Sequence record: MW394391.1
Reading direction: 5' to 3' (one strand)
DNA: 64,000 bases
Source of the DNA: Klebsiella phage vB_KpM_FBKp24
Made by a program: the position numbers and the translations under genes. Shown here one piece after another: positions 1 through 64,000 of this stretch. Below the pieces are notes generated by a model. It was not told the origin of the DNA. It saw only the letters and a list, made by a program, of their open reading frames with translations, and made no database searches. Every line of letters starts with the position of its first letter. The stretch's first letter is position 1.

Positions 1-2
1 TA

Positions 3-183
3 AAAGAAGGCTTCGAGAAGCTGATTGCGTCTCCGGGTAAAAAGGATGAAGAACATTTTGCAGCGCTCGTTGGATTGGGTGCGGAGTTCGTCGCGGCGAT
101 GACAGAGGACGTGATTGCGCCTATGGCCGAGATCGCTGAGATCGTTGAAAAAAGAACCGCAAATAAGGAACCAGTAAATGTCT
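3..183 (+). CDS. C-terminal fragment of an upstream hypothetical gene (window-truncated)
   Basis: Open frame 3 from the window edge ends at TGA 181-183 and overlaps the next ATG (ATGTCTGA), suggesting translational coupling. Confidence 0.4.
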
Positions 184-1893
184 GATGCAGATAACATTCA
201 GGGGACTGATGAAACCCCTTCTATTCCCACTTCTGGGGTGGGTCAACCTGTCAATAAACAAGTGATCACGGACGATGTTTTTGAAGAAGCTCAAATCGTC
301 GCTCCTGAACCAGAAGAAGAAAAAGAAGAACCTGTAGAGACTGACTCGTCTGATGAAACGGGTCAGGAAAACAAAGAAGAGGAGGAACATCTACTTTTCG
401 ATGTTGAACCGAATAAATTGACCATCGACCCTACTCGCCCTATCTACGTCCGCATCGACCCGGAAGAAAAAGGGATCGCTGCTTTATCCGTTCTTCCGAC
501 GACGAGAGAAGATGCTGAGACCTTTGTAAACAGTCTCAGTACGGTGGGAGAAGAAGATCTCGAATGGGTACTGACAACAAGAAATGCCACTGATAACGCA
601 TATTTGGGTAACGGTCTGCTCAAGGCTGCGATTCGTAAAGGCGCTAAGTGGAAAGGTCAGCTTGAAAACCCTGTAACGCCTACGCCGCTTTGCGATTATC
701 GCAGCGCGTACAAGATCTTTGACCAACCCGCGACCAGAATCAGCGGTGCGGACGCCATTGACATGTTTACGGCGGGGACGAACCTCGGTCGACCGGTCAC
801 GGTTCCGCTTTGGCATTCTGGTTTCTGGGTAAAGCTGAGAGCACCTTCGGCGGCGTTCCTGGCTGACATCGATCGAGCACTGGCATTCTCTCGCGAAGAG
901 CTGGGCCTAGAGGTCTTCGGTGCTATCGGTGCTAACGACCGACTGATCTTTGATGAGATCTTGGTTGACGCTGCACTGAAATTGGTATCTGAAACCAACA
1001 TAGCTATCGCGAAGTCGCCGATGGAATTAAAAGAAGTCATTGACTACTTTGACATTGACTCTTTAATCTGGGGTATGGCGCAGGCTGCGTTCCCGGACGG
1101 TTGTGAGATCGCAATCCCATGTCCGAGTTGTCGCGGTGTAACGCACGTCAAGGCTAACCTTTTACGAATGCGTTTTGTTGACGAGTCCCGTTTAACTCAA
1201 GTGCAAATTCGTCAAATGGCAAAAGGCATTGCTCATAAAACGACTGTCGAAGAGTTGAAGAAATACAAAGAAGAATTTGAAATTCTCAACACCCAGAAGT
1301 GGGAATGGAACAAGCGGACATTTACGTTCCGTTCACCGACGATCGAAGAATATTTGACCTCCGGTCGTGAGTATATCACTTCCGTTTCCCGGGCGTTAAC
1401 AGAAACCCTGCGCGATGACGTCACTGATGACTATCGCCGTGGTCAAAGTATGAAATCAATACTGACTACGGAAGAGACGGCACGATTCCTGCATTTTATC
1501 CGGGAGATTAAAATCCCGAACACCAATGAGAAAGGGAGTGCGGATAACTACGGGATTGTTAATGACCCCCATGCTATCCTTGATATCATGCGCTATATCT
1601 CTGGCGACTATGAAGCTAGTGATGGTTTAATTGTCGCGATCAATGACTTCATTAACGATGCGATCAATACAATCATTGGTTTCCCTAATGTCAACTGTCC
1701 GGCGTGTGGGAAATTCTATCTCTCTAAAACTGGGGAAGAAACGATCATCGTCCCGTTTAATCCGGCCACGGGTTTTTTTATCCTTGCGCAACACAAGATC
1801 AGGGAAGCAGGGTCGGAGCCTCTGACGAATCTCTTGACGTTAGGTCTGACCGGTTTGCTATCCAAGGTATCGGCCAGCGAGGCTCAGGGTTAA
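178..1893 (+). CDS. hypothetical protein, 571 aa, acidic N-terminal region, two Cys clusters (CPSC..., CPACG...)
   Basis: Long ORF, acidic E/D-rich N-terminus, two CxxC-type pairs suggesting a zinc site. Coupled to the upstream gene. Confidence 0.6.
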   Translation: MSDADNIQGTDETPSIPTSGVGQPVNKQVITDDVFEEAQIVAPEPEEEKEEPVETDSSDETGQENKEEEEHLLFDVEPNKLTIDPTRPIYVRIDPEEKGIAALSVLPTTREDAETFVNSLSTVGEEDLEWVLTTRNATDNAYLGNGLLKAAIRKGAKWKGQLENPVTPTPLCDYRSAYKIFDQPATRISGADAIDMFTAGTNLGRPVTVPLWHSGFWVKLRAPSAAFLADIDRALAFSREELGLEVFGAIGANDRLIFDEILVDAALKLVSETNIAIAKSPMELKEVIDYFDIDSLIWGMAQAAFPDGCEIAIPCPSCRGVTHVKANLLRMRFVDESRLTQVQIRQMAKGIAHKTTVEELKKYKEEFEILNTQKWEWNKRTFTFRSPTIEEYLTSGREYITSVSRALTETLRDDVTDDYRRGQSMKSILTTEETARFLHFIREIKIPNTNEKGSADNYGIVNDPHAILDIMRYISGDYEASDGLIVAINDFINDAINTIIGFPNVNCPACGKFYLSKTGEETIIVPFNPATGFFILAQHKIREAGSEPLTNLLTLGLTGLLSKVSASEAQG

Positions 1894-1910
1894 TTGAGAA
1901 GGCGGGCGGT

Positions 1911-2273
1911 ATGGGTAACCTTGCCGCCAAAGTGGCGTTGCGCAGGGCGTACGACCTCGATAATCAAATTTACACCGAACACGTCGATGCGAAAGAACCC
2001 TTCTCCCTTATCGCCATGCATTCAGCAGAAGCGGCGGCAAACAAAGGGAAATGGGATGATTTGTTAGAGAAGTATCACACTCACCAGATTAAGGCGTATT
2101 TCAATTACACGTTTACTGAATGGGTGAACCAACCTAACGACCTCGTTGAGAAACAGATTAATATTTCGATACGATGGAGAGAGCGTGAAGTCGGTGTGAA
2201 AGACGAAGAAACAAAAGAGTTAGAAGCCCAGTTAGCAAAGAACGGGGTTCCGATTCCTCAATCTAATGTTTAA
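1911..2273 (+). CDS. hypothetical protein 120 aa
   Basis: ORF immediately downstream in the same operon, with short intergenic spacing. Confidence 0.5.
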   Translation: MGNLAAKVALRRAYDLDNQIYTEHVDAKEPFSLIAMHSAEAAANKGKWDDLLEKYHTHQIKAYFNYTFTEWVNQPNDLVEKQINISIRWREREVGVKDEETKELEAQLAKNGVPIPQSNV

Positions 2274-2281
2274 AAGGAAAA

Positions 2282-2926
2282 ATGGCTATGGCCAATAAGT
2301 TTGATAACATTCAAAAACAGTCTCAGGCGCTCTCTGATGCAGCGGATGCAATTACAGAAGCAAATACCAGTGGATCTAATGACAATACCCCTGTGAGCAC
2401 TACAGTGGCTTCTGATAGCGCAGTAGGAGGCAGTGCGAGTGTAAGTACAGTTTCTACTGCAAGTCAAAAAAGCGCCGTGGACGCGTACGCTGGGCAGTCT
2501 GATACGGTCAAACTGATTGTCGCTCATTTAGAAACTTACGTTTTGAACATGGCGCCAGAAAAAGTTCAGACCGATACGTCTCTGAAAGAAAACCAAACTA
2601 TTCTGTATCGGACGCTGGAACAACTCGTAAACCTGTCCGACGTCAATGACTTCGCCATCTGCATGAAACGGCTGTTTGCGTTGGTGCGTAAATACGAAGA
2701 TGCTGCATTTGCACCAAATATGCGTTTCCGTCGTTTAAGTCTTTTGGCGAAAGGCGATAAGCAACTGGATAAATACATCAACTTTGTTGACATGATTTGC
2801 GCCTTTGCAGTTCCGGTGGTACGTAAGTCAATTATCCAGCGTTACAATCTGGTTCGTGCGGCTGAATTCGCCAAACCGGAATATCGTGAACGACTGATCG
2901 AATTTGTTCGCGCTATCAGCGGTTAA
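2282..2926 (+). CDS. hypothetical protein 214 aa (Ser/Thr/Ala-rich N-terminal region)
   Basis: ORF with AGGAAAAATGG RBS-like context. Followed by a strong hairpin terminator. Confidence 0.55.
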   Translation: MAMANKFDNIQKQSQALSDAADAITEANTSGSNDNTPVSTTVASDSAVGGSASVSTVSTASQKSAVDAYAGQSDTVKLIVAHLETYVLNMAPEKVQTDTSLKENQTILYRTLEQLVNLSDVNDFAICMKRLFALVRKYEDAAFAPNMRFRRLSLLAKGDKQLDKYINFVDMICAFAVPVVRKSIIQRYNLVRAAEFAKPEYRERLIEFVRAISG

Positions 2927-2940
2927 TTGTCATAAGTACT

Positions 2941-2968
2941 CTCTCTTCCCGCGTTTGCGGGAAGAGAG
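2941..2968. terminator. intrinsic terminator hairpin (CTCTCTTCCCGC-GTTT-GCGGGAAGAGAG), between convergent genes
   Basis: Perfect 12-bp GC-rich inverted repeat between the + gene ending 2926 and the - gene ending 2983. Confidence 0.6.
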
Positions 2969-2982
2969 AGCTTTATAATTGT

Positions 2983-3966
2983 TTAAGCGTGTTTAAACCC
3001 TGCCCATTTAGCAGCGATGAGTTCAATGACCTTTGATCGAATATCGGCGGGAAGGTTGATGGGTAAGAAAAACTCGACTACCTTCTCCAAATCAGCAAAC
3101 GCGCTGTCTTCACTTTCTTTAAAATGTGCCGAGAAGATGGACGCTAAAGTATTAATGTTCTTTTCATCGTACATTTGCGGGTAATTAAATCCCCTGAAAA
3201 GACCCTTTAATTTTTCTAAGTCTTCGACGTTATCCAGATCAATAACCATTTTTCTTCGGTCAGACTGATTTTCTTGGATTTTGTTTACTCCGATAGCGGT
3301 AGGAGTAAAATGAGGATCTGGAACTTCAACTGGGTATAATGGTTGAACTGAGTATGGAGGAGCGTGGCGCTGGAAATGATCGATATCGACGTCTTCCCTC
3401 ATCCCCGGAAAGATTTCATCAAAACGTTCTTTGATACCCGAAGGAGTTGGTTCTTCAACACGAGAGGTATCGTTGAAGAGTAAATCAAAACCAATGATAG
3501 AAACCGATCCATTTGGAATTACTTCGCCTTCTGCTTCAGGGTCGATCTGATCTTGAGGTTTAGGGTATAAGTATTTACCGTTCGATACCAGTCGAGGTAC
3601 GAAATTATACTCCCCTTTCACAAGTCCGGTTTGGTAAGACATTAAATGGTCATGTGGGGTATTTGGGTTCAATAGCGTAATTTTACAGGAGATAATCGTA
3701 CCGGAAATATCCAGTTTGAGAAGACTGGTATTAACGGTGAACTTTGCTTCGTTCAGTAGCGGGAAGAAATTCTCCTCACGATCCCATTTCTTAGCGTCGG
3801 TACGATTGATAACACTCACGTAAGCTAACCCGGATAATGGACCTACGATGTTACCTATTGCCCGCATTAACTCTTTCACTGGGACGCCGGTGCTTTGCGA
3901 AACTTCATATAACGAAAAATAAACGATAATGCTGTCGTTACTGACTACTTTAGCTTGATGGTTCAT
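2983..3966 (-). CDS. hypothetical protein 327 aa
   Basis: Long minus-strand ORF with no recognisable motifs. Confidence 0.6.
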   Translation of the reverse strand: MNHQAKVVSNDSIIVYFSLYEVSQSTGVPVKELMRAIGNIVGPLSGLAYVSVINRTDAKKWDREENFFPLLNEAKFTVNTSLLKLDISGTIISCKITLLNPNTPHDHLMSYQTGLVKGEYNFVPRLVSNGKYLYPKPQDQIDPEAEGEVIPNGSVSIIGFDLLFNDTSRVEEPTPSGIKERFDEIFPGMREDVDIDHFQRHAPPYSVQPLYPVEVPDPHFTPTAIGVNKIQENQSDRRKMVIDLDNVEDLEKLKGLFRGFNYPQMYDEKNINTLASIFSAHFKESEDSAFADLEKVVEFFLPINLPADIRSKVIELIAAKWAGFKHA

Positions 3967-4025
3967 CTTGACCGTACCTTTTGTTTGTTAGAGTCTCCTA
4001 GCGGACTCATAATAGTTATAGGTAC

Positions 4026-6032
4026 GTGGATTTTGTTATGAGCACTAATTACGATAGGGGAATCACTGTGTTTAATTTTGCAAAAGCAGCTTTCGGAATG
4101 GTAGAGGTTGAAGAAGCAAACGGAAAAATCAAAATCACTGCTATCCGTTCTAAAGACGCGTTAAATGAAATTTATAATACTTGGCGAACATCTCGCATTG
4201 AACAAAGTATGTTCACTAAGATTACGCCCTACAGTATCGAGTTCTATAGTTTCTTTGCAGTAGAATTCGTTTACATACTGGATAAAATTATTGCCAAATC
4301 TGGCAGAAGCATGATTGCAAAGAAAACATTGAAACAAGTTAAAGAGGGCATTTTAACAAACACTTGGATGCGTTCTACTCAGATGGATCACGATCCTATT
4401 TTAGATCGTAGTAAACTGAGTCTGTTCACTAAAAGCCCACTCCGTCATCAAATGGAATTCATCGACCTCTACGACGACGTCGTTCCTAAATGGCAGCTAA
4501 ATGGATATTGCTTAGCAATGGGGACTGGCTCAGGAAAAACTCTCTCGTCGCTAATGATTGCAGAAATGCTCAACGTTGACATTATTGTCATGATATCATT
4601 AAAGGCGTCTATTTATCGTGTCTGGGAAGATGCGATGCAAAATGATTACAAGAAGACACCTGAATATTGGATTCAGGCGCGTGATGGGTCATTACCCTCT
4701 GGAACATTACCAAAGTATTTAATTTACCACATGGAAGCCATTGGTAAATTACTGGAAGATTCCGGGCGATTCACTGGTAAGAAAGTTGCGTTAATCCTCG
4801 ACGAATCCCACAAACTAAATGAACTAACTTCTCAACGTACGCAAGATATCTTACAATTCTGCAAACGTGTTCAGCCTGTTACAACGCTATGGGCTTCTGC
4901 TACGCCTATCAAAGCATATGGCTCTGAAGCCATCCCGATGCTGGCGACATTTGATAAAATGATGACGTTAGAGGCTATGGAAGCCTTTAAGAAACTGTAC
5001 GGGAAGTCAAGTAAGAAATGTTTCGACATCATTCGTCATCGTATGGGTAATGTAACATTTAAAGTGGAGGTTGTTAAATCCAACCCAATCATCGAGAACG
5101 TTCCGGTCAAACTGAAAGACCCAGAGAAGTTTTTATTGTCTACGTTGAAAATGGACATGAAAGATTATATTCTGGAACGCATTGCGTATTGGAAAAATCT
5201 CGAACCACAAGTTAAGCTGGGTTATTATTCTGGCGTAGACAAATACGCTCGTACTGTTAAGACTAAAGAACAAGAAGCTCAATTAAAACAATACCGACGT
5301 TTTGTTGAGCAAATCTCTAAAACCACCGATTACCAAATGGTGAAAGAAGAGATGATGTTCTGTAATAAGTTCGAAAAGAATTTAATCGAACCCTTACTGC
5401 GCGGAGAAGATTTAAAGAATTTCCGTAGTTACAAATCGGTGATCAAATATTTACCGTTAAAAGTCCGTGGTGAGTGTTTAGGTAACGTCGTAGGGAAGCG
5501 AAGGGAAGAAGTTACGCTTGCTTTAATACCAGCGTGTGATCTGCCTAAATACATTAAGGCGGCGGAGAAGAAAACTATTGTTTTTACCAGCTACGTGAAA
5601 GCGGTGGAAATAACAGAAGACTATCTGGTGTCGAAAGGGTTCAAACCGGTAACTGTTTACGGAGAGGGTGAAGATTTAACTAAACAAGTGAAACGGTTCT
5701 TTGATGACAATAACATTAACCCATTAATTGCAACGTATCAAAGTTTATCTACTTCCGTTCCGTTGATTGCCGCAAACGTTATTTTAGCTATTAATGCACC
5801 GTTCCGTGATTACATCATGGAACAAGCTATTGGTCGTATTGACCGTATTAACCAAAGCGCACAAACTTATGTCTTTAAATTCTATTTGGAGACATCGGAA
5901 CCTAATATCAGTAGCCGCACACTTGATATCTTAACCTGGTCGGAAGAACAGGTGAATCAGATACTCGGTGTGAAAGAGGAAGCGGTCGCGTTGGAAGCTT
6001 GGTCGCTTGAAGCTATCCCGCAGTACACGTAA
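4026..6032 (+). CDS. SF2 DExH-box helicase (SNF2/UvsW-like)
   Basis: Motif I AMGTGSGKT, motif II LILDESHKL, motif III WASATP. C-terminal helicase domain features. Confidence 0.8.
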   Translation: MDFVMSTNYDRGITVFNFAKAAFGMVEVEEANGKIKITAIRSKDALNEIYNTWRTSRIEQSMFTKITPYSIEFYSFFAVEFVYILDKIIAKSGRSMIAKKTLKQVKEGILTNTWMRSTQMDHDPILDRSKLSLFTKSPLRHQMEFIDLYDDVVPKWQLNGYCLAMGTGSGKTLSSLMIAEMLNVDIIVMISLKASIYRVWEDAMQNDYKKTPEYWIQARDGSLPSGTLPKYLIYHMEAIGKLLEDSGRFTGKKVALILDESHKLNELTSQRTQDILQFCKRVQPVTTLWASATPIKAYGSEAIPMLATFDKMMTLEAMEAFKKLYGKSSKKCFDIIRHRMGNVTFKVEVVKSNPIIENVPVKLKDPEKFLLSTLKMDMKDYILERIAYWKNLEPQVKLGYYSGVDKYARTVKTKEQEAQLKQYRRFVEQISKTTDYQMVKEEMMFCNKFEKNLIEPLLRGEDLKNFRSYKSVIKYLPLKVRGECLGNVVGKRREEVTLALIPACDLPKYIKAAEKKTIVFTSYVKAVEITEDYLVSKGFKPVTVYGEGEDLTKQVKRFFDDNNINPLIATYQSLSTSVPLIAANVILAINAPFRDYIMEQAIGRIDRINQSAQTYVFKFYLETSEPNISSRTLDILTWSEEQVNQILGVKEEAVALEAWSLEAIPQYT

Positions 6033-6056
6033 CAAAAAAAAAGAATAGAGTAGACA

Positions 6057-6088
6057 GTTTCCCTACTGCCTAACGGCAGTAGGGAAAC
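6057..6088. terminator. bidirectional intrinsic terminator (GTTTCCCTACTGCC-TAAC-GGCAGTAGGGAAAC)
   Basis: 14-bp perfect stem flanked by an A-run upstream and T-rich sequence downstream. Sits between convergent genes. Confidence 0.65.
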
Positions 6089-6093
6089 TTATA

Positions 6094-6483
6094 TTAGTTT
6101 GCGTCGGTTAAATCGAGGAATTCAATCCCCATGAAAACGCAGAGAGAAGGATCGGTAGTTGACGAGTTGGCGTACATGACCCGTATACGCGTGTCAATGA
6201 ACCGTGAGACGGCTGCAGTGAACTCGATAGGGTGAATGTATTGCTCTGGGCGAATAGGGTTCTTAAACGCTTTAGGGAACGTTGGAGGAAGGGAATTAAT
6301 CAGATCATAGTCCCATTCCCCCATAGCCGCGTACGTCTTGAGCATGATCTCTGCTTTTTGTTTGGCTTCTGCGACGCAGGGCTTCGCGTATTTCACATCA
6401 GGAGAATTATACCCCTCGGCAGCCACAGAGGAGAATGCTACAGCAGAGAGGATAAATGCGATCAGTAATTTTTTCATTTTCAT
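6094..6483 (-). CDS. secreted small protein with N-terminal signal peptide
   Basis: MKMKKLLIAFILSAVAFSSVAAEG is a typical Sec signal peptide with an AxA-like cleavage site. Confidence 0.6.
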   Translation of the reverse strand: MKMKKLLIAFILSAVAFSSVAAEGYNSPDVKYAKPCVAEAKQKAEIMLKTYAAMGEWDYDLINSLPPTFPKAFKNPIRPEQYIHPIEFTAAVSRFIDTRIRVMYANSSTTDPSLCVFMGIEFLDLTDAN

Positions 6484-6507
6484 TTCCTTGTTGTCGGTTA
6501 CGGTTAA

Positions 6508-7044
6508 TTAAGCGGTGTAATAAATAGTGGTGATACCGAGGTCTTGGTAGAGCGATGCTGCCTTAAGGGCTTCGTAATAAGTTAAGGTGTCAAATTTTGC
6601 ACCGAGATCATGTGCAAAACAAGTTGCTGAACTGTATTTCTGCGGATAGAACTCTTTGTAGAACAAACGCTGTTGTTCTGGAATATCGTAGTGATTTGCG
6701 GCGAAACTGCAAATATACGGTTCATTAAACAAGTGACGAATAAGGGTCACTGATATGCTATTAATTTGGTGGGAAGGTACTGCTGTAATAACGGGAGCGA
6801 TAAAATAAAGCTCGCCGTGATAGATAGAATAACTAAACCCTTTGACTCCGATTATTCTAAGATACAAAAGAAAGTCTTCCCACGGCGTCTTTTCCCCGGG
6901 AGTTGGGATGTTAGTAGGCTGAAACTTGAAATCGAACATGTCTGTGTAATAAAAATTACACTTGGTCACGCTAGAAAATAAAAATCTTTTCGCGGCGAGT
7001 TCGACGTGCTTATTAACCTGGGCTTCTGTCAGCGTAGTATTCAT
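6508..7044 (-). CDS. hypothetical protein 178 aa
   Basis: ORF with the promoter-like motif and a hairpin upstream (7077-7117). Confidence 0.55.
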   Translation of the reverse strand: MNTTLTEAQVNKHVELAAKRFLFSSVTKCNFYYTDMFDFKFQPTNIPTPGEKTPWEDFLLYLRIIGVKGFSYSIYHGELYFIAPVITAVPSHQINSISVTLIRHLFNEPYICSFAANHYDIPEQQRLFYKEFYPQKYSSATCFAHDLGAKFDTLTYYEALKAASLYQDLGITTIYYTA

Positions 7045-7076
7045 TTTGTTTCCTCATTCTATTAGGTTACATTAGA

Positions 7077-7087
7077 GTGATATATGC
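7077..7087 (-). promoter_or_regulatory. conserved promoter-like motif (plus-strand GTGATATATGC = TATATATCAC class read on minus)
   Basis: One of at least 8 copies of the RGTGATATATAC motif located 30-120 nt upstream of minus-strand gene starts, usually just after a terminator hairpin. Confidence 0.4.
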
Positions 7088-7357
7088 ATAAAACTGAATG
7101 GAGACCCAGGTCTCCATTCAGTGGACTATAAGAAAGTTTTCACTACTGACCATCGTTCTTCTTCATTCAATTCATCGAGGTCCGGACTCGTTGTCCCTCT
7201 ACGGAAGGTTTGGCTAAATTTCTCACCTGCTTTATCAGCATCCCCTAAACAAACAAATTCATAAGGGAGTAATAACAGCTGCTGTTTAAGGTGAGGGGAA
7301 AGATCGGAGCCCAAGGCGCTCCAACTGTTTAAACCGAGAGCGTGAAGACTAGCCGAT

Positions 7358-7627
7358 TTAAAGACGGACTCCGTTAAAAATACAGGACCGGGTTGAAGTA
7401 CTAATTTCTAAGCCGAAAACACCAACATTACCAAGGAGTCTCGTAAAGTATCGCGCTTCTTTTGGATTCTTTGTTTTCTTAGGTGCCCCTGGCGTGTAAA
7501 CTTGATACCCTCTCAGTTTATGGTCGAAACCAAATAACGGGACGGTTAAGGTATCTTCAGTTAACCAGTTAGTCGGGTAACGGTTTACGTCGTAATGACG
7601 CGTAAGTAAATGTTCGGTCATGTTCAT
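7358..7627 (-). CDS. hypothetical small protein
   Basis: ORF only. It overlaps the alternative ORF 7569-7841, and the region is ambiguous. Confidence 0.3.
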   Translation of the reverse strand: MNMTEHLLTRHYDVNRYPTNWLTEDTLTVPLFGFDHKLRGYQVYTPGAPKKTKNPKEARYFTRLLGNVGVFGLEISTSTRSCIFNGVRL

Positions 7628-7827
7628 TGTTTAGGCTCTCTATTTGATAATCAAACCGAATGTCATTTATTCTCGGAGTTGTTCTGACCGTGAAAGAGTG
7701 GCAAAAGCAATCGTCACTAACTATCGGTTTAAAAAGTAAGTTGGGATTTTCAAATTTCAATGGGTTAGTAATGGCAGCAGATAATACAGAATTAATCTGC
7801 ATACCCACGAAAATACTGATTGCGTTC

Positions 7828-8028
7828 TTAACGAACATCATTCCTCCTTTGGTTTAATTCTGTTCTGGTCGGTTTTTCAGCATCAATAGGCTCCAACCAA
7901 AAATGATTACATTCCCTACATTCCCAAGTTATTTCATTGTCTTCCTCATCGTAGACCTGAGAGCAATTCATAGCTTGACAAATAGGGCAATCTACCCCCG
8001 TCCATTGTATTGTCATGGTTTTACACAC
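7828..8028 (-). CDS. small zinc-ribbon protein (CPIC...CRECNHFW)
   Basis: Two CxxC pairs. GTG start in the ORF track, or an internal ATG. Confidence 0.45.
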   Translation of the reverse strand: MCKTMTIQWTGVDCPICQAMNCSQVYDEEDNEITWECRECNHFWLEPIDAEKPTRTELNQRRNDVR

Positions 8029-8513
8029 ATGTATTTGGTCTGCTCCAGGAAACCCTGAGACTCATAAAATTTCTGAGCAGAAGTATTGTAAAGGTGTACC
8101 GATAAACTAACCTGATCGATAGCTAGGTGTTTTGCGAACATCCTAACCTGATTCACTAATGCTTTACCATAACCGTTACGACGATAAAGGCGTTTAACGT
8201 AAAGATAACTAATCGACATCCAGTTAACGCTACCGTTAGCGATAGGCTGCGTATATTCAACAAACCCGACTACTTCTTCTTTATTTACCGCTAAGAGGAT
8301 ATTAGTCTGGTCCGTCCAACGATCGATCAGTCTTTCCGTTTTCTTCTCGTTGGTGAGAATATCTAGGTTACTCCGGGATTTCCAGAACGTGGCCTCTTTT
8401 TTATCCATGTCATGGAACATCTCTAAAAGTTCTTTTTCGTACTTGGCGGTTTCTGGGTCTTCTGGACCGAGTAATAAAACAAATTCCATTGGTTCTCTCC
8501 TGGTTGATGGCAT
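8013..8513 (-). CDS. GNAT family N-acetyltransferase
   Basis: GNAT motif A RRNGYGKALVNQV (R/QxxGxG/A acetyl-CoA binding), about 166 aa. Confidence 0.7.
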   Translation of the reverse strand: MPSTRREPMEFVLLLGPEDPETAKYEKELLEMFHDMDKKEATFWKSRSNLDILTNEKKTERLIDRWTDQTNILLAVNKEEVVGFVEYTQPIANGSVNWMSISYLYVKRLYRRNGYGKALVNQVRMFAKHLAIDQVSLSVHLYNTSAQKFYESQGFLEQTKYMCVKP

Positions 8514-8682
8514 AAAGGGAAGAGCTTACGCCCCTCCCTCAGCCCGAGTAATTGAATGTCTCACGACAAGCAACGTCGTATTGTTGCCACGCTGATTTCT
8601 CAGACGAAGCTACCGCGCTGGCATCGCAGTTCGGTTAACAGGTGGTGCTGTTCATAAGACAGCACCCGACTGTAAAATTAAA

Positions 8683-8835
8683 TCAACTACCCAGTTTGTC
8701 AACGACTTTGTCTTTCACTTCGTTAAACTTGTCAGCGACTTTATCCAGGGTAGGATCCATTTTCGCTTTGTGTTTACGGTAAACAAAGATTGCGATGACC
8801 GCAACAACCAGAACACCTGCAATAGTACCAATCAT
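8683..8835 (-). CDS. small single-pass membrane protein (about 50 aa)
   Basis: Hand-translated MIGTIAGVLVVAVIAIFVYRKHKAKMDPTLDKVADKFNEVKDKVVDKLGS. Not in the ORF track because it is shorter than 60 aa. Confidence 0.5.
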   Translation of the reverse strand: MIGTIAGVLVVAVIAIFVYRKHKAKMDPTLDKVADKFNEVKDKVVDKLGS

Positions 8836-8890
8836 GGTATTTTACCTTTAAAAAATAAGATTAACTGATTCATAAAAATAACAGCATAAA

Positions 8891-8912
8891 GAGAGGGCCT
8901 TCCGGCCCTCTC
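8891..8912 (-). terminator. intrinsic terminator (GAGAGGGCC-TTCC-GGCCCTCTC) followed on the minus strand by a T-rich run
   Basis: 9-bp GC stem then TTTATGCTGTTATTTTTATG on the minus strand. Lies downstream of the tRNA/ncRNA region. Confidence 0.55.
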
Positions 8913-9671
8913 TCGTACTGACTTAGCGTCAAAGGAATTTGAGCAGTTAAATCGTACTGTAACCGCAGTGAAGATTTATCATGCTCGCTTTCCTTCGTGT
9001 TTCAGTCGCCACCGAAACACCTACTTTCTCGGCTATACGAGTTAGCTTAATTTCCAGATTTTTAATACCCGATCCCTTCTACGTTGGAGAAATGGATCGA
9101 ATAGAGGTGACGCCCCCCGGACATTTTTGCCGGCTTCTTATACCCCTTTCGCCGACGCATCGGCTGGGGTTAATGGTCTGTGGCCGCCTATTTTCGCTCT
9201 GAGGCGTAGGCCGCCGAAAATGACAGGCGTCATAATTAGTACCCCTCGGCCGATTCCGCGGCGCGTTTAACCGGCGGGTCGCCGAAGTCTTTGTCTCCCC
9301 AGAGTTACTACTGTGCTATTACACGGTAGACAAATCATTCAGGAATTGAACCTGAACTCCCTTAGCTAACAAGCCTCTACTATTGACCAGGAATCTAACC
9401 TGCACTCGCTGTAAACAATATCACTTGACTAGAGTAGTATTGTAAAGGTGGTTGATAGGTACCGAATCGAACGGCTATCTCGGGCTCCCATGTTAAGGCG
9501 CCCCTCGCATGGGAGGGGGCCTAATGCCCGCGCTTTACCTTTAAGCTAGCCTATCATTGAAAAGGTTCTCCATACCCAGTGGGTACTACCTACACCCGCT
9601 TTCGCATCATGAATAAAGAATAGCGTCATTGACGACTAAACAATTCAACGGTAGTCTACATGGAGATAATT

Positions 9672-9761
9672 TGGCAGAGAGTGAGAGATTTGAACTCTCG
9701 GTACCCTTTCGGATACATTCCCTTAGCAGGGGAACGACTTAAACCACTCATCCAACTCTCT
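9672..9761 (-). tRNA. tRNA-Ser (anticodon GCU), type II with long variable arm, CCA encoded
   Basis: Acceptor AGAGAGT/ACTCTCT, anticodon arm TTCCC-CTGCTAA-GGGAA, variable arm TGTATCCGAAAGGGTACC, T-arm GAGAG-TTCAAAT-CTCTC. Confidence 0.8.
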
Positions 9762-9769
9762 ATTAAAAT

Positions 9770-9844
9770 GCGACTCTTCCAGGACTTGAACCTGGGACCT
9801 ACAGCTTAACAGGCTGCCGTTCTAACCAACTGAACTAAAGAGTC
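9770..9844 (-). tRNA. tRNA-Asn (anticodon GUU)
   Basis: Acceptor GACTCTT/AAGAGTC (7/7), D-arm GTTC...GAAC, loop CTGTTAA, T-arm CCAGG-TTCAAGT-CCTGG. Confidence 0.85.
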
Positions 9845-9850
9845 ATTATT

Positions 9851-9925
9851 TGGCGGTGCTACGGAGAATCGAACTCCGGTCTCCTCCGTGACAGGGAGGT
9901 ATCCTTTCCGCTAGACGATAGCACC
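9851..9925 (-). tRNA. tRNA-Asp (anticodon GUC), CCA encoded
   Basis: Acceptor GGTGCTA/TAGCACC, anticodon arm CCTCC-CTGTCAC-GGAGG, T-loop TTCGATT. Confidence 0.8.
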
Positions 9926-9933
9926 TTTTTGTT

Positions 9934-10035
9934 TGGTTGTTCCCTTCCGGATTTGAACCGGCAACCTCCTGCTAAGCAGTGGGCGGCGCAGTGGCCGCCG
10001 GTGCAGGCGCTCTACCTAGTTGAGCTACGAGAACA
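9934..10035 (-). ncRNA. aberrant tRNA-like gene (about 102 nt) with a 23-nt GC hairpin insertion in the anticodon arm
   Basis: Canonical D-arm GCTC-AACTAGGTA-GAGC, T-loop TTCAAAT, terminal ACCA. Anticodon stem CCTGC...GCAGG is interrupted by ACCGGCGGCCACTGCGCCGCCCA before loop CTGCTTA. Confidence 0.4.
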
Positions 10036-10042
10036 TAGTATC

Positions 10043-10116
10043 TGGAGCAAGCAGCGAGGTTCGAACTAGGGGTACGGGGATCAAAGCCCCGGGCCTTAAC
10101 CGCTTGGCTATGCTCC
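10043..10116 (-). tRNA. tRNA-Gln (anticodon UUG)
   Basis: Good anticodon arm CGGGG-CTTTGAT-CCCCG and acceptor GGAGCA/TGCTCC. T-stem imperfect in my hand fold. Confidence 0.55.
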
Positions 10117-10124
10117 TATGCGTT

Positions 10125-10208
10125 TGGTGGGGAAGGGTAGATTCGAACTACCGAAGCCGAAGCAGCAGATTTACAGTCTGACCCATTTGACCACTCTGGA
10201 ACTTCCCC
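10125..10208 (-). tRNA. tRNA-Tyr (anticodon GUA), type II, CCA encoded
   Basis: Acceptor GGGGAAG/CTTCCCC, D-arm CCA...TGG, loop CTGTAAA, variable hairpin GCTTCGGC, T-arm GTAG-TTCGAAT-CTAC. Confidence 0.85.
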
Positions 10209-10391
10209 TGAATTTGGGGCCCGATTATTTCAGCGCTGCATTCTTTACTCTCGGGCCGAGGAGCACTATTAGTTTCTTCTCAGGGCGTATTGTTTTCCCT
10301 CTGAGACTTGCGCAATGTTTGAACAGGTTGATTGTTGTCTTAACATTCCGGAGAGAAAGTTACAATCTTTGTTCATAAGATATTGATTTAC

Positions 10392-10751
10392 TTAATTTTT
10401 GATCTGCACATCAGGATTCCCATTAACCGACAGCCAAATGTCGGCAACTAAAAGAATCTGTCCACCATACTGATTGACCTGCTGCCACCCATTCTTTTTA
10501 GCGGCAACTGTAATCATTGATAAAAATTGATTTTTCCAATGACTTTGATAAATCTGGGAATGATGAATTATTCGGCGGTTTTCAAACTTCTCGATGGTCT
10601 CAAATTCTTTCGTCGCGCTGATCATAGCAAAAACATCTTTAGACTTGATCAAATAAGCAGGGTCATTAATAGACCGATCGGAAGCTAAAGGAAGACGAGA
10701 AGAAATATGGTCAACGTCTTCTTGATTGTGTGCAAACGTTACGTCGTTCAT
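10392..10751 (-). CDS. hypothetical protein 119 aa embedded in the tRNA region
   Basis: ORF between two tRNA sub-clusters. Confidence 0.5.
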   Translation of the reverse strand: MNDVTFAHNQEDVDHISSRLPLASDRSINDPAYLIKSKDVFAMISATKEFETIEKFENRRIIHHSQIYQSHWKNQFLSMITVAAKKNGWQQVNQYGGQILLVADIWLSVNGNPDVQIKN

Positions 10752-10833
10752 TTTTACTTTTACCTTTTACAAGTTAGCGGTCTAAACCAAAATAGGAAGA
10801 CCAACAAAAACTGTGGGATGAATAATAATGAAG

Positions 10834-10907
<74 letters not shown>

Positions 10908-10912
10908 GTAGA

Positions 10913-10997
10913 TGGTGCCCAGGGCGGGGCTCGAACCCGCACGCGATAAAGCGAGGGATTTTAAATCCCTTGTGTCTGCCGATTTCACCACCTGGGC
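10913..10997 (-). tRNA. tRNA-Leu (anticodon UAA), type II, CCA encoded
   Basis: Acceptor GCCCAGG/CCTGGGC, anticodon arm AGGGA-TTTAAAA-TCCCT, long variable arm, T-arm CGGG-TTCGAGC-CCCG. Confidence 0.85.
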
Positions 10998-11002
10998 AAA
11001 TA

Positions 11003-11078
11003 TGGTGGGTCCAGCAGGTTTTGAACCTGCGACCAAGCGATTATGAGTCGCCTGCTCTAACCACTGAGCTATGGACCC
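11003..11078 (-). tRNA. tRNA-Met/Ile2 (anticodon CAU), CCA encoded
   Basis: Acceptor GGGTCCA/TGGACCC, D-arm GCTC-AGTGGTTA-GAGC, anticodon arm GGCGA-CTCATAA-TCGCT, T-arm GCAGG-TTCAAAA-CCTGC. Confidence 0.85.
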
Positions 11079-11129
11079 AAAAACGATCTTTTATTAAGAG
11101 CACATAAATGTACCCTTTGTAAAATACCG

Positions 11130-11294
11130 TCAGCTAGATTGTTTCTTTTTCTTTCTGAAAGCTAACTGCACATAAATAGCAATTGCACCAGCAAGAATAA
11201 TAAGCAGGACAATGTCAATCAACACACCTGCCATTCGAAACAATACTAAAAAGATGACGGCCAGTATTATTAACCAGCCGATCTTTTTCAGCAT
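11130..11294 (-). CDS. small hydrophobic membrane protein (about 54 aa) immediately downstream of the solute-binding-protein gene
   Basis: Hand-translated MLKKIGWLIILAVIFLVLFRMAGVLIDIVLLIILAGAIAIYVQLAFRKKKKQSS, with two predicted TM segments. Below the ORF-track size cutoff. Confidence 0.45.
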   Translation of the reverse strand: MLKKIGWLIILAVIFLVLFRMAGVLIDIVLLIILAGAIAIYVQLAFRKKKKQSS

Positions 11295-11297
11295 AAC

Positions 11298-12155
11298 TTA
11301 TTTCCCTGACGCTGTACCCTGGATACGCGCAGAGTTCTTCAGAAGAATCGTAGAGGCGTCTTCCAGTAACTGATCGCTATCGCCGGAGGTGTTTGCTACC
11401 ACCAGGGTTTTAGTGCAAGGTACTTTTACTGTCGAGTTAAAGATAATACCCGAGTCAGTAGTTGCCTTTTCGATCGTGTATACCGCTTTACCGTTTGGCA
11501 GTTTTGCATCGGCGTTCCAGGAATTGAAATCAATGATTTCCAGTCCGGAGTCTTTTTGCATAACAGCATCAAGGAACTTATTGTTTCGATCAGGCGCTGA
11601 GACCCAGAGGAATGCATCGTACTCGCCGGTATTCACTTTAGCCAGGGACCGGATACCGCCCTTAGCGTAGGTTTCAACTTTCGCGTAGTTCTTTTCCAGA
11701 GTTTGGAGATACTGCCATGAGGCATAAGATCCGGAAGTAGGTTCGCCGACGGCAATCTTGGTCCCTTCCTTCAGGTCACCTTTGCTTGTGACCTTACCGT
11801 CTTTCTTGACGGCAACGAAAACGCACTCGGAAGCCAGTTCGCCGATGATGTCAACGTTCTGTGCTTCATTAGCATGGCGTGAACGCCAGAACTGATACGC
11901 GTCAGCTTGAGTAAAACCGATAGTTGCTTCACCGGCGGCGACACGATCCAGGTTATCGAGTGATCCTTTAGAGGGGAGCACAGTGGTCTGATAGCCGTAT
12001 TCGCCGAGAGCGCTGGCTAAGTTAACACCGTATGTGGCGTTATACGTCAGACCTTGTTGACCGGTCGTGATAACAACTTTGTCAGATGCCGCAGAGGCAC
12101 CAACGGAAAGGCAAAGCAACGCTACCGAAAACACGGCAAAAGCAAGTTTCTTCAT
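11298..12155 (-). CDS. periplasmic solute-binding protein, TAXI (TRAP-associated) family-like, with signal peptide
   Basis: Signal peptide MKKLAFAVFSVALLCLSVGASAAS. TTGQQGLTYNATYGVNLASAL and SKGSLDNLDRVAAGEATIGFTQADAY match the TAXI TGGxxGxYY / SxGSxENLxLLxxGEADxAxxQxDxAY signatures. Confidence 0.65.
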   Translation of the reverse strand: MKKLAFAVFSVALLCLSVGASAASDKVVITTGQQGLTYNATYGVNLASALGEYGYQTTVLPSKGSLDNLDRVAAGEATIGFTQADAYQFWRSRHANEAQNVDIIGELASECVFVAVKKDGKVTSKGDLKEGTKIAVGEPTSGSYASWQYLQTLEKNYAKVETYAKGGIRSLAKVNTGEYDAFLWVSAPDRNNKFLDAVMQKDSGLEIIDFNSWNADAKLPNGKAVYTIEKATTDSGIIFNSTVKVPCTKTLVVANTSGDSDQLLEDASTILLKNSARIQGTASGK

Positions 12156-12666
12156 TTGTCAATTTCCTTGAAGGGTGTCAATGCGGTTTACCCGCTAAGA
12201 GATTTGAGCGGATGACGAGTTGGCCCAACATTTGTATCAACCTGCGTCTACTAAAAAGGGCTTGCCTTTGTTTCGTGCTACCTGTAAGGGTTTAAGGTTA
12301 AGTTTGTTGCAAGTCATCCGCTCAAAAGGGTGATGCTTTCTGTAAGTTTCAGCTCATTCCATTCTTTGGTTTCCGGGCCACAGTAGGATTAAAGGTGAAA
12401 GGTCTGCTGGAACAGATTTTCTTACAGAAAGGCATCGATAATAAAAAAACAGGCTTCGAGAAAAAGAGAGTTAGCTATGGGAGTTTAACTACATCGAAGC
12501 CTGGTTGGAAAATGTGTCGTTGTCTCCCCGATGAGGGGAGAACCGTAAAGCAAATGTTCTTATCTTTCCAGCCAGCCCGCTATCGAGATAATCCGAATAT
12601 GAACAATCGCTTTTTGACGTTATTTCGTAACGACGAGAGTTTACTACCGTGAAAGGAACCTTTGGT

Positions 12667-12873
12667 TCATAACTCTGACGACTGAGTAAATTTTAACCAA
12701 AGTGGTAAAGGTACTTTTTGGAATTCCGTTCCTTGACACTCATTGCAGACTAACGGCTCTTCTTTGATTTTCCAGCGCTCAAGTTGTTTCTTCGTGGCTG
12801 GGGTTAAACAATTTACGCATTGCATTTCCACTGCCATAAATTTGCCTTCTAGATAAAAGACCAATCTTCCCAT
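12667..12873 (-). CDS. small zinc-ribbon protein (CVNC...CNEC)
   Basis: Two CxxC pairs. Overlaps the end of the upstream gene. Confidence 0.35.
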   Translation of the reverse strand: MGRLVFYLEGKFMAVEMQCVNCLTPATKKQLERWKIKEEPLVCNECQGTEFQKVPLPLWLKFTQSSEL

Positions 12874-13736
12874 TCGGGACGTTTAGAGTAACAACGAGCA
12901 TAAACTTCCTTTGGTTGAATATTCTCTCCCTGAGAACACTTAAAAGCATTAGCGTATTCGTTCTTACCAGCTTTTACTCGGCGACGGTAATTTGGGTTGT
13001 TTTTACTTTGTGAGTTATTCGCCTGGCGGGATTCGTTGTATTTATCCTTCCAATGACTTTTAACTTTCCGGTCCGGGCCATAGTCATCCGAACGTTCTTC
13101 AATCACAACAGGAAACCCTTGTCGCGTCTCTTTCCACCAGACAGAGAATCCCTTCGAGACATCCCAATTTTGATTTGGGTAATGACAAGACAGAAAACGG
13201 GACGCTAATCTTTTAATGGGTGTAAGATCAAAAGCAGTTTGTAACACCTTGCTGGAATGTATTCCCATCCGTAAAAATTCTTCCGTTTGTACTACAGCAT
13301 GTCTCGGCATACGAGACACTTCGCTGTAATAAACATTAGAGTCTTTAGGATGGAAAATAACGACGCCTTCAATCGTTTTGTCTTTTACATCCGGAATTTT
13401 AATTAAACCAATATGATTCCAGTTAGGGAAATGTTTACCTTGACGATTAGCGAAGTGGAGCCATAATTCATTTTCTTTCCACTCCGCTTTTTGTAGATTA
13501 AAGCCTAAGGTTACTTTGGTCAGTTGTTCTTTGAATGTATCAAGAAAAACCTGATAAAGCTCAAAGAACTCAGCAGTCAATTTTACTTCGTTACGTGAAA
13601 CAAACTGTTGTGCGGACCATTCAAGTAAGCAATGACCGAGAATTTCCCAGTCTTTATTTTCATCAGAGAAAGCGGATATCATTTTACGGAGCCTCTGGCT
13701 CAACGTCAAAATGATAATCGTAGTTGAGTCAGTCAT
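12849..13736 (-). CDS. hypothetical protein 295 aa
   Basis: Long ORF of unknown function. Confidence 0.55.
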   Translation of the reverse strand: MTDSTTIIILTLSQRLRKMISAFSDENKDWEILGHCLLEWSAQQFVSRNEVKLTAEFFELYQVFLDTFKEQLTKVTLGFNLQKAEWKENELWLHFANRQGKHFPNWNHIGLIKIPDVKDKTIEGVVIFHPKDSNVYYSEVSRMPRHAVVQTEEFLRMGIHSSKVLQTAFDLTPIKRLASRFLSCHYPNQNWDVSKGFSVWWKETRQGFPVVIEERSDDYGPDRKVKSHWKDKYNESRQANNSQSKNNPNYRRRVKAGKNEYANAFKCSQGENIQPKEVYARCYSKRPEWEDWSFI

Positions 13737-13793
13737 ATTGCCCTCGTTTTACAGTCTTCTACACTAAAAGACTGCACCGTAAAAAAGCATAAT

Positions 13794-13821
13794 AGAGAGA
13801 AGGGTTTAAACCCTTCTCTCT
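13794..13821 (-). terminator. intrinsic terminator (AGAGAGAAGGGTTT/AAACCCTTCTCTCT palindrome) downstream of the permuted tRNA loci
   Basis: 14-bp perfect palindromic stem, T-rich on the minus strand afterwards. Confidence 0.55.
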
Positions 13822-13976
13822 CGAGTTTGTTTGTCAAAAAGCGGTCTCTTTGAGAAAGAAACTTTTAGGGAAGAAGGGCGACGGATAAGGATATAACCAT
13901 CCTCACCGCCACCCATAGCCATTCAGCTATAAACAGAATCCAGCGCGACCTATTTCACAATAAGATTGGGTTTAGG

Positions 13977-14078
13977 TTTATAATCTAGTGCTCTACCAGC
14001 TGAGCTATCTGCCTCCAAGAAACACTCTGTGAATGTGTCCTGGTAGGCAGAGCGGAATTCGAATCCGCGACCTCTAGA
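13977..14078 (-). ncRNA. circularly permuted tRNA-like gene: 3' half (nt 39-76 including CCA) encoded upstream of the 5' half (nt 1-38), 26-nt linker
   Basis: Minus strand reads TCTAG-AGGTC-GCGGA-TTCGAAT-TCCGC-TCTGCCT-A-CCA, then a 26-nt linker, then AGGCAGA-TA-GCTC-AGCTGGTA-GAGC-A-CTAGA-TTATAAA. Acceptor 7/7 and anticodon stem 5/5 complementary between halves. Confidence 0.5.
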
Positions 14079-14159
14079 ATTCTTTCCGTAAAAGAAAGAA
14101 AGTTCAGTCCGCTATTTTACTGTCTACTCTTTATCTTTAAGCGTGTGAGGCGATAAGAT

Positions 14160-14300
14160 AAAGTTAACACTAACCATCCGAGTAGCATTATGGGTGCATT
14201 GATGACTGCGTCTACCAATTCCGCCATTCTCCCATAGTTTGGTGGGAGAAGAAAGATTCGAACTTCCAGTGAGGTCACCACACCTGCTATACGGACTAAC
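14160..14300 (-). ncRNA. second permuted-order tRNA-like element (type II-like): T-arm + TTCTCCC-A-CCA, 6-nt linker, then GGGAGAA + D-arm
   Basis: Minus strand reads GGAAG-TTCGAAT-CTTTC-TTCTCCC-A-CCA-AACTAT-GGGAGAA-TG-GCG-GAATTGGTAGA-CGC... The 3' acceptor strand and CCA precede the complementary 5' acceptor strand (7/7). Anticodon region not resolved by hand. Confidence 0.3.
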
Positions 14301-14369
14301 AATAAAGATAAAGTTGGCCTCAATCTTTATTATCAATGGGCACTCGTGAGAATACCCATTACTAACACA

Positions 14370-15137
14370 TTAAGCAGTGAAGTTTTTCAGGATCACGTTG
14401 GCCAGTACTTCGCCGATGGAACCCTGAACGACTTCGGTGCAGTTTGCGCGCATACGGGCATTAGTGACTTCAACGATCAGTTCGTCGATATCACGCAGCG
14501 CGTTGGCTTTCTGCATCGGTGTACACGCGCCAGAATAACTTTTACGCGTGAAGCTGCCGATCACCACGGTCGTTTCTGACTCTTTTACTTGCGCCGGATG
14601 ACGCTCGGTAGCCGGCGCCAGAATGATCGGGGTGAAGACTTTTTCGGTTTTCGTTGTGACTTCATCAGTCACAGTACGGAAGCCGTAAGTACTGTTAGCG
14701 TCGCGTTCCCACTGTTTGGAGGAATCCAGCGTAGGAGCAGACGCGATCAGTTTGCGCAGTTCGGCCAGACGTTTCTCCAGACCGAGGAGTTCATCTACCG
14801 GCACCGCTGGAACGAGGACTTCGCCTTTGAACATGATATCTGCTTTCGCTACCTGATTGGTCAGGGCTTTTTGCAGGCGCAGGTCTTCCGCGGTGGCGAA
14901 GTAATAGAACAGGTACTGCAGCGTTTCGGCGACGGTAGTGATCACCGGCTTGCTGGTACTTTCGCTTTTTTCGATCGCTGCGTTGGCGTCGCTATCTTCG
15001 TGCAGTTTCAGCGTTTTATCAAATCCGCTGAAGTATTCAGCCGATTTATTGAATTTTTTACTGGCGTCTTCGATCAGCACTTGCACTTGTTTAGTGCGAG
15101 TAGGTTCTGCTGCCAATACTTCGTGTAACTTAGCCAT
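14370..15137 (-). CDS. hypothetical protein 255 aa, strongly codon-optimised (probably abundant), A/E/K-rich
   Basis: Codon usage dominated by CTG/CGT/GAA/AAA-type preferred codons, unlike its neighbours. GGAAATTAAATG RBS. Confidence 0.65.
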   Translation of the reverse strand: MAKLHEVLAAEPTRTKQVQVLIEDASKKFNKSAEYFSGFDKTLKLHEDSDANAAIEKSESTSKPVITTVAETLQYLFYYFATAEDLRLQKALTNQVAKADIMFKGEVLVPAVPVDELLGLEKRLAELRKLIASAPTLDSSKQWERDANSTYGFRTVTDEVTTKTEKVFTPIILAPATERHPAQVKESETTVVIGSFTRKSYSGACTPMQKANALRDIDELIVEVTNARMRANCTEVVQGSIGEVLANVILKNFTA

Positions 15138-15213
15138 TTAATTTCCTTACGATAAGAGTGAGAATAACGTCTGTTCATAGACTAGTTATCACCGTAAAAA
15201 AATAAAAAAAAAA

Positions 15214-15235
15214 GAAAGGGGATAACACCCCTTTC
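15214..15235 (-). terminator. intrinsic terminator (GAAAGGGG-ATAACA-CCCCTTTC) with a long T-run on the minus strand
   Basis: Hairpin followed on the minus strand by TTTTTTTTTTATTTTTTT. Confidence 0.65.
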
Positions 15236-15243
15236 TACGTTAC

Positions 15244-15825
15244 TTAATTGAGTGCTAAGCGGAAAACAATTCCGCTGTAGTGACCGCCTAAATCAAGTCT
15301 GGATGCCAGAATGGTACGAAACCCGAATGCCTTGGCGATATTACGGAACCCAGAGACATTGACAACCGGCTCGTAACGATCACCTTCGCAGTCATCGGGA
15401 AGTTCGGATTCTGTTTTGCGTAGAATAATTTCCTGAAGATCAGGAATCATCTTGAACGCATAATTCACGAGATCTTCACGTACCCAGGCGAGGTAATTGT
15501 CATAGTCAAAGTTATCGAGCATCGGGACAAGGAACAGTCGGGTACGATGGTAGTCGTTGACAGTTTCGACCAGTTCGTACGATTTTACTTTTCGTACCCC
15601 TGCGCAGTACAGATTATCCAGAGTATCCTGAAGCTCTGGATTAAACGGATGGTCTAACCCTGTCAGGTCATGGACGGTGGTGAATTCTGTTAATTCTGTC
15701 TCCGCTGCGCCCGGCGGGCAGTTGTCTGTCACGGAGATTACGATCCGTTTTGTATTTGAATCAGATACACTCCCCGACAAATTAAAGGCCGAAACAAATT
15801 TACCTAACGAAATCAATTGTTCCAT
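15244..15825 (-). CDS. hypothetical protein 193 aa
   Basis: ORF with terminators on both sides. Confidence 0.6.
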   Translation of the reverse strand: MEQLISLGKFVSAFNLSGSVSDSNTKRIVISVTDNCPPGAAETELTEFTTVHDLTGLDHPFNPELQDTLDNLYCAGVRKVKSYELVETVNDYHRTRLFLVPMLDNFDYDNYLAWVREDLVNYAFKMIPDLQEIILRKTESELPDDCEGDRYEPVVNVSGFRNIAKAFGFRTILASRLDLGGHYSGIVFRLALN

Positions 15826-15851
15826 TTTATTTCTCCTAAAAATAAATAAAC

Positions 15852-15879
15852 GAGGGTAGGGCGATTCGCCCTACCCTCT
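15852..15879 (-). terminator. intrinsic terminator (GAGGGTAGGGCG-ATTC-GCCCTACCCTC)
   Basis: 12-bp GC-rich stem directly after the stop of the 15883-16305 gene. Confidence 0.6.
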
Positions 15880-15882
15880 CTG

Positions 15883-16305
15883 TTATTCTGCCATTAAAAC
15901 GCTTTTGCAAGAGAAGAGATACTCTTGTTGATCGAAATGGTCCCAGTCAACTTCAACGTAGAGTTTGATGGCGTTGGTACGACCACCGATTTTACCCTTC
16001 ATCCCGATGTGGACCCGCACGGTACCCAAACCACATTTACAGAGCCGGTCAAGTGTCTTCGCAACATCAAGGGGTCGGGAATTTTGACCGAAAGCATCCG
16101 CAAAGTCTTTACTGTTAAACCGATCGCCCTGCGAGTGAATATAGTTAGCCATTCGAATACTGATATTGTTACTTTCAGCTAAAAGCGCGGCTTCTTCCGG
16201 GGTCTCTACAAATTTCACTTCCGGGAGATAGCCTGTACCTTCCGATAACCCTTTTGCCTTCAGGATTACGTTTTGAATTTTGATTTTCTGATCTTCGGTA
16301 ATCAT
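15883..16305 (-). CDS. hypothetical protein 140 aa
   Basis: ORF of unknown function. Confidence 0.6.
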   Translation of the reverse strand: MITEDQKIKIQNVILKAKGLSEGTGYLPEVKFVETPEEAALLAESNNISIRMANYIHSQGDRFNSKDFADAFGQNSRPLDVAKTLDRLCKCGLGTVRVHIGMKGKIGGRTNAIKLYVEVDWDHFDQQEYLFSCKSVLMAE

Positions 16306-16430
16306 CGTTTTTGCCTTACTTTTCTTCCGGGGAAATTATTTCCGTGAGTTTATCAAAAGCGTCTTCATTCAAGTAGCGCGTTTGCACATAAGAGAAGTCG
16401 GTGCTTTCAACAAAGATAGAGAATGCGAAG

Positions 16431-16721
16431 TTAGCGAGGAGCTACACCAAATTTCGCGCTGAACAACTTCTGGAACCCTGCTTTAACAGACGGATTAAAG
16501 CCGCTTTCGGCCCGATGGCGATATTCAAACATAACGCCGTCTACTACCACGATAAGACGTTGGTACGGCGTTGAAGATGTCTCCGTGTTAAACGTGATGG
16601 TTGAAATTTTACTGAGTTCGAAGACATGGAAATTATCGTCTGCTTCAATGGAAATAGATTTTACGCCATTGGTAAGCTCTTTCATTTCCACTTTGAAAAG
16701 ATGACTTAAGTACGTAATCAA
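16431..16721 (-). CDS. hypothetical protein 96 aa
   Basis: ORF immediately downstream of the AAA ATPase gene. Confidence 0.45.
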   Translation of the reverse strand: MITYLSHLFKVEMKELTNGVKSISIEADDNFHVFELSKISTITFNTETSSTPYQRLIVVVDGVMFEYRHRAESGFNPSVKAGFQKLFSAKFGVAPR

Positions 16722-16732
16722 GATAGCCTCTC

Positions 16733-17902
16733 TTAAAGAAAACTGGTTTTGGTCAATTTTGCCATTTCAACGGTATTTTCCCAGTTGAGTGCTTCCGCCA
16801 AAGTAACGTCCTTACGGCCGTTAAAATCTACAGGTGGGTAATTTACAGCAGCGCGTGCACGGTTGGCTTCTTCTGGGGACAGTGATCTGAATGGCAACGC
16901 TTTGAATAATCGTCCGGGACGAATAATCGCATCGTCTACGCCTTTAAGGTTCAGAATATTAGTCGAGATAATAAATTTGACGTTACCAGAAGTAATCCCT
17001 TCTACTGCGTTCAATAACCCAGACATCAGGCTATTGCCACTTTCACGTCGTTCAAGCATAACTTGTTGGTCTTCGGTAATAAACCACGAACCATCATCGA
17101 GATCATGAAGGTAGGGAATAAGACCGGGAGAAGTCAGAACATCGGTCGTATCTGCGACGATGATGTTGTCTTGCTTTTGTTGGTTTTTCCAACGTATCAT
17201 TTCTCGAATGAATTGGCTCTTACCCAAACCAGGCGCACCATATAACACCAATACATTGTTATTGGATTTATCAAACGCCTCCGCTAATTCCGCCGGGGAA
17301 GTTGATAAATAAGGCCAAAAGCCGGTATAATCGTTTATCGTTCTTTTTGACTCTAGGCGTTTATTACGACCTACCACCGCTTTATTAACATTTAACGAAA
17401 GACGCCCTACGGTTTCCGGGAGAGGGGCAGTAAAGAAAGCAGAGACAATGTCGACAAACCCCTGGCATATCTCCTCAGGGCCATAGCAGTTTACAAAGTT
17501 TTCTGAAATGCCCGATCCGAAATAAAGCATTCCGATAATTTTACCACGATTATTCGCAAGGAGAAAACTCCCTGGTATAATTTCGGTGTGCGTGAAAACA
17601 TTAAACTCCTTCAAGTAATCTTTTAACGGACCGCCAATAAGACTATCTACTGCGCGATTTAATTCGCGTTGATTACCAACCAGCCAAAACCCTTTTCGCG
17701 AGAATGCCATCGGGCGGTTATTGACGCCTAAGAAAAGACGTATTGCCTTTTTAACAGCTTCATTGGAGTTACGTACATCAGCAGAAATACGACAAAATAT
17801 ATCGAAGAATTCCATCATCTCTTCTTTGAGTTTACCGCTATCTGCATGAGAGTTAGAGGAAAGACTTTTGGTGTAGCTATCGTTTTTACTTTCATTGGCC
17901 AT
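16733..17902 (-). CDS. classic-clade AAA ATPase, paralog A (389 aa)
   Basis: Walker A GAPGLGKSQF, Walker B-like SWFITED, sensor-1 KFIISTN, and RPGR (second region of homology / Arg finger). The C-terminal block is shared with the 18438-19706 protein. Confidence 0.7.
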   Translation of the reverse strand: MANESKNDSYTKSLSSNSHADSGKLKEEMMEFFDIFCRISADVRNSNEAVKKAIRLFLGVNNRPMAFSRKGFWLVGNQRELNRAVDSLIGGPLKDYLKEFNVFTHTEIIPGSFLLANNRGKIIGMLYFGSGISENFVNCYGPEEICQGFVDIVSAFFTAPLPETVGRLSLNVNKAVVGRNKRLESKRTINDYTGFWPYLSTSPAELAEAFDKSNNNVLVLYGAPGLGKSQFIREMIRWKNQQKQDNIIVADTTDVLTSPGLIPYLHDLDDGSWFITEDQQVMLERRESGNSLMSGLLNAVEGITSGNVKFIISTNILNLKGVDDAIIRPGRLFKALPFRSLSPEEANRARAAVNYPPVDFNGRKDVTLAEALNWENTVEMAKLTKTSFL

Positions 17903-18009
17903 TTAAAGAACTCCTTAGTGTATTAGATTAATTTATTGACAGGTACAACCACCGGAGAAAATGCTCTGGTAGCATTTCTCACAAATGACATCTTCTATTT
18001 TCAGAATGA

Positions 18010-18375
18010 TCATTTCTTCCCTCGCGTCGAAGGTTTCTTACCGCCGATGACCGTGACCGTAATCTCTTTACTGGAAAGATAGTTATCGACGTTCGCCATC
18101 TCTTTAACCAGATCTTTATCGGAACCTGCAGATACCCGTGCCGTTTCTTTGTCGTAAGCAATCACGGCATCGACATCATCCACGGGACATTCAAGGACAA
18201 ATGCAATCTCTTCATTAGAGAGTCCCCTACTGCGTAATACGGTCGGGGAAACGGGCGCGCTGAATGCAGGGAAAAGCGATTCGCGTTCCAGAGAACGCGC
18301 TAGGTTATATGCTTGCCGATCAAGTGAATTAAAATACGTCTTTCGTGCCATTTCATTAAGTCTCCTTAAGTTCAT
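18010..18375 (-). CDS. small sigma-70 region-4-like HTH protein (true start possibly internal Met at about 18351)
   Basis: C-terminal GLSNEEIAFVLECPVDDVDAVI resembles a sigma region 4.2 / LuxR-type HTH. The promoter-like motif GTGATATAGAC lies at 18384-18394. Confidence 0.55.
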   Translation of the reverse strand: MNLRRLNEMARKTYFNSLDRQAYNLARSLERESLFPAFSAPVSPTVLRSRGLSNEEIAFVLECPVDDVDAVIAYDKETARVSAGSDKDLVKEMANVDNYLSSKEITVTVIGGKKPSTRGKK

Positions 18376-18403
18376 TCACTGTTGTGATATAGACGTGAAA
18401 AAG

Positions 18404-18429
18404 AAACGAGAGGGGTTTCCCTCTCGTTT
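18404..18429 (-). terminator. intrinsic terminator (AACGAGAGGGG-TTT-CCCCTCTCGTT) plus T-run
   Basis: Hairpin right after the stop of the 18438-19706 gene. Confidence 0.6.
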
Positions 18430-18437
18430 TCTGTCGA

Positions 18438-19706
18438 TTAGCGGCTGATGAAACCGCCTTGTTTGATTTCGCTCTGCAGCGCTTGATACGCTTCCCAGTT
18501 TAACGCCTCTGCTAAACTGAGTTTAGACACGCTACCGAAATCAATCGGAAGATGTCCGACTGCGGCACGCGCGGCGTTCGCTTGGTCAGGGGTTAACGAT
18601 TTAAACGGAATGACGCGTAACGTGCGGCCGGGACGATATAGCGCGTGATCAACGTCTTTCAGCGAGGTGATGTTAGTTGAGATAATGAACTTGACATTAC
18701 CGGAAGTAATTCCTTCGGCAGCATTCAGAATCCCTGCCATCAGACTGTTACCCATATCGCGAGCTTCGATCATCTCGTGGGCGTCTTCGGTCACTAACCA
18801 ACTGTTACTGGCCATGTCGTGAACGTAGGGCGTAAACTGTGGTGATTTGAACACTGGGTTGTCATCGCAGACAAATACCGTACCATGAGAGTTCGCGTCT
18901 TTCCATTTGATCATCTCAGCGATATATTGACTCTTACCTAACCCTGGTTCACCGTAAAGAATCAGTACGTTGGAGTCACTGGCTTCAAACTCCGCTGCCA
19001 TCTCACGGGGTGGTTTTGGTGCGAAGGGCCAAAAGGCTTTTGGGTCAGTCACAGGGCGCCGCTGTTTCAGTGTTTTATACTGACTTTGGATACCACCATT
19101 ACCACCTAAAAAGAGCCGGCGGATAGAAATACTCTTCTCTTTACATTGGAAACTACAGAAGATATCTTTGAGGATTTTCCCGATCGATAAGTCACCAACG
19201 TAATGAAATAGTTGTTGGCTACCGTTATCGTCCAGCTGGCAGGCCCCTACGATTTTATCCTCGCGGAAGATAAAGAAACTCCTGTGACTTAATGACTCAG
19301 TATAGATTCCGTACCGATTCATTTTGTCCAAGAAAAGTTTCAGTACTTCCATTTCAAATTGAAAGACTGCGTCGCCAAAAGGACGTTCGTAGTTAATGAA
19401 CGTGTAAATACGCACTGCTTCTCTTTCAACCTGTTGAAAGAAACGCAATAATAGTACCTGGTTATTTAAATTATCACTAACACGTTCTGGGGAGGGGTAA
19501 AGTCCTTTAAAGATCAGACTGTGGAATCGTTTAATTTCTTCGTACTTTTTAGCGCGAGACGTTTCACTGAGCGGTGGGTAATCTAATAATAGCTCATGGA
19601 AGATCGCAGTACGAGAAGCCAACTCAGTATCATTCCCTTCTTCGATTTCTTCTTCCCATGGCGCTGGGGCTTCTTCTAATGCTTCACGAATAGCTTGTAA
19701 GGACAT
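18438..19706 (-). CDS. classic-clade AAA ATPase, paralog B (422 aa)
   Basis: Walker A GEPGLGKSQY, SWLVTED, KFIISTN, RPGR. The last ~150 aa align almost motif-for-motif with paralog A, while the N-terminal domain differs. Confidence 0.7.
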   Translation of the reverse strand: MSLQAIREALEEAPAPWEEEIEEGNDTELASRTAIFHELLLDYPPLSETSRAKKYEEIKRFHSLIFKGLYPSPERVSDNLNNQVLLLRFFQQVEREAVRIYTFINYERPFGDAVFQFEMEVLKLFLDKMNRYGIYTESLSHRSFFIFREDKIVGACQLDDNGSQQLFHYVGDLSIGKILKDIFCSFQCKEKSISIRRLFLGGNGGIQSQYKTLKQRRPVTDPKAFWPFAPKPPREMAAEFEASDSNVLILYGEPGLGKSQYIAEMIKWKDANSHGTVFVCDDNPVFKSPQFTPYVHDMASNSWLVTEDAHEMIEARDMGNSLMAGILNAAEGITSGNVKFIISTNITSLKDVDHALYRPGRTLRVIPFKSLTPDQANAARAAVGHLPIDFGSVSKLSLAEALNWEAYQALQSEIKQGGFISR

Positions 19707-19734
19707 TTAATGACTCCTTGAATGAAAAATGGAT

Positions 19735-20370
19735 TTATTTAATGGGGACTAATACGGGATGATTCTCTACTTTGCTGATTAACTGCGCTTTCGTTTTCTT
19801 ATTGCCTATCATAGCGTTTCCTTTACCGGAAACAAACTTCACAAATCCCTCGCCTGTTCTCAACTGGTTGAATATTACCCTGCCTTGTCTTTCGATAAAA
19901 CGACGGTCTTCCCCTAAGGCTTTATTATCGAGTTCACCTGCAACGAATTGTAACCCAAATTGATTCCCTTTGAATAATTTATTGTTACCCGATTTAAGAT
20001 AAGGAAAGTCCCCGCCGAATCCCGTTTCATCGACGTATTTAATGGAAGAAATAATGACTCTACTAGCACGTCCTTTGTCGACTGCTTTATGAATCAACCG
20101 CACGATGTCATCAGCGAGCGTTTTCCAATTGTAAGGGTACAAGTTTCCATGGAAATAAATCCCAATCAGCTGCGACAACTCCCCCTGAGTATTGATCGCC
20201 ATCAATCCGTCAAATTCACGGACTTTGTGCATATCGCTGGTAAGGCTGACAATCGGTCTTTCGCCGAAGTACATACTCGCCTGGGTCAACTCCCCGTGTT
20301 TCCCTACCGACCCAACCAACGTTTGTTTCTTATCCGTGTAACAAAAGTTTGTACTCAACACTCTTGACAT
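19735..20370 (-). CDS. hypothetical protein 211 aa
   Basis: ORF only. Confidence 0.55.
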   Translation of the reverse strand: MSRVLSTNFCYTDKKQTLVGSVGKHGELTQASMYFGERPIVSLTSDMHKVREFDGLMAINTQGELSQLIGIYFHGNLYPYNWKTLADDIVRLIHKAVDKGRASRVIISSIKYVDETGFGGDFPYLKSGNNKLFKGNQFGLQFVAGELDNKALGEDRRFIERQGRVIFNQLRTGEGFVKFVSGKGNAMIGNKKTKAQLISKVENHPVLVPIK

Positions 20371-20385
20371 TCCTTCCCTCCCGAT

Positions 20386-20757
20386 TTAAAACAATAACCC
20401 TAACGCAATGCCAACAACAGTACCAGCAACACTACCAATGACTATACCGACTAATACAGGTCGGAATACCTTTTTCAAAGCATTAGAACGCGCTCTATTG
20501 CGCTCTAAGCGTTCTTTCTCCGCCTCCCTTAGTTCTTCCTGTTCTTTCGCATTTAACCTATCAGCGTGAGCCTGAGCGTCTTCTGCGGACTCATAGATCG
20601 TGATAGTCCGACAGCCGAATTGGTCGGTCTCACGGGTATAACGATATTCGTCATCGTACCACGTAGACTTTCGATCCATCGGTAGATCGTTAATCGACAA
20701 GAGGTAGTTATCGTACATCACGACATAGCCATTTTTGTATCGATCGATTCCGTACAT
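20386..20757 (-). CDS. C-terminally membrane-anchored coiled-coil protein 123 aa
   Basis: C-terminal hydrophobic helix VLVGIVIGSVAGTVVGIALGLLF preceded by a charged coiled-coil segment. Confidence 0.5.
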   Translation of the reverse strand: MYGIDRYKNGYVVMYDNYLLSINDLPMDRKSTWYDDEYRYTRETDQFGCRTITIYESAEDAQAHADRLNAKEQEELREAEKERLERNRARSNALKKVFRPVLVGIVIGSVAGTVVGIALGLLF

Positions 20758-20767
20758 TTTATCTCTC

Positions 20768-21118
20768 TTAATGTTTTCTTAGGGAGTTTGGCTGAGGGTC
20801 CGCGTATTTAAAAACAAGTAATTCCTCACCGTCGCGTTTAAAGAAGGGACGGAGAACCATAGTCCCTTCTTCATTATTCACCACAGTGAAAATTAACGCT
20901 GAAATTCCCCTCCCGCTAATAACTATTGCGGTAATACAATGTTTAAAAGATTCCTCATTCAATTCCTGAAAAGGAATGAGTAGGTAAGATCCTTCTTCCT
21001 CATTAATGGAGATGATACTCTCTCCTGTTTTAATTTCCTCGTATGTATCAGGGTTGTAAAAGTGAAAATCTCCAATTGGTGTACTTATCGAGATGTCTTT
21101 TGTTCTTTCTTTACTCAC
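20768..21118 (-). CDS. hypothetical protein 116 aa
   Basis: ORF only. Confidence 0.5.
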   Translation of the reverse strand: MSKERTKDISISTPIGDFHFYNPDTYEEIKTGESIISINEEEGSYLLIPFQELNEESFKHCITAIVISGRGISALIFTVVNNEEGTMVLRPFFKRDGEELLVFKYADPQPNSLRKH

Positions 21119-21150
21119 TTTTCTTTTCCTCTAAAAACGTCTGAAACTGT

Positions 21151-21555
21151 TTACCAAGGAATGACAGACGGATCTTCCGCTGTGTCAAACGCTCGGTATT
21201 GCGTAATGAACTCTGAAATCCCTTTTGCTACCCTGGCGTTAAAGGTAGCTCTGTCCAGCGAATGATACAGGATGATACTGTCGTCATGCCACCCCTCTTT
21301 ACTTTTCCGTAACCAATCGATAAAGAGACGCAACCCTTCCGCTTTTTCAGACGCCTGAATGAAAACCGTATACTGATCGATGTCTACTGGTTTTTCTTTC
21401 TTTAAACGTAAGAGGTCTTTTTGCAGACGGTCTACGATAAGGTCGTAACGCATCGCAAATTGATCTTCTTGGCTCAATCGATTAAACTCTAGATAAAGTG
21501 AATTTCCCATTGTACTTCCCCTTTTCGCACTGGATAATGTTTCGAGAAATTCCAA
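21151..21555 (-). CDS. hypothetical protein 134 aa
   Basis: ORF only. Overlaps the upstream gene's 3' end. Confidence 0.45.
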   Translation of the reverse strand: MEFLETLSSAKRGSTMGNSLYLEFNRLSQEDQFAMRYDLIVDRLQKDLLRLKKEKPVDIDQYTVFIQASEKAEGLRLFIDWLRKSKEGWHDDSIILYHSLDRATFNARVAKGISEFITQYRAFDTAEDPSVIPW

Positions 21556-21965
21556 TCGATTTCCCTTAAAGGAAATATCGCCGGGTTCTTAAGGTGGTGA
21601 CTAATAGGGTCGCAGTACTCAACGACTAAACCCTGTATTTCGTCTAACGCCGGTTTAATCACCTCTAAAAAGATTTCGGCGCAGATGCTGTAACTTAGTG
21701 ACGTGTCGATCCACAACTTCAATGTTTTTCGATCAAAGGGTTCTAATAGATCAGCTCTATTAGTGACGACGACAATACGCTCCAAGACTTTGAATTCATT
21801 AACGTCAAGTTCAACGTGTTCTTTGATCAGTTGGATCCCTTGATCCAATTCCCAATTACGGGAATAAAACCCTCGTTGAGTCAGGCGATACTGCAGAAGA
21901 GTTAAAATCTTACTTTTCCCAGTCCCGGGCGCACCTACAATTTTAAACGTTACTTTGTCTTTCAT
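21489..21965 (-). CDS. small P-loop NTPase (possible nucleotide kinase-like)
   Basis: Walker A IVGAPGTGKSKIL near the N-terminus, 158 aa. Confidence 0.55.
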   Translation of the reverse strand: MKDKVTFKIVGAPGTGKSKILTLLQYRLTQRGFYSRNWELDQGIQLIKEHVELDVNEFKVLERIVVVTNRADLLEPFDRKTLKLWIDTSLSYSICAEIFLEVIKPALDEIQGLVVEYCDPISHHLKNPAIFPLREIDWNFSKHYPVRKGEVQWEIHFI

Positions 21966-21975
21966 TCCACCCTCC

Positions 21976-22578
21976 TTATTCCAAAAAGACCCCGAAGAAC
22001 CAGCGCTGCTGCGGAGCAGCGTACTGCCCTCTCACTTTCAGGACAGGGACAGAGAATCCCTTTTCCTCAGCCACTGATTTCACTGTTTGAATGATATTTT
22101 CAAATGAGGCTTTCAGGTTCTCGCTTTCCTGCACCCCGTGTTCTGAATTAAACCCTAATACGGAAAGATCCCTTTTAAGAAACTCATCCAGTTTCCAAAC
22201 CTTATCCACATTACCTGTCCCTTCTAGCACCGGTAGATCCTCGGTATTCCGACGACGGATAAACGAGAGGTTCCAGTTCTCTCCTTCCGAGTAGGGGAGA
22301 CTTACGTAATGCGATACGAATACCTCCAGACGGTCTGTCTGTACTCTGGATACGATTCGTTTCTCGACAACCCGTTTAATCTCTTCGACGTCATCCTGTC
22401 GATTGATAAACGCCACCCCAGTACTCAGGATCTCTTCGTTGTAGAGAAACCCTGCTTTCTCAAACACTAACCCCAACCCAGCCACTGTCATCTCTTTCTG
22501 GCAGAAATTCGCAATCAGTTTCTGTTCTGCCAATAAACGGTAAACGTTAGCAGCGTACTCAATAGCGTCTTTGTCCAT
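21976..22578 (-). CDS. hypothetical protein 200 aa
   Basis: ORF only. Confidence 0.55.
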   Translation of the reverse strand: MDKDAIEYAANVYRLLAEQKLIANFCQKEMTVAGLGLVFEKAGFLYNEEILSTGVAFINRQDDVEEIKRVVEKRIVSRVQTDRLEVFVSHYVSLPYSEGENWNLSFIRRRNTEDLPVLEGTGNVDKVWKLDEFLKRDLSVLGFNSEHGVQESENLKASFENIIQTVKSVAEEKGFSVPVLKVRGQYAAPQQRWFFGVFLE

Positions 22579-22618
22579 TCTGGAATTCCTCTAGGTTAAA
22601 TTGAAAAACGTTAACGGA

Positions 22619-23023
22619 TTATTTCAACCATTCGGCTTTTGTTTTCTTCAGCAGCTGACTGATCCTGGCTTCAGAGAGACCAAAGTCAATGGCAATCGTT
22701 TTATTCGGTACTCCTTTAAAATGGAGTTTCAATACCTCCAATTCCTGATAGGCTTTCAATCCTACTTTAATCTCTTCAAGGAGGTTTTGCTTTTCTTTAG
22801 TTGACGGTTTCTTGTTCTGAAGATCATTCACTGCTTCAGCTACCTTACTCAATAGCTTAGCAGAACCTACTACCAGTTTATTCTCAATCTTATTCAATTC
22901 CAATTGATACGTATTTTTCATTTCTCCCTCCTCAAGATGCATAATCCCAGAGGAGAGTGTAGAACTCTCTCTCCAGGAATGTTGATTCGTTCTCTTCACG
23001 GATAATGTCAAGGTCAACGACAA
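22619..23023 (-). CDS. small HTH protein, sigma region-4-like
   Basis: C-terminal KTIAIDFGLSEARISQLLKK HTH. Confidence 0.5.
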   Translation of the reverse strand: MSLTLTLSVKRTNQHSWRESSTLSSGIMHLEEGEMKNTYQLELNKIENKLVVGSAKLLSKVAEAVNDLQNKKPSTKEKQNLLEEIKVGLKAYQELEVLKLHFKGVPNKTIAIDFGLSEARISQLLKKTKAEWLK

Positions 23024-23282
23024 GCGTAATCTTCATTTCAATCAGATTACTTGAAGGAGTATTACTCCCTTACGCTACTCTCTTTTCCTTAACCGTTTCA
23101 GTCACTCTGTTCCTTCACTCTAAGGAAGAGTAGCTGCAGTACGTAATAGTCACACGTGTTCGACTGGATTAACTTAAAACCCCCCTCCCCAAATCCGTCT
23201 TAATTTAGTAGAGTATTTCCAAGCCAATTCCAGTCAATTATTTCGTTACGATTCACATACTAATGACATATGTGAAAAAAGA

Positions 23283-24239
23283 TTAATCGGGTAACTTCTT
23301 AGTAAACTGGTAACGGAATAACTCCGTTTCAATAATGGGGAAGTAAGAACGATTCCGATATTCCAACAAAATCAGATTATGGTAAAATATCGCTTTCTTA
23401 AACTCCGCATCTGATTGTTTACTGGTACGAAATTGATACAGAGAAGGGCGATCGTTATACCCTCGACCCAAGGAAACAATCAGATTAATGAGCTTCTCTT
23501 GAGTGTCTATTCCGTCCAGAGATTCACAATGATCAAAATAGCTTTTATAAACATTATCAGACGGGTCTAAGACGAACCGATAGAAATTAAATCCCGAATG
23601 TCTAATGGTCAGTTGGTATTGTTCTGGACATTTAAAAACCTCTTGAACTGAAACTCCCGTAAGGAATTCTTCGTCTACTGAATCAGCATCAGTAGTGAGT
23701 AGCTCAACAACAGATTCTTCGGGTGATAAGGCTGCTAACTGACGATCCTTAGTCCCTTGAATATTAGCAATGACCGCCTCCAGTTCAGGGTCTTTTGGTC
23801 GTGCCAATAATCCCACATCGATACCAGCCCCAGAATGAATCCCTCCCCCTGTCTTTAACTCGAGAATCATATTTTTTATCTGCTGTCGTGAATACGTCGT
23901 TAATGTCGTATCATCGTAAAACAACTGCCTATGACAATATTCCGCTTCAGCAAAAGCGTTAAGTAAACCAATGAGAGCATTGATATTCTCCTCATTTTTG
24001 TCAGTAGCGTTGAACGGTGCTGATACCACGATATTAGGGCGAAAGAAAAGGTCGCCAGGTAACCGCACTAATGTCCCGCTATTCAGTCCATTGAACTGAA
24101 TACCTAACCGATCAAATCGGTTTATCCAAGGACACCCCTTGGCATTGGTCAATGCAATTCGGAGATTTTGTTCCGGGAAATAATGGTCTAATGTTTTACC
24201 GTCAGAGGTGTCTACGACCCGATACAGAACTTTTTTCAT
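23283..24239 (-). CDS. hypothetical protein 318 aa
   Basis: ORF only. Checked for ADP-ribosyltransferase R-S-E motifs and not found. Confidence 0.6.
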   Translation of the reverse strand: MKKVLYRVVDTSDGKTLDHYFPEQNLRIALTNAKGCPWINRFDRLGIQFNGLNSGTLVRLPGDLFFRPNIVVSAPFNATDKNEENINALIGLLNAFAEAEYCHRQLFYDDTTLTTYSRQQIKNMILELKTGGGIHSGAGIDVGLLARPKDPELEAVIANIQGTKDRQLAALSPEESVVELLTTDADSVDEEFLTGVSVQEVFKCPEQYQLTIRHSGFNFYRFVLDPSDNVYKSYFDHCESLDGIDTQEKLINLIVSLGRGYNDRPSLYQFRTSKQSDAEFKKAIFYHNLILLEYRNRSYFPIIETELFRYQFTKKLPD

Positions 24240-24499
24240 TTCCTATCTCCCCCACCCAAGTACTTCAAGTTAGCAACAAAACCGCTCTTGGCTAATGACG
24301 ACAAATCCTTCTGACCGATCAGACGAAGAAAGGTACGGTTAACTACCGCGTTAGCTCGTATACCTACCGGGAGTTTACCTATCTCCCGTAAAGCGAGTTT
24401 GATACGCGTACGGAACGTTTTACACAGATTTTCATCAAAACGTGCAATCGCCTTTACTTCTGCCTCAATGACTTTCATGTTCATTCTCTTTCTCCTCAA
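24236..24499 (-). CDS. hypothetical protein 87 aa
   Basis: Start overlaps the upstream gene's stop (ATGA). Confidence 0.45.
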   Translation of the reverse strand: MRRKRMNMKVIEAEVKAIARFDENLCKTFRTRIKLALREIGKLPVGIRANAVVNRTFLRLIGQKDLSSLAKSGFVANLKYLGGGDRK

Positions 24500-24509
24500 A
24501 TTACTGTTA

Positions 24510-24875
24510 TCAGTGTTTCGTTAATAAAGGTAAAAGTTCCTCTGGGAACTCTGCTAAGGGGCGTTTCTCGCCGTCACTTCTCATGGCCACGGGAAAACCT
24601 TGTTGACTATACCCCACTACCTTAACGAGACAAATACTTGAAACGTGCCCCGCTTCAAAAACGGTTCCGTTCTTCGCCAGCCAATACTCGATAATCGTTT
24701 TCTCAGTAAAGAAATCTTTAGCCGTTGTGAGAAAACACTCAGGCGCCTCCGTATGCGTTTTAAATACTACAAGGTAATATTTATCGATTAACAGCTGATC
24801 GATGCTTAGAGAGACGTTCAGAAACGATTCAGGTCGTTTTAACTGTGTCTCGGTAATGTCAATGGAAACTTTCAC
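24510..24875 (-). CDS. hypothetical protein 121 aa
   Basis: ORF only. Confidence 0.5.
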   Translation of the reverse strand: MKVSIDITETQLKRPESFLNVSLSIDQLLIDKYYLVVFKTHTEAPECFLTTAKDFFTEKTIIEYWLAKNGTVFEAGHVSSICLVKVVGYSQQGFPVAMRSDGEKRPLAEFPEELLPLLTKH

Positions 24876-24890
24876 ACGGTGTCCCCTTGG

Positions 24891-25337
24891 TTAGAAATAC
24901 AAATGAATATCCACTAAAGATACCCCTAAAACCTCATCGGTCATACGACGAACCGTTACCGGGTCTAACTTCCCATTCCCGCACCCCAGATGCGACATCG
25001 CCAATGTATTAATCCCGTAACGTTCTATTGCTACGGCAATGTGTTCCAAACAGCTTTTAACCCATTCGTACCGAGAAGGGTAACGCCAATGGTCTTTAGT
25101 GGCGACGAGTAATAATTTCGTTCCATCTTTCGCGGTCGTGTACCAGCACATACCGGGTTTCCAATACCCTTTCCCGCATTGTTCTTTGTACTTAGAAAAC
25201 ACCTCAGGATGTCGTTGTTTGGCCTCCAGTGCAATGCCTGTACCCATCACCCCTACGCAGTTTACCGTTACGACCTTGACGGAATCTTCTACTTCGTCTT
25301 CGAATAGATTTCCTTTGCGTAATAATATTACCGCCAT
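24891..25337 (-). CDS. macro domain protein (Poa1p-like ADP-ribose / ADP-ribose-1''-phosphate processing)
   Basis: VVTVNCVGVMGTGIALEAKQRHPEVF matches the Poa1p-type macro signature (N..G.xGxGIA...YP). Also the C-terminal HLGCGNGKLD glycine-rich phosphate-binding loop. Confidence 0.55.
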   Translation of the reverse strand: MAVILLRKGNLFEDEVEDSVKVVTVNCVGVMGTGIALEAKQRHPEVFSKYKEQCGKGYWKPGMCWYTTAKDGTKLLLVATKDHWRYPSRYEWVKSCLEHIAVAIERYGINTLAMSHLGCGNGKLDPVTVRRMTDEVLGVSLVDIHLYF

Positions 25338-25814
25338 GTATTCTTCCCCTTACGCTTTCTGAAATTTTAGAGCATAAATCGCAGCCCTTTACGGACTACG
25401 CTAAATAAAAAATTATTTAATACATAAAAAATGATTGCCCTAAAAGAATAGGTCAACCCCGGGTAATCGGCAAGGATGTCGTTCGGTCCACACGTTCTCG
25501 CTCCGTTCCGTATCCTCTCCCTCTACGAGTGTGAGTCTACTACACTACTCTCGCTCGTGTTCCCCTCTCTCCTCTCTTCTTGCCGATTCCAATTTTGTTC
25601 ATAGAAATATAAGGAATAATTTTTTAAATTTCCAGAGAGGAATGGTAATGACTCTCTCTGAAATCTATCAGATTGAGTAAGCGATTTCTTTACAGGTTAA
25701 ATGTATTTTAACAGTAGAAATAAACTATGTTAAATTTCGATCAGAAATTTTCTCTACACTTACCGTAAGGTATAAGCTTCGCTGTTCGGTATATGTGAAT
25801 AGGCGGCGAGGTGT

Positions 25815-26279
25815 TTAGCGCGGGCGAGCGAGGCCGCTGGCGAGGAGTCGATGGCAATCCGCCAACAGCGATAAACGATAAGGTGTAAAGTTAGCTTCAG
25901 TCAATACACCGTTATCGATTAACCGTTGGAAGAAGATACCCGAGGCAAAATCCCAAGGACACCAAAATGTTTTCCGTTCATTTGCTAATGCTAATGCCTC
26001 AGTCACTAAACGCTGCGCGATTCCTGTACCACGTAGCGACTTCTTAACGTAGAGCATTGCCGTGTAGACAAAATTTCCGCCATTTCCATCTGGTATTAAG
26101 ACGCAAACCGCCTGATAGGTATTCTTCCCTTCCGGAGAATAGAATACCGCTTTACACGGCCATTCCCCAGTACGCTGCTCATAGATTCCCTCTAGCATTT
26201 TCCCTTTTAGTAGATACAGTTCATGCTCTAAACACAAACGGTAAATTTCATTAGACCCTTCAATAACACTGTAACCCAT
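25815..26279 (-). CDS. GNAT family N-acetyltransferase (second copy)
   Basis: Motif A RGTGIAQRLVTEAL, 154 aa. Confidence 0.7.
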   Translation of the reverse strand: MGYSVIEGSNEIYRLCLEHELYLLKGKMLEGIYEQRTGEWPCKAVFYSPEGKNTYQAVCVLIPDGNGGNFVYTAMLYVKKSLRGTGIAQRLVTEALALANERKTFWCPWDFASGIFFQRLIDNGVLTEANFTPYRLSLLADCHRLLASGLARPR

Positions 26280-26397
26280 TCTAAAATCCCCTGTACGCCA
26301 TTCTTAGCAATTGAATCGTATAATCCACCTACTTAGTCACCTAAACGAATCAAAGCGGTTAGCGTGAGTTATACTCAGCCATAGGGCTATCAATAGA

Positions 26398-26408
26398 GTG
26401 ATATATAC
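26398..26408 (-). promoter_or_regulatory. promoter-like motif GTGATATATAC
   Basis: Same conserved motif, preceded on the minus strand by the terminator hairpin at 26461-26490. Confidence 0.4.
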
Positions 26409-26502
26409 TTCAAGTCCAATCGAAATTAGAGCTAATTCCTCCCTCAACATTGGCACAGACAGAGGAGAGGGGACTACCCTCTCCTCTGTTATGTTTTAAC
26501 GG

Positions 26503-28032
26503 TTAAATGATCTGATCTAAATGTGCGGTTCGGGTACTTAACACGCGTCCTCTGAATAAGGCTTCTTTACTCCGCATGTAATCGAGGTGTTTATCGATAT
26601 TCATGCAAACAAAGCAGTGATAACTTTGAGGAACCTTTTTCTCCCCTTTCAATTCACGCAATCGCCCTAGCGCTTGAATGTTTGCGTTCGGTGAATCGAT
26701 CGCAACAGTTAAATACGCCTGAGTCAGATCGGGAATGTCTACGGCTGTACCCGATTTACCTATAGTACTAAAGATAATATCTGAGTCGAGAAGAATTTGG
26801 TAATCATCACCAGAAGTAAAAGAATTAATCACCAGACCCGGTTGACGTTTACGAAAAGTTTCCGTCAAACGTGTACACATCTCTATCGTTGCTGAGAAGA
26901 TCAATAGCTTGTGTTCAGGTTTCCGAGTACCAAGCCAGTTACTTTCCGTGTACGAATACAGCGCTTCGTGCCATCTTCGCTCTCTTTCTTTATCCGCCAT
27001 GATCCAAGCTTCATACGTCGTGTGACTGTAAGAACCTTGACCACCAACCACTTTCGCTTTCTGCCAATCTTTCAAGTTATATTGAACTTTAACCAGATCG
27101 ACGTAGACGTTGATCTTCCCTCCCTCCTTACGACATCGTTTAGGAAGGAACGTTTCGTAGATGAATAGTTGGAAATCCATCTTAGCGAAAAGCGTTGCTG
27201 TCAGATAGATCTTTTTAGGAACATGAGAATAAAGATCACTGATAAAGTGTAGATGAGTTTCTTTGTGCGCTTCATCAGTTATGACTAGCCCTATACCAAG
27301 AATCTCCCATAAATCGCGAGGGTGTATATCTTCACACCCCGATCCCACAACTTTTCCGTTACTCCAGTTTTTATAAAAATCCCTTAAGGTTGCAGTGGAT
27401 ATGAATATTGCTTTAACCTTGTCAATCCCTTTGTCTTTCACTTCTCTGAGCAGACGGTAGAGTTTAGTGCAACCGCAACAGGAACGAACTTCTTCGGGTT
27501 TGAGATTGAGCTTCTCGTAGAATTCAGGAATCCATCGATCTTCGTACCCGCCTAATGTAACAACAGCAAAACGTGTACCATTATTTTTAGCCATCGCCAA
27601 TGAACAGGCGGTCTTACCAAAACCGGCTTGAGCAGTGATAACTTTTTGAATCCCTGGCTCCGAACCAAAATCGATAATGGGAACTTGGTTTTCCCAAGGC
27701 GTGAATTCCATTTCGAATTCTACCTTGACAGGCTCGAACATGGGGACGTCTATGATCTCAACTTCGCACCCGTTCCATTGGAATTTTTCCGCCTCTTTTA
27801 AGAACCGTTCCAGTGCGTTGATGTGAAATGAAACGCATTCCGTTTCGAGATCGCGACGAGCATAAACTTTCGTGGGTTCCATTCGAAAACGCCCGTGTTT
27901 CTTTACTAGCGATTTCTCAATAAAATGTTCAGTGAATTGTCGACGGAATTGTCGACCTTTCGCGGTGGGTGCAAAGACCTCGAAATAATGGCTGTACTTA
28001 GTAATACGCAGATCCAATGTCTTAGCCCTCAC
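26503..28032 (-). CDS. SF2 DEAH-box helicase (UvsW / type III res-like)
   Basis: Motif I QAGFGKT, motif II VITDEAHKE, motif III FSATIE. Confidence 0.75.
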   Translation of the reverse strand: MRAKTLDLRITKYSHYFEVFAPTAKGRQFRRQFTEHFIEKSLVKKHGRFRMEPTKVYARRDLETECVSFHINALERFLKEAEKFQWNGCEVEIIDVPMFEPVKVEFEMEFTPWENQVPIIDFGSEPGIQKVITAQAGFGKTACSLAMAKNNGTRFAVVTLGGYEDRWIPEFYEKLNLKPEEVRSCCGCTKLYRLLREVKDKGIDKVKAIFISTATLRDFYKNWSNGKVVGSGCEDIHPRDLWEILGIGLVITDEAHKETHLHFISDLYSHVPKKIYLTATLFAKMDFQLFIYETFLPKRCRKEGGKINVYVDLVKVQYNLKDWQKAKVVGGQGSYSHTTYEAWIMADKERERRWHEALYSYTESNWLGTRKPEHKLLIFSATIEMCTRLTETFRKRQPGLVINSFTSGDDYQILLDSDIIFSTIGKSGTAVDIPDLTQAYLTVAIDSPNANIQALGRLRELKGEKKVPQSYHCFVCMNIDKHLDYMRSKEALFRGRVLSTRTAHLDQII

Positions 28033-28172
28033 AGGTGAATAGTTGAATCACGTAGATTCTGTCGTCTATTTATTGTAGGTGTCTATAGTAAATATCCCTT
28101 AAGTTTTTACTGATTGGCTAAATAGAGAACAAAAAAAAAAGAGGGGACGGTAGTCCCCTCTTTTCTGTACCC

Positions 28173-30140
28173 TTAGAAACGCCGTTTTTGCATCTCGCTT
28201 TCGACATCCAGTAGCAGATGATCAAAAGGATGGTTTTCTTTTATCGGGTCATACGAGCCCGGAGAAAGCATATTTTGATACTGCTTCTCGTAAGCACATT
28301 TCACCGATAGACTACGTCCGGACATGATATCGGATTTCGTCGCAAAATATCTTCCGGTACCCTTTTTAGGTAAACGGAAATCGCCGTTCTTCGGATCTCT
28401 CGACATCATGGCATAAAGTACAATTTCGACAATCGCCAGGTTGACCGAGAATTTACGGTTTGTCATTTCAGAGATGTCTTTCAACGCCATCGCCAGAATA
28501 TCAGGATCGGTCAGATCGTAACGCAACCGTTCCTTCGATTCTTTACTGGACATGAAAATGTTGGATTTTAACTCCATCATCATTTCCAGCGTAGAGCTAT
28601 GACGTTCCGGGAATTTCAGAATACTTTCCGAAGAATCCCAGTTCTTTAAATCCACCCTGATTTTACGGCCAAAATTCTGGAACCCATAATCTTTCATGTG
28701 CTGAATAAACGCCGCAGTCAGATAAGGTTTGTAGGAAGAGTGACTTGTCGCAATCAATTCCTCTTTGATCGTTCCTTTCTCATCGCCCTGATGAACAATG
28801 ATTGTCACGTCCTCTACACCAGAAATACGCATCAGGTCCTGCGGACGGAAATCGGTCATCGCATGGATATCGGAAAGACGCGGCAGATAAGCCATATCGA
28901 TCTCAATTTCCACGTGATTGTTCCAGATGTTTTCCGACAACATCAATTCCGAGATATCTGATGCGTTAACCATATAGTCCTTGTAGAAGGGATCAATTTC
29001 AAACCCTTCCGATTCCGCTGAGCGCAATAAGTGCTTAGTGGAAATAACATCCTGTGAAACTTTTTCGTTCTGGGTAACTGTCGCAGCATGACCGAGGTTC
29101 GTCCCTTTTTGAACCGAACGCCCCAGTTGTCCCATACAAGTTGTACAGACTACCCCGTCATCCGGATGCCAACAACTGGCGACGTTCCTTAACTGGATAG
29201 TTTTACCCACCAGGAAAGTATCCCCCGCCTTGATCGCTTTCAACTCCCCTTTTTCCGTTACGTAGATTTTCCCCGGAAGAATGTTATCCAGTTCATTCTT
29301 TTTCACCGTCCAGGGAATCGTCTCAGTACTCCCACAGTCCCCTTTCCATATTTCCTTGACAACGTAGGTAAAGAGTTGAAGTTCTCGGTTATAATACTCG
29401 GTTTGTTTTACAGGGTCATCCGTAGCCTGTAACGCTTTCGAAGCATCTCGAGAAATCATGGCGAAGAAACTAGCCCGGTGTATCCCTTCAAAGAAGCCTG
29501 CATTGACTACGTTAGGAAAAATGGTTTGATCTACTTCAGAACAAAGTCCTCGTTTTCCCAGTACCTGATGGAACTGCGCCATCTTGGTTTGTCCAATATG
29601 ACAGGCCAGCGCCATACTGTTACCGCGTAAGGCGGGGTCAGTTGCAATGACCCGTGAGATCACGCCGTATGCCCGGTTTACACCAGCCGGCGATGGTTCC
29701 ATGTCGGCCAATGCATTTTGTATTTCCGGTCGATCGTAGATATCGAGTAAAGTCAATGCGTCTACCGTGTCAAGATACGCTTCACCTTTCGTGGTAAAAG
29801 CATTATGCAAACGGTTATTTCCGCGATAGATGGCTGCCTGGATGTTTTCGATATCTTCATCGGGATAGGTTTCGATAACCGCTTCCTTCATGCGGTTTAA
29901 AATCTTAAGCTCTAACCCGGGAGAATCAAAGTCATCCCAGAGATGATGACGGATACTGATTTTTGCGTCTGGATAATCACGGAAGACCTCCCAAAAATAC
30001 CAACTTACGATAGTCTGTGACCAATCCGTTTCAATCTCGCCGTCGTCGAAGATAAGACGAAAACGGTCGAAATCATTTTCTTTGGACCAAATTTCCTTTT
30101 CTGTCCAATGTGCAATATCTTCAGCCCATTCAACGCGCAT
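28173..30140 (-). CDS. large protein 655 aa, translationally coupled to the RNAP beta-like gene; possible RNAP beta-prime C-terminal-like piece
   Basis: Start overlaps the stop of 30140-32413 (ATGAGTAATG context). GKRGLCSEVDQT weakly resembles the bridge-helix RKGLADTALKT. Otherwise unassigned. Confidence 0.5.
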   Translation of the reverse strand: MRVEWAEDIAHWTEKEIWSKENDFDRFRLIFDDGEIETDWSQTIVSWYFWEVFRDYPDAKISIRHHLWDDFDSPGLELKILNRMKEAVIETYPDEDIENIQAAIYRGNNRLHNAFTTKGEAYLDTVDALTLLDIYDRPEIQNALADMEPSPAGVNRAYGVISRVIATDPALRGNSMALACHIGQTKMAQFHQVLGKRGLCSEVDQTIFPNVVNAGFFEGIHRASFFAMISRDASKALQATDDPVKQTEYYNRELQLFTYVVKEIWKGDCGSTETIPWTVKKNELDNILPGKIYVTEKGELKAIKAGDTFLVGKTIQLRNVASCWHPDDGVVCTTCMGQLGRSVQKGTNLGHAATVTQNEKVSQDVISTKHLLRSAESEGFEIDPFYKDYMVNASDISELMLSENIWNNHVEIEIDMAYLPRLSDIHAMTDFRPQDLMRISGVEDVTIIVHQGDEKGTIKEELIATSHSSYKPYLTAAFIQHMKDYGFQNFGRKIRVDLKNWDSSESILKFPERHSSTLEMMMELKSNIFMSSKESKERLRYDLTDPDILAMALKDISEMTNRKFSVNLAIVEIVLYAMMSRDPKNGDFRLPKKGTGRYFATKSDIMSGRSLSVKCAYEKQYQNMLSPGSYDPIKENHPFDHLLLDVESEMQKRRF

Positions 30141-32413
30141 TACTCATCCTCTTCTGTCGCATCGGTGTCCTCTTCCGGAATTTCAAATTCGTCTTCCAGT
30201 TCGGGATCTTCAATATAACCTTCCCCATCCGATTCTGCTACATCGGAGAAATCGTCTTTGTAGCCCGGCTTACTTCTGGTCGCTGCACGTATTTTTTCCT
30301 CCTCTTCTAAGGTAATATTATCCACGTCCATGTACGCCATTTTAACCCCGGAGCAATACAGCGTGTTATTAAGGTAATTCAACGCCATGCTGTTACCCAA
30401 CGGGATTTTCTCTCTGTCGATGCTCTTATCCAGATCCACCGGATTTTCAGCAGAGATAATCTTACTCCACATGTACTCCTGAGCTTTCGGATTATTTGCC
30501 CGATCCAACATATCCGCTGCCCATTTGCCACCAACGATCCCGACGTAGTTACGAATCTCCGATTCACCAAAAAGCCGGAACGGAATCTTACGGAATGGTA
30601 AGTTGTACCGCTCACGTCCAGATGGTTTGGTAGGAACCCCATGAACCTGGCGTTTGGCAATATCGACCGCGCCCCAGTCATGACCCGTTTTCTCCAGTAC
30701 GATAACTTTGATTTCACCAATCATCGTCGGTTTCGTACTAGGGACTCGTTCCCCTAAGTCATTAATCCAGGTGACGTGCTCAACAGGTTCCGGGAAAGCG
30801 GCCCGTAAACGCCGACACTGCTCTGCCCCCAGTCCCGGGGTATACGGCGGCATATACGCAAAGATTGCGTCTTCTGCTACCGCATCGACATGTTGTTTAA
30901 TGCGTTCAAAGCCCCAGTTTTGCTCGTCGATTTTATCGAGATAAACAGGAGTTGCGGCACGATAATAACGTCGAAGTAGTTCGTAACACTCCAGATAGGT
31001 TTCTTTGGATCGACTTTCCGCCAGCATAGCCCGAATCGGTTTTTCTACGCGCTGTTCTGCAACGTAATTACAGTACTGCTCGATAAACATACTCGGGTTC
31101 ATGCGGTTAGCGATACTGAAACCGTCCACAATTAAATCGGCAGTCGTCCCGTCTGCATATTGTGGCATCTCTGCACGCGGTTTCTTCGCACAAATGACCC
31201 CTTTCATCCCATAGTCGGTTGACAACTTGTAACCGATGGTTGGCGTGATATCGTACATGAAAGAAATCTTCACGTAGAGTGTTGGGATACTTTGTTTCTT
31301 CATGCGAAAACGTCGTTTCCCTTCTGGGGCAGAAGTGAAAACTATGGCGTCGGTAACTAGCCGATGGAGCTTTTTAGACAACGCTGGTTCTTTCCCTTGA
31401 CCAGCCGAACGACGAAGTTGACGATAGACTTTCACGATACTTTCCATGTAACGCATTTTAGCCTTCCAGAGTCGAGTTATCGCGTCGTCTTCACCGTATT
31501 CACGTCCTGTGAATTCTGGCATCAGATCGAGTTTATCGCCATCGGACATCCAGAGATCGATGTCTACGACCCGCGCATCTTCTACACCCGCTTCGATGAA
31601 ATACTTCTCGTCGAAATAATAATCGTACTCCTGCATTGCAGTAGGCGTCATTTCTACTGCCCCTAACATATCGTCATATTCGCGCAAGGCCATCAGAAGA
31701 CCATCTTTACGAATAAGCTCCCCGGGCAGCGGTAAAGGACGATACCGTTTATCGTTACCGTAGCTATTGATCGGGTACTTCCCTTTCGGAATGATGATGG
31801 TCACTTCCCCAAAGCCAGTGGTCTGATTTTCCTTACACCATTCTTCAGAGACCAAGAAACCGTCCTCGGTCACCGCGTGGTGACTTTGAAAGGTTGTTTT
31901 GGTACGCGTAGAATAGATATAATCCCCTTCTGGCGTTACCCCCGGAGAACGGTTTAAACGCACCCCTCGCTGTAGAACCTCTCCTGGCCGCATCAGTTTT
32001 TGATTCTCTATGACCGGGACAAACTTAAAACCAAAACTGGTGTGATGTGAGCAATAGGTGTCGTATTCGAGGTAATCGTACTCCTTCGTTTCGAGGTTTT
32101 TAACGATCAAAATTTTCTTCGGGTTTTCCTTGAAACTCTCCTCTCCACGGCCAACGTCAAATTTATCGATCACAGCGATGACTTCGCAAGGGAATTCGGT
32201 TTTGCATCCGAACGTATATTTCGCGTATTCCTTTTCTACCCCGACAAAGAACCTTGGACGATTGATTCCTTTCGTGATTAATTTCTGTTGAATCTGAGAC
32301 GCTAACATGACCAAACGCGATGGTGAAGTACACACTGCCCAGGGACCAAGATGAGTCGCTGTCCCTATTAAATCAACATCCATTTGATGTTCATTTGCTA
32401 ACTTTTCTTTCAT
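30140..32413 (-). CDS. multisubunit RNA polymerase beta subunit, C-terminal piece (split rpoB-like), acidic C-terminal tail
   Basis: DYGMKGVICAKKPRAEMPQYADGTTADLIVDGFSIANRMNPSMFIEQY aligns with E. coli beta [47 protein letters not shown]. Confidence 0.75.
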   Translation of the reverse strand: MKEKLANEHQMDVDLIGTATHLGPWAVCTSPSRLVMLASQIQQKLITKGINRPRFFVGVEKEYAKYTFGCKTEFPCEVIAVIDKFDVGRGEESFKENPKKILIVKNLETKEYDYLEYDTYCSHHTSFGFKFVPVIENQKLMRPGEVLQRGVRLNRSPGVTPEGDYIYSTRTKTTFQSHHAVTEDGFLVSEEWCKENQTTGFGEVTIIIPKGKYPINSYGNDKRYRPLPLPGELIRKDGLLMALREYDDMLGAVEMTPTAMQEYDYYFDEKYFIEAGVEDARVVDIDLWMSDGDKLDLMPEFTGREYGEDDAITRLWKAKMRYMESIVKVYRQLRRSAGQGKEPALSKKLHRLVTDAIVFTSAPEGKRRFRMKKQSIPTLYVKISFMYDITPTIGYKLSTDYGMKGVICAKKPRAEMPQYADGTTADLIVDGFSIANRMNPSMFIEQYCNYVAEQRVEKPIRAMLAESRSKETYLECYELLRRYYRAATPVYLDKIDEQNWGFERIKQHVDAVAEDAIFAYMPPYTPGLGAEQCRRLRAAFPEPVEHVTWINDLGERVPSTKPTMIGEIKVIVLEKTGHDWGAVDIAKRQVHGVPTKPSGRERYNLPFRKIPFRLFGESEIRNYVGIVGGKWAADMLDRANNPKAQEYMWSKIISAENPVDLDKSIDREKIPLGNSMALNYLNNTLYCSGVKMAYMDVDNITLEEEEKIRAATRSKPGYKDDFSDVAESDGEGYIEDPELEDEFEIPEEDTDATEEDE

Positions 32414-32489
32414 GGCAGAGTAAGCCCCTTTCTTTCACGATAGCATAAACGTAAGTCTAGACAAAAGCGTCTAGACCACCCTCATTTAA

Positions 32490-32500
32490 GTGATATATTC
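32490..32500 (-). promoter_or_regulatory. promoter-like motif (GTGATATATTC) in the divergent region between the RNAP beta gene and the + gene at 32527
   Basis: Motif about 75 nt upstream of the beta-gene start. Confidence 0.35.
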
Positions 32501-32526
32501 ATTAACAGTTTTGGAGAAGACGACTG

Positions 32527-32877
32527 ATGGCTGAACCGCTTGTTACTAAACTACGTAACCCGGGACAACCGGCCTACTATACTTTTGGCTGGATTAATTG
32601 CGTAGAAGATCACCTTACTTTCTTACAAGACCCAGGAAATGGAGATGTTTACCGTCCTACTGGGATGGAAAGGTCTCGATACCAGGGTCGCTTTTATGCC
32701 TTTTTACGCGACGTGGCAAAAATGAATCAACCGCAGTATTTTTACCCTTATCTCAGAGCCAACAACATGACGTCACCTGACCAATTTGGCGAAAAACATG
32801 ATTTGTTGATTTTCCCTGATATTAACAAAATAGAACAAATTTATACACGTTATACTGCGTCCCTTCCAACGCAATAA
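32527..32877 (+). CDS. hypothetical protein 116 aa
   Basis: One of the few plus-strand ORFs, with a GGAGAAGA RBS. Confidence 0.5.
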   Translation: MAEPLVTKLRNPGQPAYYTFGWINCVEDHLTFLQDPGNGDVYRPTGMERSRYQGRFYAFLRDVAKMNQPQYFYPYLRANNMTSPDQFGEKHDLLIFPDINKIEQIYTRYTASLPTQ

Positions 32878-32969
32878 GACCGACTATACTATAGCTTTCT
32901 GGCGTGGAAAATGAGGGTTAAGACAAAAAAATAAGAGAAGAGGGAAAACCTCTTCTCTTATGCATCGAA

Positions 32970-33209
32970 TCAATTAGGCTCAAAGACGTCCGGAGAATAC
33001 GTAAGAAAGTTATCTACGTTCTCGACCGGGATTTCCAAAAAGGCGGCGATTTCTTCACCGGAATATCCTCGCTCTGCAGCAGAAATAACCAGACGATGAA
33101 GATGGTTATCGATAGTGGTGCGAAATAGATTTACTTGCGCCTCAACGTCATCAAGAATCAATTTCACGCCTAAATCACCACCTTCGTTCCAGGGTCTTTT
33201 CATGTTCAC
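32970..33209 (-). CDS. small sigma-70 region-4-like HTH protein (paralog of 18010-18375)
   Basis: GYSGEEIAAFLEIPVENVDNFL closely parallels GLSNEEIAFVLECPVDDVDAVI of the 18010-18375 protein. Confidence 0.5.
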   Translation of the reverse strand: MNMKRPWNEGGDLGVKLILDDVEAQVNLFRTTIDNHLHRLVISAAERGYSGEEIAAFLEIPVENVDNFLTYSPDVFEPN

Positions 33210-33262
33210 CTCTCAATCAAGACAAATAAAATTGAGAGGGCCGTTAAGCCCTCTCAATGAGA

Positions 33263-34489
33263 CTATCGACGATAACGACCAAAGTCATTACGACCCCGAC
33301 CAAAAGCACTGCGACGGTCGCTGTAATCGTCACGACGCTCTAAGAGGGAACGTGGACGAGATTCGCGACGATCATCATCGTAATCGCGGTCGTCTCGATC
33401 GCCTAAACGACGCAATAAACTTCCTTCGGTACGACGGTCGTAATCACGATCATCACGACGAATCAGGCTTCGCGGCGCATCGCGGTCATCATCGACTGCG
33501 CGCAGAACATGGCGACGACCGCTAGAGACTTCACGGCGCTGTTCCCGTTCTTCACGAACCCGCTCACGGTGCTCTGCCTTTGCCTTTGGTTTAGCCAACT
33601 CATCTTCATTGGCTTCACCCTCGTTACCTTCCAGTGGCGGGATGTCATTACGGTACTCTGACAGTTCCGCCATGTTTTTCACCCAGTTGGTACCGATCAA
33701 AAGACCTTTTACTTCTTCAAAATCGTCAATGAAGGTTTTGGTCACTTTATTGAGATCAAAGGCCAGATTCGCAAATGACATCATTAACGCATGGAAGTTC
33801 GGCGCCACCGAAGATCGACTACCATAGCTATATTCATCGATCGATTTGTCGAACTGCGGGAAGATGTGACGAATCAGGTTGAACAGTGCCGCACGATCAC
33901 GTACACGGAATGTCACGTCGAAGATTTTCTTATCTTCGTTATGTTCCTGATCAGCGATAGGGAAAGTCGCCACTGCTACACGAGAATACTCCTCTCCTTT
34001 CCAGACGCCGCCACGCTTGATGAAGATATTGATAAACGCATTGTCGCCTTTAAAGGTCAGCTTTGCTTTCATCAATTTGCGCGTGTCTTCAACGGTGCGC
34101 TTGTCAGCGTCCGGGATTAAACGCAGGTAATCCCGCTGCTCAGGGGTCAGCTTTGCGTGTTTATCCGTATCAGCCGCCAATTCCATTAAGAAGCAAATCA
34201 GCGTTGTACCAACCTGATACAGACGATTACAAACGCAAAGCGTCAGGCGCTCCAGTACTTCGGATTTCTTACGTTGGGTATTTTCCGAAAGAGGGTGAAA
34301 GGGGATTGTGTTTTCCCAATCCGGATTTTTCAACCACTCGTCGGTCGGTAGAACCAACTGACGTTTGTTCATCGTGAACGGCGCTTTCACGCCGACCTCT
34401 TCGAAATATACCGCGCCTTTTTCATCGACCTCAAACCCCAGTGCGGTCATGATCTCGCGATAAATCGTCGTTAACTTTTTCTTACTCAT
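33263..34489 (-). CDS. protein with a globular N-terminal domain and a long Arg/Asp/Glu/Tyr-rich disordered C-terminal tail
   Basis: The last ~110 aa are low-complexity RD/RE/RDY repeats (RDDRDYDRR..., RRDDYSDRR...) resembling RNA-binding IDRs. Confidence 0.6.
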   Translation of the reverse strand: MSKKKLTTIYREIMTALGFEVDEKGAVYFEEVGVKAPFTMNKRQLVLPTDEWLKNPDWENTIPFHPLSENTQRKKSEVLERLTLCVCNRLYQVGTTLICFLMELAADTDKHAKLTPEQRDYLRLIPDADKRTVEDTRKLMKAKLTFKGDNAFINIFIKRGGVWKGEEYSRVAVATFPIADQEHNEDKKIFDVTFRVRDRAALFNLIRHIFPQFDKSIDEYSYGSRSSVAPNFHALMMSFANLAFDLNKVTKTFIDDFEEVKGLLIGTNWVKNMAELSEYRNDIPPLEGNEGEANEDELAKPKAKAEHRERVREEREQRREVSSGRRHVLRAVDDDRDAPRSLIRRDDRDYDRRTEGSLLRRLGDRDDRDYDDDRRESRPRSLLERRDDYSDRRSAFGRGRNDFGRYRR

Positions 34490-34518
34490 TTCTTTTCCTC
34501 AAGGAAAGGGTTATATTC

Positions 34519-36042
34519 TTAGAAACGACTGTTCCCGCCCCAGCTAAAATTCGACAAAGCATCATCGATCGGTTTATCATCCATGGAGAACTGACTGTCT
34601 GCCAGCTCTTGGATAGTTGTCTGGAAATCGTTGGTGATTTTACTGGCGAGATCGAAATCGTCGGTTTTCTGTGGCGAAATCAGACCATCACAATACATCG
34701 GAATAACGTAGAGTTCCTCCGGTTGTCCGTCTAATGAAAGGTTGATTTTAATGTCAGTAATTGCAGAACAGTCGATACTGCAAGTGACGATAATATTGCC
34801 GTTATGCGAAATAGGGTTTGCGACCTGAAACTCAATCAGTTGTCGCACTGCGCTGATATTCGCAGACACGTTAGCACCGGGAATTAATGGTCTTTCCCCG
34901 TAAACCTCAACGTGCATTTCTCCGAGCGGATTATCGTTACTGAACACTACCATCGCATCAGAAATGTGGTTAGTCATCAGGATACTAGGGACCGCCTGAG
35001 AGATAATACGCACTGCTACTGCTTCTGCGCCAGCGCCGCCCAAACTTGCCCCACGACCACGTTCGTAGCTCTGATATCCGCGTTCTTCAACTTGTTTAGG
35101 GTTGATAAAACGAGTTACTGGCTCGCCATGATACGTCTCAGGCCAATCTACCATCCTTGCCATATCGCGAAGACGAATGGTCCCTTCCTGATAAAAATCA
35201 CACTCTTGCAGGAACTGAGTAAACAACGGATTATCTTCCGTTTTACTCACGTTAACTGCGCCAGCTGCCAGTTCAGATTTTGACATTTCTTCCCCAGCGA
35301 AACTGGAATCCGGGTTCCATGAAGGTTGCTCCATAGTTTCCGCCAATACCCCTGCTTTCAGTACCGTAGAGATATAGTCGGAAGCATTGTTCTCACGACG
35401 AGAACCCATTTTGATATCGCCTACAAGATCTGCGCGAGTGTCGATGATCTGATCACCACCGGAGTGATAACGTTGATAGTCGCGGATACCGACATCGTTA
35501 AAAATGTCGTGTGGACGAATAAGGCGTTCGCCTTTATCGCGGCGTAAGCCAACATGACCTTCGCCACGACCACGACCACGAATGATATATTCGGAAGATT
35601 CGATACGAGGGCGCAATACTCGGCCCCGACCCGTATCCAGAATTGTATCACGAATAATCACACTGTTGTTGATAAACAGCTCCATGTTATCGTCTAAATC
35701 CCCGCTGATCGTACTGACGCCGTTATAGTCAGTAAAACCTGTGAGGACCTGACGCTGAGTGGTGCCGTTATAGTCCGAGATTAAAAAGGTGATAATAAAA
35801 CTTAACCGTTTTTCACCCCAACCTCCCGGAATCTCGATCAACGACCCACGTTTTGAGGTCATGGAGATAGCGTCATTAACCATGGACGATAATGTAATCG
35901 AATTGATATTTTTACCATGGTCTGTCGCTTTAAGAATGCGGTCTTTAACACCATTATCGAAATGGGTCGTAAATGAACTTCCGTACTGATCGTCGTAGTT
36001 AGAGGTAGTAAAGAAGATGGCGCTAATGACAGTTGGTTTCAT
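34519..36042 (-). CDS. hypothetical protein 507 aa
   Basis: Long ORF of unknown function. Confidence 0.6.
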   Translation of the reverse strand: MKPTVISAIFFTTSNYDDQYGSSFTTHFDNGVKDRILKATDHGKNINSITLSSMVNDAISMTSKRGSLIEIPGGWGEKRLSFIITFLISDYNGTTQRQVLTGFTDYNGVSTISGDLDDNMELFINNSVIIRDTILDTGRGRVLRPRIESSEYIIRGRGRGEGHVGLRRDKGERLIRPHDIFNDVGIRDYQRYHSGGDQIIDTRADLVGDIKMGSRRENNASDYISTVLKAGVLAETMEQPSWNPDSSFAGEEMSKSELAAGAVNVSKTEDNPLFTQFLQECDFYQEGTIRLRDMARMVDWPETYHGEPVTRFINPKQVEERGYQSYERGRGASLGGAGAEAVAVRIISQAVPSILMTNHISDAMVVFSNDNPLGEMHVEVYGERPLIPGANVSANISAVRQLIEFQVANPISHNGNIIVTCSIDCSAITDIKINLSLDGQPEELYVIPMYCDGLISPQKTDDFDLASKITNDFQTTIQELADSQFSMDDKPIDDALSNFSWGGNSRF

Positions 36043-36069
36043 TTCAAGGTTCCTTTTCAGTAGTGCGGT

Positions 36070-37611
36070 TTAGGGTTTAGCAATTACGGAGCGCGTGTTG
36101 ATAAAGATAATGAATTCCGCTAACAGTTGCTTAAAGTTAGGCGGTACCATCATCCCACGATCGCCGTCTTCAATCATGGTACTTTTCTCAGCAATGACGT
36201 CTACGATGTCCCGTTGCCAATAGTTGTTCGCAAATTCATTGTAGAAAGCGTTAACGGCGATTTCTCCTGGTGTCTTCAACGAAGCTTTAGAACGGGCTGT
36301 TCCTAAAGTCGTGTAACGACGATACGGATAGATCTCATTGAAAACGTTTAATTGCTCCTCTTTAATTTGGCCAGCATTAAAGATGGTTTGAATCCGTCCC
36401 TTTTGCGTGGCACCAATTAAATCTGCTAATACAGAAAACCCATTTTGATGCAGATAGACTTGAGCGATCGAAATCAGACCAATCGCACCTGTCCGATCAG
36501 TATGCGGTAACGCACGCGTGACGCTGTGTTGATGCAATGTCACCGCTACCAGCTTTAACTGACATTCAATTGGATTAAAGAACTTACGGGCGTTATTACG
36601 GGAAATGACGGATACTAATAAACCCCGGTCATAATCGTCACCTAAAATACGACTGGCTTTATTACGAAGTTCATGAGCCCAATAATCAAAGGCAATACGC
36701 TCGCCGTCAGATATACTTTCTCTGACTTTGTAGCTCTCAGCCGTAGAAAGATTATCTTCCTCCCCTCCGGAATCTTTAACCATCGTTTTTGGACGTACCT
36801 CGTCTTTACCGCTACGCCCGCCATCACTCGGGAGCTGAGTTTTAATCGCGCTCCACATCTTACTAATCAGATTAACAGTTTCAATCTGGTCATCGTCATC
36901 ATTGTGACTGAGCTGAATCACGGATAAACGACTTACTACCAAATATGCCAGCATCCATTCCGGGATATCGGCAGAACCAATGCCAAAAATAATGTTCTTC
37001 ATACCGGGCGTAGTTCCTGCCACCACGGCATCAACGAATTCTCGAAAACGTTCCATCGGTTGAGATTCCATAATCTCAGTCCGCCGCAATAACTGTAACG
37101 CATAAATTTCTTTATTCGATTCAGCCATCGCCGATTCCATCGCCAAAAACTCAGTCCATACCGGCACCATCGCTTTCAAGGCAATCGACATATACGTCAA
37201 CTGCCGGTAGTCGGGTTCCAAATAAGTCTGTTCTGGCCGATCGTCTTCCAGTAATGTTGTTTTCAAATCGGGCGGTAGGCGAATATCCGAATAATGCCGC
37301 ATCCAGTGCTCAATTAACGCTAACGGAATAAAACGATACAGTTCGATAACGTCTTCGTTCACAAGACGACTTGTAGTATTGAACTCGTAGGCGTTATCGA
37401 GTTTATCCCGGATATTGCGATAAGCAAGGAAAATCTTTTCTTGAACGTCTTCGTCCAAAAAGGCGAAAAAACGATTAATGTCACGAAACGTTGTTTCGTT
37501 CCACGATAATTTTTTCATCTCCCAGAACAAAACGTCGTACGACCCGTGACCCATGCAAAGTACACGTGTTTTTGTTCTTCCGCCTAAACTTTCATCAAAA
37601 TAAAATTGCAT
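36070..37611 (-). CDS. hypothetical protein 513 aa
   Basis: Long ORF with promoter-like motif and terminator upstream. Confidence 0.6.
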   Translation of the reverse strand: MQFYFDESLGGRTKTRVLCMGHGSYDVLFWEMKKLSWNETTFRDINRFFAFLDEDVQEKIFLAYRNIRDKLDNAYEFNTTSRLVNEDVIELYRFIPLALIEHWMRHYSDIRLPPDLKTTLLEDDRPEQTYLEPDYRQLTYMSIALKAMVPVWTEFLAMESAMAESNKEIYALQLLRRTEIMESQPMERFREFVDAVVAGTTPGMKNIIFGIGSADIPEWMLAYLVVSRLSVIQLSHNDDDDQIETVNLISKMWSAIKTQLPSDGGRSGKDEVRPKTMVKDSGGEEDNLSTAESYKVRESISDGERIAFDYWAHELRNKASRILGDDYDRGLLVSVISRNNARKFFNPIECQLKLVAVTLHQHSVTRALPHTDRTGAIGLISIAQVYLHQNGFSVLADLIGATQKGRIQTIFNAGQIKEEQLNVFNEIYPYRRYTTLGTARSKASLKTPGEIAVNAFYNEFANNYWQRDIVDVIAEKSTMIEDGDRGMMVPPNFKQLLAEFIIFINTRSVIAKP

Positions 37612-37645
37612 TCGATTTTTCCTCGGTTGTACTGCCTTCAGTAAG

Positions 37646-37656
37646 GTGATATATAC
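37646..37656 (-). promoter_or_regulatory. promoter-like motif GTGATATATAC
   Basis: Located between the terminator (37673-37698) and the start codon at 37611. Confidence 0.4.
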
Positions 37657-37672
37657 ACGAAAACAAATGGAA

Positions 37673-37698
37673 CCGAGTGAGTCCGCGGACTCACTCGG
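37673..37698 (-). terminator. intrinsic terminator (CCGAGTGAGTCCG/CGGACTCACTCGG palindrome)
   Basis: 13-bp palindromic stem directly after the SSB-like gene's stop. Confidence 0.6.
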
Positions 37699-37713
37699 GT
37701 AACCCTATTTTGT

Positions 37714-38517
37714 TTACCAAGGAACGTCGTTATCGAAGTCGCCTTGCGCTGCAGGCGCTGAGGCCGGAGCAGAAGCCCCGCTGTTGTTATTCCAGCTATT
37801 TTGTTGAGACTGCTGACCACCGCCGTTCCAGTTCCCGCCACCTTGACGTTTCGCAAAGTTTTGTTGGTTCTGTTGTTTGTTACGATCTTTCGCTTCCTGG
37901 AGTTCCTGATCGGACATGTAACCCGCTTTTAGCATAGAGTTGACATGATCCCACCAGATATCGGCGCGTGCGCGAGCGGAAAGCTCAGATACGTAACCGT
38001 TAGTAAGAACTTCACCGGACGCTAAACGCAACTGTGTCATCTTCGGCGGAACAAAATAGAACTTGATATTGTCCCGACCTTTCATACTGAGACCGATAAA
38101 GACACCTTCTTGGTCTTTACCGACAACCACCATCACTTCGGTCTCTGGGCGATCCAGTTTTTTACCGAACATGAAAGTCGACATACTTTCCAGTTTCATA
38201 ATGTTATCGGGTAGGCGTCCCAACGCCGCGTCCTCGATAGCCATGGTGATCATTCTGAATTGACTGATGGTAGGGAAGAAATCGATTTTCCCTTCTCGTC
38301 CCTGTTTACGCAAGTTAACGCCCATTTTGATATCACGGACTTTAACGTGGTTACCGTCAACTTTGTGATAACGGAAATCAACAAAAAGAAACGGTTCTTT
38401 GCCATCGCTGCTTGCAGTAGCGGGTGCACTCAGCCGGCAATCCCAGGCATCCATTGCACGTAACGGACGACCAAGGTCAAAGTTGTTATTGTAAGCCATA
38501 GCTAGCCTTATTTTCAC
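37714..38517 (-). CDS. SSB-like ssDNA-binding protein candidate (Gly/Gln/Asn-rich linker plus acidic C-terminal tip DFDNDVPW)
   Basis: The C-terminus ...QGGGNWNGGGQQSQQNSWNNNSGASAPAAQGDFDNDVPW mimics the bacterial SSB linker and DDDIPF protein-interaction tip. The N-terminal domain is not obviously a canonical OB-fold. Confidence 0.5.
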   Translation of the reverse strand: MKIRLAMAYNNNFDLGRPLRAMDAWDCRLSAPATASSDGKEPFLFVDFRYHKVDGNHVKVRDIKMGVNLRKQGREGKIDFFPTISQFRMITMAIEDAALGRLPDNIMKLESMSTFMFGKKLDRPETEVMVVVGKDQEGVFIGLSMKGRDNIKFYFVPPKMTQLRLASGEVLTNGYVSELSARARADIWWDHVNSMLKAGYMSDQELQEAKDRNKQQNQQNFAKRQGGGNWNGGGQQSQQNSWNNNSGASAPASAPAAQGDFDNDVPW

Positions 38518-38569
38518 GGTTAAGAAAAGGGTTATCGTATTAACTGTCTGACGCGTAAAAACCGAGTCT

Positions 38570-39430
38570 TCAGAGCAGTCGTTTCAAATGCTCAGCGGTG
38601 TAACGGTCGCTCATCCAACCCAGATTTAGTTTGATTTTGTCTGTGGTGGTCATTGTGGTCCATTTAAACCGTTCTGCCAGTTCAAGGACTGCTTCACGAA
38701 CAGCTTTGGGGTAACGCATAAAAAGAATGTTTCGGTCTCCAAAGACCTGAATGGTGAATTCGTTGAAAGGTATCCGCGGATAGAGTTTCCCGTCTGTCAG
38801 TTTAGTGTTCCATTGACTCTTCGATTTAATTGCACCAGAGTAGGATTCGATTAATCGAAGTTGGGTGAACGCGGTGCGCGAGAGTAGATCAACGGGGTAA
38901 TGCGTGAGAATTAAAGCTTTCACAGGTTCGCCTTTTAATTGGGAACCTTTATCGAAGTCTAAATACTGACCAATCGGTCTGCGAAGTACCTCATCAATTA
39001 CATTGTCCATGAGAAAATGATATGTCTTTTGTAACGGCGTTTTAGGTGTAAATAGAATAGCACCAGGGAAACGCCGTAAGAGATCTCCGTACTCTCGATG
39101 GTACAATGTAACTTTGTCCAATTTCCCTTGTCCATATTGCAGGATTTGTTGAAGTTCTTCCTCGAGGGTATCAGCAAATCCCACAACAGTTTCTCGCATA
39201 GTTCGGTTACTTTTATCTTGCCCTAACGCCGAGACTAATGCCTTTCGGTCTTCTCCGTCCAAAGCGTCGTAAATATTACGATACAATGTACGGGTGTTTA
39301 TCCAGAGCCCGCCATAGCGTTTATTAGGCTCCAGCGTTTCCATGGCCAAGCTGGTACCGATGCTGAGCGGGAGTTCCCCTACCGCTCTGCGGGCAAGGAT
39401 ATCATAGACGTTCATGGCAAATTCCCTCAA
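38570..39430 (-). CDS. hypothetical protein 286 aa
   Basis: ORF only. Confidence 0.55.
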   Translation of the reverse strand: MREFAMNVYDILARRAVGELPLSIGTSLAMETLEPNKRYGGLWINTRTLYRNIYDALDGEDRKALVSALGQDKSNRTMRETVVGFADTLEEELQQILQYGQGKLDKVTLYHREYGDLLRRFPGAILFTPKTPLQKTYHFLMDNVIDEVLRRPIGQYLDFDKGSQLKGEPVKALILTHYPVDLLSRTAFTQLRLIESYSGAIKSKSQWNTKLTDGKLYPRIPFNEFTIQVFGDRNILFMRYPKAVREAVLELAERFKWTTMTTTDKIKLNLGWMSDRYTAEHLKRLL

Positions 39431-39654
39431 TTAGGGTCAAGTTTATTTTTCCGATGTTCGACGATCTCGTTAATAATCGCAAGTGTAGTGCGTGAAATGA
39501 GAACGATGAAAAAGGCCACTGTAGTGTGCAATGTAACGTTGTAAGGTCCTGTGTGCAGGAGACTCGCAAAACTGGCCAGAAACCACAGCCCGAACCAAAT
39601 TATGGAAAAACGAATTATCTCTACCGCGATACCCTCAGCCGATTTTTGTAACAT
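39427..39654 (-). CDS. small two-TM membrane protein 75 aa
   Basis: Two hydrophobic segments. Start overlaps the upstream stop. Confidence 0.45.
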   Translation of the reverse strand: MLQKSAEGIAVEIIRFSIIWFGLWFLASFASLLHTGPYNVTLHTTVAFFIVLISRTTLAIINEIVEHRKNKLDPN

Positions 39655-39656
39655 GA

Positions 39657-40778
39657 TTACTCCTCGATCAAGTCTTGTAAAAGTCGTAGTGCGTGGTCAA
39701 TTTTCTCTGATGGGATCTGTTCATTTTCCCAACGTTGTTTGAATAACGGGCTGACGCTCGACGGTGTCAATGCAGTAAACTCATAGCGCTTTTGAGTAAA
39801 AGTACTACCCGTCGTAGTCGCGGTTTTCTTCCCTCGCCGTATCTCGGAAAGCTCTAACGCAGGGAACGTCGACTTAAGAATTTCCATCCACGGTAATACC
39901 GGGTCATCCGCCATAAATTCAATGCGTAAGGCTGACCCTTCAACCAGATCGGTTTGTTGGTCGATAAGGTCGATTATTTCCGGGAAATCCAACCCTATGG
40001 CAGAAATAGTCCGATAAATTTTAGCCTTCGTATTAATTTTTCTTTTGAAATTAATTTCTTTTCCATTCAGAAACGTAATTTCAAGAACACCTTTTGGCTC
40101 CTCTTCTCCGTGCCCTAATCGGTTAAGAGATCCTACCGAAATCCATTTCATAAATCGGCTGTGATTGTGGATATGGCCGGATAGAATAGCCAGCGAGACC
40201 AGATCGCTCCATTTAGCAGCATCGTGTAACGCAGGAGAATGTATCCCGGGTAATTGGTAACTGCATCCGCCGTGTACAATTGCAATGTCGACCTTTTCCA
40301 TCCCTCTGGAGTGAATAAGATCTTTAACTTGTTGATAAGTTAATTCTGCATTATGCGTCCATTCATCAGGGAGATAGAGAATGTTTATATCCCATTCCTC
40401 TAGATACTCAATGCTTAGCGCATCGATATATTTCAACTTACACTCAATCCCTTCTCCGGTGTTAATAAAATCAAAGATTTGACTTTGCTTTCTATCATGG
40501 AGGTTCGTCCCTTCCAATACCCGCAACAAAATATCCCACTTTTTACAGTAACGAAGAAGATGTCGCGCGCCTTCCATGGCGTAGTAAATGTCAGGGTCAT
40601 TGAAACTTACTAAGTGATCGAAGTAATCGCCGGAGACGGTGAGAATGTCTAATTCTGGTTTTTCTTCCATTGGGTAGAGCCTACGGATGTCCGCTAACAT
40701 CCGTGGTGATTTGGTTCGTTTATGGAAGAAGTGAATGTCGCTGATGGCACCAATAGTGAGCTTTTTATCAGTAATCAT
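39657..40778 (-). CDS. SbcD/Mre11-like metallophosphoesterase nuclease
   Basis: Calcineurin-like motifs SDIHF, SGDYFDH, GHIHNH in canonical order. Confidence 0.7.
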   Translation of the reverse strand: MITDKKLTIGAISDIHFFHKRTKSPRMLADIRRLYPMEEKPELDILTVSGDYFDHLVSFNDPDIYYAMEGARHLLRYCKKWDILLRVLEGTNLHDRKQSQIFDFINTGEGIECKLKYIDALSIEYLEEWDINILYLPDEWTHNAELTYQQVKDLIHSRGMEKVDIAIVHGGCSYQLPGIHSPALHDAAKWSDLVSLAILSGHIHNHSRFMKWISVGSLNRLGHGEEEPKGVLEITFLNGKEINFKRKINTKAKIYRTISAIGLDFPEIIDLIDQQTDLVEGSALRIEFMADDPVLPWMEILKSTFPALELSEIRRGKKTATTTGSTFTQKRYEFTALTPSSVSPLFKQRWENEQIPSEKIDHALRLLQDLIEE

Positions 40779-41325
40779 ATTCGTCCGGTTGAATCAGAGA
40801 AGTCGTTGTAGTTGTACTGGCTCCTCCCGGAATAGGTTCGATTGACGTTTGCCCAGGGTAAGGATAGCCGCAATGGACGCGTATTTCATGTAAGCGTCGC
40901 TGCCACATTTCTTTGTCGATGGTATCCAGAGTCAAAGAGGCGTAAATCTTTTCACTCATTGCCTCCCCTTGTTTCCGTAAACGGTTTGTGATCGTTTTTA
41001 TTTCCATGGTAATGGAGAATAACGAATGTTCGCCGCCAGAATATTTAGGCTGAAAATCACCCAGAATAGGCGGGAAAATCCAGTTGATCACCCCTTCTGC
41101 ATTATAAATAAAAACGGGCTTATTTCTTCCGAACGCGATGAGACGCTCCCAGTCGTCTAACGCTTGTTGTTGTACGCTCGCTTCGGTATTAAAAAAGCGC
41201 GGAGCCCAGTTTGTCTCAAATTCTTTCATGCTTATTTTGCTCAGCATATCTGCGGAGTAGTTGATAACGTCGTTGAGATCTCGGGTTAAATCAACTTTAG
41301 TTAATTCAGGCGTTTTTTCAGTCAT
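40768..41325 (-). CDS. hypothetical protein 185 aa
   Basis: ORF only. Confidence 0.5.
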   Translation of the reverse strand: MTEKTPELTKVDLTRDLNDVINYSADMLSKISMKEFETNWAPRFFNTEASVQQQALDDWERLIAFGRNKPVFIYNAEGVINWIFPPILGDFQPKYSGGEHSLFSITMEIKTITNRLRKQGEAMSEKIYASLTLDTIDKEMWQRRLHEIRVHCGYPYPGQTSIEPIPGGASTTTTTSLIQPDEYDY

Positions 41326-41716
41326 TGTCTAAAATCCCCAACACCGCTTTAATGACACCGTTGTAGTATTCGATAATACGAGAGAAGTCATAACTTTTCC
41401 CGTCACGTGTAAATCTAACTTTGAAGATCACCCCAAAGGTATCTTTTGTCTCGTCTATCTCTGGCGTGACTAACACTTTGACGTCTGAAAAATGGGTACT
41501 GAACAATGTAGTATATTTCTCGGTCATTTCAGTACAAAGTGCATTTGGGTCTTCAGAGTACAATTGAATCATTGCGTCGAGTGAAACGATTTGTCCGTTG
41601 TAAATATCCGATTGACTAGACTTTGCCCAAATACTAGACGCGAACAATTCGTCAGCGATGACATAAGGGTTTTTTGTGTATCCGTGCCCATTTAAACTTG
41701 GATGTACTGTAGCCAT
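41318..41716 (-). CDS. hypothetical protein 132 aa
   Basis: ORF only. Confidence 0.5.
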   Translation of the reverse strand: MATVHPSLNGHGYTKNPYVIADELFASSIWAKSSQSDIYNGQIVSLDAMIQLYSEDPNALCTEMTEKYTTLFSTHFSDVKVLVTPEIDETKDTFGVIFKVRFTRDGKSYDFSRIIEYYNGVIKAVLGILDND

Positions 41717-41808
41717 GGTGGTTATTCTCGCTATTTAGGGTCTACAGAAATACAGAATAAATACAAAAAAGAAAAGGGCACACAATGGCCCTTTTCTTTT
41801 ATTTTACT

Positions 41809-42429
41809 TTACAGCTTCTCACCTAAAGGATTGAATGGATCAATTCCTTCATCAATGGTGTCGTTGATAACGTCAAAGGTCGCAATCAATTCCATTTGCT
41901 GTTCCATAGTGAGATGTTCCTCTCCCTCTACGTCACAGGCGCCATAAACGTATTCGCTCCACCATTCACCTTTCTCATTCTTTTCAGCTACGCCGTTTCG
42001 GATTGCTGTCCAGTAAGGATCAGGAGTACCTGGGTCGTTAAACACAAATGCATCACGTTTAGCTCCCCACGCATGAGTAGACTGACGATTCCAAAGAGAT
42101 CGTGTACGTGGACTGCTCAGTAACCAACGACGCATGGCCATAGGCGCCGTTGCCACTTCTTCCGCAGAATCCAAGAACTGAATCACGTTATCGCGATACA
42201 AACCGCGTTTACTCCGATTCAATCTTTTCAGCTGGGTACGTACAGTGTCGTCGTATAACGACGAAATCATCGTTTTCGCTGAATTCAACATCCCTTTCGC
42301 ACGATCAGACAGATTAGAACTGAATCGTTCCAATCTTTCGTAGGACCGCTGGATATCTTCCCTGTCAGGTATTCCGAAAGCTGCAGCTCGAAAGACGGAC
42401 TCTCCGCCGTCGATGATTGCTATTTTCAA
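41809..42429 (-). CDS. hypothetical protein 206 aa
   Basis: ORF only. Start overlaps the upstream stop. Confidence 0.5.
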   Translation of the reverse strand: MKIAIIDGGESVFRAAAFGIPDREDIQRSYERLERFSSNLSDRAKGMLNSAKTMISSLYDDTVRTQLKRLNRSKRGLYRDNVIQFLDSAEEVATAPMAMRRWLLSSPRTRSLWNRQSTHAWGAKRDAFVFNDPGTPDPYWTAIRNGVAEKNEKGEWWSEYVYGACDVEGEEHLTMEQQMELIATFDVINDTIDEGIDPFNPLGEKL

Positions 42430-43880
42430 TGGTGTCTCCCGTATAAGAAATTGTTAATCGTGGAACGCACCGGTTTTCCGATTTCCATGTTGTTATTCAA
42501 ACTCAGAGGTTTATTGAGATCGAAAGTTCCCGTATGCGGAGAAAGCTTACGTATAGCAATAAAGTCCTCACGTGAAAGAATAGGCATCCCGGCCAACTGG
42601 TCCCCATCGAAGTCACAGTTAGGAGCCTTAAGAATCAACAGACTAAGGCCGATTGTGTTATCGTGTGGATCTGTTTTGAACTTTGTTACAAATAGAGATT
42701 GAACCGAACGAAGGTTCAATGTCGGGTTTCGGCCCAGGATTTGTGGTAGGCCACGTTTACCCTGAAGCGTCGTGTATGGCGACCGTTCGATTAAACGATT
42801 GAGCATATCGTGCATATATGGATCATACTGCCCGACACAGTCAATGATAAAGCGCTCGCTTTGCGCCAGAGTTAAACCGTCCCGCATCAACATACCGAGT
42901 AAGTGCGTGTGATACAAGGTTACACCCATACCCCACGGCATGTGCATTTCCTCATAATCGTGAGCACCTGACAAAGAACTTACTACACCACGATAAGTGG
43001 GGCCGGTACGCGAACCGAAGATTTGCTTACGATACCACCCTGGCTTCGATCCCAAAACATTTTTGTCAACAAATTCACGATACGCAATCAACATAGTCAG
43101 TGCTTTGAATGTGTTGTGCTCTCGTGTATTTTGATACCGCGGTTCTTCTTTTCCCACCAAACCATAAATCGCTCTGGCTGCATCAATAACATTGACATAG
43201 CCTTCCGCGCAAAAACGCGTTTTGTTAGAAAGTTCAGTGATAATACTACGCCGTGAGGGTAACGGCAGGTATTGCGAGAACAGCAAATGTCTGTTGTTTC
43301 GCATGAAATCATAAACTTCCGTACGCTTTTGGTCTGGTTTGAAAACCGGCGCCGTCATCAACGTTTCCAGTATCGCATCGAAGTTATCAATGAAATGGTT
43401 ATACCCACGGGGAATTTCCAGTTTCTTGAATCGTTCGTAGATAACGCTATTGCGGTTCTTTGGTTCGTAACGCGTATTACAAAGCCATTCGATAGCGCTG
43501 AAGTCGTCTTGCTTAAAAGCGCGTATCAGCATATCGAGAGCATTAATACGCATAAATGCTCTGACCCCGTATGGGACGCGTATCCATACGCTTGATTCAA
43601 ACCCGCGATCAATCGGCGACATAACCTCGGTGTCACAATGTGGACAAACCGTGTTGGGGGTGTCAGGTTGCGTAGAGGTGTTATACCGGCCAGTGGTCAT
43701 CCCGCATTCGCAGGACGGTAATGTATCAATGACGTCCCCTTCGTACTCCGTCATGGTAAGTTCCCTGACGGGGTCAATCAATTCATACTCATCCGACCGG
43801 ATTTCATTGAGAATAATCGGCGGGCGTTTAAGCCGTTGGATATCTCTGTCGTAGTCAGGTAACGCGTAATAAATGCCCAT
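42426..43880 (-). CDS. multisubunit RNA polymerase beta-prime subunit, N-terminal piece (split rpoC-like)
   Basis: The catalytic Mg-binding motif NADFDGD appears as PNCDFDGDQ near the C-terminus. An N-terminal Cys cluster (CPHCDTEV...) is zinc-finger-like. Confidence 0.75.
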   Translation of the reverse strand: MGIYYALPDYDRDIQRLKRPPIILNEIRSDEYELIDPVRELTMTEYEGDVIDTLPSCECGMTTGRYNTSTQPDTPNTVCPHCDTEVMSPIDRGFESSVWIRVPYGVRAFMRINALDMLIRAFKQDDFSAIEWLCNTRYEPKNRNSVIYERFKKLEIPRGYNHFIDNFDAILETLMTAPVFKPDQKRTEVYDFMRNNRHLLFSQYLPLPSRRSIITELSNKTRFCAEGYVNVIDAARAIYGLVGKEEPRYQNTREHNTFKALTMLIAYREFVDKNVLGSKPGWYRKQIFGSRTGPTYRGVVSSLSGAHDYEEMHMPWGMGVTLYHTHLLGMLMRDGLTLAQSERFIIDCVGQYDPYMHDMLNRLIERSPYTTLQGKRGLPQILGRNPTLNLRSVQSLFVTKFKTDPHDNTIGLSLLILKAPNCDFDGDQLAGMPILSREDFIAIRKLSPHTGTFDLNKPLSLNNNMEIGKPVRSTINNFLYGRHH

Positions 43881-43913
43881 AAATCCCCTCTAAGCATTAA
43901 ACTCAAGACAAAA

Positions 43914-43939
43914 AAAGAAAGGACCGAAGCCCTTTCTTT
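43914..43939 (-). terminator. intrinsic terminator (AAAGAAAGG-ACCGAAG-CCTTTCTTT) after the chimallin-like gene
   Basis: Hairpin plus T-run immediately after the stop of 43965-45866. Confidence 0.6.
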
Positions 43940-43964
43940 TTATTTATATCACCGTACTACTTGA

Positions 43965-45866
43965 TTAACGGCCGAAACCGTAAGAAGCGCGAGAACGCGA
44001 ACGGAAACCACCGCCGTCGTAACCGTTAGACTCGTAGCGGGAAGTGTAACCACGACGAGACGTACGGTTGTCCTGAGAGATACCATCGGCGGTTACGACC
44101 ATACCAGCTTCGGACAGTGCGCGGGTCAGACCAAACAGCCAGTTGGCGTTCAGTTCAATCACGTCAGCACGGTCAGTGATCTGGTATTGACCACCGGTGT
44201 AGTCTTCGATGATTTTCTCGATCTGGTCCATACGGACAGCCAGATCAATGCCATCATCGTTCAGGCAGCGGTCGAAGTCGGCGACAACCTGCGGGGATTT
44301 CAGGCCGAAGTTGGTCAGGATTTCGTAGTAGCCGATTTCACGCAGGTCGCGTTTATGACCCTGTTCGTCAACCCAGGTACCGAGCATCTGCGGCATTTCG
44401 CGGATGATACCGACGTCGTACAGATCGTTGGTGTTCATGATCGCAGAGAAGCGCTTACCGGACACGTTATCTGCCGCATCGATCAGAAGATCGACCGCGT
44501 CTTTACGGTTCGGGTTGCTCATGTCGCAGGCATCCAGCAGCAGGTTCAGCATCGGCGTTACGATAGAGGTGCGCGGCACCTGAATCTGAACGATTTGGCT
44601 GTTTTCGCGGATGACGTTAGACACCAGATCGGCCCACTGGCTGTCGCTCAGAACTTCCGGTAATTTATCGAACTCGCCTTTCAGTTCGTAGGTCAGCGCA
44701 TCCGCAGTACGGAGCGCGCCTTTACCGGCGATCGGACGAAGACCCTGAATCAGTACCGGCTCAGTCATCAGTGCAGAGACCTGCGCCAGAGAGAACATCA
44801 GGTATTCCGGGATCGGGTGACATTTCAGCTCGCTGATAACCAGAGCGGCGCCATAGATACGGGTATCTTGGTCTTCCGGTTTTTTGCTACGGGAAGTGAA
44901 GAAGCTGTTGCTCGGCTCTTCTTCGCCTTTGTAGTACAGATCGACATGGCTAACAATGCCCGCCAGCTGAGTGGACTCACGCTCGGAAAGAACGTTAACC
45001 ATACCGCCACGACGTTCGTCACGCGGAGCGACCATCAGATCAACGACGATATCTGCGCGGTGCGGCAGGTCAGTGATGTCGTCAGCGATGTCGCCCTGGT
45101 GGAACGCGATGTTCGCCAGCAGATCGTTGTTTTTCAGGTCCAGTGCTGCAATGCTGAATTCGTTCGTGTTCAGCAGGCCGTTAACCGTATAGATGATCTG
45201 GTTGAATACCGCGCTGGCGATAGTTTCCAGTTCACTGTCGGTCGGTTTATCGTTCAGGATCGGAGAAGCAGCCAGATGCTGTACCGGACCTTTGAACGCC
45301 GGGTTGGACGCTTCGATCAGTGCGTCGAGAGAGTCTTTGTAACCCTCAGCTTCGTACTGGTCGTTTGCCGTAGTGGTGTAACGCACGGTCAGATCGCGGC
45401 TAACGGTTACGGCCTGTTTCGGCATGACGGTATTACCAACGAAGATTACGGTAGAAGCGAACACTTCACCGGTATCTTTCATGCGCGCTGCAATAACGGC
45501 CGCGTCCAGTTTCATCTGGGTTTCTTTGCCGATGGCCGGGGTTACGGTCCATTCTACCGCGCCGTTCAGGCTCAGGGCGGCGGCGTGTTGTTTCTGAATT
45601 TCTTTCGCCAGTTCGACGAATTTTGCTACGTCGCCTGCCGCAGAATTGAGAGACAGTACCGGCGCGTCTTTACGGAAGTTATAAGTAGAATTCACTTTTC
45701 TCTCCTGAGTGTTGGAAGAATCTTGGTTGGTGGTAGAACGGTTATAAGTACGGCGACGCTGATTCTGATCGCTACCGGCAGATTCGTTACCTGCGGTGTT
45801 ACGCGCTTCAGCTGCTTCAACAACGGTGTCTTTTTCTTGGTTGTGATCGTCATCACGTAAAGCCAT
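43965..45866 (-). CDS. chmA: probable chimallin (ChmA) phage-nucleus shell protein, 633 aa
   Basis: About 70 kDa size typical of ChmA. Disordered N-terminal ~60 aa, strongly optimised codon usage (very high expression), strong SD (GGAG), the early-type promoter motif upstream, and PhuZ plus split msRNAP genes nearby. Assigned by context, not by a remembered alignment. Confidence 0.6.
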   Translation of the reverse strand: MALRDDDHNQEKDTVVEAAEARNTAGNESAGSDQNQRRRTYNRSTTNQDSSNTQERKVNSTYNFRKDAPVLSLNSAAGDVAKFVELAKEIQKQHAAALSLNGAVEWTVTPAIGKETQMKLDAAVIAARMKDTGEVFASTVIFVGNTVMPKQAVTVSRDLTVRYTTTANDQYEAEGYKDSLDALIEASNPAFKGPVQHLAASPILNDKPTDSELETIASAVFNQIIYTVNGLLNTNEFSIAALDLKNNDLLANIAFHQGDIADDITDLPHRADIVVDLMVAPRDERRGGMVNVLSERESTQLAGIVSHVDLYYKGEEEPSNSFFTSRSKKPEDQDTRIYGAALVISELKCHPIPEYLMFSLAQVSALMTEPVLIQGLRPIAGKGALRTADALTYELKGEFDKLPEVLSDSQWADLVSNVIRENSQIVQIQVPRTSIVTPMLNLLLDACDMSNPNRKDAVDLLIDAADNVSGKRFSAIMNTNDLYDVGIIREMPQMLGTWVDEQGHKRDLREIGYYEILTNFGLKSPQVVADFDRCLNDDGIDLAVRMDQIEKIIEDYTGGQYQITDRADVIELNANWLFGLTRALSEAGMVVTADGISQDNRTSRRGYTSRYESNGYDGGGFRSRSRASYGFGR

Positions 45867-45939
45867 CTTTAATTCTCCTAGGAGTTTAAATCAATTATAA
45901 TCGCGATTTCCGAAGATACTCATTATCTTCTTCATTATA

Positions 45940-45950
45940 GTGATATAGAC
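45940..45950 (-). promoter_or_regulatory. promoter-like motif GTGATATAGAC about 75 nt upstream of the chmA-like start
   Basis: Conserved motif in the divergent AT-rich region 45867-46152. Confidence 0.45.
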
Positions 45951-46152
45951 GTTAAAAAAGTTTGAAATGGGTTATTTTATCATTGAAGATATAATAAGCC
46001 CTTCTTAGCAGAGAGTTCTGTTGAATAATCAACAATAACTTTCTACATATAATAGATTACTACGCCCAGTTGGGCTGTTCCTTCGTTATGAAGGATTTCT
46101 TTCATAGTATAGACTACTAACCTAAAAAAAGATTTTATACCGGAGAACGTCA

Positions 46153-47247
46153 ATGATTTCAGCTTTTGAACTTCTCAACCGTCAGTCCGTTAAAACGTTC
46201 TTCCCTGGTCAACTTACCGTCCTTCGAGGGAATGCCGAATTAAACTTAAGAAACATTAAACGACATTACCTTAACAGTATTCGTGCAGTGGACAGTGACC
46301 ATATCCTGATACAGATACTACAACATCTTCCTACCCGATTAGATCTTGATGACGAACAGTATTATCGTTACTGTCATTCCGCCAGTAAATTGACTCATCG
46401 TGCACTAAATTTAAACACCGAAACTGTCTTGTCGGGGCGAGCCAGTAAAGCCTGGTTTTACGGTCAGGGCATTACCGAGTTTTACATTGTAGAAGAATCC
46501 GATTTACCGTATCGCTTCGACGCTAAAAATTACTGGCGTGCTCTGACCCCTGTACGGGTACTTTCCCATCCGTTAACCGGACTTTCGTTCAATGCGCGTG
46601 ACGGAAGTCCGTTCAGTAAAGAGAAAGGGTTTGCATTTATCTCGATCGACATCGGTCTTTTGGCTGTTCAGTACCGGCATTGGGAGCTTTACAACAACGG
46701 TACGGAAACTCAACAACACCCTGTCTCCATTAACCAATTCATTTACCAGTATCCTTTGGTCAACATGATTGAAGGAGATATGGATTTTTGTTTCTTTAAC
46801 CGGTTAAGATTAAAGAAAGGTTTCATTGAAGAAAATGATGACAAAGCACGACATGGTCTCGCTATCATGGATTTACGACCGATGACGGACCGGGTATGGG
46901 ATGACTGGTTACAACGTGCTCAAACTGCGCCTAGAAGATTTATAGATCTCCCGGCACAAATCCCAGAACTGTTTGCAGATACCCTACTGGAAAGGATTAC
47001 CTTCCCGGACATTTTGTTTAACCGTCAAAACTTGGGTATTTACACGCTGGCAAATTTACCATACCTAAGTACCCTGTCCCGCCTTTCCGGCGAAACAGGG
47101 TCAAAGGATAACGGGTCAGTTCAAACCCAACTAGAACGATGGTATAACCGTTTTGTAAACGGTAACTATTTCCTTCCTATTCATGGCATCAATCCTCAAG
47201 GTACTCTACAGGTTCTTTTGGACGAAGTGCTGACTCCACTTCGTTAA
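46153..47247 (+). CDS. hypothetical protein 364 aa
   Basis: Plus-strand ORF divergent from the chmA-like gene. Confidence 0.6.
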   Translation: MISAFELLNRQSVKTFFPGQLTVLRGNAELNLRNIKRHYLNSIRAVDSDHILIQILQHLPTRLDLDDEQYYRYCHSASKLTHRALNLNTETVLSGRASKAWFYGQGITEFYIVEESDLPYRFDAKNYWRALTPVRVLSHPLTGLSFNARDGSPFSKEKGFAFISIDIGLLAVQYRHWELYNNGTETQQHPVSINQFIYQYPLVNMIEGDMDFCFFNRLRLKKGFIEENDDKARHGLAIMDLRPMTDRVWDDWLQRAQTAPRRFIDLPAQIPELFADTLLERITFPDILFNRQNLGIYTLANLPYLSTLSRLSGETGSKDNGSVQTQLERWYNRFVNGNYFLPIHGINPQGTLQVLLDEVLTPLR

Positions 47248-49492
47248 AGTCCGAGAAAGCATCCTCACGAGGGATTTGATCGAAGATCAGTTTACTCTGG
47301 TCTTTATCGAAGAGATAATACTCCAACGATTCCAACACCAGGTAGAACGGTGACATGGCACTACCAATGATTTTACGGATATTAGTCGCCTCTAGGATGT
47401 CGCTTGGAATACCGATTGACATGACGATACTTTCTGGCAGCAGAATACGCCCGATATAGGGTTTATTTTTTGCTGCCAGAAATCTCCGCATCCGTTCCGC
47501 CATCTGCTGGTCTTTCCACTGAGTCAACCACTTCTCTGTTTTCTTTTTCGTGTCATGTACGATACTAAACGCCAAGGCCGAATATGGCGGTGGCTCGATT
47601 CGTCCAAATCGGGGCGCAAAAACTTCTTGCCAAAGTTCGTAGTTTAAATACGGCGTGTTTTGATCTTCTGTTTTCTTCGTGTACCCATCCTCTTCTTTAA
47701 CACGTGCCGCTTTCAGGTAGGTTGTTTCCCCTCTACGTATCGATTCGTAAATTGTATACTCCCACCGCGCCACCCATCTTAAATACTTCCCTAACTCTAA
47801 CGTTTCTCCGGCAGTAACTTTGTCAACAATTTCCTCAATCATCAGATCAAGGTCCTTACGGACGCCAGCCGGGGAGTTGGAAGCAATTAATTCCACGCCT
47901 TTCTTTTCACGGTCATGAATATAAACCCCTTCTTGTACGCGTTTATTAGCAGCGTAGTGTTTAGCGCGACTAGTGAGCATGAAGACAGGGAAAAGATATT
48001 CGTTCTTCATCGAGAGACGGAAGACTTCTTTTTCTTCCTGTACACCCATGTTAACCGTCATTGTGGCGAGGTTATGGGTGGTGGTCTGTGAAACCAGGAA
48101 AGCAATCCCCTCAGCAAGAACGATATTTTCCGGCGTTAAGAGATCGTTGTCCGAGTACCAACGAATCCAATCCTGCACCGTAAAAATCGCAGAGTCGGTA
48201 TCAGAACCAACACCAGCTCGCCGAACCGCATGTGGGAAATCAGAAATCAAGAAAGGGATATTTCTTGACATCAAGAAGGTGTCAATGATTTCTTTATATT
48301 TGTCCAAGGTATAGTAAATCGTGGCACAAGTTGATCCCAATTTCCAATAATCAGGATGTGCCTTAACATCGTCATGCCAAGGGTTGTTCTTCCCTATAAT
48401 TTCAGGAAACATAACGGTGATCTGCGCCATGGTATCTTCATCGACGTGTTTCATCCAGCCAATGTAGTCCTCAACCGGTTCACTGGCTGGCGTTACCAAA
48501 CCCCGAACAAGGTCTCTTACGAGCGCATCGTTAAATTGACGCAGATGGTAGAGATCGCCCATGTAAACGAAAGCTGCTCGTTCGTAATCGCTACATCCTC
48601 TAAGAAAACGACGAAGATTTTTATCGCCTCCTTCCGAACGCCAGTAGAGGTCAGAAGAATACGACAACACTCCCATAGTTTCTTCTAATGTCGGGATATG
48701 TAGCTTAAATTTGTCCACAGTTTCTTTTACTTTCGTCCAGTCGGTCAGTTCAAGAATACTGCTTAAATTTGCGTACAATACGTCAGGTCGCCAATAATGA
48801 CGACTACCAGATAGCAGGCGGTCATTATTCGAGTTTGCAATCCCATTAGCGATACGACAACAACTGGTTAATACCGGGTGCGTTGACCTGTCGTATAACG
48901 GAGAATGCTCAGAACGGTGGTTGCCGGAGATGGCGTTATTCAGGATCTTTTTGTTGTTCTGATTATTGTTGTGGAAAGTGGCTTTGATCGTGTTACCTAC
49001 TTTCTTTGCTTCAAACATCTCGTGCTTTTCAGCAGAGCGCTTCTTTAAGTTACCTTTAATGTATTCAGACAGCAACGATAATTTTTGGTGCGGTGGCAAT
49101 ACCACGGTAAAGGTTGGTGCCATTAACCATTCATTCTCTAAAATATCCGAGAGGTATTTAGAGAACGGAATCATAATCGGTGATTGGTCTAAATTCTCGT
49201 CTCGCTCCAACATGCAGAAAGTCGGGTCAACTAATCCTGTCTCTGGATTGTTTAATTCGTCGATCACAAACTGACGACATTCTTCAAATGGACGACCCGT
49301 GCTTCTCTGGATGAATAAAGCGGTTTGAATAACGTATGATTCATGTACGCCAAGATCGCGTTTATAATCTTTTGCTGTGCGAGTAAAAGGGTTGGCTACT
49401 TTCACGTTACAATCCTTAGATAGAGGTTTCTCTACAGGAATAATCCGAACACTGAAAAAAGAAAAAAAAAGACGATAACTTTCTCTCTGCAA
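47189..49492 (-). CDS. large conserved hypothetical protein 767 aa (contains a GVGSDTDSAIF motif; candidate nucleic-acid polymerase-related enzyme)
   Basis: GSDTDS resembles family-B polymerase motif C, but the other motifs are not in canonical order. Function left open. Confidence 0.55.
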   Translation of the reverse strand: MQRESYRLFFSFFSVRIIPVEKPLSKDCNVKVANPFTRTAKDYKRDLGVHESYVIQTALFIQRSTGRPFEECRQFVIDELNNPETGLVDPTFCMLERDENLDQSPIMIPFSKYLSDILENEWLMAPTFTVVLPPHQKLSLLSEYIKGNLKKRSAEKHEMFEAKKVGNTIKATFHNNNQNNKKILNNAISGNHRSEHSPLYDRSTHPVLTSCCRIANGIANSNNDRLLSGSRHYWRPDVLYANLSSILELTDWTKVKETVDKFKLHIPTLEETMGVLSYSSDLYWRSEGGDKNLRRFLRGCSDYERAAFVYMGDLYHLRQFNDALVRDLVRGLVTPASEPVEDYIGWMKHVDEDTMAQITVMFPEIIGKNNPWHDDVKAHPDYWKLGSTCATIYYTLDKYKEIIDTFLMSRNIPFLISDFPHAVRRAGVGSDTDSAIFTVQDWIRWYSDNDLLTPENIVLAEGIAFLVSQTTTHNLATMTVNMGVQEEKEVFRLSMKNEYLFPVFMLTSRAKHYAANKRVQEGVYIHDREKKGVELIASNSPAGVRKDLDLMIEEIVDKVTAGETLELGKYLRWVARWEYTIYESIRRGETTYLKAARVKEEDGYTKKTEDQNTPYLNYELWQEVFAPRFGRIEPPPYSALAFSIVHDTKKKTEKWLTQWKDQQMAERMRRFLAAKNKPYIGRILLPESIVMSIGIPSDILEATNIRKIIGSAMSPFYLVLESLEYYLFDKDQSKLIFDQIPREDAFSDFNEVESALRPKEPVEYLED

Positions 49493-49516
49493 CCGAAGGG
49501 TTGCAGAGAGAAAGGT

Positions 49517-49960
49517 TTAACTCGTGGTGATTGTGAAGTTATTGAAACCTGCTGCGCTGATGGCCAACCGAATCTTCTCAATGTCACCAGTGCCAATACC
49601 AGGAATAAGCACAGTAGCATTGACGGTGTCCACAACAACGATAGTATCGACTTTGATCCACGGAAGACCAATAACGCGCTCGGTACCGTCTTCAAGTTTC
49701 AGTACTAACCAGTTGTAAGAGCGAGCATTGTCTTCTACTGTTCCTGATGGAAGAAGCGGGTAAACTTTAGCGTGTTCCGCTTCTGGATCAATGCCGAATT
49801 TAGTTGCGCCCCGTGCCGAAACGATGTCGGTAGGAACGGCGTTTCTGAAGACGTCGCCGTATAATGCTGAAGGGTATACCTGGAATGTAACGGTCGCGTT
49901 TAACGTGAATTTACCGAGTATCAAATCAGTCGTCGCCATGTGCATTTCCTTTTGTGTCAA
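49517..49960 (-). CDS. hypothetical protein 147 aa (first gene of small-gene array)
   Basis: ORF with a strong terminator upstream (49456-49515). Confidence 0.5.
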   Translation of the reverse strand: MTQKEMHMATTDLILGKFTLNATVTFQVYPSALYGDVFRNAVPTDIVSARGATKFGIDPEAEHAKVYPLLPSGTVEDNARSYNWLVLKLEDGTERVIGLPWIKVDTIVVVDTVNATVLIPGIGTGDIEKIRLAISAAGFNNFTITTS

Positions 49961-50300
49961 AAGTCAGAAGAAGGGACAGAGAATCGTAAAACTCAATGTC
50001 TACATAACGAAGGTTGGTTCGCTCCGTTAATTCGGTACATAACTCGGCCAGCGCAATCCCTGTCTGGTAGAGAGCACCGGTAATACTAACATATTCAATG
50101 TTTGGCTTACCGGTACGTAACACTGTGTCGAGTATTTCTAAGACCGACTTACGTGCTTCCTCTTTGACGAATTCAACATCTACCACCTCATCGTCGTCAT
50201 TCTCCCCCTGCGTCTCTTCCAATAGTTCCTGGTAAAAGTAACTATAGATAATAGGTAGACGTATAGGGGAGGAGAGAACTTTTATTTTCATGTTCTTCAA
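49926..50300 (-). CDS. hypothetical acidic protein 124 aa (array)
   Basis: ORF only. Overlaps its neighbours. Confidence 0.45.
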   Translation of the reverse strand: MKNMKIKVLSSPIRLPIIYSYFYQELLEETQGENDDDEVVDVEFVKEEARKSVLEILDTVLRTGKPNIEYVSITGALYQTGIALAELCTELTERTNLRYVDIEFYDSLSLLLTFDTKGNAHGDD

Positions 50301-50670
50301 TCCTTAAAGCAAGAGAATGACTTCCGGTGTAAAGGAACAAATTCTCCAGCGTGTATGAATCAGTCAATAGGAAAGGGAGGGTCTTCTCAAACTCTCTTAA
50401 TAGACGCCGGTGTAGGCAATCGTAGTTTTCGAGTATCAATTCCACCGCATAATCAATAGACGCGCTATCGCTGGAAACGATTCGATTCCGCAATATGTCA
50501 GGATGCATCACCATCTCTAATGGCTGTAAGATATCTTCAACAAACAACGATGAAAACTCCCTCGGCGTAACCCAAGCACTTTTCGGAAAGTTATCGAGTA
50601 TAGCTCCCATCCCCGAGTAAAAGGTTCTGCAAGGCAAGACGGCCAGAACAGAGGGAGGTTTTGTTACCAT
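50242..50670 (-). CDS. hypothetical protein 142 aa (array; start may be internal)
   Basis: ORF only. Confidence 0.45.
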   Translation of the reverse strand: MVTKPPSVLAVLPCRTFYSGMGAILDNFPKSAWVTPREFSSLFVEDILQPLEMVMHPDILRNRIVSSDSASIDYAVELILENYDCLHRRLLREFEKTLPFLLTDSYTLENLFLYTGSHSLALRIEEHENKSSLLPYTSTYYL

Positions 50671-51128
50671 GTCTCTCTCTCCAAATCATTCAGGACAAAA
50701 GAAACTGTGTCATTACGTAACAGAACGTCATCGATCATTGTGTTGTCGTTATAACGCAGCTCACGTGACTTAAATGTATTGAGTAGGTCGTAAGCAATCA
50801 CTTCGGCCATATCTTCAATATAACATGTGAGCTTGTACCGATCTGACGCCGAAAGGAGATGAATTTCGTTGTCCGTATCGTCTCTGTTGACAAAGTAAAG
50901 ATCAAGGAAGTCATCTAAACGCTCCGCGGCTTCTTGGTGCGACAAAAAACGTGCGTCCAAGACAAAAGTAATGACCGCCAACATAAAGTCCACTACCTCA
51001 AAACTGATCGTCTTGTCTGATTTCCCTCGTATGAGAGGGGAGATGTAGCGGTCGTAGTAAAGGAAAAGGTTTCGTGCAGGCCAATCTTTCACATTGAAGA
51101 TAACAATCGTGCGATGATATTTGCCCAT
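50664..51128 (-). CDS. hypothetical protein 154 aa (array)
   Basis: ORF only. Confidence 0.5.
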   Translation of the reverse strand: MGKYHRTIVIFNVKDWPARNLFLYYDRYISPLIRGKSDKTISFEVVDFMLAVITFVLDARFLSHQEAAERLDDFLDLYFVNRDDTDNEIHLLSASDRYKLTCYIEDMAEVIAYDLLNTFKSRELRYNDNTMIDDVLLRNDTVSFVLNDLERETW

Positions 51129-51136
51129 GGTTGTGT

Positions 51137-51589
51137 TTACCCTAAAAATGTTGTAACGCGAAAAAATATCCCGAACGATTTAACTTCGAAATAATCTATT
51201 CTCGGTGACGCTTCAAAGTGGTCCCGAATTTCATGTCGATAATACTGATAGAATAACAAAGAAAGTTCTTCAGCGCTTTCAATCAGTTCATCTGTAGTGA
51301 GATCTGATAACTTCGCATTCGGGTAACCCCGAATAAAATCCTTTATCTCACGCTCCCAGAAAGGTGTAAACTCGGAGATTACCACCGTGCGTTTATAATC
51401 AATGATCAAATCAAAGATCAGTTGAATAATTAAACGCCGATATAAAATATCGCAGTATGATAGTTCGTGTAAAACCGCCGCTACCTTCGTCCGATAAGGG
51501 AGAACAAAGGTTCGTAATTGGGTCTGACGGAATTCGTCGCCGTTAATGAACGACTGTGACATACAACGTCCTCCCAATGAGCTTAACAT
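51137..51589 (-). CDS. hypothetical protein 150 aa (array)
   Basis: ORF only. Confidence 0.5.
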   Translation of the reverse strand: MLSSLGGRCMSQSFINGDEFRQTQLRTFVLPYRTKVAAVLHELSYCDILYRRLIIQLIFDLIIDYKRTVVISEFTPFWEREIKDFIRGYPNAKLSDLTTDELIESAEELSLLFYQYYRHEIRDHFEASPRIDYFEVKSFGIFFRVTTFLG

Positions 51590-51956
51590 TCTTGAGTTGA
51601 TTCGGATGTTCGATCAAAGAACTTAATTCACGCGTTTTAAACGAAAGTCGCGATGCCAATAACTGAATGTCAATATAGAACATAGCTCCCAGATCGTCCT
51701 TAAACGAAGGGTCTAAGTACTCCATTCCATCCGAGGAAAAGATAAGATCCAATATCTTTTCTGTTTCTTCGCCCGCCTTGAAAAAGAATGGCATTGAATA
51801 CCCACCCCGCAAGCGAGAAAGAGAATATAAAAACACCGGGAGAATAATCTCCCGGCGGTCAGTAGAATAGCGTTTTTCTATCTTATTCAGATCAGGTGTG
51901 TTCCAATTAAGATCGTAAACAAATGTCTTTGAACAAGCTGATGGATCGTTGATCAC
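51543..51956 (-). CDS. hypothetical protein 137 aa (array)
   Basis: ORF only. Confidence 0.45.
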   Translation of the reverse strand: MINDPSACSKTFVYDLNWNTPDLNKIEKRYSTDRREIILPVFLYSLSRLRGGYSMPFFFKAGEETEKILDLIFSSDGMEYLDPSFKDDLGAMFYIDIQLLASRLSFKTRELSSLIEHPNQLKNVKLIGRTLYVTVVH

Positions 51957-52320
51957 TACTGACCTCCCATTGATAGTAATCGATTAGTCGGTCAGTGAGT
52001 CTTACTTGTAAAAAATCACTGACCGTTGACTGAACCGACGAGAGAAACGCGTCGGTATCCGAGACGCTTAATTCCGGGGAAGAAAAGTATTGTAACATTC
52101 TCCCTTCCGAACTGGAATAACCAAAGATGGTTTTTTCTAATACGTGTAAAAGCAGCATCGGGAAAGCTTCCCCGAATGTCATGGGTTCGAAGCCTTCTTC
52201 AAAAAAGCGATAGTAAACGTTCCTTAGCTTCCCGCGGAGTTGTTCGATGTCAATAATAACTCGCACGAGCCTCACGTTTCTCTCGCTGAATTCGTTCCCA
52301 GTCCCGGATTCGCCAATCAC
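51907..52320 (-). CDS. hypothetical protein 137 aa (array)
   Basis: ORF only. Confidence 0.45.
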   Translation of the reverse strand: MIGESGTGNEFSERNVRLVRVIIDIEQLRGKLRNVYYRFFEEGFEPMTFGEAFPMLLLHVLEKTIFGYSSSEGRMLQYFSSPELSVSDTDAFLSSVQSTVSDFLQVRLTDRLIDYYQWEVSSDQRSISLFKDICLRS

Positions 52321-52753
52321 CCATATTCTCCAAAATTAAACAGTTGCTCCTGACTTCCAGTACACGAATCTCTTCCCAGTGCTTATCCTTACGAATCTCA
52401 CAGTCTTTAAAATACTCCAGACAGAAGATAATAAAAACATCAATGACTTCACGGTAAAGTTCTTGAGAAGGTTCGTCGCAGATTTCTTCGTTATTCTTAC
52501 CGAACCCTATCGGTTCCAGTGTATAACCCTTAAACCATGTTCTGATTGCACCATCATCGTCCCAACATTCCCATGGGAAGAGAGCTTCTCGGTTGATGGC
52601 GTTCCAGAAGATACGTAAAGCACTTTCTTTTAGATCTTCTACTGTGACTCGTTCATTGGCATGGACGTCAATTATACGATAATGCTCGCGCGCATAACGT
52701 AAGATTGATGAGAGTCGTCTCGCAAGGTAATCAATGTCAATAACATAACGCAT
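52250..52753 (-). CDS. hypothetical protein 167 aa (array)
   Basis: ORF only. Confidence 0.5.
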   Translation of the reverse strand: MRYVIDIDYLARRLSSILRYAREHYRIIDVHANERVTVEDLKESALRIFWNAINREALFPWECWDDDGAIRTWFKGYTLEPIGFGKNNEEICDEPSQELYREVIDVFIIFCLEYFKDCEIRKDKHWEEIRVLEVRSNCLILENMGDWRIRDWERIQREKREARASYY

Positions 52754-52764
52754 AACGGTCGCCT

Positions 52765-53169
52765 TTATTGATAAACAATGTATTTACGAGAGTCAATCAT
52801 TTCCGTAAAGAACTCGCCCGGATAAATATAGTTTTGCCACTGTTCACGCAATTTGCGTAAAATAGATTCCATCGTACCATTTTTAGTCATGAGCGTAATT
52901 TCTTCCTGTAAAGCCATGTAGAACGTAAGCTGGTCCCTGTAGTACGGGTCATCGGGAATGGTTTCGAAATCGTTTTCTAACGGGTCGATATAATTTTGGT
53001 AATAAACTTCAATAAAGAGGGTTCGATAGTCAATCTTACCTCCCTCCTCCCAATGGTAAGCTGTTGTTAAAAACGTCTCAATAATCTGGTTTCGCCAGAT
53101 GCCCTGATACCCGTCCGAGAAGAGTTTGAGTGAGTAAGGTATCTCGAAGACGTATTTTTTAGTGTGCAT
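52765..53169 (-). CDS. hypothetical protein 134 aa (array)
   Basis: ORF only. Confidence 0.5.
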   Translation of the reverse strand: MHTKKYVFEIPYSLKLFSDGYQGIWRNQIIETFLTTAYHWEEGGKIDYRTLFIEVYYQNYIDPLENDFETIPDDPYYRDQLTFYMALQEEITLMTKNGTMESILRKLREQWQNYIYPGEFFTEMIDSRKYIVYQ

Positions 53170-53483
53170 AGATCGGGATTCCTCTGATAAAACTCGTCAT
53201 CGTCGACCCAGATAAACAAGGCCCGATTCCTTAGGTCCAATGATAGGACGTTTAAAATATTAACAGGGAGTTTAAGAGGAATCCCACCATATTCTTTCTC
53301 GAGCATTCTTGCTACCTGCCATACTTTGTCGGTTTCAAGCGTATTGTTCTCTAAGATGTAGTGTTCCGGTAGAACGACCCCGTATACTCGATCCAACCAG
53401 AAAGACAAAACTTGTTTCCGGTAATAATCGGGCATCGTAGGGGTCATCTCCAGAAAGCGATTAATGTCTACGATTATCAACAA
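53067..53483 (-). CDS. hypothetical protein about 138 aa (array; overlaps the previous ORF by ~100 nt, so its start is uncertain)
   Basis: ORF only. Confidence 0.35.
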   Translation of the reverse strand: MLIIVDINRFLEMTPTMPDYYRKQVLSFWLDRVYGVVLPEHYILENNTLETDKVWQVARMLEKEYGGIPLKLPVNILNVLSLDLRNRALFIWVDDDEFYQRNPDLCTLKNTSSRYLTHSNSSRTGIRASGETRLLRRF

Positions 53484-53873
53484 TTACCTTTCCTCCAGAA
53501 TAATTTCGAATTCGTCTTGATTGATTCTAAAATCCCGCACTTGATAGTATCCTGGAATTTGGCCCATAGACTCAAATAACGCACTGAGCTCTTCCTCCTT
53601 ATCGTTGACTCGGTTGAAGACGTCATGAATCATTGTTTCAAAATCGAGCGTTTTATCTACACTGATTCTGTTCGTCGGACATACACGGTCAGTCAAGAAA
53701 TAGATAGCTCTGGCCCAATGCTCACGGTTCCGGTAATGGAACCATGTCATCCATGTCGCATAGAAGATTTCCGCCTGAGTGAAGAGAAATGGGTAGGGGG
53801 CGGTTATCCAGAAAAAAACTTTTGGTATTGTCCCTTTAATTTTGATTGTCGATTCTGGAGTCCTGTAATTCAT
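53484..53873 (-). CDS. hypothetical protein 129 aa (last/first gene of array, Trp/Tyr-rich)
   Basis: ORF with two upstream motifs (53951-53985). Confidence 0.5.
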   Translation of the reverse strand: MNYRTPESTIKIKGTIPKVFFWITAPYPFLFTQAEIFYATWMTWFHYRNREHWARAIYFLTDRVCPTNRISVDKTLDFETMIHDVFNRVNDKEEELSALFESMGQIPGYYQVRDFRINQDEFEIILEER

Positions 53874-53974
53874 TCTAAGCCTCTTTTTGCTTCAACTATA
53901 CATTCCCCTTCAAATAAATAGAAAAGCTCGTACAAAGCGATTATAGGAGCCTTATACGACATCTTATCAATAGG

Positions 53975-53985
53975 GTGATATATAC
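53975..53985 (-). promoter_or_regulatory. promoter-like motif GTGATATATAC, with a second shared motif CTTATACGAC at 53951-53960
   Basis: Conserved motif. The CCTTATACGAC 11-mer recurs upstream of the PhuZ gene (55137-55147). Confidence 0.4.
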
Positions 53986-54119
53986 TTTACTGAAATTCGA
54001 CAAACATAATCTCTCTGGACTTACGCCCAGAGAGAAAATAAAAAGACGGAGTGGGAAACCCCCACTCCGTAGATGACTTAAGCGAATGAAGCAGCTAAAA
54101 ATGTCGTACATAGAATGGA

Positions 54120-55088
54120 TTAGAATTCCATTCCATCGCCTTGCGTGTCACCCTGAATAAAGCTCTGCACTGCGACTGACTTTTTATCCCTTGCCATCCG
54201 GCGTTGTTCAAAGTCGTCGTAGGTTTTACGGAGGTCCGTCAGAATTTCATTCAAACCGTGAGTATGGATGAGGAAGTAAAGGGAATCTTCCCCTGACCGT
54301 TTACGTGAACCGTAGGTGTTGTAGTCAGCAGGAATAGTCCCGGTTGTGGGTTTATTGTCACCGTAAAGTTCCGCAACTGAGATGGGGGCGGTTACCTCCA
54401 ATGCGTCTTCTCGGTCCTGGAAAACTTCCAACAGTCCCAGCTCCGGTCGTACGCCTGCGCCAATCACTGGGCGTGCCCAAGTGAGGACGTCTGCTGAATC
54501 GAGACCGTGGTGTTTACCTGAATAGAGATCGAGGACTGCGCGAATGGTGGCAATCATAATCGCATCGACTTCTGCATTACGAACGTTGTTTTCGTTACTT
54601 TCAAACGCCACGTTCGCAAACTGATTGTTTTTGATCGCGATATTACGAATAGACGAAATAGTCTTCATCGTGTTTTCGGTTGTTTTCGCCGATTCGGTAG
54701 ATCCCACTAAAAAGACCAGAACGGCTTTCCCTTGGGCGTAGAGCCCCTCGATGAGTTTAGGGCCAATTACGGAGCCCGATCCACCGGACGCTGAAAAGAT
54801 CAGGATGTTCAGTTCTGAAGGTTTGAGTTTCAGAAGAATGTCGCTGATACTACGATCGGTAACGTCATAGTTAGTTTTACGGATTTTACCCGCGCCATCA
54901 ACCCCTTCCAGAAAATACCATTTATCTTGATCGACAACGGTGCGCTCAGAAACATTAGAACGGCTACCGTCAACGTAAGCCTCTCTTACGTTTGCCAGAT
55001 CCGATAGATCAGTACGCATCAGCTTGGTGAGGATGTCAATTCCCGCCCCGCCGGCACCGTAGATAGTTACTGTGTTATTCGACGACAT
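54120..55088 (-). CDS. phuZ: PhuZ phage tubulin/FtsZ-family GTPase
   Basis: VTIYGAGGAGIDILTKL (nucleotide-binding N-terminus), the tubulin signature SASGGSGSVIGPKL (compare PhuZ SLGGGSGSVLGP), VGSTES, about 320 aa. Strong AAGGAG RBS. Confidence 0.8.
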   Translation of the reverse strand: MSSNNTVTIYGAGGAGIDILTKLMRTDLSDLANVREAYVDGSRSNVSERTVVDQDKWYFLEGVDGAGKIRKTNYDVTDRSISDILLKLKPSELNILIFSASGGSGSVIGPKLIEGLYAQGKAVLVFLVGSTESAKTTENTMKTISSIRNIAIKNNQFANVAFESNENNVRNAEVDAIMIATIRAVLDLYSGKHHGLDSADVLTWARPVIGAGVRPELGLLEVFQDREDALEVTAPISVAELYGDNKPTTGTIPADYNTYGSRKRSGEDSLYFLIHTHGLNEILTDLRKTYDDFEQRRMARDKKSVAVQSFIQGDTQGDGMEF

Positions 55089-55173
55089 AATACAGATACT
55101 CCTTATGTTAAGCCAAAATAGCTCTTGTCATAATACCTTATACGACGTCGTAAAATAATCGAGGGAGAAGAAA

Positions 55174-56004
55174 ATGGTATTGCAAAAAGTCATTTCAGAT
55201 ATTCGCTTTAATATCCCAAAAGAAGTCTTGGAAATCGCTTTCCTCGGAGACTTGGGGTTAGAGCGGCGGAAACCGGGTGCCCTTGACTGGGAGATTCGGA
55301 ACAAAATTATCGATGCTAAAGTTCGCCCTGACTGTAATTTATTAGGGGCTTTAGAAATGAATATCCCATTAGCCAACGCGGAAGTCATCTACGACGCTAC
55401 TGGACTGTACCGTAATACCGTTCGTATACCTAAGTCACTCACTCAAGGTAGAAGTATTGTTAGTGTTTCTTATTTTAACTATTACTACTACACTGGCGCT
55501 ATCGGTCAAGTCGGCGGATACATGGCCAATAACTTTTCCAGTAATACCTGCGGCAATTCCCCGATGATGGCGCAAGCATCCCGTATATTGCAATCTGCGG
55601 CCAACTCCGATTCCACAGGGACAGCAGCTGTTCGTCTTATTGGGGAAAACACGATCGTTGTTAATGACTACATTGGGTCATTACTTCAAGGGTCGTTGGT
55701 TTGTCTTGTTAGCCATGATTCTGAAATGAACTCGATCGGTCCTAAAGCGGTTCCTCAGTTCTCCAAACTCTGCCAATTAGCTTGTAAAGCATACATCTAC
55801 AATACTTTAAAAGTTAAACTCAACGGAGCTTACTTAGCCGGCGGCGCCGAACTGGGGGAAATACAAAACTTTGTTGATAGTTACTCGGATGCTGCGGAGC
55901 AATACGAGGAGTATTTCCGTGAAGAGTGGTCGGCGGTTCAGTTTGCAAATGACGACACACGTAATTCCTGGTACTTACGTAACCTGATCGGCGGCGGCGC
56001 ATAA
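55174..56004 (+). CDS. hypothetical protein 276 aa
   Basis: Plus-strand ORF divergent from phuZ. Terminator at 56012-56040. Confidence 0.6.
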   Translation: MVLQKVISDIRFNIPKEVLEIAFLGDLGLERRKPGALDWEIRNKIIDAKVRPDCNLLGALEMNIPLANAEVIYDATGLYRNTVRIPKSLTQGRSIVSVSYFNYYYYTGAIGQVGGYMANNFSSNTCGNSPMMAQASRILQSAANSDSTGTAAVRLIGENTIVVNDYIGSLLQGSLVCLVSHDSEMNSIGPKAVPQFSKLCQLACKAYIYNTLKVKLNGAYLAGGAELGEIQNFVDSYSDAAEQYEEYFREEWSAVQFANDDTRNSWYLRNLIGGGA

Positions 56005-56048
56005 GCGATTATAAGACTGGGAGTGACTTAGTCACTCCCAGTCTGTAT

Positions 56049-56882
56049 TCAGTGGCACCTTATAACTACGCAGTCCGCATCAAGATCTATTACCGCTGTG
56101 GCATCATTCTCTTTGTCAGTGATCGATAGTCGATACGTTTCCACTGCATTGATATCCTGCATCAAACGATTGGTGTAACTGGTTTCTTCTATTTCCGTCA
56201 CACCCACTACAAAACTGTAACCGCTCACTGCCCCATAGCACATGGCCAAGATTGAGCCTACTACATAATTCCACTCGTCCAGCTTCCAATCGCCGTGGCT
56301 GTAAACGGAAAAGAGGATGCGCGTATTCGTTTCATTCTCGATCAGTAAGAAAGCATCTTTACCAATGAAATGAGGGCTTTCCAGACTGACTACTTGTACG
56401 TATAAGAGCGAGACCCCGGTTAAAGAATCCCTGACTTCAAATCCGTCCTCTATATTCCAGAAGACAAAATAGTCTTTATTGTTCTTCGCCATCATTTCGT
56501 AGTAAGTGATCACTCCATCCTCGTCGAAATAAGGACGAACGTACACCTCTTCGTTACGTAATGGGAAAACCGACCCCTCAGTAATCTCCTTGACTTGGAA
56601 AACGCTTACGATAATCGCGCTTTCGGGTAGGACGCCCATATCTGTTAATAGTACGGAAATTTCCAATAGGGACAGAGATTCGGTATCTATCCCATCAACG
56701 TCTTCAAGGTGTAAAGTCCATACTGAGCTGGTGCTGTCAGGAAAACTCAACGTGATTAAAATGGTATTTGCCCGGAGCGAATCTTTAGTGGGTTGTCCGT
56801 TGATACGGACAACCGCCCCTTTCTTTTCTTTTTCTTCATCGACTGCATCAGTACTTATCTCGGTTTCGCTCATCGCCTGCAT
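56049..56882 (-). CDS. hypothetical protein 277 aa
   Basis: ORF only. Confidence 0.55.
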   Translation of the reverse strand: MQAMSETEISTDAVDEEKEKKGAVVRINGQPTKDSLRANTILITLSFPDSTSSVWTLHLEDVDGIDTESLSLLEISVLLTDMGVLPESAIIVSVFQVKEITEGSVFPLRNEEVYVRPYFDEDGVITYYEMMAKNNKDYFVFWNIEDGFEVRDSLTGVSLLYVQVVSLESPHFIGKDAFLLIENETNTRILFSVYSHGDWKLDEWNYVVGSILAMCYGAVSGYSFVVGVTEIEETSYTNRLMQDINAVETYRLSITDKENDATAVIDLDADCVVIRCH

Positions 56883-56910
56883 AACTACCCCTCAGAGAAA
56901 GAAACGTAAA

Positions 56911-57369
56911 TCAATTCACGACCGTTTGTAACACCGCGCTATCACGCACGCTTTCGAAATAAGTTAATAATGCGCTACTGTCTGGGTTAGCGATTTGAAA
57001 GTTATTCAGGGTATCCTGGAAACCTGCTGAGAAATTACCTAGCTCATCAATAACCAGAAGCTCATTCAACATCCACCAATAACGCCCTTTAATTCGGACG
57101 ATAGCGGGTTGTCCCCAAATTAAACCTTTCATTTCAAAATTATAATGAAGTAAAAGGTTTTCCTCTACTTGATTTAAGAGGGTTCGAATAGGCCCAGCTT
57201 CTTTATTCTTCCTGAGAATACGGTAAACCACTAACTTACCGTCAATAAATAAAACCACGCAGTGACGAATATTTTTAGCCGTCAAAGAAAGTGTCAATAA
57301 AACATCCGTGTCGTTGGTTAACGAAAGATCAAGAAGTTGGCCATCGGTAAAACGAACAATAGTTGTCAT
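56911..57369 (-). CDS. hypothetical protein 152 aa
   Basis: ORF only. Confidence 0.5.
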   Translation of the reverse strand: MTTIVRFTDGQLLDLSLTNDTDVLLTLSLTAKNIRHCVVLFIDGKLVVYRILRKNKEAGPIRTLLNQVEENLLLHYNFEMKGLIWGQPAIVRIKGRYWWMLNELLVIDELGNFSAGFQDTLNNFQIANPDSSALLTYFESVRDSAVLQTVVN

Positions 57370-57397
57370 CTACGCCTCCGGTGGCCGAAAATTGTAA

Positions 57398-58030
57398 TTA
57401 GATTAGGTTCCAGCGTTTTTCCATCAATTCGCTAATACGGTTTTTAATCTCGTTACTTTTAATCCAAGGCGGATTAATGAGGTCAGAGATAACGATCCCA
57501 ATTTTAGGAAGGTTTTTCAGTAGGGTGGTAATTTGCCCCGGTCGTAACCCTTCTACTGGAGTATTGATGTCCAGCTTACAATAATAGCCGAAGTCATTTA
57601 ACTCCTTGTCGAAATACCAGTCCAGTTCCCCGACAAAACCATTCCCTAAATCCACCGCGTAACGTCTTTTCTGATAAAGGCGTTCTCCAAAAGGTAACGC
57701 CATTTCATATTCTTCCTGAGTGATAACCTTTTCCAATTCGATACAACGAGAAGTTAGGGTATTAGGATCATACGGCAGTCGGTATTTTGTCGCCGCCTCG
57801 TAAAGTGTCACATTTGCTGAATTTTCTAAATCGCCGTTAAAAGTTTCAGTACGACGAACACGTACCGTCAGACGTGTGTTATTTTGCGTCATCGCATTCG
57901 TTTCAGATTGCGTGATTTGTAAATAATTTGTCTTGACATCCTTTAATCGGAGATAGGAAGCATCATCGAGTTTAAAGAAGATGGCTACCTCGTTTTCGTT
58001 ACTTTTCTTCTTCCCCATCATGATTCTCAT
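57398..58030 (-). CDS. hypothetical protein 210 aa
   Basis: ORF only. Confidence 0.5.
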   Translation of the reverse strand: MRIMMGKKKSNENEVAIFFKLDDASYLRLKDVKTNYLQITQSETNAMTQNNTRLTVRVRRTETFNGDLENSANVTLYEAATKYRLPYDPNTLTSRCIELEKVITQEEYEMALPFGERLYQKRRYAVDLGNGFVGELDWYFDKELNDFGYYCKLDINTPVEGLRPGQITTLLKNLPKIGIVISDLINPPWIKSNEIKNRISELMEKRWNLI

Positions 58031-58526
58031 TGATCAAATAAGCTTCGTACTCAACGTTCAATTTTGTCAGTAGACGCGGAACAATAGCTTCAATTAATAA
58101 GGTCACTGACAAAGGATCAAAAAGCGGATCTTTTGTCAGCAGTGCATAAATAACGTCAGCGAAGGAACTCTTCTCAATTCTGCTGCGAATATTCGCCCCA
58201 TCACTCAAACGGGTATTTGAAATGTCTATCCCGGTTATACGTAATCTTCCGTTCTCAGAGATAGATAGGGACAAAAAAGAAAGACGCTCCAGTAACCAAG
58301 GCAGGTACGCGCTGCGTACCTGCCTATCGACAATCTTCATTTCCTCCACTTCAAAAATCAAAGGGAAATCAAATTGCTCCGCTTTGACTGGGCAATAACC
58401 CCTCGCCTCCTTCTTCACAAATACATCAGAAAGGGTTTGATTGCGATTGCCCAGAAAGCCGCTAAAACGCAGCGGCTTTTTCAGAATTTCCATGGTAGGG
58501 AGGACTACGAGACTCTGCGTTTTCAT
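57999..58526 (-). CDS. hypothetical protein 175 aa
   Basis: ORF only. Confidence 0.5.
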   Translation of the reverse strand: MKTQSLVVLPTMEILKKPLRFSGFLGNRNQTLSDVFVKKEARGYCPVKAEQFDFPLIFEVEEMKIVDRQVRSAYLPWLLERLSFLSLSISENGRLRITGIDISNTRLSDGANIRSRIEKSSFADVIYALLTKDPLFDPLSVTLLIEAIVPRLLTKLNVEYEAYLINENHDGEEEK

Positions 58527-58586
58527 GACAGTTCCTTTTTAACGTATTCAGACAAAAAGTTCATTATCAATAGACGCAGGATTAAT

Positions 58587-59141
58587 TTAAGAATACATCG
58601 CGATCAGTTTTTCTACAGGGGTAGACTCGAGCAGGTATTTCGCAATAGGCGCCGCCTTAAGTTGCAGCTCCAGTCTTGTGGGTAACGTAATCTTTTTCCT
58701 GATTTGACAACAATCAGTATCGAATGACGCATAAAGGACAATCTTTCCGAGCTCGATACGAAGCCCCGCATTAATCGGTTTGATCGGAAGGTTACTTACG
58801 TGAGGGAGCGTATTCCATTGATCAACAAACCCTCGGACATTTAAGGTATATCCATTATCCGACGTTAAACGCTCAATGTCATGTCCCGTTATCGCAAGAT
58901 AAAGATCGGCGATGTCTACACCTAATTGCGTCATGCAAAAACGCCGACCAGGCTCTTTCATCGCGTATCGCAATACCAGTGTACAGTAATGCTCTTTGAT
59001 GATATTAAATACATCAGTTTTCGCTTCACGCGTTTTAAACGACGTGACTAATGACCCATAATGACGCAACTCATGAATCACTACGCCCTGAGTGACGTAA
59101 CTCTTCGCACGTAATTTCCCGATATCAACGTTATAGTACAT
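58587..59141 (-). CDS. hypothetical protein 184 aa
   Basis: ORF only. Confidence 0.5.
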   Translation of the reverse strand: MYYNVDIGKLRAKSYVTQGVVIHELRHYGSLVTSFKTREAKTDVFNIIKEHYCTLVLRYAMKEPGRRFCMTQLGVDIADLYLAITGHDIERLTSDNGYTLNVRGFVDQWNTLPHVSNLPIKPINAGLRIELGKIVLYASFDTDCCQIRKKITLPTRLELQLKAAPIAKYLLESTPVEKLIAMYS

Positions 59142-59159
59142 GTGGGTTCCTTTTATCGT

Positions 59160-59633
59160 TTAAGCAAAAGCAAAACAAGGAGTGCCGTTAAGGGTGAATG
59201 TATTCTCAACGACAGTCCGAATGATTTTTTCATCCAGATCAGCGCGACACGTCGGTGACGTGATTCGACGTTTATTTAAGCCGTGAATTACCAGTCCCGG
59301 GTCGAGGTCGAATGAAAGATAATCGATCTTTTCTTTTTCATCCTCTAACCACCGGTATTCGTAGTCATATTTTCTCTCGTCGTACTTAACAGGGTGCCGA
59401 GAGGTAATTCTGAATGTCCTCCCAGTGAAGCCATCCTGAAAGGCGTTGTAGAGCTTAAAGATTTCCGTTCTGGCTGTTTCAAGACTGGTCGACTTGTAGT
59501 TGTTGGGGTTAAGGTCAGCTAATAGACGACCGTCTGCTGCGATGATGATGTGACCTTTGTGGATAGTGATTATTTTACCGTCGTCGGTCCGTTGCTGCAG
59601 ACCGCCACATCCTGTTAATTCAAATGTAATCAC
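59160..59633 (-). CDS. hypothetical protein 157 aa
   Basis: ORF only. Confidence 0.5.
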   Translation of the reverse strand: MITFELTGCGGLQQRTDDGKIITIHKGHIIIAADGRLLADLNPNNYKSTSLETARTEIFKLYNAFQDGFTGRTFRITSRHPVKYDERKYDYEYRWLEDEKEKIDYLSFDLDPGLVIHGLNKRRITSPTCRADLDEKIIRTVVENTFTLNGTPCFAFA

Positions 59634-60138
59634 TTAATAACCCTCTAATAAGCTTGAATGGTTCTGGTTGATATCCAACTCCCTCGATTACGTCTGAGGG
59701 ACTGAGGAGGTAAAATTTATTTACTTCGTCTTCTTGCCAGAGAATATGGTCACGATAATCTAATAAACCATCCGGATAGAGTACGTCGTAATACTTCTCC
59801 CCAACCTTCAGTAAAGAGTGGGCAAAGTTCAATTCAGTCGGCAGGTTACTGTCGTAATAAACCTCTTGGAAATAAAATAAACATACCTCAGGGGAATCGG
59901 TACAAAGCTCGACTCCTAGATCAGTAACAGCCAGACAACACCCAGAATAAACTTCACCACAACCTTGATCGACCGAGGCATAGATCCAGATCGCGAAGTC
60001 GTCATCCGTGCGAAACGAAAGTTCTTCAGCACGCCTTCTCATCCAATCGGCAGTGAACTCATCGACATCTAAACTGTTTACCAAGAAAAAGTCTTTGTAG
60101 ACTTTTCGCACTAAGTGTAAATACTCTGATACGGTCAT
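59620..60138 (-). CDS. hypothetical protein 172 aa
   Basis: ORF only. Confidence 0.5.
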   Translation of the reverse strand: MTVSEYLHLVRKVYKDFFLVNSLDVDEFTADWMRRRAEELSFRTDDDFAIWIYASVDQGCGEVYSGCCLAVTDLGVELCTDSPEVCLFYFQEVYYDSNLPTELNFAHSLLKVGEKYYDVLYPDGLLDYRDHILWQEDEVNKFYLLSPSDVIEGVGYQPEPFKLIRGLLSDYI

Positions 60139-60139
60139 G

Positions 60140-60481
60140 TTATTCTATTCTGTCAGTATAATTACCATACCACCATCCGTCAGGGGCAAGAGTGGGTATC
60201 ACTCGACTTCCGCCTTCTGTTGGAATCCAGTCCAGATTGAAGACCAGCTTAGAGGGCCAAGACGCTTCGTTAGCCCGTACCTTTCTTCCGACCGGTTCTT
60301 CTAATGGGTAAAAACGAAATCGAAACATCTCTTTATTTTCTAGTTTTTCAATCACCACCTTTGCATCTGCCCAGCGCTTTCCTTTTCGAATCGCCCGTGA
60401 AAAGGTCGCCGTAATTACTTTACCCTTGCGACGAAATTTCACACAGGGTGTGGTTTTAATTATGCTAATAGGTAATGCCAT
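60140..60481 (-). CDS. hypothetical basic protein 113 aa
   Basis: ORF only. Terminator at 60509-60540 upstream. Confidence 0.5.
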   Translation of the reverse strand: MALPISIIKTTPCVKFRRKGKVITATFSRAIRKGKRWADAKVVIEKLENKEMFRFRFYPLEEPVGRKVRANEASWPSKLVFNLDWIPTEGGSRVIPTLAPDGWWYGNYTDRIE

Positions 60482-60550
60482 TAGAAAATCTCTCCTTAAA
60501 AATTATAGAACCTCTAGAGACGCGTCCGTCTCTAGAGGGGAGTATTTTAT

Positions 60551-61231
60551 TCAGCGATGTGAATGGTTATCCGCAATAGTTATTGGCAGTTGATTTTGGA
60601 ACGCGTATAGCGTGACTTCCTGCTTATAAGCTTTGCGATGATTTGAAACGACGGTGTTGACGTATTGCTTGAATCCGGCAACTGTGCGGGGTTTACCTTT
60701 TTCAGTGTAGAAGAATGCGCGATTACCTGCTGCACCTCCTGCCACCCTTACCGCTAACCGATCGTTTCTTGCCTTCAGTATTTTCACTGCACCGCCGGGT
60801 CCTAACAGATGGGCCATGTAGATTTCATTGATCCCGACCTGACGTTGCAGTGAACGCTCTAAAAACTCTTTGTTCTCCTTCATGTACGCAACAGCCATCA
60901 AGGTATTTGCGCGCGGATTTTTAACACTGGTTCCGGGTTTAACCCCGTATTCTTTACCGTACTTCTTAACCGTGGTACGCCACGTTCGATCCGTGAATCC
61001 GAATAACCCCTTTGCTGAACTTCGTTTATTTTTCATACCCGCGCCCATTGTACTTTCAATGGATGCCATGGTAACCAGATCAATCATTTTAACATCGGTT
61101 TTTTGAGAGACTCGATATAAGGTATCGCTATGCTTTGCAAAGCCTACGCTATTGGTCGAGACAGATGCGGTTGCTGAGGTAGCGAAAACGCTAACGACGC
61201 AAAGGACAAGCGCCCAGAAATAGTTTGGCAT
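60551..61231 (-). CDS. secreted soluble lytic transglycosylase (SLT domain) with signal peptide
   Basis: Signal peptide MPNYFWALVLCVVSVFATSATAS. SLT motifs MASIESTMG (catalytic Glu-Ser) and AKGLFGF (GLMQ-like). Confidence 0.65.
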   Translation of the reverse strand: MPNYFWALVLCVVSVFATSATASVSTNSVGFAKHSDTLYRVSQKTDVKMIDLVTMASIESTMGAGMKNKRSSAKGLFGFTDRTWRTTVKKYGKEYGVKPGTSVKNPRANTLMAVAYMKENKEFLERSLQRQVGINEIYMAHLLGPGGAVKILKARNDRLAVRVAGGAAGNRAFFYTEKGKPRTVAGFKQYVNTVVSNHRKAYKQEVTLYAFQNQLPITIADNHSHR

Positions 61232-61325
61232 TTCTAAAGTTTCCTATTCAAATCAAAAGAAAGCCAGGGTGAACAAGTTACGTATCTCAACGTAACCCTT
61301 CAAGCCCTGACTATAGGAAAGCGTC

Positions 61326-61976
61326 TTAATGGACGTTTCCGGCCCGCTCTTTCATCAGCGGGAATTCCAAATTGGTTCTGAAATTAGTGATCTCGTGATC
61401 AAAGAAACTCACGTAAACTCGCTGAGTATCGACGAGATTCCCGACCACGAAGCGGTAGCTCCCGAGACGAATATGTTCCGCCACAATACTGAATGCGTAG
61501 AGGAGTTCACTCGGGTTAAACGGCGTACTGTTACTGCTCACTACATTGAACGGGTTTTCCCCTGCTATTTCTGTCGCCACGAAGATCTTACTGTCGCCTT
61601 GGTGCCACCACGCATATTTCCCGATACCGTCTTTTACCGTGAGTAGTACAGCGGGATTCTCAGGACGGCTGAGGTCAATGGCGATCTGTTCTACTGACGG
61701 AAAGGTTGCGCAGAGTTCAAAGAGATACCAGAACAGGTCTTTGTGACCTTCTCCAACCGCCTCGTTTAACTGTTCAATGCTCGTTGCTGAACCGTACTGA
61801 CCGATAACACTACTGAATACCGCAGGTTCTTCAGTTAAGTTTGCACCGGGGTGTGCGACGCCTTCAAAGACCTGTTCTTCGCTAGGACTGACCGGCACCG
61901 TTAGGGAGAGAAGGTTAGTAGACTTATCGTGGGTAAACGTCCCTGTCTGATAAATACGAATGTCAGGTTTGCTCAT
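61326..61976 (-). CDS. hypothetical protein 216 aa
   Basis: ORF only. Confidence 0.55.
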   Translation of the reverse strand: MSKPDIRIYQTGTFTHDKSTNLLSLTVPVSPSEEQVFEGVAHPGANLTEEPAVFSSVIGQYGSATSIEQLNEAVGEGHKDLFWYLFELCATFPSVEQIAIDLSRPENPAVLLTVKDGIGKYAWWHQGDSKIFVATEIAGENPFNVVSSNSTPFNPSELLYAFSIVAEHIRLGSYRFVVGNLVDTQRVYVSFFDHEITNFRTNLEFPLMKERAGNVH

Positions 61977-62185
61977 GGGTATTTGTTCTCACTCAGTAAA
62001 GAAAAAGGAGGTACAAAGGAAGAAGGCTTATCGTTAAATTCAAAAATAAACGTCAAGGTCAACGACTTCACCGCTCTACTCTTTAGGAGTAGAGCTCTAA
62101 GGATGGGGACGTAGCCCCTAATACGCACAGGCTTCGCCGTGCGAACTTCAACATAATTAAGTTTAATAATTTAAAAAATGAAAAA

Positions 62186-62596
62186 TCACTTTTCGTAAAG
62201 AGCAATTACCTTAAGAATCTCACTAACCATTGAGGTAGGTAATTTAAAGTCGTTGTTAACCATTTTTTCTTTGAACACGCGAATGTCCTTATTCCCACGA
62301 TCGACAATCAGCCCGAAATGTCCGTTCAACCATTCCAGTTTGGGATTTTTGAGCAGTCGTTTCAGTAAGCGCTGTTCTGGTTCATTAAGTTCAGAAAAGG
62401 TCTTCCGTGGTTTAGTACGAATAAAGAGAGGGCGGCGACTTGGATCAGAAAGGTAATCGTTTAGAAAGTCGAATAGTTCACTTTCCGATAAATAACTTTC
62501 TTCATGGCGATACTGGATAATTTCATCGACACGTACAGGTCTTAACCCAAATGACCGTAGAAACATTCGCGCAACATCGTAATGACGTACTGACAT
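62186..62596 (-). CDS. hypothetical protein 136 aa
   Basis: ORF with the promoter-like motif 30 nt upstream. Confidence 0.5.
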   Translation of the reverse strand: MSVRHYDVARMFLRSFGLRPVRVDEIIQYRHEESYLSESELFDFLNDYLSDPSRRPLFIRTKPRKTFSELNEPEQRLLKRLLKNPKLEWLNGHFGLIVDRGNKDIRVFKEKMVNNDFKLPTSMVSEILKVIALYEK

Positions 62597-62631
62597 TATT
62601 TTCTCCTGTTTAGTGAGGGTTATTCATTAGG

Positions 62632-62642
62632 GTGATATAGTT
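62632..62642 (-). promoter_or_regulatory. promoter-like motif GTGATATAGTT preceded on the minus strand by the terminator hairpin at 62665-62692
   Basis: Same terminator-then-motif-then-start arrangement as the other copies. Confidence 0.4.
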
Positions 62643-62691
62643 CTCTAAACTATTCGAAACAAAAAAAAGAAGGAGGAAACCCTCCTTCTTT

Positions 62692-63057
62692 TTACACAAT
62701 GGGTAAACAAGACAAGAGTCGCTCTGTCACCACTAACGGTGACTTGCGTTTCTTTTCTACTTCTCTACCCAACAAAGCCCGTAATTTGATAGCCTGAACC
62801 CGAGTGAGTTCCCAGACAATTTCATTTCGGGTAATACATTTCCAGAACCCCCAAAAGGAATTCGTGGAAACGTATATGATCTCCTCCTGAGACGCTCTCA
62901 AACGTTCTGAAAGCGTCGGTAAGTCCAAGGTCAATAAATGACCCTCATTACCGCCAACGTCGCCTAAACGCGTATTGAGGGCGTTATATAACGCCCTCAT
63001 TTCTCTTGGCTCAATAATCAGGTCGCGGTAAGCAAATACCTGATAATCACTTAGCAT
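62692..63057 (-). CDS. hypothetical protein 121 aa
   Basis: ORF only. Confidence 0.5.
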   Translation of the reverse strand: MLSDYQVFAYRDLIIEPREMRALYNALNTRLGDVGGNEGHLLTLDLPTLSERLRASQEEIIYVSTNSFWGFWKCITRNEIVWELTRVQAIKLRALLGREVEKKRKSPLVVTERLLSCLPIV

Positions 63058-63412
63058 TTTTGTTCACCGCCATTAAAGGGATTTGTAAGTAGCGCACTTG
63101 GTCGAAGGTCATCACCAGACGTTTGCTGGATTTCTTCGACAGAAAAGCTTCCAATTTTAAGTGCAACCGGAAAGCCTGACTACGACGGATTTGCCAGTAG
63201 CTTTTGTTCCCTAACCAGATGGCCAGTAGACCGTCGTCAACGTTATAAACCCGCATGAGAATATCTTCCCCGCGGTTAGTGCGAATATCTTCACCCAGTG
63301 CGTTATAGAGCTTTTTAGCGTAATAGCGGTTTAATACTAATACCGGCGCAGGGGCGTTTTCTACCGGGCGATTGTCTTCCCATTCTTTGGCAACACGCTG
63401 AGTCATGTTCAT
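63047..63412 (-). CDS. hypothetical protein 121 aa
   Basis: ORF only. Confidence 0.5.
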   Translation of the reverse strand: MNMTQRVAKEWEDNRPVENAPAPVLVLNRYYAKKLYNALGEDIRTNRGEDILMRVYNVDDGLLAIWLGNKSYWQIRRSQAFRLHLKLEAFLSKKSSKRLVMTFDQVRYLQIPLMAVNKNAK

Positions 63413-63457
63413 GTTTTGATTCCTTACGTTAGAATTGGTTTAGGTGAAGGTAAGTGA

Positions 63458-63847
63458 TTATGCGGCAATTGCCATTTTAGCACGGATAGCAGAAGGCATA
63501 TCGTAAACGATTTCTTTTCCCGGCCGTAAAGCTTCTTGACGGGATGCTACTTCGACGCGTACTTTTCCGCGAATTTGAATACCGATGCCCAGTTCTGTTT
63601 TATAAAACTCGATATCCTGATACTTATCGTTAGAGGCTTCAATGGCGTTCAGCAGCAACCATTTGATCTCGCCTTTACGGTTAAAGGAAAGATCCTGCAG
63701 CTGGGAATACAGAGGAAGATATTCGGTTTCCAGCAGCGTTTGTGCCGGAGTATCAACGAACTCAGTTTCGTGATAAAGTGCCCGCAAGAAGCCAGCGATA
63801 CGTGCAGCAGTGATTGCGAGGGTTTGTTTTTCATTGAAAGTGATCAT
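63458..63847 (-). CDS. hypothetical protein 129 aa
   Basis: ORF only. Confidence 0.5.
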   Translation of the reverse strand: MITFNEKQTLAITAARIAGFLRALYHETEFVDTPAQTLLETEYLPLYSQLQDLSFNRKGEIKWLLLNAIEASNDKYQDIEFYKTELGIGIQIRGKVRVEVASRQEALRPGKEIVYDMPSAIRAKMAIAA

Positions 63848-64000
63848 GTTAAATACTCCGGTAGAATGATTGAGGTGGAATGAAACCTTAGGAAATGTTT
63901 TTAACTAACCGCTTGAAGACGGCCGCGTTGGTAGTGAAGCAAACGATATTTACGGGTTCGACGTAACGATTGGTCAACGTGAAGATATAGTCGTCGTATG

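Follow-up and report, generated by a model that had tools for sequence, protein, structure and literature searches.

To our knowledge, phage tRNA genes that carry an insert have been described in a single earlier report, which concerned the "enigmatic introns" of uncultivated megaphages. In bacteria, tRNA genes can be interrupted by group I introns, as in the case of the cyanobacterial tRNA-Leu(UAA) gene, where the interruption lies at 34/35; these introns are about 200-300 nt long, possess a catalytic core and have a terminal G. Stable RNAs that are not tRNAs can also be encoded amid phage tRNA genes: the tRNA cluster of T4 includes species 1 and 2 (RNA C and RNA D), of about 120-140 nt, which are matured by the tRNA enzymes and whose function is not known. 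The enigmatic introns were found in tRNA genes of Lak megaphages (Devoto et al., 10.1101/356790). The tRNA shape is also used by YrlA, an RNA that is circularly permuted, in which a loop caps the acceptor stem and the Ro-binding helix extends from the open anticodon side (PMC4201824; RF02553). Finally, acceptor branches other than the usual 7/5 (8/4, 9/3 and the 8/5 of tRNASec) occur in phage tRNA clusters (Mukai et al., PMC5389517).

Here we analyse a window of 64,000 nucleotides from Klebsiella phage vB_KpM_FBKp24 (MW394391.1), a jumbo phage of Klebsiella/Serratia of about 300 kb that belongs to the Siatvirus group. Its placement among the nucleus-forming phages is based on the annotation of a relative, which lists a nuclear shell protein, PhuZ tubulin and split multisubunit RNA polymerases. 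The window contains two tRNA-like genes, named here E1 and E2, that resemble the Lak genes in several respects: as tRNA genes of a phage they are oversized, tRNA finders run in bacterial mode leave them untyped, their inserts lie at the anticodon-loop region and are conserved between genomes, and the splicing mechanism is not known. However, in the Lak phages the same tRNAs also exist as alleles that lack the insert, whereas none was found for E1 or E2; a tRNA-like sequence fits into at least one of the Lak inserts, whereas those of E1 and E2 measure 23-33 nt and form one hairpin; E1 and E2 add an 8-bp acceptor stem; and the Lak phages are megaphages of Prevotella, to which a nucleus-forming Klebsiella jumbo phage is unrelated. 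In our view, E1 is best explained as a real, maintained, tRNA-derived gene within the phage tRNA operon whose product is non-decoding, an explanation to which we would give not quite an even chance.

Layout and folding of the 102-nt gene

E1 is part of a tRNA operon in which the spacers are 5-8 nt long, with the exception of the stretch with an ORF that separates Arg(UCU) from Tyr. It lies 7 nt from the preceding tRNA gene and 8 nt from tRNA-Asp. The operon and the parts of E1 are as follows.

9672..11078, minus strand: tRNA operon, in the order Met/Ile2(CAU), Leu(UAA), Arg(UCU), the ORF, Tyr, Gln, E1, Asp, Asn, Ser(GCU)
9934..10035, minus strand: E1, a 102-nt tRNA-like gene, from the Rfam tRNA match and ARAGORN -i, c[9934,10035]
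10028..10035 and 9938-9945, minus strand: acceptor stem, 5' strand UGUUCUCG and its partner AGGGAACA, seven standard pairs plus G.A
10009..10025, minus strand: D-arm GCUC-AACUAGGUA-GAGC, unvarying among relatives
10003..10007 and 9968-9972, minus strand: anticodon stem, CCUGC and its partner GCAGG, from the Rfam model and ARAGORN
9980..10002, minus strand: 23-nt insert ACCGGCGGCCACUGCGCCGCCCA, with the limits set by ARAGORN
9982..9999, minus strand: GC hairpin GGCGGC-CACUGC-GCCGCC within the insert, with a perfect 6-bp stem and a single copy in the window
9973..9979, minus strand: CUGCUUA, the 7 nt adjoining the 3' anticodon-stem strand, which would become the loop (GCU, U37) on removal of the insert
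9946..9962, minus strand: T-arm GCCGG-UUCAAAU-CCGGA, with G.A as its outermost pair
9934..9937, minus strand: gene-encoded 3' end A-CCA, from the sequence and ARAGORN

From 10035 down to 9934, read 5' to 3' as a minus-strand gene, E1 is composed of UGUUCUCG / UA / GCUC-AACUAGGUA-GAGC / G / CCUGC / ACC-GGCGGC-CACUGC-GCCGCC-CA / CUGCUUA / GCAGG / AGGUU / GCCGG-UUCAAAU-CCGGA / AGGGAACA / ACCA. All the elements that an earlier note on this DNA had listed between 9934 and 10035, that is, the D-arm, the T-loop, the ACCA end, the anticodon stem, the insert and the loop, are present, on the minus strand.

The Rfam tRNA model RF00005 matches E1 from end to end, at 9938-10034(-), with a score of 38.0 bits (E = 1.8e-5; model positions 1-71), above its gathering threshold of 29 bits, and no other Rfam family matched E1 at E<=1. 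In the RF00005 alignment, 30 nt stand where the 7-nt anticodon loop is expected. Thus, instead of the 7 nt of a canonical loop, in which position 33 is U and position 37 a purine, the CCUGC and GCAGG strands of E1 enclose a 30-nt segment, ACC-GGCGGC-CACUGC-GCCGCC-CACUGCUUA. With default settings, ARAGORN finds the tRNAs next to E1, eight in all, and misses E1 itself; its intron search reports E1 as a tRNA-Ser(gct) with a body of 79 nt and an intron of 23 nt (ACCGGCGGCCACTGCGCCGCCCA), which confirms the GCU anticodon on a type-I body that had been proposed in the earlier note.

The same note had called the acceptor and T stems slightly irregular. This proved correct: an extra (eighth) pair, U:A, stands ahead of the usual seven acceptor pairs, and G.A mismatches occupy the innermost acceptor pair and the outermost pair of the T stem. 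E1 differs in these stems from a canonical tRNA, which has a 7-bp acceptor stem, a 5-bp T stem and a discriminator directly before CCA; in the Rfam register, the 3' end of E1 reads A73-A-CCA. If the acceptor stem of E1 is drawn with 8 bp beside a 5-bp T stem, both of which are fully paired in the allele of the relative Centimanus, E1 would resemble the non-7/5 tRNAs mentioned above, and E2 reads as 8/4. However, in those tRNAs the anticodon loop has its 7 nt and the variable arm is mostly long, whereas in E1 and E2 the variable region is short and the anticodon loop carries an insert. The CCUGC/GCAGG-AGGU arm of E1 is common mainly to Ala and Pro tRNAs. An assignment of isotype by similarity was abandoned, as the spliced body of E1 is about equally near to Arg, Pro, Thr and Ile tRNAs and the comparison is not diagnostic.

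The anticodon arm of E1 is built of the 5-bp stem, a 3x9 internal loop and the 6-bp hairpin. When the 30-nt segment was shuffled with its composition preserved, 3.1% of the shuffles gave a perfect 6-bp hairpin or better, and 4.6% of the shuffles of the analogous segment of E2 gave a comparable hairpin; the joint probability that both hairpins arose by chance is about 0.0014. The cloverleaf plus hairpin lies 3.2 kcal/mol above the unconstrained optimum for the window allele of E1, and 0.7 kcal/mol above it for the Centimanus allele. Other structural proposals were considered and dropped. Firstly, the alternative minimum-free-energy fold of E1, in which the insert pairs with the variable loop and a T-stem strand, is weakened by the Centimanus substitution, the cloverleaf coming there within that 0.7 kcal/mol of the optimum. 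Secondly, a pseudoknot joining the hairpin loop to the 3' single strand (CCAUG/CAUGG in E2, CUGC/GCAG in E1) loses its pairing in other alleles, which have a UCAUAC loop. Thirdly, the loop motif C..UGC that is common to E1 and E2 is not conserved in other alleles.

The size and GC content of the hairpin are like those of CRISPR repeats and REP-like elements, and it could be imagined that a repeated or mobile sequence was copied into a tRNA gene, be it a mimic of a CRISPR repeat, a small palindromic element or a terminator. However, the likeness is one of resemblance only, and both the 18-mer of the E1 hairpin and the hairpin of E2 are single-copy in the 64-kb window when up to 3 mismatches are allowed. 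A search of 185,579 species genomes of bacteria and archaea with the E1 18-mer, moreover, gave only single matches in GC-rich genomes and no arrays. The hairpin is not followed by a U-tract, and a terminator scan did not flag it. We consider an origin of this kind highly improbable.

The second gene and the distribution of both genes

The earlier reader had overlooked E2, which is located 380 nt downstream of E1.

9449..9556, minus strand: E2, a 108-nt tRNA-like gene with the design of E1, from Rfam tRNA and ARAGORN -i

The acceptor stem of E2 is UGAUAGG/CCUAUCA, and the gene also has D- and T-arms and ends in A-CCA. Between the strands of its CGGGC/GCCCG stem lie 40 nt that include the hairpin GGC-CCCCUC-CCAUGC-GAGGGG-C-GCC. 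E2 scores 36.3 bits with the Rfam tRNA model in a small search space and was filtered out in a larger scan. ARAGORN -i reports it as tRNA-Pro(tgg) plus a 33-nt intron, with a restored loop AUUGGGA, and its minimum-free-energy fold is the cloverleaf. Both genes have the extra U:A before the acceptor stem, non-standard pairs at the junction of the acceptor and T stems, a discriminator A and an encoded CCA. The anticodon arm of E2 is more irregular than that of E1.

E1 and E2 are found in 12/12 genomes of related nucleus-forming Klebsiella jumbo phages (Siatvirus group). The identity of E1 is 100% in KpLz_1_41 and 92-99% in 10 further records, and E2 is present in the same 11 GenBank records. The absence or degeneration of E1 in relatives had been named in the earlier note as an outcome that would count against its interpretation; E1 is neither absent nor degenerate, and it is structurally intact in all 12 genomes. 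Meanwhile, the Arg, Tyr, Gln, Gly, Asp and Ser tRNAs have each been lost from one to three of these genomes, and the interval from tRNA-Ser to E2 is unrelated in other strains, E2 nonetheless being kept. The relatives are close: the tRNA cluster region is 95-97% identical among them, and E1 and E2 are conserved no better than the adjacent tRNAs. At 92-100% identity, the conservation of E1 is weak evidence, and the retention of both genes in all 12 genomes is not statistically compelling, since the independent deletion events are few.

Four alleles of E1 were distinguished. The variants of the 30-nt segment are A[C/U]C at its start, CACUG[C/U] in the hairpin loop and [C/A]A past the stem; all three substitutions concern unpaired positions within the insert as defined by ARAGORN, the hairpin stem is unchanged, and CUGCUUA is identical in the 12 genomes. 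The Centimanus allele has a T-arm that reads ACCGG-AUCAUAC-CCGGU, with six substitutions, none of them in the four CCGG/CCGG pairs. In this allele both G.A mismatches are replaced, by A-U and G-C (49:65 becoming A-U), U54:A58 becomes A54:U58, and all 8 acceptor pairs are standard. Changes from one standard pair to another were not found in E1 among these relatives (92-100% identical), and the hairpin has no covariation support because its stem is invariant in all of them. Thus, the structural support for E1 is the tRNA model together with the mismatch-to-pair changes, not covariation statistics.

These observations bear on the view that E1 and E2 are decaying pseudo-tRNAs, in which an accidental insertion or duplication broke the anticodon loop of a dispensable tRNA and which persist because the genomes are young relatives. 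The closeness of the genomes and the unexceptional conservation of both genes agree with this view. The cluster is also eroding, as seen in its variable tRNA losses and in a Gln/Gly chimera tRNA within the window; two stem ends of E1 carry mismatches; and the E1 insert, as can be read directly in the sequence, is an imperfect 12-nt tandem repeat (GGCGGCCACUGC / GCCGCCCACUGC). On the other hand, decay does not readily account for two independent genes having one odd design (insert site, hairpin, extra U:A, non-standard pairs at the junction and A-CCA), for their being kept in every genome through rearrangements of the flanks, for changes in Centimanus that better the pairing, or for two hairpins that are jointly so improbable by chance. 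We therefore regard decay as unlikely.

Outside the Siatvirus clade, no homologs of E1 or E2 were detected by blastn with E1 and the spliced forms of E1 and E2 in 50,697 phage records, or by exact and gapped patterns in IMG/VR, and no allele without the insert or with a shorter one was present in either collection. Among the loci in IMG/VR and metagenomes that were reached via the neighbouring NMT1-like protein, E1 and E2 occur solely in the Siatvirus clade. In the next relatives, whose proteins are 66-76% identical, the place of E1 and E2 is taken by a different tRNA cluster or by an STnc100-like sRNA. There is also an annotation gap within the group: PQ182779 tags E1 and E2 as "tRNA-OTHER", both are unannotated in the other annotated records that were examined, and most of the deposited genomes carry no annotation for either gene. 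A Y-RNA-like module is annotated as a suppressor tRNA in deposited genomes of the group. Other viral contigs that were met by chance include one (L101) with a 27-nt insert in an identical CCUGC/GCAGG stem and three (L046, L069 and L123) in which a 21-bp hairpin replaces the anticodon arm. These cases show that it is not rare for a tRNA-like gene of a phage to have its anticodon arm replaced or expanded.

The inserts as candidate introns

Like the bacterial tRNA genes with group I introns, E1 and E2 are interrupted inside the anticodon loop, and ARAGORN sets the insert of E2 at 34/35. However, a group I intron is characterised by a length of about 200 nt or more, a P1-P9 core, an Rfam match and a terminal G, whereas the inserts of E1 and E2 are 23-33 nt long, have no Rfam intron match and end in A or U, not G (the E1 insert, of 23-30 nt, ends in A). 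A degenerate group I remnant was discarded on the same two grounds, the missing terminal G and the missing Rfam intron match. The inserts are closer in size to the protein-spliced introns of archaea and eukaryotes, which likewise comprise tens of nt and lie in or near the anticodon loop, and the presence of an encoded Tpt1 is a further likeness. In contrast to those introns, a bulge-helix-bulge, that is, two 3-nt bulges on opposite strands with 4 bp between them, cannot be drawn in the folds of E1 and E2, the unpaired segments of E1 facing each other instead of being offset; the site is not 37/38; and neither a tRNA ligase nor an endonuclease of Sen/EndA type could be recognised in PQ182779. 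The earlier note had asked whether software would call an ordinary tRNA once a known class of intron was accounted for. It did not: a tRNA emerges from E1 only with an insert of 23-30 nt that belongs to no known class.

Could the inserts nevertheless be removed by proteins? According to this explanation, an endonuclease would cut the intron, a host ligase or an unrecognised phage ligase would join the halves, and Tpt1 would clear the 2'-phosphate at the junction, yielding a GCU tRNA from E1 and a tRNA-Pro(UGG) from E2. Tpt1 is the last enzyme of tRNA splicing in fungi and plants, and we know of no protein-spliced tRNA pathway with such an endonuclease or ligase in bacteria or phages. The relative PQ182779 encodes a Tpt1/KptA RNA 2'-phosphotransferase (PF01885, 148.7 bits), and NAD salvage genes are also present, both of which favour splicing. 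KptA in jumbo phages has been interpreted as an enzyme of RNA-end repair (Iyer et al., PMC7824862). Against splicing, the complete annotation of PQ182779 includes no RNA ligase, RtcB or splicing endonuclease, and Pfam scans of 60 of its proteins (10 candidates and 50 mid-sized unannotated ones), with host enzymes and proteins of <230 aa only partly covered, revealed no ligase or splicing endonuclease. The annotated "polynucleotide kinase" of PQ182779 has no Pfam support; its annotated "ribonuclease" was among the 50 proteins pooled, in which an RNase H match was the sole nuclease family.

The products to be expected from excision differ for the two genes. In the case of E1, the best excision leaves the loop CUGCUUA with the anticodon GCU and U37 on a short-variable-arm (class-I) body. 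Position 37 is a pyrimidine at any junction, namely U if the 3' exon retains at least 2 nt of the loop and C if it does not, and in the window allele position 33 is a C if the junction is placed at least 2 nt into the loop. Position 37 of tRNAs is nearly always a purine, and bacterial SerRS requires a long variable arm. Because it combines GCU with a short variable arm and U37, on an 8-bp acceptor stem, spliced E1 should escape charging by SerRS and fits no other synthetase identity set, and decoding by E1 is unlikely. In the case of E2, excision gives the textbook tRNA-Pro loop AUUGGGA (U33, G37), and the product resembles a normal tRNA-Pro(UGG), an isotype that is otherwise missing in the phage, where CCA and CCU make up 52% of the proline codons. 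It should be noted that a restorable loop in E2 is expected under every hypothesis, since the flanks of the insertion retain the halves of the old loop.

That excision by ARAGORN -i restores 7-nt loops in both genes, that the 7 nt of E1 are invariant while all the variation of the loop segment falls inside the predicted intron, and that the Lak introns provide a precedent, also argue for splicing. Nevertheless, besides the missing structural motifs and enzymes, the junctions that give sensible loops differ between the genes (31/32 to 33/34 in E1, 33/34 or 34/35 in E2), so that a common ruler mechanism is not obvious, and no insert-less allele was present in the phage and viral-contig collections searched. 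We consider protein splicing a possible but doubtful explanation, for which the case is stronger for E2 than for E1. The more specific proposal that E1 and E2 are both substrates of protein-dependent splicing in the infected bacterium, in which the hairpin insert is recognised instead of a bulge-helix-bulge and the phage Tpt1 acts at the last step, appears rather improbable to us.

A proposed tRNA-shaped product and its possible roles

The explanation that we prefer, with the reserve due to a reading that falls somewhat short of an even chance, is that E1 gives rise to a stable tRNA-shaped RNA of about 100 nt that is a non-decoding mimic of tRNA. E1 would be co-transcribed with the tRNAs of the operon and freed, as these are, by RNase P and 3' trimming. 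The insert would be retained in the RNA, as suggested by the lack of a known removal route in the RNA or in the genome of the relative. The capped and lengthened anticodon arm would bar E1 from decoding and from anticodon-loop nucleases, while the intact "top half" of acceptor, T and D arms, the last two of which are able to form the elbow, could still engage RNase P, the CCA-adding enzyme and proteins that bind the elbow or the acceptor. In this way, E1 may serve as a decoy or adapter for a tRNA-binding factor of the host or the phage, or as a tRNA scaffold that displays the hairpin, and it may act together with E2 and with two permuted YrlA-like tRNA mimics encoded 4 kb upstream.

Several lines of evidence favour a tRNA mimic. 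First, both genes have Rfam tRNA scores above threshold (38.0 and 36.3 bits), regular spacing in the operon and an encoded CCA. Second, they were kept in 12/12 genomes despite the losses of tRNAs and the turnover of the E2 flank, the Centimanus changes preserve the structure, and the variation of the inserts spares the hairpin stems. Third, excision of E1 yields no credible decoder, the insert belongs to no known intron class and no splicing machinery was detected in the annotation of PQ182779 or in the 60 of its proteins that were scanned. Fourth, the same genome encodes YrlA-like tRNA mimics. On the other side of the balance, the presence of a phage Tpt1 counts against a mimic, and so does the excision product of E2, a good tRNA-Pro that would be useful to the phage and favours splicing at least for that gene. 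Thus, of the three options raised in the earlier note, the evidence leans towards a tRNA-derived non-decoding RNA and away from simple decay, and an intron, for which no machinery was found in PQ182779, is possible but doubtful.

The YrlA-like mimics lie in an intergenic region of 640 nt at about 13740-14370, which contains two circularly permuted tRNA-like modules of YrlA type. The region includes a partial YrlA match at 13983-14076 (37.9 bits), has a folding z-score of -4.07, and is conserved in the 11 records that carry E1 and E2. As proposed here for E1, YrlA is a non-decoding RNA that keeps the acceptor/T/D shape and is handled by tRNA enzymes. However, E1 is not permuted, has a free A-CCA end and gave no YrlA match, the match just mentioned being the only one in the window. 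No Ro/Rsr gene is present in the annotation of PQ182779. Since the defining features of each were tested and were not found, E1 is a member of neither the group I introns, the bulge-helix-bulge introns nor the YrlA RNAs. The proposed product of E1 would also be comparable to T4 species 1 and 2 in being a stable RNA other than a tRNA that is encoded inside a phage tRNA operon; those RNAs, in contrast to E1 and E2, do not have the form of a simple cloverleaf whose anticodon loop holds an insert.

E1 and E2 are the same kind of object as the insert-bearing tRNA genes of the megaphages, and each genome has two such genes in nucleus-forming Klebsiella jumbo phages that can be cultivated, where the question is open to direct testing. 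Should the inserts prove to be removed, protein-dependent splicing of tRNA would be seen for the first time in a bacterial system, and phage and bacterial Tpt1 would have a substrate; the supply of phage tRNA would then be conditional on processing that is specific to the phage or to infection. If, on the other hand, the inserts stay in the RNA, the phage would invest in several distinct tRNA mimics, comprising E1, E2 and the YrlA-like modules, and this would indicate that host factors that read the tRNA shape are targets in the conflict between phage and host.

Insert-bearing tRNA-like genes

Besides E1, the 102-nt tRNA-like gene with a hairpin insert in its anticodon arm, the window carries a further gene of the same design, E2:

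Window 9449-9556 (-): E2, insert-bearing tRNA-like gene, 108 nt (ARAGORN -i; Rfam tRNA)

ARAGORN with the -i option describes E2 as a tRNA-Pro(UGG) carrying a 33-nt insert, which forms a bulged GC hairpin of 9 bp. The Rfam tRNA match to E2 (36.3 bits) was obtained only when a small search window was used, and E2 is left without annotation in most of the relatives, the Siatvirus-group nucleus-forming Klebsiella jumbo phages. More tRNA-like genes with an enlarged anticodon arm were found in viral contigs unrelated to the window phage:

L101 c5151-5244: tRNA-like gene, expanded anticodon arm
L046 c1377-1477; L069 2226-2326; L123 11639-11739: tRNA-like genes, expanded anticodon arm
L123 11221-11342; L130 2132-2252: tRNA-like genes, expanded anticodon arm
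L016 8359-8478; L008 8358-8476: tRNA-like genes, expanded anticodon arm

One of these, L101, has a 27-nt GC-hairpin insert in a CCUGC/GCAGG stem, as in E1, and in one family (L046, L069 and L123 11639-11739) the arm is replaced by a 21-bp hairpin; the inserts of the remaining genes are about 47-48 nt long.

Permuted tRNA-like modules

A second type of tRNA-like RNA is located in the intergenic gap 13737-14369:

Window about 13955-14300 (-): structured RNA region, two permuted tRNA-like modules

This region has a strong predicted RNA structure (z = -4.07) and gives a partial match (37.9 bits) to YrlA, a Y-RNA-like family. Both modules are circularly permuted, each running from the T-arm through the acceptor 3' strand with ACCA, a loop and the acceptor 5' strand to the D-arm. 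The tRNA-Stop(tta) called by ARAGORN at 14041-14125 is a mislabelled part of this region, for which the annotation in two GenBank relatives is suppressor/TERM tRNA. The phage annotations include no Ro/Rsr gene.

Tpt1/KptA, NAD salvage and GNAT genes

PQ182779.1 248867-249436 (L141, part of this record, 48867-49436; outside the window): Tpt1/KptA RNA 2'-phosphotransferase (PF01885, 148.7 bits)
Window 8013-8513 (-): GNAT acetyltransferase gene (PF00583, 59 bits)

The Tpt1/KptA gene of the phage group adjoins that of an HD-like phosphohydrolase, and NAMPT, NMNAT, PRPP synthase and PnuC are likewise encoded in the group, in which no recognisable RNA ligase was found. The GNAT gene follows the RNA gene cluster at a distance of about 0.9 kb on its downstream side; aminoacyl-tRNAs are the acetylation substrates of some GNAT toxins.

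Variation at the site of the tRNA cluster

Window 10043-10117 (-): gene called tRNA-Gln(UUG), chimeric (comparison with relatives; Rfam score)
L007 7404-7618; L017 7407-7621; L019 7053-7240: STnc100 full-length match, 72-84 bits
L002 2032-2487; L003 2770-3231: HNH endonuclease genes within the relatives' tRNA clusters

What was called tRNA-Gln(UUG) is a chimeric gene, whose 5' part derives from tRNA-Gln and whose 3' part, starting at the T-loop, derives from tRNA-Gly(UCC). Whereas the relatives have two separate genes, the window has this single one, which originated by an 81-nt deletion between two GTTCGAA T-loops. Pairing is lost in its acceptor and T stems, and its Rfam score (26.5) is below the threshold. 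In three related jumbo-phage contigs (NMT1-like protein identity about 75%), the position downstream of the NMT1-like gene, which is the site of the tRNA cluster in vB_KpM_FBKp24, contains the match to STnc100, an enterobacterial sRNA family. HNH endonuclease genes are inserted in the cluster at sites that differ between relatives: in KpLz-2_45 in place of Arg, Tyr and Gln, and in Centimanus between Leu and Met. These varied insertion sites fit the view that the tRNA cluster is a hotspot of homing and rearrangement.

Follow-up and report, generated by a model that had tools for sequence, protein, structure and literature searches.

A TAXI-type periplasmic binding protein and a two-span mini membrane protein as a candidate phage cassette in Klebsiella jumbo phage phiKp24 and lambdoid prophages

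The locus in the phiKp24 genome

The window, by which we mean the whole stretch of 64,000 nucleotides (64 kb) analysed here, belongs to Klebsiella phage vB_KpM_FBKp24 (phiKp24; sequence record MW394391.1). Two adjoining genes lie on its minus strand, both at the positions given in the original prediction. The upstream gene (11298..12155, TAA stop codon included) is an open reading frame (ORF) for a protein of 285 amino acids, which is assigned to the TAXI solute-binding proteins (SBPs) by Pfam family PF16868, PHROG family phrog_6856, an AlphaFold model and Foldseek. The downstream gene (11130..11294) encodes a mini membrane protein; its ORF and hydropathy give 54 residues with two transmembrane (TM) helices, in agreement with the double-TM gene of about 54 codons that had been expected here. 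The two genes are separated by the 3-nt spacer GTT between the TAXI TAA and the mini-protein ATG (11295..11297, minus strand), and they share one reading frame. A Shine-Dalgarno-like AAGGAA can be read 8 nt ahead of the TAXI ATG (12164..12169, minus strand), and a similar motif, AGGGAA, is found upstream of the mini-protein gene. Three related Klebsiella jumbo-phage loci (L001, L014 and L015) agree in every letter of this junction, AAATAAGTTATG. We found no convincing sigma-70 promoter belonging to the cassette itself, either in phiKp24 or in a lambdoid copy, with site counts at the level of shuffled sequence in what is a weak test.

Compared with the 300-kb Klebsiella phage vB_KpM_Centimanus the region in the window shows 98.8% identity, which bears out the assignment to a jumbo phage, and the TAXI protein matches that of vB_KpM_FBKp24 (307-kb sequence) at 100% identity; the description of the phage as lytic is taken from the phiKp24 literature. 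The GC content of the TAXI gene is 0.495, compared with 0.459 +/- 0.037 for the long ORFs of the phage. A recent capture from the host was considered and rejected, since there is no close Enterobacterales cellular homologue outside prophages and the base composition is phage-like.

The cassette sits inside the phage tRNA cluster, as identified in the window by ARAGORN. Genes for tRNA-Met, tRNA-Leu and tRNA-Arg follow directly downstream (10833..11078, minus strand), and a suppressor-type tRNA with anticodon TTA lies 1.9 kb upstream (14041..14125, minus strand; ARAGORN and PMC8386662). The TAXI gene of Erwinia phage Asesino is likewise placed among tRNA genes. No tRNA genes were found next to the prophage copies, and the tRNA setting is a feature of jumbo phages and P1 and not of the cassette. 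Readthrough of the TAXI TAA codon would append the in-frame two-TM protein, and it is tempting to speculate that the tRNA(TTA) and the cassette are linked in this way.

The naming of the TAXI gene is not new, as GenBank already lists the product as 'TAXI family TRAP solute receptor', and the homologues in Erwinia phages are likewise named TAXI/TRAP solute receptors. The gene is mentioned in neither of two phiKp24 papers, one of them the genome paper (PMC8386662), and all that the literature yielded is a passing reference to a TRAP-receptor-like ORF of Ralstonia jumbo phages.

Export, fold and ligand cleft of the TAXI protein

The N-terminus of the TAXI protein reads MKK-LAFAVFSVALLCLSV-GASA followed by ASDK, which has the form of a classical Sec/SPase I signal with A-x-A at -3/-1. 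The predicted signal peptide, MKKLAFAVFSVALLCLSVGASA, covers codons 1-22 (12090..12155, minus strand; sequence and hydropathy) with cleavage expected after ASA22, and this region is the sole hydrophobic stretch of the 285-residue protein in the hydropathy analysis. The Sec signal peptide that had been proposed is thus supported by an n-h-c signal with a putative ASA/A site, and a signal-like N-terminus is found in 121 of the 124 family representatives. Anchoring of the SBP as a lipoprotein was rejected: the TAXI protein has no lipobox, the 'ALLC' in its N-terminus not being one, and a lipobox occurs in only 4 of the 124 relatives.

Both TAXI signature peptides quoted in the original prediction are present (residues 30-50 and 65-87). 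The protein matches Pfam NMT1_3/PF16868 with 48.2 bits against a gathering score of 27, and NCBIfam TIGR02122 (TRAP_TAXI) with 63.6 bits, which is under the cut-off of 84.35; the PHROG match is to phrog_6856 with an E value of 8.7e-108. Judged by these profiles the 285-residue protein is a divergent member of the TAXI family. A single-sequence search of the PDB gave only E 0.15 to a TAXI protein, and for this reason a family profile and a fold search were needed; the family profile matched TtGluBP at E 1.4e-11. The AlphaFold model (pLDDT 88.5) has the two-lobed type II (cluster F) periplasmic binding-protein fold, and the nearest solved structures in the Foldseek comparison are TAXI proteins. 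This comparison had been suggested as a check, and the seven top PDB matches, ranks 1-7, are all TAXI SBPs (E 2.7e-15 to 6.4e-13, TM 0.61-0.70).

The pocket was mapped by family-profile alignment to VcGluP (8s4j) and TtGluBP (1us4), at 16-18% identity and not from superposed coordinates, and the predicted pocket residues of the phage protein are Y38, S65, Q83, D85, E110, G142 and W184. The binding residues given in the VcGluP paper are Y45, S75, Q93, E125, Y200, M201 and G156. In the alignment Y38 is equivalent to Y45, S65 to S75, Q83 to Q93, E110 to E125, W184 to Y200, V185 to M201 and G142 to G156. Conservation was examined in 124 family representatives, obtained by clustering at 50%, and also in a set of 26 family members. 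Among the 124, the Tyr is kept in 95%, the Ser in 86%, the Gln in 94%, the Glu in 94%, the Gly in 98% and the aromatic residue in 78%. In VcGluP and TtGluBP the kept residues grip L-glutamate by its alpha-amino and alpha-carboxyl groups, while the residues near the side-chain end of the ligand vary across the family. The Arg that marks DctP-type proteins is absent, and the key Tyr and Gln of the TAXI cleft are present. Since the residues that hold the glutamate backbone in VcGluP are conserved, the ligand-binding cleft appears to be intact. Neither an unrelated fold nor a lost cleft, either of which would have spoken against the original prediction, was found; the fold is that of TAXI proteins and the cleft residues are strongly conserved. 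We infer that the ligand is of the L-amino-acid type, with a Glu/Gln-like molecule as a first guess. The cysteines C111 and C247 are conserved, the pair being present in about 90% of the 124 representatives, and probably form a disulfide across the two hinge strands.

The mini membrane protein and the distribution of the gene pair

Hydropathy analysis of the mini protein gives two hydrophobic spans between a basic N-terminus (MLKK) and a basic tail (RKKKKQSS), and these basic ends predict an N-in/C-in topology. The motif R20-x-x-G23-x-L25-x-D27 falls where the periplasmic turn is predicted and TM2 starts, and R20, G23, L25 and D27 are invariant in an alignment of the mini proteins of the phiKp24/lambdoid type. 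Searches of Pfam, NCBIfam and PHROG gave only chance-level matches to the phiKp24 mini protein. Its assignment as a TciB-like protein was rejected, as there is no match to PHROG 1470 (TciB-like) and hhalign gives a probability of 3.6% between the phiKp24/lambdoid-type and the TciB-type mini proteins; from their sequences, homology between the mini proteins of separate phage lineages is not demonstrable. The small size, the two TM helices and the charged RKKKKQSS tail resemble the build of a holin. No significant holin match was found in Pfam or PHROG, there is no endolysin gene adjoining the cassette in the window, and the lambdoid prophages have a separate recognisable holin just downstream of the cassette.

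The TAXI clade comprises about 140 clusters at 50% identity (E <= 1e-30), and every relative with at least 41% identity and an examined context is phage-borne. The carriers are jumbo phages, lambdoid prophages and other prophages, with hosts in Klebsiella, Erwinia, Phytobacter, Kluyvera, E. coli, Pseudaeromonas and Cobetia; further contexts include a Cobetia prophage, metagenomic phages, 44 GenBank phages and 77 IMG/VR loci. Chromosomal relatives with 37-50% identity were found in Granulosicoccus, Neptuniibacter and Marinobacterium as orphans with neither partner nor permease, so that the SBP can evidently exist alone. The clade appears to live mainly on phages and to be essentially phage-restricted.

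A two-TM mini protein of 41-62 residues stands beside the TAXI gene in about 80 of 87 phage loci, while no such neighbour was detected in the clade members KLEP7, L073 and L081-L083. In the Klebsiella jumbo phages and the lambdoid prophages the partner is downstream, with a gap of 3, 2, -1 or -4 nt, and in the lambdoid prophages homologous partners of 41-59 residues directly follow the TAXI gene. In the Erwinia jumbo phages, in Cobetia and in the loci L011, L013 and L076/77 the partner lies upstream instead, at a gap of -4 or about 60 nt. The stop and start codons of the pair often overlap, which suggests translational coupling, and the adjacency is kept although the gene order has changed, which argues for a functional link. 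The pair is a conserved mobile cassette, common to lambdoid prophages and several unrelated phage lineages and by no means special to jumbo phages. In the Phytobacter and Kluyvera lambdoid prophages the TAXI gene lies between the Q antiterminator and the holin, and by the position of the terminators, a strong one after Q and others ahead of the holin, the cassette belongs to the late operon.

The absence of a DctQ/M or ABC permease, which had been claimed for this DNA, holds for the 64-kb window, as a scan for TM segments found no ORF of at least 100 residues with four or more of them. No polytopic permease was seen in the flanks of any of 90 phage loci. As a positive control, a DctM-family protein of about 620 residues was detected right after distant cellular TAXI genes (L113, DctM 2.4e-82). 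The cassette is present in E. coli prophages, and E. coli K-12 is not known to encode a TRAP permease of the TAXI type. A mobile clade that is never linked to a permease weakens the plain reading as an auxiliary metabolic gene (AMG) for nutrient uptake through a TRAP permease, and the context points to a function exerted jointly with the mini membrane protein. Against this, the strongly conserved small-molecule pocket is just what one would expect of a transport SBP, and the membrane partner may be encoded by the host.

Possible functions and comparison with known systems

The reading that we favour, and hold to be probable by a modest measure, is that of a self-contained mobile phage cassette of two genes, in which a TAXI ligand binder, with its TRAP permease lost, works with a cognate two-TM mini protein; the partnership of the two rests on gene adjacency. 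The TAXI protein would be exported, freed of its signal and folded in the periplasm, where it would bind a ligand of the L-amino-acid type. It could then dock in a ligand-dependent manner on the periplasmic turn of the mini protein (R-x-x-G-x-L-x-D), whose basic termini would face the cytoplasm. Such docking would give an output at the inner membrane by the pair itself, and not import of the TRAP type. Candidate outputs are envelope sensing, control of the membrane state or of lysis timing, phage exclusion, and uptake via a host carrier. Among lambdoid phages, where the cassette opens the Q-dependent late operon directly ahead of the holin, it would therefore act during lytic growth. The presence of the same two-gene cassette in unrelated temperate and virulent phages suggests that it probably has some job at the envelope.

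As an alternative, the SBP could be an AMG product that hands a periplasmic amino acid or organic acid to a host carrier, either a TAXI-TRAP QM permease or a GltS-type symporter, and so increases uptake during infection, with the mini protein as an accessory or unrelated factor. We regard this as unlikely, albeit worth serious consideration. Nutrient-related morons do use the same Q-to-lysis site in lambdoid phages, as NanS-p does in Stx phages. SBPs in glutamate transport have the same TAXI fold and a nearly identical pocket for the ligand backbone, orphan SBPs of the Bug/TTT family are also found on phages, the classes of the neighbouring genes are listed in PHROGs as 'moron, AMG and host takeover', and carriers outside the TRAP group, such as GltS, are known as partners of TAXI SBPs (PMC12344293). 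However, an identity of only 16-18% to the characterised TAXI proteins makes it doubtful that a docking surface for a host carrier has been kept, and the diverse hosts would all need a compatible carrier. A permease is never linked to the TAXI gene, whereas a two-TM companion, not needed by a pure SBP add-on, constantly is, and the late-operon position in lambdoid phages leaves little time for a gain from uptake. An orphan bacterial SBP gene that was captured and has no function in the phage, next to a small ORF that is a chance hydrophobic frame, would agree with the known orphan TAXI genes of bacteria and with a mini ORF that has no database family. We give this hardly any credence, because full-length, signal-bearing copies with pocket and cysteines intact are kept across phages that share 35-75% identity, about 80 loci retain the mini ORF, with residues that do not vary and with start and stop codons that are coupled, and the TAXI gene and the phage are close in GC content.

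A role in exclusion or envelope protection, in which a periplasmic and an inner-membrane protein together block DNA entry or damage by rival phages or colicins, seems to us doubtful. Analogues are the two-TM Imm and the periplasmic Sp of T4 and the periplasmic Sim of P1, as well as the Ter/Tci phenotype, which comprises tellurite resistance, colicin resistance and phage inhibition. The cassette has a comparable build over two compartments, a periplasmic protein with a small inner-membrane protein, and occurs in temperate and virulent phages and at a classical moron site. The partner in the Erwinia jumbo phages resembles TciB (phrog_1470, 1e-19), and ahead of it stands a homologue of TerB/TciA (phrog_632), an order that mirrors tciA-tciB-tciC beside tRNA genes in P1. 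The pair of L013, an unrelated metagenomic phage, likewise has TerB upstream. On the other hand TerB is not adjacent to the phiKp24 and lambdoid copies, the function of the Tci genes is itself assigned only 'by homology', and the PADLOC defence models match neither the SBP nor seven mini proteins. The invariant small-molecule pocket is without obvious use in a blocking protein, and the search for a promoter for expression in lysogens, a weak test as stated above, detected none.

It may also be speculated that the pair is a split, ligand-gated membrane device, in which a glutamate-type sensor alters the oligomeric or channel state of the holin-like mini protein, an idea that we consider quite improbable. 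It can be likened to ionotropic glutamate receptors, where an SBP-like ligand domain is combined with a minimal pore, here in two pieces, and to the lysis inhibition by RI and the holin in T4. Glutamate is the dominant cytoplasmic solute set free by lysing neighbour cells, so that the cassette could let phages read 'lysis nearby'; the phage might then adjust the time of lysis or close its host's envelope to superinfecting phages. Ochre readthrough by the phage suppressor tRNA could, in the Klebsiella jumbo phages, also yield a membrane-tethered fusion of the two proteins.

SBPs of secondary transporters are usually regarded as parts of cellular uptake systems. The phage TAXI clade has no carrier and has a private mini membrane partner, and the cassette is exchanged, within one host range, between lambdoid phages, which are temperate, and jumbo phages that are virulent and form a nucleus. 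What is new in this report is the status as a mobile cassette, the restriction to phages, the two-TM partner and the absence of a permease across the loci. If the pair works alone, it would represent a new kind of phage envelope module made from a transporter part, and would add to the recent evidence for non-TRAP partners of TAXI proteins. If instead a host carrier is fed, it would be a clean case of a non-marine phage AMG directed at amino acids. The cassette is also of relevance to Klebsiella phage-therapy candidates such as phiKp24.

The closest known proteins are VcGluP (VC0430; 8S4J, 9IBO) and TtGluBP (TTHA1157; 1US4, 8U79), which like the phage protein are Sec-exported, have the two-lobed cluster-F fold and carry Tyr, Ser, Gln, Glu, Gly and a second aromatic residue in a cleft without the DctP-type Arg. 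The phage protein differs by its low identity (16-18%) and its shorter mature form (about 263 residues against about 300), and its C111/C247 pair is on the hinge strands, whereas VcGluP has intradomain disulfides. Unlike SBPs of this type it is phage-borne, has no fused Q-M permease next to it and has a two-TM partner. In the TAXI-GltS system of Bordetella pertussis (BP0403/BP0402) a TAXI SBP works without a TRAP membrane component, and as in the phage pair its gene is translationally coupled to that of the membrane partner (PMC12344293). The partner in B. pertussis is, however, a full Na+/glutamate symporter, while the 54-residue two-TM protein of the phage is no carrier by itself, and the B. 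pertussis SBP is an elongated dimeric lipoprotein, compared with the short and soluble SBP of the phage.

The tciA-tciB-tciC genes of P1 are flanked by tRNA genes, and TciB, with about 54 residues and two TM helices, resembles the phiKp24 mini protein, but the P1 locus has no TAXI gene. In the Erwinia jumbo phages, homologues of TerB/TciA and TciB precede the TAXI gene within a tRNA cluster; there is no TerB gene in our window, and outside some Erwinia phages and L013 none lies next to the cassette. Cyanophage PstS, like the phage TAXI protein, is a phage-encoded periplasmic binding protein without a matching permease. It is a close relative of the host protein and plugs into the known host ABC (Pst) system, whereas for the phage TAXI clade the hosts offer no close cellular counterpart, and a membrane partner of its own comes with it. 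T4 Imm and Sp, the antiholin RI and P1 Sim are small inner-membrane or periplasmic phage proteins that act at the envelope during infection. They have no kinship in sequence or fold with the proteins of the cassette, and none is an SBP with a small-molecule pocket, but like the cassette they occur in both virulent and temperate phages.

A secreted TAXI-fold protein and its small neighbour

The jumbo phage origin predicted for the region agrees with its 98.8% identity to Klebsiella phage vB_KpM_Centimanus (300 kb) and its identity of approximately 85-87% to a group of Klebsiella jumbo phages of ~300 kb. Both predicted ORFs were found on the minus strand: a TAXI (TRAP-associated extracytoplasmic immunogenic) gene of 285 aa at 11298..12155, and a mini-protein gene of 54 aa at 11130..11294, whose ATG lies 3 nt past the TAA stop of the TAXI gene. 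Shine-Dalgarno-like motifs precede them (AAGGAA and AGGGAA, respectively). The N-terminus of the TAXI protein, MKKLAFAVFSVALLCLSVGASA followed after the cleavage point by ASDK, shows the basic n-region, hydrophobic core and A-x-A cleavage motif of the expected signal peptide, and is its only hydrophobic segment by hydropathy; 'ALLC' does not qualify as a lipobox. The mini protein, predicted to be a double-transmembrane (TM) protein, indeed consists almost wholly of two hydrophobic spans with F-R-M-A-G in between, and its N-terminus is MLKK and its C-terminus RKKKKQSS. According to the positive-inside rule these basic ends would leave both termini in the cytoplasm (N-in/C-in) and place a very short turn in the periplasm.

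The two TAXI signature peptides of the original prediction are present. The Pfam family model NMT1_3 (PF16868) scored 48.2 bits against a gathering score of 27, and NCBIfam TIGR02122 scored 63.6 bits over residues 1-257, under its cut-off of 84.35. The single sequence barely matched solved structures (E 0.15); a 26-member family profile matched TtGluBP, the Ehrlichia 'immunogenic protein' and VcGluP at E 1e-11 to 1e-8. For the AlphaFold model built from the 26-member alignment (pLDDT 88.5), the fold check placed the protein among TAXI solute-binding proteins (SBPs), which take the first seven Foldseek PDB ranks (TM 0.61-0.70, 16-18% identity), ahead of ABC-type and GluR0-type binding domains. 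The product is a divergent protein of the TAXI fold that is secreted and has a conserved cleft of the amino-acid type. Its sequence is 100% identical to that of a protein encoded by Klebsiella phage vB_KpM_FBKp24 (phiKp24) on a 307-kb contig. The TAXI call is correct, yet not new, since NCBI already names the phiKp24 protein 'TRAP transporter solute receptor, TAXI family', and Erwinia jumbo phage homologues carry 'putative TRAP transporter solute receptor', 'TAXI family' or 'immunogenic protein'. The gene is mentioned neither in the phiKp24 genome paper (PMC8386662) nor in the phiKp24 structure paper.

The TAXI stop TAA, the following GTT (11295-11297) and the mini-protein ATG share one reading frame, a junction found without change in the three related loci examined from Klebsiella jumbo phages. 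A suppressor-type tRNA with anticodon TTA lies 1.9 kb upstream of the cassette (14041-14125). It is one of nine tRNA genes in the window (Ser, Asn, Asp, Gln, Tyr, Arg, Leu, Met and Sup-TTA; 9672-11078 and 14041-14125), which thus holds all nine reported for phiKp24, tRNA-Sup-TTA included (PMC8386662). The suppressor was proposed to read opal (TGA) (PMC8386662), whereas anticodon TTA pairs with UAA (ochre). Readthrough of UAA would yield a 341-aa TAXI protein with a two-TM C-terminal anchor; this may be a coincidence, since 20 of the window's 26 long ORFs end in TAA, its commonest stop. Only 5 nt separate tRNA-Met from tRNA-Leu (10998-11002), where Centimanus has an inserted HNH endonuclease gene (7177-7638 of its locus, L001); Centimanus also has a tRNA-Gly, and none was reported by ARAGORN in the window. 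Upstream on the same strand, a zinc-ribbon-like ORF (68 aa, two CxxC pairs; 12667-12873) is separated from the cassette by a 510-nt spacer holding an opposite-strand 85-aa ORF annotated in Centimanus.

The binding cleft

Pocket residues were mapped by combining the family-profile alignment with the published binding site of the glutamate-binding VcGluP (PMC11574862). VcGluP Y45 and Q93, the two residues whose mutation cripples binding (PMC11574862), correspond to Y38 and Q83; S75, E125 and G156 correspond to S65, E110 and G142, and Y200 and M201 to W184 and V185. Among 124 representative relatives the cleft residues are conserved (Y38 95%, S65 86%, Q83 94%, E110 94%, G142 98%), as is D85 beside Q83 (98%), and position 184 is aromatic in 78%. 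This conservation argues that the ligand cleft is retained. In VcGluP, S40, Y46 and H123 surround the far end of the glutamate side chain; they map to Q33, N39 and A108, positions which vary within the family. The ligand would then be an alpha-amino acid, with side-chain specificity probably differing between sub-lineages; for phiKp24 a Glu/Gln-like ligand is our first guess. C111 and C247, both ~90% conserved, lie in the AlphaFold model on two long predicted strands (101-117 and 241-255) that are counterparts of the TAXI hinge, and a C111-C247 hinge disulfide is likely in the periplasm.

Distribution and expression context

A search of 5.8 billion proteins gave 101 TAXI homologues. Those labelled bacterial, with 71-75% identity, belong to Phytobacter, Kluyvera, Citrobacter, Enterobacter, Salmonella and E. 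coli, and the Phytobacter and Kluyvera copies, on the contigs examined, lie inside lambdoid prophages, always with the Q antiterminator on one side and the holin-endolysin-spanin genes on the other. Members at 41-46% identity belong to a Cobetia prophage and metagenomic phage contigs, and one at E 1e-50 sits on a 136-kb phage-like contig. Phage databases added 44 GenBank phages (Klebsiella, Erwinia and Salmonella jumbo phages, Pseudaeromonas KLEP7 and, distantly, rhizobial and other phages) and 77 IMG/VR loci. On the contexts examined, the clade is essentially phage-restricted. An HMM census clustered at 50% identity counted 140 clusters at E <= 1e-30, 1223 at E <= 1e-10 and 5129 at E <= 1e-3.

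Orphans with neither a permease nor a mini-protein neighbour also occur on chromosomes, at 37-50% identity (Granulosicoccus, Neptuniibacter, Marinobacterium, Cocleimonas). Those from several related marine Gammaproteobacteria (L100-L105 and L109, Granulosicoccus; L098/L099, Neptuniibacter/Oceanospirillaceae) show 37-46% identity and may be the cellular source of the phage clade; the Granulosicoccus gene adjoins PfkB kinase and acyl-CoA synthetase genes. Some long relatives from the representative library carry two to four tandem TAXI-like domains (census proteins P0137, 1137 aa; P0194, 1063 aa; P0169, 2478 aa; also P0178, P0193, P0211 and others). Orphan SBPs may be a broader phage theme: BFVD matches include orphan Bug/TTT-family proteins, another secondary-transporter SBP class, in uncultured Caudovirales, and Ralstonia jumbo phage RP12 has an SBP-like ORF beside ABC transporter subunits.

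Copies in lambdoid prophages share 73-75% identity with the phiKp24 TAXI protein and those in Erwinia jumbo phages 66-70%, and the phiKp24 cassette has its gene order and mini-protein type in common with the lambdoid ones. The distribution thus tracks host range (Enterobacterales), not phage lineage, and the cassette has spread horizontally between temperate and virulent phages. Its GC content is near the phage composition (TAXI gene 0.495, long ORFs 0.459 +/- 0.037), and only 3 of 5426 complete E. coli genomes carry it. In one lambdoid copy (L004) a strong intrinsic terminator follows Q (7727-7748), the cassette occupies 8001-8986, and two terminators (9329 and 9583) precede the holin (9659). 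Late operons under Q antitermination are arranged in this way, so that the cassette should be made during lytic growth in lambdoid phages. In a weak test, no convincing sigma-70 promoter of its own was found for the cassette in phiKp24 or the lambdoid copy.

A putative private partner and its possible functions

The original prediction of no DctQ/M-like permease or ABC transporter holds, as the TM scan found no polytopic membrane protein in the 64-kb window; none was found in the flanks of 90 phage loci either, except Phage_holin_8 in five prophages. The scan is validated by cellular Gemmatimonadota TAXIs (28-31% identity), which are directly followed by a ~620-aa DctM-family permease (2.4e-82).

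Small hydrophobic same-strand ORFs adjoining the SBP gene were surveyed in 87 loci, and in ~80 of them a 41-62-aa two-TM protein with basic ends was present. It lies downstream (gap 3, 2, -1 or -4 nt) in Klebsiella jumbo phages and lambdoid prophages, and upstream (gap -4 or ~60 nt) in Erwinia jumbo phages, the Cobetia prophage and loci L011, L013 and L076/77; KLEP7, locus L073 and the most distant loci of the survey have no such neighbour. In the Phytobacter/Kluyvera loci a 50-aa ORF always comes next, overlapping the TAXI gene by 4 nt; its product (MIKRVGWWTLFIVSLFIAWRLAGVLMDFALL...KAKK) is a clear homologue of the phiKp24 54-mer, R20, G23, L25 and D27 being invariant in the alignment. Adjacency that outlasts changes of gene order is good evidence that the two proteins form a putative functional pair. 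In L019, L021, L022, L026 and similar lambdoid prophages the mini protein has only 41 aa and no basic tail, and an 86-aa predicted lipoprotein (MKSIRLFIGVVIIGALSGC..., 4107-4367) sits between the cassette and the Phage_holin_8 holin.

We lean towards a self-contained envelope module, in which SBP and mini protein would act jointly at the inner membrane, the SBP would bind an L-amino acid, and the output would be other than TRAP-type import; sensing or lysis timing, membrane-state control and exclusion are candidates. That the SBP instead feeds a host-encoded carrier, as an auxiliary metabolic gene for uptake, would suit the transport-type pocket and the recent TAXI-GltS precedent (PMC12344293), but the identity to cellular TAXIs is very low, the hosts are diverse, a private partner is constantly present and expression is expected to be late, all of which makes it rather unlikely. 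Ligand-independent exclusion or envelope protection, to which the moron position and the Ter/Tci neighbourhood described below point, is improbable given the invariant pocket and the lack of a defence-family match, and conservation essentially excludes functionless cargo. In the literature searched we found no account of a permease-less clade restricted to phages, of its conserved mini-TM partner, of the place of the cassette in the lambdoid late operon or of the conserved Glu-type backbone pocket, and the cassette offers a clear and inexpensive way towards what may be a new envelope mechanism of phages.

In the Erwinia phages Asesino, Huxley and Caitlin a TerB-like gene, the mini protein and TAXI follow one another within a tRNA cluster; the TerB gene matches PHROG 632 and the mini proteins match PHROG 1470 'TciB-like' (1e-19). 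In the unrelated metagenomic phage L013 a TerB gene also lies ahead of the pair. The order TerB/TciA-like, TciB-like two-TM, TAXI spans 1216-2729 in an Erwinia jumbo-phage locus (L002) and 2785-4253 in L013. The phiKp24/lambdoid mini protein had no PHROG match, a relation to TciB was not demonstrable (hhalign probability 3.6%), and the 64-kb window holds no TerB gene; the Ter/Tci connection of the phiKp24 cassette is therefore a lead and not a classification. Phage P1 has tciA (TerB-like), tciB (54 aa, two TM) and tciC at a tRNA cluster, with tRNA genes on the flanks (L091 25234-25930) and without a TAXI gene, and together with the recurrent order including TAXI this suggests a wider TerB-associated phage membrane module.

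What the first reader, a model, noticed from the sequence alone, without database searches (positions are those of the whole stretch)
13977..14078. Circularly permuted tRNA gene: 3' half (with CCA) encoded upstream of the matching 5' half
On the minus strand the sequence reads TCTAG / AGGTC / GCGGA-TTCGAAT-TCCGC / TCTGCCT / A / CCA. That is the anticodon-stem 3' strand, variable loop, a perfect T-arm, the 3' acceptor strand, discriminator and encoded CCA (plus coords 14078 to 14041). A 26-nt linker follows (14040 to 14015, itself an ACAC...GTGT mini-hairpin). Then comes AGGCAGA / TA / GCTC-AGCTGGTA-GAGC / A / CTAGA / TTATAAA: the 5' acceptor strand, U8-A9, a textbook D-arm, the anticodon-stem 5' strand and a 7-nt loop (14014 to 13977). 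The halves are exactly complementary where a tRNA needs them to be (acceptor 7/7 bp, anticodon stem 5/5 bp), yet they are in the wrong order for a colinear gene: nt 39-76 precede nt 1-38. No 5' half exists upstream of the first block and no 3' half downstream of the second. This is the architecture of circularly permuted tRNA genes (known from a red alga) and of permuted two-piece tmRNA genes. I am not aware of it in phages. The predicted anticodon loop UUAUAAA (anticodon AUA, Tyr codons, possibly UAA if A34 is deaminated) is also atypical. The mature species would need either a circular intermediate with RNase P/Z processing, or would exist as a two-piece tRNA nicked in the anticodon loop, which is interesting given phage tRNA-repair biology.
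Basis: partly seen in the sequence, partly recalled or inferred. Interest (0 to 1): 0.85.

Follow-up and report, generated by a model that had tools for sequence, protein, structure and literature searches.

The report
Permuted tRNA-like RNA beside DUF7873
The "back-to-front tRNA" is real, but it is one of two tRNA-shaped domains in a conserved, apparently undescribed RNA that follows an unknown-function gene (DUF7873) in many phages and bacteria; it mimics a tRNA and has no anticodon loop.

Summary
On the minus strand, 14078-13984 reads closing-stem strand, variable loop, T-arm, acceptor 3' strand, A-CCA, a 26-nt hairpin linker, acceptor 5' strand, U8-A9, D-arm, closing-stem strand.

It is not chance or misassembly. 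A second unit of the same layout lies upstream (14278-14202). The same units follow a DUF7873 gene (14370-15137, minus strand) in 71 of 80 non-redundant loci (viral contigs, cultured phages from three host phyla), and in nearly all of 80 bacterial loci. All stems covary.

The "permuted tRNA gene" reading is only partly right. There is no anticodon loop. Both ends of each unit run into covarying long-range helices, so each unit is a closed tRNA-like domain inside a ~550-nt RNA that appears co-transcribed with DUF7873. The proposed loop UUAUAAA and the CCA of this unit are not conserved.

The nearest known architectures are the tRNA-like module of bacterial Y RNA (YrlA) and the two-piece tmRNA tRNA-like domain. 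It fails the defining tests of both. There is no TROVE neighbour and no Ro-binding motif, Rfam scores are about half the threshold, and there is no G3:U70.

The most likely function is a tRNA mimic working with DUF7873, possibly opened at the acceptor end by RNase P and CCA processing. I found no Rfam family or paper describing it.

The parts
14370..15137 (-). DUF7873 protein gene (255 aa), the constant upstream partner of the RNA
   Evidence: Pfam PF25283, 242.8 bits. Homologues with the RNA downstream occur in viral contigs, cultured phages and bacteria. AF2 model has pLDDT 90 but no informative fold match.
13822..14369 (-). Conserved structured noncoding RNA (or long 3' UTR) holding two permuted tRNA-like modules
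   Evidence: Folding z-score -8.0. Alignable along its length to L088 and L089, whose DUF7873 protein is only 62-63% identical. 110 consensus pairs, 36 with compensatory changes. No terminator-like site lies between the stop codon and 13821.
14336..14359 (-). Hairpin H1 just after the stop codon (GGGUAUUC-UCAC-GAGUGCCC core; same AUUC...GAGU top as the module B linker)
   Evidence: RNAalifold pairs at columns 8-45 of A4; sequence reading.
14317..14322 (-). 5' strand (UGAGGC) of the long-range helix closing domain A
   Evidence: Pairs with 14146-14151. G-C changes to A-U in L088 and L089 (columns 52-57 / 231-236).
14202..14278 (-). Module A: permuted tRNA-like unit with a tRNA-Leu-like D arm. 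Reads GTGAC CTCACT GGAAG-TTCGAAT-CTTTC TTCTCCC A CCA aactat GGGAGAA TG GCG-GAATTGGTAGA-CGC A GTCAT
   Evidence: Detector hit with 0 mismatches. Stems covary in L088 and L089. A-type units precede B-type units in 13 loci, and N73 = A in 24 of 31.
14146..14151 (-). 3' strand (GCCUCA) of the domain A closing helix, inside the widely conserved UAUCGCC motif
   Evidence: Related motifs sit between the modules in other phyla: CUCAGAYUCUCGCUCCAG in actinomycetes and GAUUAUCGCUCU in phages.
14120..14127 (-). 5' strand (GUAGACAG) of the outer closing helix of domain B
   Evidence: Pairs with 13929-13936. Four of the 8 pairs show double-sided changes (columns 255-262 / 450-457).
14106..14114 (-). 5' strand (UAGCGGACU) of the inner closing helix of domain B
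   Evidence: Pairs with 13941-13950 around a bulged G, with compensatory changes in L088 and L089 (columns 268-276 / 436-445).
14080..14100 (-). Hairpin H5 (UUCUUUC-UUUUACG-GAAAGAA), which ARAGORN misreads as an anticodon arm
   Evidence: The stem covaries, but loop sequence and length differ in L088 and L089. Basis of the spurious tRNA-Stop(tta) call.
13984..14078 (-). Module B, the finding itself: closing stem 14074-14078 / 13984-13988; T arm 14052-14068; acceptor 14045-14051 / 14008-14014; A-CCA 14041-14044; linker hairpin 14015-14040; D arm 13990-14005
   Evidence: Best Rfam hit is YrlA at 37.9 bits (gathering score 69), covering the tRNA-like part only. Infernal model R1 scores it 83.4 bits.
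13951..13970 (-). Conserved single-stranded junction motif CCAAUCUUAUUGUGAAAUAG, between module B and the 3' strand of its closing helix
   Evidence: Nearly invariant between the window, L088 and L089 while its flanks vary. Related AUCGUUAUCGUAA-type motifs follow the units in other phage lineages.
13941..13950 (-). 3' strand (GGUC-G-CGCUG) of the inner closing helix of domain B, with bulged G
13929..13936 (-). 3' strand (CUGUUUAU) of the outer closing helix of domain B
13876..13914 (-). 3' hairpin of the RNA (GGGUGGCGGUGAGGAUGG-UUAU-AUCCUUAUCCGUCGCCC)
   Evidence: RNAalifold columns 472-510 with covariation; MFE fold.
13794..13821 (-). Intrinsic-terminator-like hairpin ending the DUF7873 + RNA transcription unit
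   Evidence: 12-bp stem followed by a T-rich tail. A similar terminator at 15213-15236 precedes the DUF7873 gene.

Best explanation
The finding is module B of a ~550-nt structured RNA transcribed together with, or directly behind, the DUF7873 gene. The RNA holds two circularly permuted tRNA-like domains, A (14278-14202) and B (14078-13984).

Each domain has a T arm, a 7-bp acceptor stem joined across a linker, and a D arm. Together these would give the tRNA 'top half' and elbow. A 5-6 bp stem takes the place of the anticodon stem and leads into covarying long-range helices, not into an anticodon loop.

The RNA therefore works as a tRNA mimic, not as a decoder. Its conserved tRNA features are a 7-bp acceptor, U8, G18-G19, a TPsiC-type loop, and N73-CC(A) followed by an A/U-rich leader ending in U. 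These make it a plausible substrate for RNase P, 3' trimming and the CCA-adding enzyme. Processing would excise the linker and leave a nicked, two-piece molecule with a tRNA-like 3' end, as shown for Mycobacterium smegmatis YrlA and for two-piece tmRNA.

Because the only constant neighbour across phages and bacteria is DUF7873, the RNA most likely acts with that protein (as an RNP or a regulator) or on its mRNA.

Shown here: sequence, permuted order, conservation, covariation, closed architecture, and linkage to DUF7873. Inferred: transcription, processing, the partnership with DUF7873, and the biological role.
For: Anatomy.

Not chance:
- Strict detector gave 69 hits in window plus loci and 0 in shuffles; every hit is on the gene's strand.
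- Relaxed detector gave 122 hits on the gene's strand, 22 on the opposite strand, and 23 in shuffles.
- Only two perfect hits exist in the 300-kb genome.

Independent model: Infernal R1 gives 42-77 bits in 53 of 59 non-seed viral and phage loci, just downstream of the gene. Tandem tRNA junctions score 37 bits or less. Nearly all of 80 bacterial loci have two hits directly after the gene.

Linkage:
- 71 of 80 non-redundant loci have a unit within 1.3 kb downstream.
- All 8 cultured phages tested, from hosts in three phyla, have units.
- Bacterial neighbours are unrelated housekeeping genes with no recurrent family.
- An RNA-only pattern search found 7 D-arm-bearing modules, and all 7 lie behind DUF7873.

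Closed architecture: 36 of 110 consensus pairs show compensatory changes in the window clade. In actinomycetes it is 53 of 65, including a multi-segment lower stem for module B.

tRNA-end signature, which was not used by the detector:
- Positions 74-76 read CCA in 31 of 48 units and CC-N in 43 of 48.
- By my reading of that list, 17 of 18 short-linker units have CCA.
- Linkers mostly end in U or in GG that pairs with the CC.

Processing precedent: M. smegmatis YrlA, which has a 7-bp acceptor stem, is cut by RNase P and receives CCA (PMC4201824). The long linker hairpin CAUUC...GAGUG resembles the intervening segment of beta-type two-piece tmRNA genes. The same RNA-only pattern retrieves 31 permuted tmRNA genes from viral contigs.

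One transcription unit: terminator-like hairpins lie only before the gene and after the RNA.
Against: - There are no expression or end-mapping data, so transcription, processing and stability are all inferred.
- In long-linker units, and in most bacterial copies, the acceptor is closed by a stable hairpin or a 7-9 nt loop. CCA is then only about 50% conserved, and it reads CCT in this unit's closest relatives. Many copies may therefore stay uncut, like Salmonella YrlA.
- The DUF7873 fold gives no hint of RNA binding.
- Adjacency alone cannot separate an RNP partner from a 3'-UTR element of the DUF7873 mRNA.
- My detector requires pairing, so its percent-paired figures are circular. Significance rests on the shuffles, strand asymmetry, position clustering and the Infernal model.
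- The converse linkage test has only 7 cases.
Confidence: 0.7

Rival explanations
1. A 3'-UTR device for the DUF7873 mRNA. RNase P cleavage at module A or B would define the mRNA 3' end. The mRNA would be left capped by a base-paired, CCA-ended tRNA-like structure that resists 3' exonucleases, comparable to MALAT1/mascRNA 3'-end formation. The RNA would have no function in trans.
For: - The RNA always lies on the same strand, starting about 50-330 nt after the stop codon, with no terminator in between.
- It has RNase P-type features and N73-CC(A).
- Chen et al. proposed that CCA addition protects cleaved YrlA from exonucleases (PMC4201824).
Against: - Two elaborate modules, invariant single-stranded motifs and long closing stems are far more than 3'-end formation needs.
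- Type-specific features, such as A73 and the Leu-like D arm in module A, suggest recognition by tRNA-binding factors.
- This rival overlaps with the best explanation and does not exclude it.
Confidence: 0.12
2. A member of the YrlA family of bacterial Y RNAs. The closing stem would bind Ro60/Rsr (host-encoded or phage-encoded), and the tRNA-like module would recruit an effector such as PNPase.
For: - YrlA is the best Rfam match for module B in every lineage tested: 31-39 bits, E-values of about 1e-3 to 1e-6.
- The order is identical: T arm, then acceptor stem-loop, then D arm, closed by a long bulged stem.
- One locus (L026) has a DUF2828+DUF7788 protein 1.9 kb downstream, and another (L086) has a vWA protein upstream. 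Both could be Ro-like, but that rests on my memory only.
Against: - Scores are about half the gathering score of 69.
- The GNCGAAN0-1G motif is not enriched: 5 of 90, 7 of 103 and 1 of 14 units, against 1.9, 6.1 and 0.5 expected.
- No TROVE (PF05731) hit appeared among 42 large unannotated proteins of the phage genome, or among the ORFs of at least 380 aa within 4 kb of about 70 viral loci: 30 of 50 were scanned one by one, and the rest were seen only through a top-25 family table. None appeared in that table for 150 bacterial flank ORFs either.
- The L026 and L086 proteins show no sequence similarity to solved Ro60 structures.
- The constant neighbour is DUF7873, not Rsr.
Confidence: 0.08
3. 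A tmRNA-like two-piece rescue or tagging RNA, with DUF7873 playing an SmpB-like role.
For: - Permuted order, encoded CCA and a linker like that of beta-type two-piece tmRNA.
- The protein gene lies immediately upstream of the RNA, as smpB commonly lies before ssrA (my own knowledge).
- Short U/C/G-rich motifs after the modules often run into stop codons.
Against: - There is no G3:U70. The 3:70 pairs are GC 27, UA 9, CG 8, AU 3 and UG 1.
- The D arm and a closed lower stem are complete, unlike a tmRNA tRNA-like domain.
- No consistent reading frame or resume codon exists.
- Rfam tmRNA models give about 25 bits against gathering scores of 84.
- Gordonia phage Phendrix carries a normal tmRNA as well as the cassette.
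- DUF7873 shows no SmpB-like fold match.
Confidence: 0.04
4. A true circularly permuted tRNA gene. The transcript would be circularised or ligated and re-cut to give a colinear decoding tRNA, or a two-piece tRNA nicked in the anticodon loop.
For: - Permuted order with perfect acceptor and anticodon-type stem complementarity.
- The phage encodes end-healing enzymes: polynucleotide kinase, KptA/Tpt1 and a DHH phosphoesterase.
Against: - No conserved 7-nt loop or anticodon exists, and the flanks pair into covarying closing helices.
- There is no bulge-helix-bulge junction and no group I intron signal in the flanks at E up to 10.
- No RNA ligase is annotated in the phage.
- The same RNA sits in bacterial chromosomes that have full tRNA sets.
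- The body type varies among lineages (Leu-like, Glu-like, generic) without any anticodon.
Confidence: 0.03
5. An artefact: chance similarity, a junction of two tandem or degenerate tRNA genes, a decaying pseudogene, or a misassembly.
For: - Tandem tRNA junctions do give weak hits to YrlA-type models. Chen et al. warn of this, and they score 21-37 bits with R1.
Against: - No upstream 5' half or downstream 3' half exists, and the two acceptor strands are complementary to each other.
- The unit is conserved with compensatory changes from Klebsiella phages to actinomycetes and cyanobacteria.
- Eleven independently sequenced phage genomes match across the region, and the five I aligned share the arrangement.
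Confidence: 0.01

Closest known systems
YrlA, the bacterial Y RNA-like family (Rfam RF02553; Chen et al. 2014, PMC4201824), especially M. smegmatis YrlA
   Same: - A tRNA-like module in the permuted order: T arm, then 'acceptor' stem-loop, then D arm, closed by a long stem formed by the flanking sequence.
- tRNA tertiary nucleotides are kept.
- The mycobacterial RNA has a 7-bp acceptor stem, is cut by RNase P and receives CCA, giving two pieces that stay together.
- Two such RNAs occur in tandem (YrlA and YrlB).
- It is the best Rfam hit here.
   Different: - No TROVE/Ro60 gene nearby and no GNCGAAN0-1G motif.
- Scores are about half the gathering score.
- The constant partner gene is DUF7873, and it lies upstream.
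- The two modules sit in one ~400-550 nt RNA with its own invariant motifs.
- In phages the cassette sits inside tRNA gene clusters.
Two-piece (circularly permuted) tmRNA genes: Rfam beta_tmRNA RF01850, tmRNA_permuted RF04321 (Nawrocki et al. 2025, PMC11915505)
   Same: - The gene order places T arm, 3' acceptor strand and CCA upstream of the 5' acceptor strand.
- An intervening segment is removed by tRNA-processing enzymes.
- The long linker here (CC-A-GG...CAUUC...GAGUG...UGG) resembles the beta-type intervening segment.
   Different: - A full D arm and an anticodon-type stem are present.
- No G3:U70 alanine identity, no pseudoknots, no tag reading frame.
- No hit near the gathering score, and none of the tmRNA-like matches has DUF7873 nearby.
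Circularly permuted tRNA genes of Cyanidioschyzon merolae, some green algae and Thermofilum (Soma 2014, PMC3978253)
   Same: - The 3' half is encoded upstream of the 5' half.
- A short intervening sequence lies between the acceptor 3' end and the acceptor 5' end.
   Different: - Those genes rebuild a complete cloverleaf with an anticodon loop, through a bulge-helix-bulge junction, the splicing endonuclease and circularisation.
- Here there is no anticodon loop, no bulge-helix-bulge junction and no such enzyme, and the ends are locked in a helix.
Viral and cellular tRNA-like structures used as end or processing signals (plant-virus 3' TLS; MALAT1 mascRNA)
   Same: - A tRNA mimic placed 3' of a coding or long RNA.
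- Recognised by RNase P, the CCA-adding enzyme or aminoacyl-tRNA synthetases.
   Different: - Those structures are colinear or pseudoknotted mimics at RNA termini.
- Here the mimic is permuted, doubled, internally closed and tied to one protein family.

Membership tests
Canonical tRNA (Rfam RF00005 / ARAGORN) | Colinear cloverleaf reaching the family's score threshold | tested here: not met
   No RF00005 hit at the gathering score at 13977-14125. ARAGORN's tRNA-Stop(tta) at 14041-14125 uses hairpin H5 as its anticodon arm and a 5/7 acceptor stem (sequence reading). The H5 loop is not conserved.
Circularly permuted tRNA gene (C. merolae type) | 3' half encoded upstream of a complementary 5' half | tested here: met
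   acceptor 7/7 and closing stem 5/5.
Circularly permuted tRNA gene (C. merolae type) | The halves rebuild a 7-nt anticodon loop with a conserved anticodon | tested here: not met
   The sequence after the closing stem varies: UUAUAAA, UCAAACU, UUAAACU. The flanks form covarying helices instead of a loop.
Circularly permuted tRNA gene (C. merolae type) | Bulge-helix-bulge junction processed by the tRNA splicing endonuclease, with a circular intermediate | tested here: not met
   The consensus folds show a multi-helix junction with hairpin H5, not a bulge-helix-bulge. The circular intermediate itself cannot be tested with these tools.
YrlA / bacterial Y RNA | tRNA-like module in the order T arm, acceptor stem-loop, D arm, closed by a stem | tested here: met
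YrlA / bacterial Y RNA | Rfam RF02553 gathering score (69 bits) | tested here: not met
   31-39 bits in the window, phages and bacteria.
YrlA / bacterial Y RNA | GNCGAAN0-1G (Ro/Rsr-binding) motif near the 5' end | tested here: not met
   Found in 5 of 90, 7 of 103 and 1 of 14 units, against 1.9, 6.1 and 0.5 expected from shuffles. The window reads GGACUGAA.
YrlA / bacterial Y RNA | TROVE/Ro60 gene within about 4 kb on the same strand | tested here: not met
   - No PF05731 hit among the window neighbours or 42 large proteins of the whole phage genome.
- None among 30 of the 50 flank ORFs of at least 380 aa from about 70 viral loci that were scanned one by one. The other 20 were seen only through a top-25 family table.
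- None in the top-25 family table for 150 bacterial flank ORFs.
- One 567-aa phage ORF was not scanned.
- One DUF2828+DUF7788 protein (L026) and one vWA protein (L086) remain unverified leads.
YrlA / bacterial Y RNA | Binding to Ro60/Rsr | not testable with these tools
   Needs co-immunoprecipitation.
Two-piece (permuted) tmRNA | Permuted tRNA-like domain with CCA and an excised intervening segment | tested here: inconclusive
   The order, N73-CC(A) and a beta-tmRNA-like linker are present. Excision has not been shown.
Two-piece (permuted) tmRNA | G3:U70 alanine identity pair | tested here: not met
   The 3:70 pairs are GC 27, UA 9, CG 8, AU 3 and UG 1 among 48 units. The window units have G3-C70.
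Two-piece (permuted) tmRNA | Tag reading frame with pseudoknots; Rfam gathering score | tested here: not met
   No consistent frame. beta_tmRNA scores 24.5-25.3 bits against a gathering score of 84, covering the tRNA-like part only.
Group I intron in permuted intron-exon arrangement | Intron halves flanking the permuted exons | tested here: not met
   No group I intron match at E up to 10 in 13300-15300. The flanks are accounted for by covarying helices.

The most novel reading that the evidence does not exclude
DUF7873 and its double tRNA-like RNA would form a previously unrecognised, ancient ribonucleoprotein system shared by bacteria (Actinomycetes, cyanobacteria, Myxococcota, Chloroflexi) and phages, where it sits inside tRNA gene clusters.

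The modules would be opened by RNase P and CCA addition into two-piece, anticodon-less tRNA mimics. Module A keeps a tRNA-Leu-like D arm and A73. From my own knowledge, E. coli LeuRS relies on such features and does not read the anticodon. So module A could actually be aminoacylated and used off the ribosome, or used to decoy or regulate tRNA-directed enzymes during infection.
Probability: 0.15. Interest if true: 0.95.

Novelty: new variant of a known kind. Interest (0 to 1): 0.78.

Why it matters
1. It defines a widespread structured RNA that no Rfam 15 family reaches at its gathering score, and that I could not find in the searchable literature. DUF7873 has at least 576 matches in species-representative bacterial genomes, and nearly all 80 of the loci I examined carry the RNA. 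It also occurs in many phages of Proteobacteria, Actinobacteria and cyanobacteria.

2. It gives the first functional handle on DUF7873. The protein's only constant genomic partner is a double tRNA mimic.

3. It extends the short list of natural circular permutations of tRNA architecture (permuted tRNA genes, two-piece tmRNA, YrlA) with a fourth lineage. That lineage shares its linker hairpin with two-piece tmRNA genes, which bears on how such permutations arise and are processed.

4. tRNA mimics without an anticodon loop, placed inside phage tRNA clusters, are obvious candidates for players in the tRNA-centred phage-host arms race. That makes the question testable.

5. There is a practical point. 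Public phage records annotate this element as a 'tRNA-Stop/TERM (tta)' suppressor tRNA, which is wrong.

Tried and rejected
- Colinear tRNA or suppressor tRNA: rejected. ARAGORN's call is an artefact.
- Group I intron or permuted intron-exon circularisation: no intron signal.
- Bulge-helix-bulge junction: absent from the consensus folds.
- tmRNA: no G3:U70, no tag frame, low scores.
- I considered reading the recurring 3' motif (AUCGUUAUCGUAA) as a mini-ORF because it often ends in UAA. The frames and stops are inconsistent across loci, and I did not find it in the actinomycete alignment, so I treat it as a lineage-specific single-stranded motif. I also considered it as the 3' strand of a local hairpin. 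That holds for some copies only.
- TROVE/Ro60: not found. The DUF2828 lead could not be verified by literature or by sequence similarity to solved structures.
- Conserved gene neighbourhood in bacteria: none.
- Literature searches found no description (DUF7873; permuted tRNA + phage; tRNA-like + jumbo phage; YrlA; tRNA-like + tRNA cluster; tRNA-like + Actinobacteria).
- The RNA-only pattern search turned out to be dominated by ordinary tRNA 3' ends and permuted tmRNA genes. The converse linkage test therefore rests on 7 modules only.
- Infernal model R1 did not report window module A at E up to 0.01. The model was built from long-linker B-type units.
Full report
**1. The observation**

On the minus strand, 14078-13984 reads as follows:
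- TCTAG / AGGTC / GCGGA-TTCGAAT-TCCGC / TCTGCCT / A / CCA
- a 26-nt linker
- AGGCAGA / TA / GCTC-AGCTGGTA-GAGC / A / CTAGA

The acceptor pairs 7/7 and the closing stem 5/5.

Rfam finds eight ordinary tRNAs in the window's tRNA cluster, but none here at its gathering score. ARAGORN reports a 'tRNA-Stop(tta)' at 14041-14125. That call borrows the same T arm and 3' acceptor strand, pairs them with a 5/7 acceptor partner, and uses an unrelated hairpin (14100-14080) as the anticodon arm.

Reading further upstream, I found a second unit of identical layout at 14278-14202: GTGAC CTCACT GGAAG-TTCGAAT-CTTTC TTCTCCC A CCA aactat GGGAGAA TG GCG-GAATTGGTAGA-CGC A GTCAT. Its D arm is the same as that of E. 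coli tRNA-Leu (my own knowledge).

**2. Source and close relatives**

The window is 99.6% identical to Klebsiella phage vB_KpM_Centimanus (about 300 kb). It is about 89% identical to ten other Klebsiella jumbo-phage records (Siatvirus KpLz-2_45, LPKP23 and others) across this region.

The Centimanus annotation shows a chimallivirus: nuclear shell protein, PhuZ tubulin and split RNA polymerase beta subunits.

In the five sequences I aligned, the stretch from the upstream stop codon to the end of the second unit is almost invariant, while the sequence after it diverges. The CCA of the flagged unit reads CCT in every close relative examined, including Centimanus itself. Public records annotate the element as tRNA-Stop/TERM.

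**3. A conserved family tied to one gene**

The gene directly upstream (14370-15137, minus strand) is a strong DUF7873 match (PF25283, 242.8 bits).

I fetched 80 viral contigs whose DUF7873 homologues are 33-50% identical. I then wrote a descriptor search requiring:
- a T stem with a TTCRANN-type loop;
- 7/7 acceptor pairing across a 3-90 nt linker;
- a D arm with GG in its loop;
- a 5/5 closing stem.

Results of the strict and relaxed searches:

| Test | Result |
|---|---|
| Strict hits, window plus loci | 69, all on the DUF7873 strand |
| Strict hits in three shuffles of 746 kb | 0 |
| Relaxed (one mismatch), gene strand | 122 hits; 76 of 82 loci have at least one |
| Relaxed, opposite strand | 22 |
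| Relaxed, shuffles (both strands) | 23 |
| Non-redundant loci with a unit within 1.3 kb downstream | 71 of 80 |
| Perfect hits in the whole 300-kb Centimanus genome | 2, these two units |

An Infernal model built from 22 long-linker units scored 53 of 59 loci not used in the seed at 42-77 bits, just downstream of the gene. That includes four loci my detector had missed. The model found nothing in the rest of the Centimanus genome. Junctions between ordinary tandem tRNAs reached only 21-37 bits. This is the 'dimeric tRNA' false positive that Chen et al. warn about.

**4. Distribution**

tblastn finds DUF7873 in 73 phage records. Hosts include Klebsiella, Ralstonia (phiRSL1), Rhizobium, Vibrio, Arthrobacter, Gordonia, Rhodococcus and Pseudanabaena. 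I saw no phiKZ-type phage among the 60 records listed.

In the Rhizobium, Arthrobacter, Vibrio, Gordonia and Rhodococcus phages, the gene sits inside the tRNA gene cluster, on the tRNAs' strand, and is followed by an unannotated gap. All eight cultured-phage loci I tested carry units in that gap. The usual order is an A-type unit (3-bp D stem, Leu-like D loop) followed by a B-type unit (4-bp D stem).

A scan of one genome per bacterial and archaeal species found at least 576 DUF7873 matches. They fall mainly in Actinomycetes, with others in cyanobacteria, Myxococcota, Chloroflexi and Planctomycetota. In nearly all of the 80 loci fetched, the Infernal model finds two hits directly after the gene on the same strand. 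The first lies about 80-100 nt after the stop codon and the second about 230-330 nt after it.

The flanking bacterial genes are unrelated housekeeping genes. Among 150 ORFs, 85 Pfam families matched, none recurrent, with no phage genes and no TROVE or RtcB among the 25 families listed. So the one constant linkage is protein plus RNA.

I also ran the converse test with an RNA-only sequence pattern on IMG/VR. It gave 98 matches:
- 52 ordinary tRNA 3' ends;
- 31 permuted tmRNA genes, none with DUF7873;
- 7 D-arm-bearing permuted modules, all 7 with DUF7873 ending 49-852 nt upstream;
- 8 others.

**5. Architecture: a closed tRNA-like domain, not a split tRNA**

Two contigs whose DUF7873 protein is 62-63% identical (L088, L089) align with the window over the whole ~520-nt intergenic region. 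RNAalifold predicts 110 pairs, 36 of them with compensatory changes.

Domain A is closed by UGAGGC / GCCUCA (14322-14317 / 14151-14146).

Domain B is closed by two helices:
- an 8-bp helix, GUAGACAG / CUGUUUAU (14127-14120 / 13936-13929);
- a 9-bp helix with a bulged G, UAGCGGACU / GGUC-G-CGCUG (14114-14106 / 13950-13941).

Between these helices and the module lie hairpin H5 and a nearly invariant single-stranded stretch, CCAAUCUUAUUGUGAAAUAG (13970-13951).

The linker forms a hairpin that continues the acceptor stem, with the CC of 'CCA' paired to the GG just before the 5' acceptor strand.

In 23 actinomycetes plus 3 actinophages the picture is the same: 65 consensus pairs, 53 with double-sided changes. 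Module B sits on a long multi-segment lower stem, and there are invariant motifs (CUCAGAYUCUCGCUCCAG between the modules, CUUAAACG in the lower stem).

No 7-nt loop or anticodon is conserved anywhere.

Terminator-like hairpins lie only before the gene (15236-15213) and after the RNA (13821-13794), so gene and RNA look like one transcription unit.

**6. Signs of a functional acceptor end**

Positions 74-76 were not part of the detector. They read CCA in 31 of 48 units and CC-N in 43 of 48. By my reading of that list, 17 of the 18 units with short linkers (6-15 nt) have CCA, followed by an A/U-rich stretch that usually ends in UAU.

Long linkers (25-43 nt) pair their terminal GG with the CC. Many of them carry a CAUUC...GAGUG hairpin.

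Rfam's beta-proteobacterial two-piece tmRNA model aligns to exactly this part: T arm, acceptor, CCA and intervening segment (24.5-25.3 bits). The same signature retrieves 31 permuted tmRNA genes from viral contigs. In permuted tmRNA genes the transcript is cut by tRNA-processing enzymes into two pieces held together by base pairing (PMC11915505).

M. smegmatis YrlA has a 7-bp acceptor stem. It is cut by RNase P in vivo and in vitro and receives CCA, and the halves stay together (PMC4201824).

These parallels make RNase P/CCA opening of the phage modules plausible, but it is not shown. In bacteria the acceptor is closed by loops of only 7-9 nt (for example U-CCA-CAU or U-CU-UCGU), and CCA is present in about half of them.

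By type:

| Unit type | n | N73 | CCA encoded |
|---|---|---|---|
| A-type | 31 | A in 24 | 8 |
| B-type | 67 | variable (U 26, G 22, A 12, C 7) | 47 |

**7. Comparison with known families**

- **YrlA.** It is the best Rfam match for module B in every lineage (31-39 bits against a gathering score of 69), and it has the same permuted order. Its defining features are absent. The GNCGAAN0-1G motif is not enriched. No TROVE domain appeared among the window neighbours, 42 large proteins of the phage genome, large ORFs within 4 kb of about 70 viral loci, or the families listed for the bacterial flank ORFs. One locus has a DUF2828+DUF7788 protein and one has a vWA protein. I recall DUF2828 as TROVE-related but could not verify that.
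- **tmRNA.** There is no G3:U70, no tag frame, and a complete D arm.
- **Algal and archaeal permuted tRNA genes.** There is no anticodon loop and no bulge-helix-bulge junction.
- **Group I permuted intron-exon.** There is no intron signal.

The DUF7873 model is confident (pLDDT 90.4) but has no informative structural or sequence relative.

I found no Rfam family and no paper describing the RNA or the protein.

**8. Verdict**

The element is one of two permuted tRNA-like domains in a conserved RNA that travels with DUF7873 in phages and bacteria. It is a tRNA mimic of the YrlA / two-piece-tmRNA kind, with a different partner and no membership in either family.

Function is inferred. I rate a tRNA-mimic RNA acting with DUF7873, probably with acceptor-end processing in at least the short-linker forms, as most likely (0.7 for the architecture and mimic statement as a whole). 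A purely cis-acting 3'-UTR role comes next, then a Ro-dependent Y RNA. A true decoding tRNA is very unlikely.

Noticed in passing
window 14202-14278 (-): A second permuted tRNA-like unit (module A) with a tRNA-Leu-like D arm and ACCA, 123 nt upstream of the flagged unit.
   Followed up: yes
window 14041-14125 (-); OZ240615 CENTIMANUS_00118; PV112478 JNLGKPLP_00318: Public phage records annotate this element as tRNA-Stop/TERM(tta), a suppressor tRNA. That ARAGORN call is an artefact of the permuted module plus an unrelated hairpin.
   Followed up: yes
window ~15190-15205 and ~13775-13790 (-): Both terminator-like hairpins are followed by the same TTTTTTACGGTG motif, which is also conserved in relatives as TTTTTTACGGTAAAC. 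It could be a phage promoter or restart signal.
   Followed up: no
window 10997-11003 versus OZ240615 117876-118337: Centimanus has an HNH endonuclease gene between tRNA-Met and tRNA-Leu. In the window these two tRNAs are only 5 nt apart. The window phage is therefore a close relative of Centimanus and not the same genome. It also differs at the CCA/CCT base of module B.
   Followed up: partly
window 9938-10034 (-): Rfam calls a 97-nt tRNA (38 bits) that ARAGORN does not report in the window. Centimanus annotates a tRNA-Gly in that part of the cluster. It may carry an insertion.
   Followed up: no
OZ240615 186364-186960, 187432-188376, 264618-265187: The phage is annotated with polynucleotide kinase, a DHH phosphoesterase and a KptA/Tpt1 RNA 2'-phosphotransferase, but no RNA ligase. 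This would be an incomplete RNA-repair set.
   Followed up: no
L105 470-998 (Gordonia phage Phendrix, NC_070764 ~83523-84051): A tmRNA (Rfam 89 bits; 529 nt for a 374-position model, so it may hold an insertion or intron). It lies in a gap with no annotated feature in that record's tRNA cluster.
   Followed up: no
L098 4066-4189 (phiRSL1); L101 1662-1787 (Vibrio phage K479): tRNA matches of 124-126 nt, probably intron-containing or insertion-bearing tRNA genes, near the cassette.
   Followed up: no
Six viral flank ORFs in alignment A7; confirmed for L053 2563-3825: Adenylosuccinate-synthetase-like genes recur near DUF7873 in viral loci (6 of the 50 large flank ORFs). In L053 the gene lies directly upstream. 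They could be PurZ-type genes (2-aminoadenine genomes), but that is a guess.
   Followed up: no
L026 7043-8494; L086 1105-2673: A DUF2828+DUF7788 protein lies 1.9 kb downstream of the RNA in L026, and a 523-aa protein with a C-terminal vWA domain lies upstream in L086. Both might be Ro60-like (from memory only). Neither shows sequence similarity to solved Ro60 structures.
   Followed up: partly
L087 5504-7813: A 770-aa protein with a Cas12f1-like TNB domain (TnpB/Cas12-like) lies about 500 nt downstream of the RNA in one viral contig.
   Followed up: no
31 of the loci L186-L282 (for example L190, L204, L213): Thirty-one circularly permuted (two-piece) tmRNA genes in IMG/VR viral contigs share the CAUUC...GAGUG intervening hairpin with the long-linker modules.
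   Followed up: partly
window 16733-17902 and 18438-19706 (-): Two paralogous AAA-ATPase genes (phrog_14322) lie a few kb upstream of DUF7873. Similar AAA/nSTAND-like ATPases appear near the cassette in L022 and L086.
   Followed up: no
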